From Glycera tridactyla (taxonomy: Eukaryota), in assembly GCA_965644265.1 (NCBI GenBank), contig OZ286459.1, positions 114,390,001 to 114,454,000 of the forward strand: a stretch of DNA of 64,000 nt, in the 5' to 3' direction. The notes beneath the pieces are model-generated. The model worked only from the letters and a program-made list of their open reading frames with translations. It ran no database searches and was not told the origin of the DNA. A program made the position numbers and the translations under genes. Below are positions 1-64,000 of this stretch, one piece after another (the first letter of the stretch is position 1; every line of letters begins with the position of its first letter).

Positions 1-589
1 GCCTCACTTGATTAATATTGTACCAACATTCTTGAAACTTGGTATACATATGCATCAGTAGTTAGTCAATATTATAGGCATATCTTATTCCATATTCCAT
101 CAAGTATAATTGAGTAATTTTTAGGGAAAAGAAGACTTTTTCATTTGTGAGTTTGGAATTTGAGAAAGCCAGGGCCAATAACTGTCTGCATTGTGTAAGA
201 CTCAGGGAAATGTGCACATGTGCATACATGTATGTGTGGGGGAAGGTGGGGGGGAGTGTGCATGTATGTGTGGGGGTGGGCATAGGTGTGGGTGTGGGCT
301 CAGGAGTGAGGGTGTGTATGCATGTGGTTATGGTTGGGGGGGGGGGGGAGTGGGGATGGATAGCGCAGGTTGATGGAGGTGAGATTTGATCAGATTTCTA
401 CCATTAACAGAGGTAAGTCATAGACATGCCATATTCTGTTGTTGCCATCCTTCTCATCATCATTATGGATTAAGATCCCAATTAGGATTCCAAGTAGTTT
501 TTGTCTGGCCTGCTTTAGCTCTCGCAGGTGGGACATATTGCTCCATGGAGCAGCTTGTTAAAGAGACTGTTTACCTTGTCTTTTGAAAG

Positions 590-802
590 GTTGGTTGGTT
601 CTGGTTCAATATCAAATCAGCTCTGTTTGTGCTATTTTTTCATGCCCATGAAATGGGCGTGGATGGGGTCATTCCAGACTCCTTTTGAGTCCCCAACAGA
701 AGGCGAAAATTTATGAAATTCACAGACACTCATGGTGTAATTTCTATCATCAAAATGTTGACCATGGTGTTACCCTATGAACATGGGATTGATTCACATG
801 CC
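590..802 (-). mobile_element. SINE-like family A copy
   Basis: Reverse-complement match to the multi-copy consensus catgtgaatcaatcccatg...aaatgacacc...cccattgcatgggcgtcacaatatagcacaaatggagctgacgtgacgttaaac, with an (aacc)n tail. Confidence 0.75.
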
Positions 803-1433
803 TCCCGCTGTGTCAGTTTTTTTTTGTCACTGTGTTAGTCAACATGGGATCATTTCAGACATGTATCCAATTGAAAATTTGTGATGACTGCTGTATCCGC
901 TATGAAGTTCGTGGGTAGGGTGGGAGTCCAGGGTTTCTATAGAAGGCAGCCACCAATGGGCGCAGGTCATTTTCTTTGAAGTGTTGCCATCGGGGATGAT
1001 GTGGCCTAGATGTAGCATCATCCCTTCTCTTTTTCTCAATAGTTTTTCGGTGTGGGGGTTGAATGGAAACATACCTTCAAATTTTCTGTCATCTGTCTTT
1101 AGGCAATTTCTACCAAAATTATACTATCACCATGGTTTCTTTCTCTTCACCTCTTTTCTATCACTATATGCTCCTTCTTATTTCTTAAGCGAAATGGTCT
1201 CTGGTGTAGGTAGCTAACGGTTTGCCTGTTGCGGATATTGTCACTATGCAAAAAGCGGGTACCAAGCACACCAGTTCTGGGTTACTAGGGCTGATGACTA
1301 GGTTGCTAGGATGTGTGATGGCATCGTACTGCGAGTATAGGGCAAAAAATATTGTAAAGCTGGTTTGAAGTTGGCAGTTTGTAATTGAACACTTTGGTTG
1401 AGTATTCTCCTAACCTAATGCTTTTCCATGTGT

Positions 1434-1735
1434 CAAGTGCTGCGCTTTGCACAGAAAAAAAGCATTGCTATCAGGCTTGAGTGACAGCTTCCAGCCAGCT
1501 ATATAGTTAGATATGCCATCATAGGTTTATTATGTATATGTTCAGATTAGGTAGAGGTGTGTTTGAACTGTTAGCTACTTCCACTTGACAACCTTTCAGG
1601 TTCCCCATCATCTTGTGTTCAGGATTTGTGAGAGTGATGTCTGCAGGGGAGAGAACATCTAGCTTTCAGGAACACAAGGCATACATAATCCTGTGGGTTG
1701 ATACATGCCGTAAAACCTCAAACAAACAAAAAACG
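1434..1735 (+). mobile_element. Non-LTR/SINE-like family B copy
   Basis: caagtgctgcgct...gaggtgtgtttgaactg...catcatcttgtgttcagg...gggttgatacatgccgtaaaacc plus an (aaac)n tail. Recurs at 3836-4490 (split), 4872-5047, 16810-17122 and, on minus, about 6690-6845. Confidence 0.7.
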
Positions 1736-2550
1736 CTATGAAGTTCTATGCATATCATTATGTGAAAGTTGCTTTCGTCTTACTGGCAGTGTGAGAATTC
1801 ATCATGTACGATGTCTAGTGGTTGTTTTATCATCATCTTCAGAATTTCAGTTATATTCAGAAGTATCTCATTTCATTAAACTTCACCTCCCATGTTAGAA
1901 CCAGGAAGAGAAAGCTGGAATGATAATCTGAAAGTTGAATGAAATTTGGCTGGATGTTCGAAATGAGATATTATTGAGTGTAGGCTTGAAAAAGGAAGTA
2001 TAATCTTGAAAAAAAAAACCTATTCCGTAACCATTGGCGTCAGATTTTGGTTATGTTAAGTTGACTGTCATTAATTGAACATAGTCATGCTCAGGAAGGT
2101 TTTGGGACTTTGTGACCCAAGATCTAGAAATATCATAGGCCATAATGCAATGATGCGACATCTTCTGATCATTAAGGAGGTATTAAGAATGAAAAGGTAG
2201 GGCCAGGCAACTCACCGTGCAAGGTTTGATGGGCCAAAAAAGCAGAAATCGGTCCCTGGCCCACCAGCAATTCGTATCTCTGTTGTTTATGTATCACTTT
2301 TGCCTCATACGACACCCCTTTGTCCGTGATAGTATTTTCAATAGTGAATGACCTCAAGGCCGCCTGCCTACAAAGGTCACTTTTTATGCGACCAAAGGTG
2401 GCCATTTTAGACAGGTTCAACTGTATTGTTCAATTCCTGTGGACATACAAATTAGAAATTGTCGCCTCCGAGAGTCCAATAAGTAACAAAACTACGAGAG
2501 CGGAGATCTCTGCCTTCCCAGCAATTATTCTCTCCGGAACATCGGGAAGA

Positions 2551-2750
2551 AACCCGGTGCGTGCTGACTGAGATTTCAAAGGCTGGTTGTGTGTATGGGA
2601 GTCTGTTCTTGTATGCATGTAAAAGAACCACTGCTATCCTTCGCAGAGTTGGCACAGCCCCCCCCCCCAGAGGCAGTGGTGTCACTTCAGCATTTTCAGT
2701 CTGATATGACCCAAGATGGTTGGAAGGATGTTAAACCCAAACAACCAAAC
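2551..2750 (+). mobile_element. SINE family C (Deu/Nin-domain-like), older copy
   Basis: aaccc..tgc..gactg..at.tcaaaggc ... gcatgtaaaagaaccactgct ... gatgttaaacccaaacaacc. The core resembles the conserved Deu/Nin SINE domain (gcacgttaaaga.cc...aagagtaggg) as I recall it. Confidence 0.65.
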
Positions 2751-2967
2751 ACCGGGAAGGGTTGTGTGAAATGGTCTCTGTCTATCTATCCATCGGTTCA
2801 GAATGACTTGAGACTGGTATCTCTTTAACAGCTGGCAGTGCTGCACTTATTCTCATCAAATTAAGTGGGTAGGGTGGGGGCCTAATGTCTCTTGACAGCC
2901 ACCAATGGACGCAGTCTTGCAATTTGGGATGATGTGGCCTGGCTAGATGTAGCATCATCCCTTCTCT

Positions 2968-3445
2968 TTTTATACCCTGCTCAGGGTATTATAGTTTCAC
3001 CTCCGCCCGGTCACATTTCATGCAATAACTGTGCATTGGCGGGTCCAATTTTCGGAAAACCTTATAACTGTGATCGATATGAAAATCGTATCCCAGAATT
3101 TGATTTTTGTACCCAAAGGTCAAAGGTCAGGATCACGCTAGCTATCTATAGATTTTCTTATTTTACATTCTAACTCGAGCTAGCATTGGTGGATATGCAC
3201 CGAACTTACACAGGGTCTGCCCGGATGTTATTTTCTCACTATAATTGTCCTGCGCTAAGCAAGTGGAAGAAAAATTTGGTCCCATGACTTTTCACTTAAG
3301 ACAGGTTTTACTGTATATTGTTTACACTCACTTGAGCTAGCATTTATGGATGTGCACCAAACTCACACGAAGTAATGAACCAATGTTGGGACATCTCCCT
3401 TTCGATGCATGTGACCCTAGGTCTAATATCAAGGTCACAGAAGCT
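2968..3445 (+). mobile_element. Helentron/HINE (DINE-1-like) non-autonomous insert
   Basis: Interrupts the second copy of the 0.9-kb repeat at a T-run. Begins ttttATACCCTG-ct-CAGGGTAT (8-bp inverted repeat) and contains ggtcaaaggtca modules. Confidence 0.45.
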
Positions 3446-3990
3446 ATTTATTGTGTGAGGGGTTGAATGAAAACATACCTTCAGATTTTCTGTCATCTGT
3501 CTTAAGGCATATTCTACGAAAATCACACTATCACCATGGTTTCTTTTTCTTCAATTTTTTCCATCCCTCTGAGCTCTGTGTTATATTCTCAGCGAAATGG
3601 TCTCAGCTGTAGGTAGCTAACGGTTTGCCTTTAGCAGATATTGTCACTTTGCAAAAAGTAGGTACCAGGCACACCAGTTCTGGGTTACCAGGGCTGCGAC
3701 TGGGTCACTAGGTTGTATGATGGCATTGCACTGTGAGCATAGGACAAACCATATTGTAGGGTTGGTTTGAAGCTGGCGGTTTGTAATTGAACACATTGGT
3801 TGAGTATTCTACAAGCCTAATGCTTTTCTTTGTTTCAAGTGCTGTGCTTTGCTATCAGCTTCCAGTCAGTTACATAATTATATGGCATCATAGGTTTATT
3901 ATGTATATGTAGAGTAGGTGATGGTGTGTCTGGACTGTCAGCTACTCCCACTTGACAACCCTTTCAGGTTTCCCATCATCTTGTGTTCAG

Positions 3991-4334
3991 TTTGTTTGTT
4001 TGTTTGAGTTTAACATCACTTAAACCGCCTTGGGTTATATCGGACTGAAAAACTGAAAATGATGAAGAAAATAGTTCTGGGTTACTAGGGCTGCGACTGG
4101 GTCACTAGGTTGTATGATGGCATTGCACTGTGAGCATAGGGCAAACCATATTGTAAGGTTGGTTTGAAGCTGGCGGTTTGTAATTGAACACATTGGTTGA
4201 GTATTCTACAAGCCTAATGCTTTTCTTTGTTTCTACTCTTTGCGAAAGACAGCGGTGGATCTTTGACGTGCCTAAAGGAAAAGGCTCCTAAATACACGGC
4301 CGGCCTTTGATATCCCAGTCGGCATGCACTGGGT
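3991..4334 (-). mobile_element. SINE family C copy inserted into family B with a target-site duplication; carries an internal 161-bp templated insert
   Basis: TSD tcttgtgttcag at 3979-3990 and 4335-4346; (tttg)n tail at the left end. Confidence 0.85.
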
Positions 4335-5875
4335 TCTTGTGTTCAGGGTTTGTGAGAGTGATGTCCGCAGGGAAGAGAAAATCTAGCTTTCATTAACCCG
4401 AAACACACGACATACATAGCCCTAGGGTTGATACATGTCGTTAAACCGCAAACAAACAAATAAACAAACAAACAAACAAACAAACACCAGATTAACTTCC
4501 GATGAAGTGTCTCAATGTAAAGATGCGCACTGACACGTATTCTGGGCTCTGGGGTGTGATTGACCGCCCGTCGCTTGAAGGGCCTTTGACACTTCAGGAT
4601 GATGTCTTATCGACAGGTGCCTTGCATCGCGTATACCTCGTGATCCATATATGCGGTATTCTGAGAGTACCATGGCTTTTGGAAACAGTTTATTGATAAA
4701 AATACATGGGAGAAAGAGAATACCGTACGTGAAATATCACAACTTTACAACTTCCAGCCGTCTGTGTCCATGAACGATAAGCTGTCAGTCATTCAATCAG
4801 TCAAAATCGAGAATAATGATTGTGTATTACTTATCACAGAATAGCGTTATGAATATATCCTAGACACGTAGCTAGAGGTGTGTCTGAACAGTCAGCTACT
4901 TTCGCCTGACAACCTATCGGGTTCCCCATTATCTTCAGGGATTGTGAGAGAGATATCTGCGGGGGAGAGAACATCTAGCTTCCATCAACAGGAACACACG
5001 GCATACATAACCCTAGGGTTAGACATCAAAGAATCAATCAATCAATCTCCCACAAGATCCGCGTGGCGGGGACATAAGTAGGATCATTGTGTCTTCGATG
5101 GAATGTGTGATGATAGGAAAATCCAGTTATATGATCTCATCAGAAATGCAGCATCCCATGCATATCACAGAAGAGCACTGTGTGCTGATTATTTTGAATT
5201 TTAGATCATGAAAATCGGACCAGAATTAGTGGAGATAGAGCATGGCGTTTATATACAGTTTTAGTAGTTATTAGACAGCCATTAGTGGGTTTCTTTTTCC
5301 ACCAATCCTGGTGAATATCACCTCCGGTCGGTTTCCAGGCATTCCAGGACTCGCTCGATAAGTCAAATCTGTAGAATCCCAACATAATATCACTACGAAA
5401 ATCTGCGATGAGACCCGATCATTTGATGGCTATGTGATGTCTCATAATGTCAGCCTCGTTGAGCTCTGTTTAGCACAAAATTGAGGGCTACCGACCCCGT
5501 CTCAGTTCTCCGGTGTTTATAAAATCCATGAATGTATACCTTCTTTTGGGGACGCAGAAGTATTGAATGACTCACCTTCCGTTTGGGACTCAGAAGGAGT
5601 CTTGGAAGATCCCACCATGCCCATTGCATGGGCGTCACAATATAGCCCAGATGGTGCTGACGTGACGTTAAACCAATCAAGCCCATGCTCATTGCATGGG
5701 CGTCCTGATGAAGCGTAGTTGGTGTTCGCGACCAACCGATCAACTAACCTTGCATCCTTTCAATTCATTTGTTCTCTCCATCGACAAAGAATCCCTCCTC
5801 CCGCTGGCCAAGTGAGCTTATCCTTTGTTTACTACACAATACAGTGGCCAAAATAACAGACGTACGGGAATGACA

Positions 5876-6078
5876 CCATGTGAATCAACCCAATGCTCAC
5901 AGGGTAACACTGTAGTCAACATTTATAACATAAATGACAGCTCAAGTGTCTAAGAATTTCGTGATTTAGCTTTTTGTTAGGGACCCAGATGGATATTGAA
6001 TGATCCCACCCGCGCCCATTGCATGGACGTCACAATATAGCACATAAGGAGCTGACGTGACGTTAAACTCCAACCAAT
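5876..6078 (+). mobile_element. SINE-like family A copy (a partial copy also at about 5571-5680)
   Basis: Colinear with the copies at 14953 and 16381. Confidence 0.75.
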
Positions 6079-7891
6079 CGATCAACATGAGATGAACACC
6101 CAAGTACCCAATATGTGATCTCACTAGTGAAATTTGTGAAACGGATTTATGAAGTCGTATTCTTGTCTTCGTGTCATCTGCCCCATCCGGGGACATTATG
6201 ATAAGGATATCGCTTGTCATACCACAAATACCGCTGAATGCACGATATATACATCTGGGTCACTGTAGGCACTGTCTCCTGCTTTTGGACCATCATAACA
6301 GAAATGACACCTTGAGTGTCTGTGAATTTCATAAATTTACCCCTTCCACTGGGGGCCTGGATGTAACAACAGCAGCAGCAGCAGAGGTAACAACAACAAC
6401 AACAGCAACAACGTCTTGTCGGAAGATACCAGTGGTTAAACCATCTAATTTCCATACCACAAACACCTCTGAATCTACGAGATATATACCAGAGGAACTG
6501 TCTCCTGGTCACGGATATTACCTCGGAGGGTATCAAACGCAAGTTCAGATCATCTATCTTCGGCATAGAATGATCATATCACATTAGGCGGGACTCCATG
6601 ATATTTGAATCGGACTTCGACGTCGTTGAATCAGAGGGCAGTCAGTCAGTCACATCTTTCGGAATACGAAATGACTAATTGATCGGTTAAAGAGCATGCC
6701 CCAAACTGTACGATTATATGTCATGTGTTCCCGATCCCGAAAAGCTGGATGATCTGTCCCCCACTGACACCACTAGACACTTGATGATAGGGAACCAGAA
6801 TGATTGGCAAGTGATAGTAGCTGTTGGTTCACGCACACATCTATAGTCAAACTTGTCCCAAGTATGAGGGCTGGGGACATGATAACCCTGTGCTGAAAGC
6901 AAGTTGTCCATGCTTTGTACAGGTCAATTGTAGTGAGAAATACTCAGAATGGTGTGATGGTTATGCCAAGTTTTTGCAAAGGAAGAACTCAATTGTATCT
7001 CCATAGCGAAAGACAAATTTGAACAGGCATATCTAGTTTTTCTGCTGCCTGAAGAGTGACGGTCGAGTACAGAGCGATAAACAAAGGAAAGCATCACAAA
7101 AAAACGTTTCCTTGTTCTATACTCTCGTTATACAAACATTGGTACTTGAGGTAACATTCACCCATTCTATGATACCCCAAACAAACAGGCGATTACAGGA
7201 TTCAAAGCCCTGAGGTCTCACGTTTTAAAATAGCGAGAGAATCTAGCGAGTCAGTCCGCAAACACAGCTATCATTTTTTATCTGACCAAGAGAGATATCT
7301 ATCTCTGCTCAGGAAAGCACAGGGCATACCCTCCTTATCTACTATCGACACCTTTCTACCCGAATTAGAGCATATGCTGTGATAAGAATCACTGGAATTC
7401 ACAGCCGGTACAACGGAACGGTAATTTCTCAGTGTAGTTCACGTTTGGGTTTTTAGTAGATCTCATACAAGGTAACTATGGAAATGGTGACATTAGCAGC
7501 TGACTGTGGAATTACGCTTAGTCTCCTTTGGCGGTTTACGAGTGTTCAGTTTCTAATCAAGTCTGTTCCTGTAGCACAAATATAGGGATGAAGAAATTGC
7601 CGATCCTGCATTCATATTGATAAGGAAGACTGGGCTTGAAACCTGTCTGTTGCGAGATATCTCGCAAAAATTTGGCCATCCCTCCTGCGTATGTCGCACC
7701 ACAAATGCCACGCAAAAAGAAAAAATCGCCATACCATTCTCCGTAAATTGAGATATATCTAACATGGGATACTTGTGCAGATGAACCAATGTGTCCAGGA
7801 AAAAATCAGGAGCATAGGGCAAGAAATCCCGGGACATTTTGGGGGATGTTCTCATTTGATAAAAAAGGGAACTACTTTTTCCCTCGGCACA

Positions 7892-8469
7892 TCAAAACAC
7901 AGCCGATGCACCGGCTTCAAGATTACGTTCCGTGCTTTTATACATGTCCATTTCCAAGTCAATTGAAGGTTCCTCCTCTTTGGCCTCCACCACCACCATG
8001 AGATCCTCACGTTGTTGGGCCTTTCTTGAAAGACTCTTGAAGCCAAAACGTTGCTTCTTCTTCTTTCTCGGTTTGTCCGCGAGTGGATGTTCCTCAGTAG
8101 CAGCCTCGTAGCCGTCACCATTGTAGGCGTCATTTGATCGGTCACCAGGTGGCGAGTAGTACGATTCTGGTGTCGCTTTCTCGAAACCTCCCCTGGTGAT
8201 TTCCACTGAAGATGACATTTGATCAGCCGCGGCATACACCGGATGGCTTTCATCCACCGGTCTTACAAGCCATTCTTTCAGCAGGTTACGTTGCATGCCA
8301 GTCAAGTCCGATTCTTCACAGACTGTCATGAAGCAGTTCTCTCTAGCGAGTAGGCGGAGAAGCGGCTGTCCCGGAAACACCATTTCTTCAACTTTGGGAT
8401 GACAAATGATGTGTGACATTGGCTTGTAAATTGTACGCGGCAGTCCCACCAGCACAACCATAATATCCG
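7892..8469 (-). CDS. Gene 2 terminal exon 4
   Basis: Acceptor gtttgtctttcag (phase 1), 191 open codons ending in TGA. Lies within ORF 7892-8545. Confidence 0.85.
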
Positions 8470-11400
8470 CTGAAAGACAAACACATCGTTGATTATTATA
8501 AATACATGTCACTATTCTACACAAGAACAACAGACATAACCGCAAACTTGCCGCATCCGATAACTGACCCCGACCCCATCAACAAGCAATCTCAAATGAT
8601 CCCATGATTACGATACCTCATCCAATTGTGCTCATCCTTTGTTTGCCTTCCATATAATCAGAAGAAATGCCAGTCAACCAGACAAGCAGTTACACACAGA
8701 CGGACCATCAAAGAAAACATGTGGGAATCGTAGGGGCAGAGAATTACGAGGGACTCCAATGAATTAACTTCAAGAGAGTTCCAAGAGACGCCCCGGCCAG
8801 ATGAGTCTTGAGGGCAATCTCAGTTGCCAGAAGGACCGCTTGATGCCCATCCCAGGATTGTCCTGGAAACTTTTCAAGAGATCTCCTACAAATCCTCCTC
8901 TGGCAGGAAGTTGGTATCCTGCTTCTCATTACATTCGACATTTATTTGTTGGATAAATGTGTTGATTTCTCTTGAAACTGGACCAGTCTGAACTGGATCA
9001 CAGTCGTTCGTAGGTGGACATATATGATATAGATAAAAATCTACATTCCCTCCTGCTTAAAATGCATGATGAATAACGTGTCAGATTTCAAAGTGTGGTG
9101 CACAGTAACGAAACAAATGAAATCGGAGTTTTTTGTAGGACCCAAGGCGGCCGGAGGTGCCCGAAGGGCGTCGACGGCCGCCGAAGGCGTCCTCGTGTCT
9201 GTAGTACTGTATTCACGATGTGACTGCGGGGCTGTCATTTACGACGCCATCTTTGTTTGGGTGACCTGCAGTCAACAGGTATTCAATTGGCGCTCATGAT
9301 TGGCTTCAGAAGTGATATAGCGGGAAGGACACAGATCCTTCATTCCAATGCCTGAACAATAATTCAAAGAATTAACACAAGGAAGCGAATGTCTCGCGCG
9401 ATCGATTAAATCACTGCCGGTGCGAAAGCACTACCTGGCGGCGATAGGCGGGAACTAGATGAGGCTTGGGCGGAAATTGCCGATCATCGGCGGGAGTACA
9501 CGAATGTCCGGGTCCTACGAATTTTTCATGCGGCTTGCCGCAGTTCTTGTTTGGAAGTGTTTCAATGGAATCCCCAATTGCTGGTCCCAATATAGTCTCA
9601 ACGGAATCCATGATGTATATATGGTGTATAAGTAAGAAGCGAGTTATGTGCCCCATTCGACCTCAGAGGCGGGCATCTGGTGGTGATCTCAGATATGGTG
9701 TTAGCTAGTACATTTGCATGAATGCTTGCATGCACTTCACCCCTACTCCCCCCCCCCCTGCACTTTCGTCATTGACAGACATGAAATCAGCTAGAGAGAA
9801 CCATACAGATGGATTCATGGACGGATGGGCAGGCGTGTGGATGGGCAAATAGAGAGAAACGCGGAACGACAGACAGACAGATAGGCAAACTGTATTGGGC
9901 TTATCACTCACCCCCTGCATCACAGACAGCATCATAGAGACGGTCCAGTTGTCCTTCGTTTTCCGACTCATCTAGGACCTTCTTACCAGGGCAGTGCGTA
10001 GCTACTAGCACAACTTTAGGCACCAGGAAAGCACCATCTTCCAGGTCATTTGCTGACTTGACACAGAATGACTCCAAAGCACAAGCCTCTTCCATCAAAC
10101 TAGCTATCTTCCGTTTAATAGTCTGAATCGCATCTCGATTGTAGCCCGCTACACAGACACTGCGACGTACTTCGAAAAACTGAAATGAATACGGAAGTTG
10201 ATGAACAGATACTCTCTTAGTCAAATTGAAATCGATTGACAACAAAAACAATAGCACCAACATCGACAACTTTAACAACACCGCCAACAAGTTTGACAAG
10301 AAATGACACCTTGAGTCTCTGTGAATTTCATGAATTTTCACCCTCCATTTGGGATCCAGAAGGAGGAGTCTTGGAAAGTCCCACCCATGTTCATTTCATG
10401 AAAGTCGCAATATAGTCCAGATGGTGCTGACATGACGTTAAACAAGAACCAACCAATAAACCTACGGTGATAACAATGAAATTATTATCATAATTATTAT
10501 TATTATTATTATCAATGTAATTATTATTTTTATCATAATGATAATTATGATCATAATAATAGTTATTATTATGATTATTCAGTTCGCTTATTAGTCGTGC
10601 AAAGTATTTGATTCCACGATCATAGTATGATGAATATCTATCTATTGTCCGATTTCAGGACCAGTCCATGAAGCAACAAATCTGAGAGAGTAAGCCAATA
10701 ACATATTAAATGGTAATATGAGACCATATCAGAATACATTACAGGGTCATACACACTATAGGCTATGGTTTCTTCAAGATAATTGCAGGCAAACTGGATT
10801 ATCATTGATCCTCTGTGAAGAATCAGGATGAGGTCAATGCATGTTATCATGTATACATCGCATGCTTCTATTTCACATATACATTGATGATTTCTTTATG
10901 GTACAGCATGAGCTTTGAATGTGTAATGATGAAATTAAAGTCAACGCTTATTAATGACACCTTGTGTCTCTGAATTTCATAAATTTTCACCTTTCCTTTA
11001 GGCCTGAGAGGAGGAGTCTTCCAAGATCCCATCCTTGCCCATTGCTTGCACATGTGTCGCTGACGTGACTTTGAACCAGGACCAGCCAACCAACAAACCC
11101 ACTACGCTGTAAAAGGGATCAACCAAGATACTTGCAGCGCAAACTCGGTTCCAACAACTTACAGTCAGATTCCCACTATTGCCACAACGAACAGCTCGAG
11201 CTTAATGAACTCTACTGAACACTACTGCTCTTCACTGAACTCATGGGTAGTATCGGTTGCTACTCACTGTCTTGTCTATGGGTCCTCTGCGTTTGCCAGA
11301 TGTTGCTGAGACATAATTTCCCCATCTGGAAAGAGAATATTGTGATCTGTCAGAAGGCATTGATTGAAGGGTGCCACGTGTTTTGGTGGTAGCATCTTCA

Positions 11401-14400
11401 CACTTGACCTGAATGCGAAAGTGGGCCGCACCTAGTCATGGGATGCGCGACTGCAACAAAGGGTCTGAGGATGCAAGCCAGTATGGCTGAACCATTACCC
11501 TACACTAATAGTCACAGACTGTGTGGTCTGCCCCCCCCCGTTTTGAGCTTAAAACCATGAGAGCAGGTATGAGCTACACACAACCAGGGTGGGATGGTCT
11601 GAGCACCTATCTGGGATAAGAAAATAATGGTCCTAGGTCAGCAACGGTGCTATAATGAGTGACTACAAAAACCCGCTACAGTGATACCCCTCACCAGTGT
11701 ACACATACATGCAAGCACAAAAGCAGGGTTCAAATTTCGATCGCAGACAAGAAGGTAGCGCCTCGCCAAGATTAGTCCTGTCACCCATAAATAGCTATAA
11801 AGTGTCACATGATATCAGTCCTATGTAACTTGTGACATTCCTGTACAAGGAACTGTTAAAAAAATGAATAAATAGATAAGGATTGAGGGGGTTGGTGCGT
11901 CACAATTGCTTAGAGAGGTCATGCAGTGAAGGACATGGCAGTGAGTGATGCAAGCCTTGCCCACGACTTACAGGCTATACCGGGGCAATATATCTTCACA
12001 AGTTCGTCTATCACCATCGACGTAGAGGTATTCAGTTTAATGGGTAAAGGTTCGTTCGAATCGATTGAGGTCTAACGGCATATATCAACCCACAGAGGTT
12101 TATGGTATGAAACTATTAGGTGGCCAGCAACCCACACATGTTATTGGCACAGTAGGAAGATGATTGATTGGATACGAATGGATGAATAAATGAATGAATG
12201 AAAGGGCAAAAGAAGGGCNNNNNNNNNNNNNNNNNNNNNNNNNNNNNNNNNNNNNNNNNNNNNNNNNNNNNNNNNNNNNNNNNNNNNNNNNNNNNNNNNN
12301 NNNNNNNNNNNNNNNNNNNNNNNNNNNNNNNNNNNNNNNNNNNNNNNNNNNNNNNNNNCAGGGTCAAATATATGAATGAATGGATAAACGAACGACCCAG
12401 ATCACAAGGTGATGAATGTTATCTTCAGTGTGATCACATGGTTGTATCTCAACCACATGTCGATCTCATGATTCGGGTGCGATTTCTATTGTATGCCAGA
12501 ATACTCAAGTGTTATATGACATATTAATTGATACAACTTGCTAGATATTCATAGTCTTACTCCGTCAATCCTGGGTGCATTCGTGCACCCAGGAACTATG
12601 TCTAGTTCTCCAAAGATTTAGGTCAAAGCTGTCAAAACTGGCCATCAGTTCACTTTCCACAGATCTTATCTACGAATATGCATTCGGTCAACGTTGGTTT
12701 GTCTGGTAGACACAGGGGAGGTGGAAGGGCTTCCTTGTATATTTGTGGGATTGGGAAAGCAGGGAAGTTATTGTAGTGGTTGTGAAGGAATGTGTTGCAT
12801 GGTAGCAGATTGAAAGTGCGTGAAACTACAGTTGAACCTGCTCTAAAGACCACCTCTCTATAGAGACCACCTCTCTGTAAAGACCACCCTGAGCTGCGAC
12901 CGTGGTAGTATTTTCAACAGTAAATGACCTGATTATAAAGGCCACCTGCTTATATAGACCATTTTTTGATGCGACCGAAGGCGGTCTTTATAGAGAGGTT
13001 CGACTGTACCTTGCAACTATTTGATCACAGATGACGATGTATTTCATAAATGTTCACCTCATATTGGTGTCCTTGGAGGATGGGCAGGAGTAGAAATCTT
13101 GCATGATACTACCCTTTGCATACATATCTCAGTATAGCCCAGTTATGCCAACGAGACAGCCAACAAACCAACCCGAGATCCGGATACTTGGACTCTTACC
13201 AAACATACCCCTGAGCGATACTATGAAGTGTGACGGCATTGTTAACTGTAAAACTTGTTCCTGGTTGCCCGTATACATCAGCATATACCATATTGGATAG
13301 ATATGCCCGACCCTTACCTGGTTTTCATATCATTTCAGCTTCCATTTGGAACCCAATAGGAAGAGTGATCCCACCGATGTCCTACTGCATGGACGACTCA
13401 CAACTGCCAAGCTGGTACGAGCGGGATGTTAACCTCAAATTAGTGACCAACCGGCCCAACCCTCATACGTTTCCTTGTTTCGATCTGGGCACTAAGTTCA
13501 AGATTGTTCCTATCCGGCTTGAATGTGAGCGTTCAGTCCGTTACATATTTCTTATTTACAATCAACCGTTATCACAGATTGTGGTGGGTCTGAACTGTCA
13601 TCCGTTTCCAATCGGCAACCTACTTTATAAATGTTCACCTTCCGTTGGCACCCGCGAGGAGGTTTGTTTGTTTGTTTGTCTGTTTGAGTTTAACGTCACT
13701 TAAACCCGGATGGGTTGTATTGGACTGAAAAAACTTAAAATGCTGAAGAAAACAGTCACTGCCTGCCGGGGGCCGTCCCTACTCTTTGCGAAAGACAGCA
13801 GTGGATCTTTAACGTGTGTCAAGGAAGAGACTCCTATCAACACGTCCGGCCTTTGGTATCCCAGTCGGTATGCACTCGGTTAGGAGGAGTCCTGAGTGAT
13901 CGCACCTTTTTGCCCATTGCTGGGCGTCACAAAATAGCACATGTAGCCCTTGTGTGACGTTAAACCAGAAAAAACCCAATCAACCCATCAGCTTGGGTGA
14001 GCCATGCACGAGAGGGAGAGTAATGTTTACGTAAGAACATAGATCTAGTTCTCATATATATAGAACATACGACACGCATGATCCAATGTTATGATGCATG
14101 ACACTAAACTACCCCTGCCCAGAAAATATAGTTGAGACAGTTGTTTAATACGGAATTGACTTTACATCAGAGAATCAAAACTGTCTCCGAGTTGGTACCA
14201 TTGTTATCTCGCAAGTAGCTATCTCACAGATAAGGCTTTGACACAGGTGAAGGCTTATCTATCGGTGACCTGATATGCAGCTGGCATGGGCAATCTTGAA
14301 ATCAGGAGAGTGATCAAGCTGACCTATCTTGTCAACCCTATGTCAAATTAGACTGTTTTGTCTGCGTATATTCTGCATTTCACCTCTTATCAAGAACCAT

Positions 14401-15879
14401 CGAGAGAGCTTTCGGAAATGACAAACAAAACTCCTATCAGCCCGAAATGACACATTCAAGTAGAATGCGGAAGATTATCGCGAGAGCACACCATGTTCAA
14501 TGAATGAACGTCTCAGTATAGCCCAGCTGGTCAAACATTCAATATGACTGGAGAAATTAGCCCCACCTAGGATGTAGGTCCCAAGCGGTCTTGACAGACC
14601 GATGGAAAAGTAACCACCCAGCCAACCGTCCACTATATAATCAATCACTCACTCTCTTTTGAGCCCGCCTGAAATGTGAGTTTTGAACGATCACAGCCAT
14701 AGCTATTGGATGAACGTCTCACTATAGGCCAAATGGCGCTCCCAGGACATACAACGATCAACCAATCTATCACATAATTGATCAACTTCCTTTGGGGGAC
14801 CCACGAGAAATCTTGTATGATCGCACTCATTCATAGCATGATCGTCACAATATAGCCTGTCTGTTGATCAACCAACCAACCAATCAATCAACCAAGCATC
14901 ATCTCGTGTTCAGGGTTTGTGAGGGTAACCCTAGTCTTGATACATGGATGCCATGTGAATCAATCCCATGTTCACAGGGTAGCTCCTTGAAAGAAATGAC
15001 ACATCGAGTGTGTGAATTCAAAAAAATGCCCTCTTTCAGGGACCCAGGATAAGTCTTGAATGATCCCACCCATGCCCATTGCATGGGCGTCACAATATAG
15101 CACAAATTGAGCTGACGTGACGTTAAACCACACCCAACCAATCAACAGATAGGTAATGGAGTGAGCATAAGACTGATGAGTAAGGAAAGTAATGATTGGA
15201 TAAATCGGTAGGGCTGACTCATAACCTGGCAGAAGATGATGGCTGAATGATTGATTTACAAGTGAAATGTCATCTGTTACATTTTGCTGCGTCATCAGGA
15301 CGTACGTTTGTTAGAACAAGGACGTACGAGAAAAACGGCCAAGTCGATCACAAGACTTGCTGATAAGAGGAATGTTCAATGGTTCAGATAGGCAGACAGA
15401 AAGATAAACGGACTGACTGATTGACAGGCAGACAGATAGGGAGACAGGTAGAAAGACNNNNNNNNNNNNNNNNNNNNNNNNNNNNNNNNNNNNNNNNNNN
15501 NNNNNNNNNNNNNNNNNNNNNNNNNNNNNNNNNNNNNNNNNNNNNNNNNNNNNNNNNNNNNNNNNNNNNNNNNNNNNNNNNNNNNNNNNNNNNNNNNNNN
15601 NNNNNNNNNNNNNNNNNNNNNNNNNNNNNNNNNNNNNNNNNNNNNNNNNNNGGACGGAGAGGTGGTTGGGTGGATGAACTCGCCGGAGAAAGATAATACT
15701 CGAGATGACCCCTCTCTCAGATAAAATAGCATTATATGTATATAGAATGCTTGGCCGCTTAAAGCTGACACAATATACACAAATATAGGTTACACTCACT
15801 CGTCCGAATCTTGCCGTTCTCGGTTGTATGTTTCCACTAGAGTGCTCATATTAGCACCGAAGTCGAAGAATTCATCCAT
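7892..15879 (-). CDS. Gene 2: complete 4-exon ORF (327 aa), uncharacterised protein with a candidate TIR-like/flavodoxin-like alpha/beta domain and a disordered tail
   Basis: Exons 15879-15800, 11325-11268, 10179-9912 and 8469-7892 (80+58+268+578 = 984 nt) join with GT-AG sites and intron phases 2, 0, 1, with no internal stop. Start context gcaaccATGG. Protein runs MDEFFDFGANMSTLV...RRSVCVAGYNRDAIQTIKRKIASL...PKVVLVATHCPG...DAGADIMVVLVGL...QPLLRLLARENCFMTV...ASAVF*. Confidence 0.75.
9912..10179 (-). CDS. Gene 2 exon 3 (first half of the alpha/beta domain)
   Basis: Acceptor tattcatttcag, donor G|gtgagt. Lies within ORF 9904-10341 and shows alternating hydrophobic strands and amphipathic helices. 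Confidence 0.8.
10302..10458 (+). mobile_element. SINE-like family A copy (another at about 10955-11100)
   Basis: aaatgacaccttgag...ggtgctgacatgacgttaaacaagaaccaacc. Confidence 0.75.
11268..11325 (-). CDS. Gene 2 exon 2 (E-WGNYVSATSGKRRGPIDKT)
   Basis: Acceptor attctctttccag, donor ACA|gtgagt. The phase 2 to 0 frame is open and exactly bridges exons 1 and 3. Confidence 0.65.
12829..13006. mobile_element. MITE with terminal inverted repeats and TA target duplication (Tc1/mariner-pogo type)
   Basis: ta|cagttgaacctgctctaaagacc ... ggtctttatagagaggttcgactg|ta. A degenerate copy lies at about 38629-38803 and a half copy at about 2343-2423. Confidence 0.85.
13627..13990 (+). mobile_element. SINE-like family A copy split by a family C insertion
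   Basis: Family A sequence resumes after 13881; aggagg is duplicated at 13657-13662 and 13882-13887. Confidence 0.75.
13663..13881 (-). mobile_element. SINE family C, young copy, 6-bp TSD
   Basis: TSD aggagg; highly similar to 49045-49251. Confidence 0.85.
14953..15145 (+). mobile_element. SINE-like family A copy, preceded by a fused family B fragment (about 14897-14950)
   Basis: ccatgtgaatcaatcccatg...gacgtgacgttaaaccacacccaacc. Confidence 0.75.
15800..15879 (-). CDS. Gene 2 exon 1 (MDEFFDFGANMSTLVETYNRERQDSD)
   Basis: Strong Kozak ATG, donor GA|gtgagt (phase 2), locally CpG-rich. An in-frame ATG also lies 5 codons upstream at 15894. Confidence 0.6.
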
Positions 15880-16380
15880 GGTTGCGCGGCGCATGCACTG
15901 GCCCGGAGTGTAGAACGGATGGGGCCGATGACTGTTTCTCCTTGTGTCGGGGGATCGTTAGATCAGGCTTCTGTCCCGAGGTACGGCGGAGGTGTCCAAA
16001 GTCTGTCCATATCTCCTCAAGTGCCCCTTGTGACTGTTACTCTCACTGCATGATGAGGGATACTGCGTGCTAGTTCGGTGTAAACATGGCCCACGATGTC
16101 CCGCTTCTCTCCTCGTTCCCTCAATAACCCATATATTTGTTGAGTACCATGGTATTGAGATATCCCCCTCACTCCTCATACACAGACACAGATAGACTCA
16201 CATACACACACACGCACGCACTGTCATAATAGCGCGCAAAGTCAGTCGCACACACACGCACGTACATGCACACAAACATTTCATAATTTTTCACCTCCTG
16301 TCAGGGGAATCAAAACGTTTCTTCCTTACAACACCCCCTCCCCCGCCCCTCAGTGTCAAAAAATAACTGACCTAGTGGAA

Positions 16381-16590
16381 ACCATGTGAATCAATCCCAT
16401 GTTCACAGGGTAGCAGTATGGTCAACATTTTTAACAACGGAAATGACACCTCGAGTGTATGTGAGTTTCATAAATTTTGCGCCTTCTATTGCGGAGTCAG
16501 GAGGGGTCCTGAATTATTCTACCCATGCCCACTGCATGGACATCACAATATAGCACAAATGGAGTTGACGTGACGTTAAAACAGAACCAA
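16381..16590 (+). mobile_element. SINE-like family A copy
   Basis: Long copy of the same consensus. Confidence 0.78.
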
Positions 16591-16809
16591 AAGAGAGAGG
16601 GGGAGAGAGAGGGAAAAAGGAGAGGGAGAGACAGAGACAGAGACAGACAGACATACAGAGACAGAGGCGGACAGACAGACAGAGGCAGAGGCAGAGGCAG
16701 AGGCATAGATAGACAGTTGATCAACATATTGTTTTATTTGATTCATTATGGATCTTCCGTTCCCCGTAGCATTCTTGTCTTTCTTTCTTATCATAACTCG
16801 GCCTTGCCT

Positions 16810-17122
16810 CAAGTGCTGCGCTCTGCTAATGAGAAATCATTGTTATCAGCTCGAATGTCAGCTTCCAGTCAGCTGTATAGTCAGATATGCCATCTCCAGG
16901 TTCATCATGTTCACGTTGAGGAGTTAGAGGTGTATCTGAACTGTCAGATGCTTCCGCGTGACGATCTTTCAGATTCCACATCATTTTGTGTTCAGGGTTT
17001 GTGATGGTGATATCTGCAGGGGCGAGAACGTCTAACCTCAATTGACCAAGAGCACATGGCAAACATAATATCTGGGTTGATACAAGCCGTTGAATTTCGA
17101 ACAATCAAACAAACAAACAAAC
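16810..17122 (+). mobile_element. Non-LTR/SINE-like family B copy
   Basis: Colinear with 1434-1735, with an (aaac)n tail. Confidence 0.7.
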
Positions 17123-19369
17123 AGAACTCACTGCTGACTGAATGGCCAAGCTGAACTTCATTTATCAAAGAATACGTAGGTGTATACCATGATATGGTTA
17201 CACCAAAGTCTGTATAAGGATGCTCGAAATATGTCGCTTCTTTCTGCGAATCACAGCGATGCGCACATAGATATACAGATAAATGGATCAATCCATACAC
17301 CATCCCAAACACCAACTGCCAACTGGCTGATCGATGATGCATTCACTATATCACTCGCATGCTTCGTATCTTCCTAATATTAGCTAACACGACCGTTTCT
17401 CATATTCGTGAGTATTTTGTCCTCAGGACCACTACCTGTTATGGACAACCTTACCGACTTGTCCGTTAGATGAGCGTTCCAAAATAGCCCATTTGGCACT
17501 CTCGATACGTTAAACATCGGTAAAGTGAGCTTGGTATTTTAACTCTCCCGAAATCTAATTCACTCTCCCCGGGAAGAGGGCGAGGGGCTAAATTTGAAGA
17601 GTGTTAGGTCCAAAACAAACCATCATGCCCCACCTCTCACCTGTTGATACCCGCCAATTGATTTCCTCATTCAATGATATAGCTCCATTTCTTTCAACGT
17701 ATTCATATGCATACCACCAGCAATACTATTGGTCTACTAATTTGAGATAATCACAGAAATACTATCCCAACATGACATATCTCTGGCATGGGGAAAAGAT
17801 TGAATGAAGATTGAATAGAGTGAGCCCTACTCGAAAACAAGATGATCAGTGGATTGAATTGCTTCAACTGCCTATTTTCCTCAGTTTCCATGATGAATAG
17901 GATTCTTTTGACACTCCAGACTAGATAAAGTACCACAAGGATGATTTCACACTGACCAATATTCATGAGAGTGCTCAGATGGTGGCAATTTTGTCAAAAA
18001 TAAATTTGACGATGATGACATAAGAGGATTTGCATGATAAGATTTCGCGTGGAACGCAACTAAATCATCAGTTCTCTTGACCCTCACTAGATGCCGCTCA
18101 CTCGTCCTTATGTTTTGCCTGTTGGACGACTTCGACTGTGTGGATATAACGCTCTCAGGGTTATCACTTATCAGGTAGGAATACACCATTACTTGAATCG
18201 GCGCTCCGTTGTGGGGAAAAGTAGTGTGTGACAAGTTTTCTTTGCAATGGGCATTGGAGGGCTACTGCTACTGTTACTGATGAAAGCTGCTACTACTCTG
18301 TCAAATCCAAATGTGGCGGGTACGTTTCAGAAGCTAACTTCGCTATTTTTCGTCCGAATTTGGTCATAATGCTACGGGTTGTATGCTATGGGTTGTATTG
18401 ATCTTCCGGCGATCATCCAACTTGGTTTCAGGTGTCTACAAACTCTTCAAGAGGATACGTCATCATTTCATTGCATTTTTTCCGCGAATCTGCCGGCATT
18501 ATCGCCGATTATTCGTATGTGAAATAGTGGGGATACCGCCACCGCACTTGCCGAGAAACCAGCGCTGAGTTGCGACGTAGGCGGGCACCAGTAGGGTGTT
18601 CAGTTGCAGCTAACAATCGCTAACGTTTTGTAATGGAAACAGGGTCCCCGATCTTTTCCGACTGACTTGAGATACAGAATATTTGATAGGGGAGTTGACG
18701 AACGTTTCCTCTGTTAGCTCAACTGAACAGCCTGCTGGCTAGGTAATCACACGCTAATCAATGTGAGCATCTGGATTGGAGGTTAAGATGGCTGTGAGAC
18801 TTTCCCTGCAAGAATTTCTTCAAAATTTCTCACACTTGCATGCTAACTGCAAGAAACTTTTGGGGAATACTCCTATCCAGGCTCATTCTCGTGCTATGAT
18901 CCATTGGAGATTGCCCGAAATGTGAAACAATCAGTAAAATTGACAAAGATATCATAAACTAAGTTTTTTGGTTGAATATGATGAGAATTGGTCTGGCCAC
19001 TATAGGACTAATGGAGATTATTTCTTGTATAGAAAGAATTGTCTGAATGTCCATGACCTATCTTTAATTGGAGTGTTTTCAGCAGTGGTTTACCCATATC
19101 GAAAGAAAGCAAAGGAAACTCATGTCACCAGCATAACATCTGCAGGAAAAATCTGAATTTTGAGCAAATTGGTAAAATAAGGATTTTATACGGCGATTTT
19201 CTTTATATGTCATCCACACATTCATGGATCTTCCTCAATTTGCATGAATATACACCATCAGATGGTAGAAAGGAACTCTCACCAGGCTGTTTTTCTTGCT
19301 GCAAATCACCAACACATCCACTCAATCAAATATGAGCAGCTAATAGAGCTAATAGAGTCACTCTGCACT

Positions 19370-19620
19370 CAGTGACCTTGAAATTCAAGATAGCCGCCCC
19401 AATCGATAGGTGTCTTATTACAGCCTATTGATAGATGTCTGGCAATGACCCAGGGGAATCTGTACACAGAGTTTGAGAAGGCTAGTTCTGAGATTTTCAA
19501 AGTTATCGTCCAGAAACCATTTTGTCGTTTTTGCACTCAGCGCCCTCGAAATTCAGAGTTTGAGAAGGCTAGCCCCTAAACTTCGGGAGTTATTGTCCGG
19601 AAAGCATTTTGACACATTGG
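19370..19620. repeat. Decayed modular repeat fragment (HINE-like)
   Basis: Internal direct repeat cagagtttgagaaggctag twice, each followed by gttat.gtcc.gaaa; gtgaccttgaa module. Confidence 0.35.
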
Positions 19621-20223
19621 GACTCTGTAGCAGTCTTGCCCTGCCATTTAGTGTTTCCCTTAGAACGCCCTACTTACAACGTTCTCACCAATAGATAAGT
19701 TCCTTAATCGAAATATCTCGCAATTTCTTGTGACACAAGAACTCATCATTCTGCTTTTATAAACAAATTTATTCTAATAGGATAGGTACTCGCTGGAACA
19801 GTTTGCAATCAAACCAAGAAAGACGCACACTCATACAGAATCAACGTAGATCATATATACACAACACAGTACAACTGTAATTGAACGAGTCAAAATATGT
19901 GTTAAACAGCTCCTATAATAATTTACACCATTCTTGCATAGGGATGCCTGAACTAGGTTGGGACTCCTAATCATGAATACACATTTGGACCAAATACTGT
20001 GAATGTTCTGCCAGTAATAATATACCAACTGAGACTCTTGAATTGATGGCTCGTAAGAGAGAAGGAAATATCCTATTAGGATGTATCATGGATCTCCAGT
20101 GGCAATGACAAGATCGAACAAGCGTAAAGATCCCAAACCACGGTACACATAAATTTCAAAACTATTCACTACGACCCGGCGAATGACCCCACCTCCAGGA
20201 TTGCGGAACAACCGTCGTGATGT

Positions 20224-20239
20224 GATATATATATATATA

Positions 20240-20279
<40 letters not shown>
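20224..20279. repeat. (TA)n microsatellite
   Basis: Directly visible. Confidence 0.97.
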
Positions 20280-20281
<2 letters not shown>

Positions 20282-23200
20282 ATGAGACATCCCTCCCCGA
20301 ATCCATTCCCTGAATTGAACCCTCACAGTGTAGAGAAGAGCACTTTCGCATNNNNNNNNNNNNNNNNNNNNNNNNNNNNNNNNNNNNNNNNNNNNNNNNN
20401 NNNNNNNNNNNNNNNNNNNNNNNNNNNNNNNNNNNNNNNNNNNNNNNNNNNNNNNNNNNNNNNNNNNNNNNNNNNNNNNNNNNNNNNNNNNNNNNNNNNN
20501 NNNNNNNNNNNNNNNNNNNNNNNNNNNNNNNNNNNNNNNNNNNNNNNNNNNNNNNNNNNNNNNNNNNNNNNNNNNNNNNNNNNNNNNNNNNNNNNNNNNN
20601 NNNNNNNNNNNNNNNNNNNNNNNNNNNNNNNNNNNNNNNNNNNNNNNNNNNNNNNNNNNNNNNNNNNNNNNNNNNNNNNNNNNNNNNNNNNNNNNNNNNN
20701 NNNNNNNNNNNNNNNNNNNNNNNNNNNNNNNNNNNNNNNNNNNNNNNNNNNNNNNNNNNNNNNNNNNNNNNNNNNNNNNNNNNNNNNNNNNNNNNNNNNN
20801 NNNNNNNNNNACATACAAGCAGAGCACNNNNNNNNNNNNNNNNNNNNNNNNNNNNNNNNNNNNNNNNNNNNNNNNNNNNNNNNNNNNNNNNNNNNNNNNN
20901 NNNNNNNNNNNNNNNNNNNNNNNNNNNNNNNNNNNNNNNNNNNNNNNNNNNNNNNNNNNNNNNNNNNNNNNNNNNNNNNNNNNNNNCATGCCCACATACG
21001 CCTACACATATACTTCCTATTCTGTTAGTCCATTGGTCCTTAGGAAATGTAGGACGAGCCAATCCATCAATTCGCGACCTGTCAATGGATCAAATAGGTA
21101 AAACAGTGACAGCGGATAGAAAGGCTCGTGGGGGCATCTGAAAAGTTAGGGACCGATCCATGATACATACGAGTAAGCGTGTTTGATACCACATTATGCA
21201 ATGTACCCAAGTGTAGGTTCTAGTCCTCGTCATTAGGTCTCAATACTGAATATATTTGTCGGCACCCACTGATATTGAAAGCCGACCACTTCTTCATCAA
21301 GGACATCAGTAAATAAACATGCCAGGAAAGAGATCAGAGCCAGCTCGACTAGGTGTTCAACTTGAGTTCAAGACACAGTGCCTCTTGCTTTACTTTCTTA
21401 TTGCTGCGGTGATTAAAATGTGAATGTGATAGCTTACAGTCTGGTATCCGTGACATGTTCACTTGACTTTACAATACCAGTCCTGTGCATAACTGTTCAA
21501 AGCTAAACCTGTACCATCTCTGGGAGTATACAACCACAAACACTAAATTATCCGCATGACTAAATAATATACCATCACTGCCTACTGCAAAGTAAGCGAG
21601 ACTACATAGCATCGGGTTCCGTTTTTTCGTGCGGCGATCGTGCTGTATATTACAACTCCCATCTGAGCAGTAATATATGCTTAAGATCACTGTTTGGTGC
21701 AGAACCAAAGTGACTGTACCTATTTCGCTCCTTTAGAGTATATAGCTTTGATTGTTTTATGAAAATCATCTTGTTCAAGGTAAGTAGAGTGCATGTACAC
21801 TTCAAACATTAAGAGCACAACACATTGGACTAGTTGGAAACAAATGATCTCGAATTGGCTTGAATTTAAATCCAGTCACTGCCCATGGTATGTAATGGCA
21901 AGGATAGTAAGCGTGACCATACAGTCCCATAAAACATGCCTCAATAACCCGGGCTTGAGTTATTTCTGTGGGTCCTTGAAATACACCCAAATGTACCGCA
22001 TTGCATTGTAAAGTGTCGTATTGCATATTCACGCCATGGACCTCAAAAGCGATACCCTGGTATATTCAACAAGACGAGGTATATATATGAGACTGAAACA
22101 ATCTACCATTTCCCCGCAGAGGGGATACGTCCCCAATGTCATTTTATGAACACCAATGATATTCAGGATAATCGCATGAACAAGGATTTATTGGTGATGA
22201 ATCTTCATGATTTCACACTTGAATGCGGCTAACAAAGTATGTGACAGTCTAGCATGCACAGCGTGACCATGAAGAAGTATTATGGCTGCTGAGGACAACA
22301 AGAATACCTCATGGACTTACTATATATCTACTGGAAGGCCATGATCTCGTACAGACTGGCTTTGATCACTATCACCCGGAGTTTGTATTACACTGCGTGA
22401 TCGATTCCGGTCTGTACGTCATCATTATAATGTTCATTACATGCAAAAATCACAAAAGTAATATCATCAATCTCTACATAGTCACAATGAGCAATACATC
22501 TGTAATCAGGCAGTGACAGAGAATTATAATATTTACAGCTTGTGCGAAAATAGTCAACATACCTTCATTCACATCTTTCAAATACTGGTATGAACTGGTG
22601 TCTTTCTGTTCGGATTGAATTTGTTCCATTTTGTGTCTTTCATTCACAGTGAGAAGCGCCACCTATCGATGAACGATCAAAGTGACTCTTGGATTGGGTC
22701 TGTGTTTTGTTAGTTTTCAGCTCTGCCACCCGTGGCGCTTCTCTGCACATATGCAGATCTTGCATTTCATGCGAACTTCTCTGTTGGATAGCCGAGGTGA
22801 TATTTATCGAAATGTATACGCCGTAACAACCGAGAGTCCCTATTGTTAAATAACATTCTGATGTGATTTCGCTGGTCCTCTGCGATTTCGGAGTTACGAT
22901 ACCAAGCCGCGACACTACAACGCCCCTAGCGGCAACACATAACCCCAGCGAAAAGTATAGGATACACTGATGGAATGGTGGGAGCGGCCATGTTCGACTG
23001 ATCCAACGGTTCAGCATGTGTTCTGTCGTATAGGGTAGAGATTCGACCGTCTCACAATCATCAGCAATTATTTGCAATCTGAGTTTGGTCGAGGATCCTA
23101 ATCAGATATTTGCTATTGTTGACAGTCTGTGGGCATTACCCCGAACGTCTTTCTCCGCTCCTGTCGATGACGTCACTTCAACCAGCGAAAGTACGATCGG

Positions 23201-36600: not shown

Positions 36601-39600
36601 ATTTTTCAGAACTTCGCACCTATCAAAAACATACCACATGATTTCTCAGGCTAGTTTATGGTAACTTGCCCATGTACTCCACTTATGGTCATCCATTCCA
36701 CACCATGGAAGCTTCCCCTGAACGCAAGTTCGACTGAAGCTAATGCCATTTGGGGTTTTGAACGACCTCCAAACATACCCTCAATATGTCCTAGATGGTC
36801 CTAACGAACGTATAACAACCTAACAACCAACCAGCTTAGCTCCCCTCGTTCTTTTTAAGAAACTGTTCATTTTCTGACTGTCATGTTCATTCCCTTTCTA
36901 TCCCCTTTTTACCCGCCCCTCTCCCCCTTCACACCATACTCGCCTGCCATTGCCAAAGTTTTTCAGTTAGGCCCTGTTTTTGTATTTTTGTATGCAAATG
37001 TTATGACCTCCGGGTCGTTTCCTACAAAGTATTATAAAATGAACAGTCAAATACAGGACGTTGATCCTGCGACTAAAATGGACACAGTTATCAGTGCGCT
37101 GATCCATCACAGTATATATCCCGCATGGTGAGTCAAGAAGGGAATGTTGACAAATGTGAATTTAAGAGACTTACCACAGTGGGTGGCATCAGGAGCCTCC
37201 ACGGATCCCGGGCCACAAGCCAGCTTGCGAGAGATGTGTGTGAGATCGGGGTTTGCCGTCACCCGATGGCCCGCCACCTCCAGAATTAACGCCCTCCCGC
37301 GGGTACGATTTAGCAGGGACTCTCCGACCAGTCGAAGCTCTTCACTTGTTCTCTGAAATGTTGGAGCTGAAAGAGATATGCTACTGCTTATAGAGGATAA
37401 CAACAGTCAGCTCCAGAAATTTCCACCAGGGTGTTCCACTTCATCGGCACAACGTGGCACTTGCAGTGGACTGACTTTCACTTCCTGTCGATAGAAATCT
37501 CTGTGAATGTGGAATATGGTTTCAAGTGTTTTCCTGCTATCAATATGATATATCCGACTTGAGAAGTCATTTTGATCATCATATGTGTCCCATGAAGTAA
37601 AAAAGATCAGTTGTACACCTCATATGCTCGAAGTACAGCCAGTACAGAATCAACTATTCGATCAACTGATTTGTAGAGAAATCATCATCATCGCTTGTTA
37701 ACTTTCGGAATTATGCTCTTTAAGTGTGATGTCAATCAACATTGCTATAGTGTTCGATAAGTATGTGACGTCATGACATAGTTGTGACGTCGGTGGCAGT
37801 GGCCTGAGGAGAATCCCTTTGGATTGTGGAGGATACCCCAAGGGTTCCAGCTTAATGGGTATCCAACAACAACAAAATCAAAAACAACAACAACAATAAT
37901 AACAACAACAACAACTGTCAACAGGGCTCCCATTACATAATAAGTAAAAGTGTATTTCATCAATAGGATATATGGTGTATACTCACCTAGCTGAGTCCCA
38001 TGTGAGATTTCCCCGTGATAGACCAGAGACATTCGGATGTTGACACTCTGGTTGTGCGTATTTCTGCGGATGCGGCGGCTACTATCATCAGTATCCAGGT
38101 CACATCCATCGACCTGGGGGTCCTCCAGCGAGCAGGTACCGTCCTGGAGACAGGCGATGCCCGTAGTCTCTTCATAGGCCCGTGCCTTGACTTTCTGCCG
38201 GATTTCTCCCAGTTCCTCTTGCGAGGTGCACTCTATTGGAAAGGATGCCTCGAATGCATAGGTTGCTGTTTTAGTCGTGTGTATCTCTGGAAAATATATA
38301 TTGTACTGTACCAGAAAAAGATTCGATGTTTGTGGTTATTATGCATTTTCTACCCCCTGGAAACCCAGAGGATGGGGTCGTGACTCATGAATGGTTCCAA
38401 GAAGCCCCCCTTGTGAATTTCATGAATATATACCTCCCATTGTGGGTCCCACAGCATGGGCGTCTCAATGTAGTCCACGTGGTGCATGTGTCGTCAAACA
38501 ATTAAATAACCAATAGACCCCTTTGCCTATAGCAGGGGCGTCACAATATAGCCAAAATGTGATAACGAGACATTTCCTTATCTGGTAATATCATTGGATG
38601 GGAATTTTCCCTACCTATATGATGATAAAGTCGAAGCCGCTCGAAAGACAACCTCTCTATAAAGATCACCAGCATACAATGGCCACCCTGAGCTGCGACC
38701 ACGACAATATTTTCAACAGTAGATTACCTGTCTACAATGGCTTACAAAAGTCGCTTTATGATGCAAGCGAAGGTGGCCCCTACAGACAGGTTCGACCGCT
38801 GTAACAGCCAATGGGATTGAATGAACAGGATGTCCCCAAGCCAATCCACCTCGTGAAAGATCCCCCGAACATTTAACTGGCTAGGTTTCTTGCTTTTCTA
38901 CCACAGATGCGATTCCAAATATATAACGGAACTGGCCACTGTAAACAGTGATATTCCATTGAATCATATCATTCCATACATGGAAATTGCCATCCATACC
39001 TGATTAAGGTTTCATATATTTCGCCTCGCTCAGAAACAAGCATTACTATCATACTTGAGTGTCAGCCTCGAGCCAATACATAATTAGCTATGCCATTTCG
39101 AGGTTCACCCTGTTCATGTCAGTTGGTTGGAGGGTTGTTTGAACAGTCAACTACTTTGACATGAGAACCTTTCATGTTTTTCATCTTATGATCGGGGTTT
39201 GTGTAAGCATCATTCACATGCATCATGAATCGCTACCTCTGATAAATCTCTTTGATATTCTGTGATAATCCTCTTGCTTGGCGAAGCCATTTTCGACAGC
39301 TCAAAAGTTTTTTTAATTGGCCTTGACCCAAGGTGATGACAAAAATATAAGATAAAGTTCGTCGAAAATCATTCAAAATTCGAAACGGAAGTCGCTAACC
39401 CTGACAAAAGATAACATTGATTGTCTTCTGTTGCAGTCGCAATGTGGCATCTCACATTTGGTTGAGAGAATAGTATGAAGTTATCATTCACAATACGAGA
39501 GTTGACGTGATTTCCTCACAGCCCTTTCCTACACTGAAGATGAGGCATCTATTTCATCATTACATCTTTGCATTCAAAAGTATCATCCATACGTGATTCA

Positions 39601-42600
39601 TTTCACACTTTCATCAAATAGGAATGCGAAAGGCCATTCCGATTTCACTGATATTGGAGGGGTGACAGTCAAGTGTTATTTCAAGATGGCAGCCATTTAT
39701 GCCCTAAAGTGTTGCCATCAATGAATGGGATGTATGCAGCATCCACCCTTCTCTTTCACTCAATGAATGCTGACCTATGCCTGTGCTATGACATCTCCTA
39801 CATGGCCTGTGCCAGCTATCATTCCTTCTTTTCTGTTTAGTATGGACTTTCCTCACTCCACACTGCAATATGATTTTTATATCAATCACTCACCCGCTGA
39901 GTACACAGAAAGAGGGTTTGGTTGTTCGATGTTCGTGTCCACAATGTATGGATAACAACAACAACATAGAAACTGATGCTCATTATGTTACACCCAGTAG
40001 GAGCATTATCCGTAATATCGTAATATCCGCAATGCCAAATAAAAGCAATTGAAAGTGAATGGGAAGCAGTATTGCGGCCTCAAACATATCAAAGCAATGT
40101 GAAAAATGTGAAATATGCAAAAGGCAAATTTTGAAACATATACAGTCGAACCTTTTCCAAAAAACTGCAAACTATATCGTGATACCACTTCCTCATGACA
40201 CGAAGACGTTTTTTTCAAAATGGGACTTGAAGTTCTGTGTGATCGGTCGGTTAACCTTTGCCAATGCAATGATGTTTATTACTGAATTTCTTGAAGGGAG
40301 TCTTTATCATTTAGACATCATCTGCGCACCCTTCGAAGCCTCACAACTTAGTGCATTGTGGGTGGATAAGGAATTGCAAATCGATTAATTCATTTGAATA
40401 CCCAAGTGATTCATAATTGATAAATGCTCTTTAATCTAATCACTGAATCCTAAGCATACATATCCAATACACGAAAAAGAAAGATAAAAAAGAACACTCG
40501 CAACACACAGAAATATAATGAAATTGTATGTGTCTGATTCATCCAATCACTTCGTAAATCTGGTAAAATTGGAACTTCACAGTATACGAATCTTTCGTAA
40601 TCTGGCACGGTCTGAGACTTTTTTCTTGTCCATGTTCTATGCACATTTACCATTCGGCGAATCAATGCAGGATTATTGCCCTACAATCACAGACCTTTTC
40701 CGATGGCAGGTAACCTGTCTACAAGCACTGTCAAAATCAAAGAAAAATTATATCAAACTAAAAAACAAGAGCAAGATGAAGATAACCAATAAGGGATCAT
40801 TGTGATCCGCTGGCAAAGCATTTTGGATTAATGCGAAATGCGAAATAAATACCACTTCTATTGTTTGGTATAGTTACATACCATTTTGTGAATGCACTCT
40901 ATAGAGGATAGCGGTGTCTGAAAATATAATTGGACCAATCTTGTTCAAGTTCCTGTGTCGCAGATCATACCATTTTCCCCTTATTGCATCCCAATGCTTG
41001 TGATTATTATGCCTGCGATTTTCATTTCATTCCACGTTCTGACAGAGAGCCAGAGGTAGGAGTCCTAAAAATCCCACCCATGCACATGGCATGGGTGTCT
41101 CAATATCGCCGCAGTTGACGAGACGATAACAAAAAACAAATCTCGATATGACCTGATTAGTCCTCCAATTGATTTCAATCTGGAACATTTCTACCATCGC
41201 AAAATATGGGTGGTATTATCGAGACGGGAGACAACCAAGCAACCCAATCGTATTGTTATCTTTTGCACGAATGAAGATAAAAATGAATTTTCAACTCGAG
41301 GAAAACCCGTAAAAAGTAAGGTCGAATGATATCAACCAATGCTGAACACGATGTCTCAAGAATACAGTATTGTGATCCAACTGGTCAGCCCACAATCGAT
41401 CAATCAATCATTCAATCAATCGATCAATCAATAAATCAAACAACTAATCTAACATCCATCCACTACTCTTCGAGTGTCTGTGAGTTCCACAAATTTTCAC
41501 CTTTCTTTGTGGACCCATTCAATCAATCAAACAATCAATTCAACACCCATCCACTACTTTCCCCATTATTGAAGAGCAATATGCAAATACTCAACTCACT
41601 GGTGCATGCCGGGAGAATGCAGCGGGGATTGTCGGGGGATTCGTGTGGCCATAGGTAGGAGGTGTTGCGACCACACGTGTAGACGTCAAAGATGGGACTG
41701 CTGAAGTCGTAGCCTTCATCACAGGAGATGGTACACAGATGCATCTCGTCCCCTTCCTCTGCCTCCTCCACACACTCCAAACTTCCCCGGTACGGACGAC
41801 GCAATCGCTTACAAACTGGGTGAGAAGAAAAGGTCGGATGATGATCATGGTAGTGGTAGAGGTGAACGAGGTGAGTGACAATGATGACGGTGATGTTGGG
41901 GACGACGACGACGACGACAACGAAGAAGAAGAGGGCTACGACAGTAGAAAGAGAAGGCTATGATAGTAGAAAAAAGGCCGAAATGAAGAACGGTAAGCAA
42001 AAGATGTAGTAGTAGTAGAAGAAAAAGAAGAAAGAGGAGAAAAAGAAGAAGAAGAAGAAGAAGAAGAAGAAGAAGAAGAAGAAGACAAAGAAGAAGACAA
42101 AAAGAAAGAAAGAAAGAATGAATGAAAGTAATAGAAGGTGATATCATTTATAACACCAACATCGATAAACATCTGAGTCGGTGATTTTTCAGAAGCACAT
42201 ATGTATCTGCATTGTACCTATATGCCGTTCTCCTAGCGGATCTGCGAAGGAGACCTGAATCAAGACCAGGAAAAGGACCGGGAAAGTATAGTGTACATAT
42301 CTCTACCCACCTGGACATGTCTGTTCATTGCAAACTTTCATCTCGACTGCTGCTCCCTCACACGAGTGGCCGCCGTTGCTAGGCGACGGGCTCGTGCACG
42401 TTCGATTCCTCAACGTTGCGCCTCCGTCACACGTCTGAGAGCACCGAGACCATTCGGACCAGTCCGACCAACCACCATGAACTACAAAAGTCATTGCTGT
42501 GTGCCTCGACCACCCAAACTACATCCCAAAATATCGGAAACAACCCGGGCACCTTCGCGGTACACCCCCACAAATACTCCAGGGTGCGTATACAGAAGAG

Positions 42601-44560
42601 AGACTCCCAACCATCTACCGCGGTACGCCCAAGCGCGTCCCCAAATACCACCCTTATTCCACCGCTCTTTAAACATGCAAGAGCCTTATCAGCTATATCA
42701 TATCAATGTATCTATAACAAAACTGGTAGCTAGTCTAAGCAATTAGTTAACTGGTTAATAGCATAGCATAAACATCAAATATTAATTATGAATGCTGGAA
42801 TTACCAAAGAGGTTCTATGTAAGCTTGCATTCCATGGTTGGTAACAATATCAAAGATTCATTGTACTATATTATGATAGGGGTACCTGCACCATACCAAT
42901 CTGGATCATGTCGAAGATGAGTAGGAAGGTAGCATAGATTATTTAGCAAATTGCAATGCTACCCATCTCCCGATCTCAAATCCATTTATACATGTTTTCA
43001 TTATAAACCAATAGATATTGTATCTATGCAACCCTATTTTCAATTACCAAAAATGTGGATGGGAAAGTGCAGCCACCCCTTCTTCAAAAGATAAAATACA
43101 TAAATGATCTTATAATCCGATTACAACTGGCCTAAATCTAATAGAAGAGTACTCTTATCTATATAGATAAACAATGTAATAAGTCTTATAAAATATTAAT
43201 TCAAGACTTATCCTGCCAAATGACTATTACATGCTTGAATAATTCATTGGTATTTACGACACAAGTGGCAACTTCATGAGGCTGTTTTGTGATGGTATAT
43301 CCAATAGTGGGACGAATACAATACTAGTACATGACCTGGCAGGACAAGGTCTTAGAAAGAAATGGAGCAATCTAATTATCATAGATATTCTATAATGCTA
43401 AGCTTGACTTGATATAATAGGTAGTGCAACCGGCTTAGTACTGCTTATCCACACCCATCACCCTCTTAGCATGACTACGAAAAGCTAGAAAGCACGCTAT
43501 CTTCGTGGCTTTATTCCTTGCTTTGGTGGTTTCAGAGTAGCAATTCTGTAGGCTGAAAACATAAATGACACTTTGCGTGTCTCTGAATTTCATAAATTGT
43601 CACTTTCCGTTGGGGCTCAGAAGGAGGAGTCTTCATTGATCCTACCCATGTCCACTCCATGGGTGTCACAATATAACCCACTAGGTGCTGATGTGACGTT
43701 AAACCAGAGCCAACCTACCAACTTCAGCACACAAAGGCAAATGCTTATGGTATGTGCATACCATGCATAGAGGGAATGGTTGGTGTCCATAAACACCAAT
43801 GCCCTCAAAATACTCCGCACTCCTTATTCTCCGGAATGATTTGAATGGTCCACATTTCCCAGATGGTAGCAATGACAGAACCACGAAATTGCAGCTTTCA
43901 AAGCAATGAAGGCCAACCCGTTATTAGTTGCCATGGCAATGGATACACAGTGCATGCTGGTTGAATTATCGAACAAATATACAGAATAATCAGTTGTTAA
44001 CATATAAGTAAGGTTGCGCCGGAAATCAAGCTCATTGAAAAGGGAAGCAACATCCAAATGGGAGAAGGCCAATAAAGTTGAGTTGAGTTGGTTTCCGTTA
44101 GAGGACAAAGTTACGCACGCATGTTGACATGCGTTACGTGCGTCCATGATGGGTAGAAGGGGGTGATGTTACATGCATGATAACTGACCTTCTATATACT
44201 GGCAGAAGGTGCCCGAGTAGGATGGCCGACAGTTACAGATGTAGGTTTCTTCACTGGTTGGGATGCATGTACCCCCATGGAGACACGAATGTCGGCTACA
44301 GTCGTATACTCTTTGTTCGCAATGAGTTCCTGGCAGGAAAAACAAATGACAATCAATAGTAAAAAAGTGATCCAATCAAAGGAGAGTTCATTCACTTTAT
44401 CGACCCCACCCCTCATCTTCATCCTCATCCCATTCAATACATTTTGTTCCATCACAGTAGATATCCATTTTCGTATTTCATTGTGTTGTATATTCAGATC
44501 GTTACTCTCACTGACTGATGTTCACATTGTAAATAAGTGTGATGGTGATACTGAATAAAG

Positions 44561-44605
<45 letters not shown>

Positions 44606-46298
44606 CCAATCAATCAAAGAAGTGGCTATCATATCCCTAAAACTCGTAACGACAACGAAGAAGAGGGATCCCTATCCGTGCCCCTTGTATGCACGTTTCA
44701 ATATAGAAGTTAAGGAGCTGACGTGACATTAAATCACAATCTACCAAGCAAACAAGCAACCCACCAGGTAGACAACCAACCACGGGTAGGGCAGATAGAT
44801 AATTTCATTCAATTACACAATCATATGGCCTATTGGCACAGTGTCTGGGTCTTGCTGATCAGACGTAATACAACTGACCGACCGACCAACCAACCAACCA
44901 ACCAACCAACCAACCAACCAACAAACTAAACGACCAATCAACTAATCAAACTTGAACCCATCACAATTATAACTCGAGGGGCGAACTATTGACAATAACG
45001 GAATTCCATCTCCCATCGGACACCATACTTATGCTTTTTTGTTGCACTCTCAATCCGTGGCTCAAACAAAATGGAAATCATATCATAATAATTGATTGTT
45101 TCGACCCATGTACTTCAGAATTCCACTCCACATATCATATTGCTCATATGTACATTGAATTCAAACGGATCCACATGCATGTTCATTGAAATTGGCGATT
45201 TCTCGGCTCAAAGTTACTGCTAAACACCCCGCTTTTGTGAGCTGAACGAGGGCATTAATGCACATTTCAAACTGAATATAAATGAGGGGGAAAGACGAGA
45301 TCCGGGGTAGTAAATCAAGGTTCTTACCTGTAAATCCAGGTCGACATTGACAGAGGTAGGAAGCTAACGAGTCGACACAGCGACCGTTATTCAAACACGG
45401 ATTTGACGCACAGTCATCGATGTCTGCAAAAACAAACAGAGGTGTTGTTTATCTCCATCAAGGTAGCCCCATCTGGGGTACGGCACCGGCGTTATTTTCG
45501 CACCAGGACATAACAGCCGCATAGGTAAACGAAATGCTATGGTCACAATCGAATGGTAAATGCATTCGATGTAAATCAGGGCTCTATGTCCGTCAACAAC
45601 ACACGAATATGTGCTGGATGATTGAGTCAGATGAGGCAGGAAAATAGTTTGAGAATTTCATAAACGTACGCCGTTTGGCACCAAGGAACATGTGGCTCAA
45701 CCGATCCCATTCATAAAATTGCATGGGTTCTCGATATAACACATATATGAGAGTGTCATTTCATTGTTTGTGCTCCCGTTGTGGGGCTTCCTGTCATTGA
45801 TACAACATATGTCACAAACCGCCATCACAACAGCTGCACCATCACAGGTAGCATTCGCAGCAGCAGCAGCAGCATACCACCACTGCCACAACGGCAACAT
45901 GATCATCATCGACATGATCATCAACATCTTCACGATAGTAATCATCATGATCATGCTCATGATGCTGGTGTTGCTGCTGCTGATGATGATCATCATGATC
46001 ATCATCACCATCATGATCTTCAGCATGATTATCATCACGTTTCTAATATCATCATTATCATCATTGCCATTTTCATTATCATCATTGTCATTACCCATCA
46101 CTATTGTTACCATCATTATTATCACCATCAGTACTTTGACTACTACTCATCATCATCATTAATCTCGTTCCCATTATTCATTAACATCAATTATTATAAC
46201 TATAACTACAATCAATCATTGTCATTATTGTTATTACTATAACTATAACAAATCATTATTATCGTTGTTATAACCATTACTCCAGTAGATTATTATTA

Positions 46299-46341
<43 letters not shown>

Positions 46342-46342
46342 C

Positions 46343-46375
<33 letters not shown>

Positions 46376-49300
46376 GATATACTTATTGATATCATTATTA
46401 TCATGCTAAATTACCGAGACATTGTGTGACGTTGACTGATCCTGGTTCGACCGAGGCTGTACCACGTGGGCACGGTTTACATCGGAACTGGGCCTCCTCA
46501 TTCTGGTAGCTCCCAACGCCACATATCACACAACGGTTCTGACGCACGTCAAAGTACGTACCAGCGCCACACGGTACTGAAAACACCGACAGGACAAACA
46601 TACATCAATGATCGGGAAGCTATTGAATTTCATGTGGCTATTCAAGTTGTCATCATCCGGTGACGATTTCTCATGATCTCTGCAAAAGAAATTATTCAAT
46701 GAGGCAACCACTCTGAAACGTTGCATGGACTAATATGACTCTTTCTCATTGTCTCTCACTATCTCTCTGTATCCTCAACCCAATGTATTCCGACTGGAAT
46801 ATCAAAGGCTTCATGGTCGTGTATACAAGTATATGTTCCTGTATGCACGTTAAAGAACCACTGCTGTTTTTCACAAAGAGTAGGGACGCCCCCCGGCAGC
46901 GGTGACTCTTTTCATCAGCATTTGCGGCAGTCCGATATAAACCTAGGTGATTGAAATGACGTCAAGCGCAAACAAATAAAACAAAACAAATCTGTAATCT
47001 ACCCCCTCTCGACTGGCTGGCCGTGTACATAGGTTCCTGTATGCACGCACAAGAACCACTGCTGTCTTTCACAACCCCAGGCAGCGGTGCCTCTTCTTCT
47101 TCAGTATTTCAGTCTGATATTACCCACGGTGATTCATAGGTTGTCAAACCCAAACAGACACACCTTCGACTGTGCTTTGGAACAAAAGAGGAGCTTGATG
47201 GGAAGTTGTCAACTTCATTCAGTCGTATTGCCTTCGCATCAACTAGTCAGTGAGGCAGAATGTGATGCATGCATGTGCTGGAAAACGGCCATCAGGTTTA
47301 CACATTTCAAAGAACTCAAGATGATCTTGGTAGCGGCTTCCACGTTGTGAACTACAGAGTACATTTCCTACTTGAAATATACCAACACCAAAATATGCTT
47401 GTCTCGGATGCAGAATCAAGACTTGTTTATTCATTGCATTCAGCGAAGAAAAGAGCATCCCTTTGGAGACACAGGGCCTTCTTCAACAAGTCTCCTGACT
47501 ATAATTTACCTCAAAGGTTCTGTTTATATGTGAATGACTACTTTTTCACTTCCTTCTGAGGACCCTTTAGGTGAAGTCATAAATGATCCCCCTCATACCA
47601 ATTAGGTGGACATCTCACTATAGGTTCAATATTGCTAATGAGATGGGAACCAACTGGACAATCAACCAATTGACTCAGATGAACACAGGAACTGTACAAG
47701 GGATATTCTAATAACATGACTTGCCGAACTTCTGATGCTCGAATGTCAGTCCGGTGATTTCAGCAGCTGGAGATCCAGCCTGCCTACTCTTCACTGTGAG
47801 CAGCACTGATTACTCTACTTCCTTTGTTCATAGTGCAGCCCGCAAGAGGCACCGCCTGGTGTAACGTGGCTACAGTTCTTGTCCAGCCTTTTTAAGGACG
47901 CCTGCCTTTTCTTACACTGACACATGGGACTGCAGTTTAGATGACAAAAATGTGAACATATTTCAACATTTTCTTCTGGAATGCAAATGGATGATGATAA
48001 ACTGTTCTGATTCCCATGTAACCTGGTGTGGCTGTTGTAAAGGCATGTTTGCTTCGCATGGATCATTTGGATAGCTCTTTATGAGTTTACTTTTCCTGCT
48101 TCTTGCCAGCTCATGATCGATGTTGGCTCTCCATCAGGTTTGATACTGCTAATGATATGAATACTCTCTACTTTTTTCTATTCATTTCAAGCTGATGTTT
48201 CATCGCATATTATGGATATACTTTAAAGCATTTTAATCTTGCTTAAGTCAAGGCCGAGGCTACGATAGAGCAGATAGTATGATGCATGGTGATTCTGATT
48301 ACACGAGAGAGCCGTAATCGACGGATGCTAAAGTCCTTGTTGGTATCGACCCCTTTGGAAACCCACGTGAAAGCAACGTACACTTCACTGCGAGTAAACG
48401 CACTGACAAAATATTTACACTTGCCTGGAAATTTCAAATACACCATATCAAATACATCATAGGTCTCTCTTGATTTTCCATTAGGATTTGCTGTCGACTA
48501 GATTTGATTGAATTGAATTGAATAATTGCACTTCGAGATGTTCACTACATTGAAACGCCAATCAATCAATCAATCAATCGATGGAATAATCAATCAACCA
48601 ACCGATCGGTCAATCAGTCAATCAATCAACCAATCATTAAGTCAATAGAGCATTCAATCTCGATCCATCAATCGATGGATCGACTAATTATTCAATCAAT
48701 CAAATGACTATTCATTCATTCATTCAATCAATCGACCAAATAATCAGTCAGGTTGGAAATCAAACGACAAAAATGAGTTCATGAACCAAGGAGAAAGGCA
48801 TCGTGAATTGGTCATTAAGGGAGCATCGGTTGGTGAGTCGATCCACATTGATTTGGTCGGACGCCGAACCAGCAAGAAGGGCAGTTGTTAGAGTGGAGTT
48901 AGTATTACATAACTGTAGGGAACGAAAAGATCACGGAGGCCAAGTCCACCATCCCGAGGTGACACATGTCAAATTAACACATCCGGGGACAAAATGGGCT
49001 GTAGAACTTGATAAATCAATGAACATAAAGTTGCAATTGAAAGGTTTGTTTGTTTGAGTTTACCGTCACTTAAACCCGCTTGGGTTATATCGGACTGAAA
49101 AAACTGAAAATGCTGAAGAAAAGAGTCACTGCCTGTCGGGGGCTGTCCCTACACTTTGCGAAAGACAGCAGTGTATCTTTAACATGCGTAAAGGAAAAGG
49201 CTCCTGAATACACGGCCGGCCTTTGATATCCCAGTCGGCATGCACTGGGTTCGGACATACTGATTGTCTCAGTACTACATGGATGTTTCATGTTGTATGA

Positions 49301-52300
49301 AGGATACATCTATTCATACCAATGGTTCACAAACCTCTCGCCTCAGATATGAGGTGATTTATCGCAAGAGCGATAAAAAGGGATATTTCCTGTCGGAGCA
49401 AACATAGGACGCAAGATGGCAGCTGCTCAGATGACTCGCCGGGTCCATTTCACTTATGTTCACGCACCCTAATCTCACAAACCACCTATTCAGTGCTGCC
49501 AACTGGGTTATCAAAGGCCGGTCATGTGAGTCAATATAAATGCTGCATGCACGAGAACGACCCACCCAGATCTTTCACAAAGAGTACGGGAACTTCTCCA
49601 ATAGATGCGCCCAATTCTTCAGCTGATTGTTCTACCCATGAAGAAAAATCTTAAAAAAATGAAAATAAGAATAAGAATACAGAAAATACAGAAAATACGC
49701 AATTTTACGAATTAATTTCAAGTCCAGCTATTGTCTGATATAGACATTTGACACGGCAGGCAGTGACTCTTTTCTTCAGCATTTTCAGTTTTTTAGTCCA
49801 ATATAACCCAAGCGGGTTCAAGTGACGTTAAACTCAAATGAACAAACAAACTATAGCGAGCATGATGTCACAGTGAGTATCAGTCTTGTGGCTGTCAGAC
49901 TGTCTGAGCGATAATGCATGCGCTGTATACCTTGAAAGGCTCTGCACACACAACTATGCATGATTTGTTGTACTGCATTGCATTCAGGCCTGTAGGTCAG
50001 CTTCCTGACTGTCATGAAATGTAAACGGAGGTGTGTCTTAATTGTCAGCTGAGACACACCCTTCCACCCCGCATCATCTGGCTTCAGAGGTTGGGAGAGT
50101 GTGAAACATCCCGCATAGCTTATGATATGGGTGAGACTGGACAGGAATTACACTATGAGTGTCTGTGAATTTGATAGATTTTACCTCCTGTTTGGGACCC
50201 GGGAGGAGGAAACTTGAATGATCGCACCCAAGCCCATTGCATGGGCATCACAATATAGCACAAATGAAGCCGATGTGACGTTAAATCATAACCAACCAAC
50301 CTTTCAGCTACCCCCTTCGTGCCGTAAATATGGATAATAATGGACTGAAATCTAGAAACCAATCTAAAATCAACAGTGAATGCATCACTCAAGCAGATTT
50401 GTGAAATATATGGTACAAACGACTTCCAGGTCACATACATTCATTTGGTGTCACTCCAATGGTTGTACACATTTTGACTAAAATCATGCATTTCGTCCAA
50501 TCAATTCAGCATCACACGATAGTAACATTCTATGATTCAAATACATTTGCATTGAAACACAAAGTGTGAAGTATGCTCATTCCTCAATCACAAAGGAAAA
50601 CATGCAATATGAGTACTGATACAGACAAAGACACAGACACATACGCGCGGACACACCTCCACGGAGTCGCTCTACAACCACAGGAAAAAAGAAACCATCA
50701 GGATTTGACACTAATGCTCATTCTCGGAACCATAGTGCTTTCAGCAGAATTTTGAAGCTTCCAATTATAGGTTGTTGTATGCTATTCAATATGAAATACA
50801 TAAACCAAATAGGTCATGAAACAACTTCACTCGATAGCCGACATCAATGGCATGAGAGCGCGCCAAGCAACCCGCCCCTTACAGAGTAGCAATAGCATCT
50901 CACTTTCAATGAGCATCACTATCTGGAATATCGTATTTCTGTCAGGGTGAATAATACTCTTGCAGTGAGAGAATTGTGATTTCGATTCAAGGGTTTTCTC
51001 AGGCGTCCATGAATACGCCTCAATGATGAGCTTGACTATAGTGACGTTCAGTCCCAATGAGACCTATCCTGCAATTATCTATACATAGAACCCAATAATA
51101 TGATGTACAATAATGTACCAATGATGTACAATTGAAGGGATTTTCTCAAGCGTTCAAGAATAAGCTGCATGATTTTGAAATGGTTTATGTAGAAGCCTCT
51201 AGCATCTCGCGATAGCAATGATGTTTACCAACATTGTTCAATCCGAGTCGGTTCTTTATTTCTTGTTTAACGTCAATTGTGCTATATCGTGATGTCCATG
51301 CAATAGGCAAAGGTGGGATCACTCAAGATGACGCCTTCTGGGTCCTTAATGGAAGGTGATTCCTCTAAGCATTCAGGGAACTCCACAAGAATAAAGTGGA
51401 TGATTTCGAACTTCAGTTTAATGAAAACCATTATTATGATAGTTCACATAGAACCTCATAGGATCGCTTGAAAACCTTGATGTATCGATTGGGGAACGTC
51501 AGACTTCATAGTGTCATAGTGAATCGATCCCTTGCGACCTTGTGGCGGGCGCAAGGCTGGTCTCACCAACTGATTGGGCTGGCATTCACATTTCCGTCTA
51601 GCCGCGTGTCAAGCGCCATTCACACTTCCGACTGGCTGTGTGGCCAGAGCTGATTGCTCACATATCAGCGGCCTCAATGTACTGGTCACGCCGCCGTTTT
51701 GAAAAAAGAGGAGACGCCTATATTCATCAAATGACGTCCATAGCAGCAACATTTGGGATGCAGATCTCCATCCCCGAGCAAATTAACTTGCCAGCCATCC
51801 TCCATTCACTAGCCTGGTGGCCATGAGCTCGGCCAAAAGCCAATGTGTCTGCAGTAGTTTTTGTCCAACTAGCGCTCAGACTGCAGACAATAGGGAACTA
51901 TCAAGTCGCCAGATGGCAGTTTGTCGTCATCAGCATCACCATTGTCGAAATAAAACATGACCATTCGTGATAGTTTCCTTGGTAACTTTCGGTGGACTAC
52001 GTCCACTTTTGAATAGACTACCAATCATTGTATTCGCATACTATGCCCAATGGTTTTTATTCCCACCAGACATTTGCTGGAAAGCTGCCACTCCGAAATC
52101 TCCCCCAGCGCCTGCTTTGGTTGATGTATCACTCCACGTAAAAATCCACGGCAGAAGGCATTCTCATGTATCCGCGTGGCCTTGCCGGATATATAGGTGA
52201 GTAGGAGAAATTTCAGGTGGTTGTATTATCTGTGCCAACACTGGTATTTGTTGTTCCTTAGCCCATTTCCAAGTGTGATTTTTTTGTCCATTTGTCATGT

Positions 52301-52342
52301 TGTTGAATCGTGTGTATGTGTGAGGAGTGTGTGAGTGTTTGG

Positions 52343-52388
<46 letters not shown>

Positions 52389-64000: not shown

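Follow-up and report, generated by a model that had tools for sequence, protein, structure and literature searches.

A four-exon gene of Glycera tridactyla encodes a member of an unnamed marine-invertebrate protein family with a predicted flavodoxin-like fold

We analysed a window of 64,000 nucleotides from Glycera tridactyla and found on its minus strand a genuine four-exon gene that is transcribed, spliced and codes for a soluble protein of 327 aa. This protein belongs, as an orthologue-grade member, to a discrete and unnamed protein family of marine invertebrates, and structure modelling shows a predicted flavodoxin-like three-layer sandwich, which is a common alpha/beta fold. This combination of gene, family and fold, with a role as adaptor or regulator as its conjectural part, is very probably the best explanation overall.

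A first-pass annotation had proposed four exons with phases 2, 0 and 1 that join into a stop-free ORF of 327 aa. We reproduced these exon coordinates and phases, and the spliced CDS of 984 nt encodes 327 aa plus a stop. Each of the three introns has a GTGAGT donor and a CAG acceptor with a pyrimidine-rich tract. The coding part of exon 1 (15800–15879; this and all features below are on the minus strand) starts at an ATG at 15879 in the context ACCATGG, contains 26 codons plus 2 nt and ends at its donor as GA/GTGAGT, with 5′UTR lying upstream. Intron 1 (11326–15799), placed from splice sites and homology, measures 4474 nt as assembled. Both N gaps of the assembly (12219–12358 and 15458–15651) are inside this intron and no exon adjoins a gap; the length of the intron is uncertain because the gap lengths are estimates. 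Intron 1 also carries SINE-like repeat copies, and two such copies were seen in intron 2 (10180–11267; 1088 nt, GT..AG). Exon 2 (11268–11325; 58 nt) is entered in phase 2 and left in phase 0, and its product (W..GPIDKT) finishes with the conserved motif [IVF]D[KR]x. Exon 3 (9912–10179; 268 nt) encodes strands 1–3 and helices 1–3 of the domain (FFEVR...CDAG). Intron 3 (8470–9911; 1442 nt, GT..AG) separates it from the coding part of exon 4 (7892–8469, with the stop TGA at 7892–7894), which encodes strands 4–5 and helices 4–6 followed by a tail of about 110 aa. The 3′UTR (6390–7891) is at least about 1.5 kb long, its end being estimated from the lengths of transcript contigs, two of which (X2 and X6) extend about 1110 nt past 7500. 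Contig ends fall near a SINE-like copy at about 6300–6390; no poly(A) signal was found at the ends of the longest contigs, and the repeat copy lies there instead. An Rfam search of 7000–17000 gave no match, and no paralogues of the protein were found within the 64-kb window.

Transcript contigs of 1435–2799 nt came from four runs in two studies (X1, X2, X5 and X6), which were taken as RNA as a guess. Contigs of all four runs contain the exon 2–3 and exon 3–4 joints exactly: the joint of 8469 to 9912 skips 1442 nt and that of 10179 to 11268 skips 1088 nt, each reading CT..AC on the plus strand, which is GT..AG on the minus strand. Because there are 227 frame-compatible AG..GT segments, ten of them 58 nt long, the choice of exon 2 could not be made by sequence alone. 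The RNA contigs picked exon 2, and all four cover exactly 11268–11325 with 0 differences. Two of the three proposed junctions are therefore seen in RNA contigs, and the exon 1–2 joint stands by homology only. Exon 1 and this joint are probably part of the gene, since the contigs continue 180–381 nt upstream of exon 2, exon 1 encodes the N-terminal motif of the family (M-x-[DE]-[YF]-x-D-[FL]-[GN]-x-N) and a matching pair of small 5′ exons occurs in the Ridgeia gene. Of 904 coding bases compared, 12 differ between the contigs and the window; the 11 differences that are listed comprise 8 synonymous and 3 non-synonymous changes. By contrast, 392 nt of 3′UTR contain about 27 substitutions and 8 indels and are far more polymorphic than the CDS. 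Differences in the CDS are few and mostly synonymous relative to the variable 3′UTR, and the reading frame is therefore under purifying selection.

An exhaustive phmmer search with the exon 3 piece identified 39 relatives, the full-length ones being 313–347 aa with the match at the same position. Profile searches gave a further 17 and 41 matches. The relatives found number about 40–60 and are mostly unnamed transcripts (P0002, P0004, P0005, P0008, P0011, P0014 and P0019 among them). The only named ones are the hypothetical proteins CAPTEDRAFT_210277 of Capitella teleta (P0053) and NP493_548g02058 of Ridgeia piscesae (P0056). The window protein aligns end to end with 16 relatives at 35–50% identity over 273–320 columns, and it is 57% identical to P0002 in a keep-length alignment. 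It keeps 25 of the 25 columns that are invariant in these 16 relatives (M1, R51, C55, G58, E82, S83, K101, H108, G111, D116, G122, L124, D125, Y128, D129, G135, P146, Y150, H159, F167, T184, Q195, N197, W202 and H211), although such invariance is a weak discriminator given that family members are all at least 35–40% identical.

The Capitella and Ridgeia proteins and the unnamed relatives share the whole architecture of the window protein, including its N-terminal and tail motifs, whereas outside short motifs there is little conservation in the linker and tail. Introns before ‘xxEVR’ and after ‘xxG/A[DE]’ occupy the same positions in Capitella, Ridgeia and L003, and the small second exon of Ridgeia (about 20 aa) is equivalent to exon 2 of the window gene. 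The Ridgeia gene differs by one additional intron in its final exon; the Capitella model diverges at the N-terminus, possibly through misprediction. All of these relatives lack a name, a Pfam family and a published function, and a literature search with the Capitella locus tag found nothing. Searches of Pfam, NCBIfam and PADLOC with exon pieces or up to 34 members gave no usable match at E up to 10, and PDB sequence searches with exon pieces and the family profile gave no match. A word-based protein search with the exon 4 piece was also empty because the tail diverges too fast. Fish and amphibian relatives, which the first pass had suggested, were not found in the family searches, and membership of molluscs and echinoderms is only a lead. 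Atlas feature searches with exon pieces gave no usable match; with P0002 as query, the search pointed to a cluster from echinoderms (0.90) and to a DUF4630 cluster from chordates (cosine 0.86). We rejected an identity with DUF4630 (PF15443), as 0 of 34 members match PF15443 at E up to 10; a literature search for DUF4630 found no paper.

The architecture consists of a short N-terminal amphipathic helix, a linker, a five-stranded (beta-alpha)5 domain of about 170–200 residues, an additional C-terminal helix and a tail that is predicted to be disordered. No membrane segment was found in the window protein (maximum KD19 = 1.57). Structure models are of the relative P0002, which is 50–57% identical to the window protein. 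The AlphaFold model of its domain (pLDDT 91.7, pTM 0.89) has the elements b-a-b-a-b-a-b-a-b-a-a, and ten strand and helix segments picked out in the first pass match its secondary structure one for one. DSSP of two AlphaFold models gave the order E-H-E-H-E-H-E-H-E-H, five beta-alpha units along the sequence, in agreement with the (beta-alpha)5 flavodoxin-like class that had been proposed. The family consensus is CVxGxxxxxIxxVK after strand 1, strands 2, 3 and 4 end in LESFHV, AxHCPG and YxxLP, and helix 3 starts with invariant D125 and D129 and near-invariant Q123. Structure comparisons gave generic matches only. The best in Foldseek were flavodoxins, NDOR1, WrbA and an FMN-type oxidoreductase (E 2e-4 to 5e-3), with TM at most 0.5. 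In the Atlas, unnamed mollusc-rich clusters reached TM 0.74 and 0.69, compared with 0.54 for Flavodoxin_5, and were clearly above the rest. No sequence link of the domain to TIR, G-domain, flavodoxin or receiver families was detectable.

Two catalytic motifs were considered and rejected. For a protein-tyrosine-phosphatase C-X5-R motif (CVAGYNR), relatives carry Q, C, H, S or W in place of the Arg, and P0009 has V in place of the Cys. For a caspase-like His/Cys pair (THCPG), relatives have T, Y, S, Q or R instead of the Cys that follows H108, and the strand after it terminates in LP rather than Cys.

The domain might be a very divergent member of the TIR/STIR class that acts as a self-associating, receptor-less signalling adaptor or in NAD+/nucleotide processing. 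The fold class suggested in the first pass under the name TIR-like was borne out. TIR, TIR_2, SEFIR and related profiles had no match at E up to 10 with window pieces, 34 members (Pfam) or 12 members (PADLOC). TIR domains of RPS4/RRS1 (4c6t and 4c6s), SARM1 (9hq0), TRIF (9dk8) and TIRAP (9fqm) are 10–14% identical to the family domain without recognisable box motifs, and judged by eye, neither TIR box 1 nor box 2 occurs in the family consensus. The structural match to TIR domains is not above that to G domains. We consider this reading unlikely. In the models, the shape of the domain appears as much GTPase-like as TIR-like, so that TIR-like would be one of several equal readings. The interpretation of the first pass is in this respect partly supported, with its gene model and fold class being right.

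A degenerate G domain would have descended from or mimicked the small-GTPase fold, lost its P-loop and become a nucleotide-independent scaffold like CENP-M, IRGQ and AAGAB. We compared the domain with Bms1 (SSU processome entries), RABL3 (6vih), EngA (2dyk), IRGQ (8q6q), CENP-M (4p0t and 4wau) and AAGAB (9dds). Unlike G domains it has five strands by DSSP, not six, and the antiparallel beta2-beta3 hairpin is absent. It also lacks the G1–G5 motifs (GxxxxGK[ST], DxxG, NKxD and SAK), with the consensus after strand 1 reading C-V-x-G-x-x-x-x-x-I-x-x-V-K. Ras, Roc, MMR_HSR1 and other P-loop NTPase models of Pfam had no match, and Foldseek TM did not exceed 0.5. This origin seems improbable to us.

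The top Foldseek matches, the Atlas Flavodoxin_5 clusters up to TM 0.54 and the invariant His, Asp and Tyr residues of the family favour a flavodoxin-like cofactor-binding or redox protein, or a small-molecule hydrolase of this fold class. Flavodoxins and FMN proteins (1akw, 1f4p, NDOR1 4h2d and 3k1y) have the same beta-alpha order as the family and the best Foldseek E-values (2e-4 to 1e-3). However, TM is at most 0.5 at an rmsd of 7–9 A, Pfam Flavodoxin_1 to Flavodoxin_5 had no match and the [ST]-x-[ST]-G-x-T FMN phosphate loop is lacking after strand 1, making this very unlikely. Lastly, the idea that the locus is a pseudogene that is transcribed, or that the ORF arose by chance in a spliced non-coding RNA, draws on read support that covers exons 2–4 and not exon 1 and on runs guessed to be RNA, but is strongly disfavoured by the frame intact over four exons, the retention of all the invariant residues, the excess of synonymous differences and the conserved intron positions and terminal motifs.

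Regarding function, the protein may work as an intracellular adaptor or regulatory module, a proposal that we make tentatively. At the C-terminal edge of the sheet, the conserved loops AxHCPGxKxxD, GQLDxxYD and LPxxxY...YHP...FPxQP would make up a putative pocket that binds a partner or a small ligand, which could be nucleotide-like. The tail is predicted to be disordered (pLDDT about 50), yet it has conserved short motifs: EEHPxA[DE][RK] adjoining a poly-Lys/Arg cluster, FGFKS, an acidic [DS][LV]E[ML][DN]xY and a hydrophobic C-terminal residue. These motifs could dock further partners, with the basic cluster perhaps acting as a nuclear-localisation or lipid-binding patch. The invariant polar residues R51, E82, K101, H108, D116, D125, Y128, D129, Y150, H159, T184, Q195 and H211 are as compatible with an enzyme as with a binder. 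It is conceivable, though quite unlikely, that the family is an unrecognised animal branch of TIR-like/nucleotide-processing alpha/beta domains, an enzyme or signal generator working on its own in the cytosol of spiralian (and perhaps echinoderm) invertebrates, with an invariant His/Asp/Tyr pocket that would act on NAD+ or on some related nucleotide and with tail motifs that would link it to partners downstream.

These results indicate that a reading without tools was able to recover a correct multi-exon gene, including exons of 58 and 80 nt, and to flag a conserved, expressed protein family that is outside all domain databases, an undescribed family with a common fold. The family alignments could serve to build a new domain model, and the locus is ready for confident annotation. 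Should the domain be neither a TIR-like nucleotide-processing module nor a new pseudo-GTPase scaffold, the family would be one more uncharacterised family among many whose fold is very common. If either of these readings is true, it would add an invertebrate-specific signalling component.

On the minus strand, the gene has coding exons at 15879 (ATG, context ACCATGG) to 15800, 11268–11325, 9912–10179 and from 8469 to a TGA at 7892–7894. The four exons join in phases 2, 0 and 1 into 984 nt, or 327 codons plus stop, which reproduces the open reading frame proposed in the first-pass annotation. All three introns have GTGAGT donors and pyrimidine-rich CAG acceptors. The stretch separating exons 1 and 3 offers 227 open in-phase AG..GT candidates for exon 2, 10 of them 58 nt long, so the sequence by itself is unable to pick this exon. 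An extra in-frame ATG occurs five codons 5' of the start (15880–15894, minus strand, MRRAT-MDEFF), and another 22 codons upstream the frame meets a stop. The downstream Met (15879) is where related proteins start and has the better Kozak context.

Two assembly gaps (12219–12358 and 15458–15651) fall within intron 1 (11326–15799). None of the four exons adjoins a gap and the reading frame crosses neither; the length of intron 1 as assembled is provisional. Among the gaps at 12219, 15458, 32744, 55397, 61027 and 62607, several are flanked by short-period low-complexity DNA that translates as (IHPS)n or (LSVC)n. These flanks suggest that the gaps stand for unresolved arrays of microsatellite type rather than for lost genes.

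A search of sequencing runs returned eight matching runs from two studies, each covering about one-fifth of 7892–10179, which is approximately the exonic share. We compared contigs (1435–2799 nt) from four of these runs with 7500–11500. In each run one contig aligned exactly to 11268–11325, to 9912–10179 and then from 8469 downwards. The joint 10179|11268 skips 1088 nt and the joint 8469|9912 skips 1442 nt, and both have CT..AC borders on the plus strand, which is GT..AG on the strand of the gene. Although the RNA nature of the runs was guessed, the contigs are transcripts, because they are intron-less with canonical borders and come from small data sets. Thus, the second and third of the predicted junctions are confirmed to the base in four runs, and the exon 1–2 junction is supported by homology. 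The contigs extend 180–381 nt 5' of exon 2, space enough for exon 1 and a 5'UTR. On the 3' side they continue at least 1.1 kb beyond 7500 and end near a repeat copy, so the 3'UTR is about 1.5 kb or more.

The contigs differ from the window at 12 of 904 compared coding bases. Eight of the 11 listed coding differences are synonymous and three non-synonymous, two of the latter in the tail. Over 392 nt of 3'UTR (7500–7891) there are approximately 27 substitutions and eight indels. An excess of synonymous changes beside a much more variable 3'UTR is what purifying selection on a protein-coding frame produces. Divergence amounts to about 7% substitutions in the UTR, with indels in addition, against 1.3% in the coding sequence. 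Contigs carrying organism labels A and B share an identical set of differences from the window. The RNA samples and the assembly therefore stem from clearly distinct haplotypes or populations, and the species is highly polymorphic.

At least six copies of a SINE-like interspersed repeat (approximately 160 nt, core TGACGTGACGTTAAAC) lie in one orientation within introns, within the 3'UTR and 5' of the gene (5960–6087, 6300–6354, 10299–10462, 10948–11095, 13921–13984, 15028–15147 and 16439–16600). It had no match in Rfam. At 10300–10450 the summed depth reaches thousands from hundreds of different transcript contigs, so the element is present in many transcripts. Elsewhere, a 311-aa open frame (54462–55394, minus strand), with one Arg-rich stretch and a well-formed C-terminal part, extends to the gap at 55397; it has no match in Pfam and possibly belongs to another gene as an exon.

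Database and fold searches used exon pieces or relatives as queries; the spliced 327-aa protein was used in scripts only. With the exon pieces as queries, Pfam, NCBIfam and the PDB sequences yielded no match, and the exon-4 piece likewise had none in a word-indexed protein search. With the exon-3 piece (89 aa), an exhaustive phmmer search across 1.84 billion representatives recovered 39 proteins. Among them are seven unnamed full-length relatives (313–347 aa), matched at the same position (residues ~46–140) and derived from transcript-sized contigs (Logan, JGI metatranscriptomes, ENA). A profile search built on the first alignment added the only named members, two annelid hypothetical proteins, CAPTEDRAFT_210277 (Capitella teleta) and NP493_548g02058 (Ridgeia piscesae). 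A domain-only profile search gave 41 matches, all close family members and none distant, with proteins longer than about 317 aa outside its length window. The family in public data thus far consists only of hypothetical proteins and unnamed transcripts, lacks a domain model and had no paper in our literature search. The fish and amphibian relatives named in the first-pass annotation were not found, and no vertebrate is among the family matches. No second gene copy was found in the 64-kb window. Many of the family's database "proteins" cover one exon only or read through an intron (as at 6001–8262 of L003, an unnamed genomic locus carrying a relative) from prokaryote-style calling on eukaryotic contigs within metagenome assemblies. 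Among such relatives, P0062 is an exon-3 equivalent and P0057, listed with P0060, carries a 22-aa intron-derived insert. These entries have no taxon label and inflate match counts.

The window protein aligns end to end with its relatives at 35–50% identity (57% to P0002, the closest full-length relative, in a keep-length alignment) and keeps all 25 columns invariant across 16 relatives. Its N-terminus (MDEFFDFGAN; family M-x-[DE]-[YF]-x-D-[FL]-[GN]-x-N), the end of exon 2 (IDKT) and the extreme C-terminus (..GASAVF; family ..GSTAVF) all align, and exon 1 and the stop are therefore independently supported. The intron ahead of '..EVR' and the one following '..G|A[DE]' occupy the same places in Capitella, Ridgeia and L003, and the Ridgeia gene likewise has small 5' exons (first ~35 aa, second ~20 aa).

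Structure was modelled on P0002 in place of the window protein. In the full-length model pLDDT is above 90 at residues 41–240 and low in a linker (26–37) and the tail after ~245; a domain-only model (42–222) had pLDDT 91.7 and pTM 0.89. The predicted strands (53–57, 80–84, 100–106, 136–144, 181–185) and helices (60–73, a short 88–91, 124–133, 159–165, 170–177, 192–203 and a further 211–243) coincide exactly with the ten segments of the (beta-alpha)5 order proposed from sequence. The best Foldseek matches in PDB were flavodoxins, NDOR1, an FMN oxidoreductase, the IRGQ pseudo-GTPase, CENP-M and CheY receivers (E 2e-4 to 5e-3, TM 0.5 or less), and no solved structure stood out as a relative. According to the structure tool's own note, models with no true match usually have a best Z of 7–8. 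The models are best read as showing a three-layer alpha/beta sandwich of generic flavodoxin/TIR/G-domain kind. In an Atlas fold search three unnamed eukaryotic clusters scored well above the rest: one of 292 aa, mostly Mollusca (TM 0.74 by query, 159 residues at 2.9 A), and two of 284 aa each (TM 0.69), followed by flavodoxin_5 (TM 0.54). The three probably belong to this family or represent a molluscan sister family. An Atlas feature search gave an unnamed echinoderm cluster (0.90), and a range reaching molluscs and echinoderms is a lead. A weaker chordate cluster (0.86), partly DUF4630, was dropped, as no family member matches DUF4630 in Pfam.

Invariant or near-invariant residues (window numbering) are R51 before strand 1, C55 and G58 in and after it, E82-S83 in strand 2, D-x-K-D-G-A-L-L-V-P-K101 leading into strand 3, H108-C-P-G111-x-K-x-x-D116 after it, G122-Q-L-D125-x-x-Y128-D129 opening helix 3, L-P146-x-x-x-Y150 after strand 4, Y-H159-P and F167-P-x-Q-P in the long loop and helix 4, T184 in strand 5, Q195, N197 and W202 in helix 5, and H211. 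The Cys of HCPG varies among members, and family sequences contain no P-loop, FMN loop or conserved C-X5-R. Several of the conserved residues sit at the usual binding-site places of such sandwiches, the C-terminal strand ends and following loops. The tail is predicted to be disordered, yet several motifs are kept across the family: EEHPxA[DE][RK] ahead of a Lys/Arg run (window protein, PRKKKKQR), FGFKS, an acidic-hydrophobic motif (DLEMDMY) and a hydrophobic last residue, often with Ser/Thr three positions earlier. The basic run is a plausible nuclear-localization signal. The protein has no hydrophobic segment of membrane-span length.

We tentatively favour an intracellular adaptor or regulatory protein, whose conserved loops at the sheet edge would serve as the binding site for a partner or small ligand, with further partners recruited by the tail motifs. 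A TIR-like domain and a pseudo-GTPase are special cases of this reading, both rather improbable, and the structural scores do not separate them. The earlier TIR-like call holds for the sandwich fold class; TIR has no lead over the flavodoxin and G-domain kinds and there is no profile-level link to any known family. The non-catalytic character proposed from a Gln at the position expected to hold Glu depends on a putative alignment; helix 3 also holds two invariant Asp, and we would call the domain neither catalytic nor catalytically dead. A flavodoxin-like cofactor protein, a reading to which the flavodoxin matches belong, is very unlikely. A non-functional transcript, set beside a frame under purifying selection, is extremely improbable. 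A TIR-like nucleotide-processing enzyme of invertebrates is doubtful, slightly more so than the two special cases. The gene belongs to an undescribed family whose fold class, the flavodoxin/TIR-like sandwich, is among the commonest.
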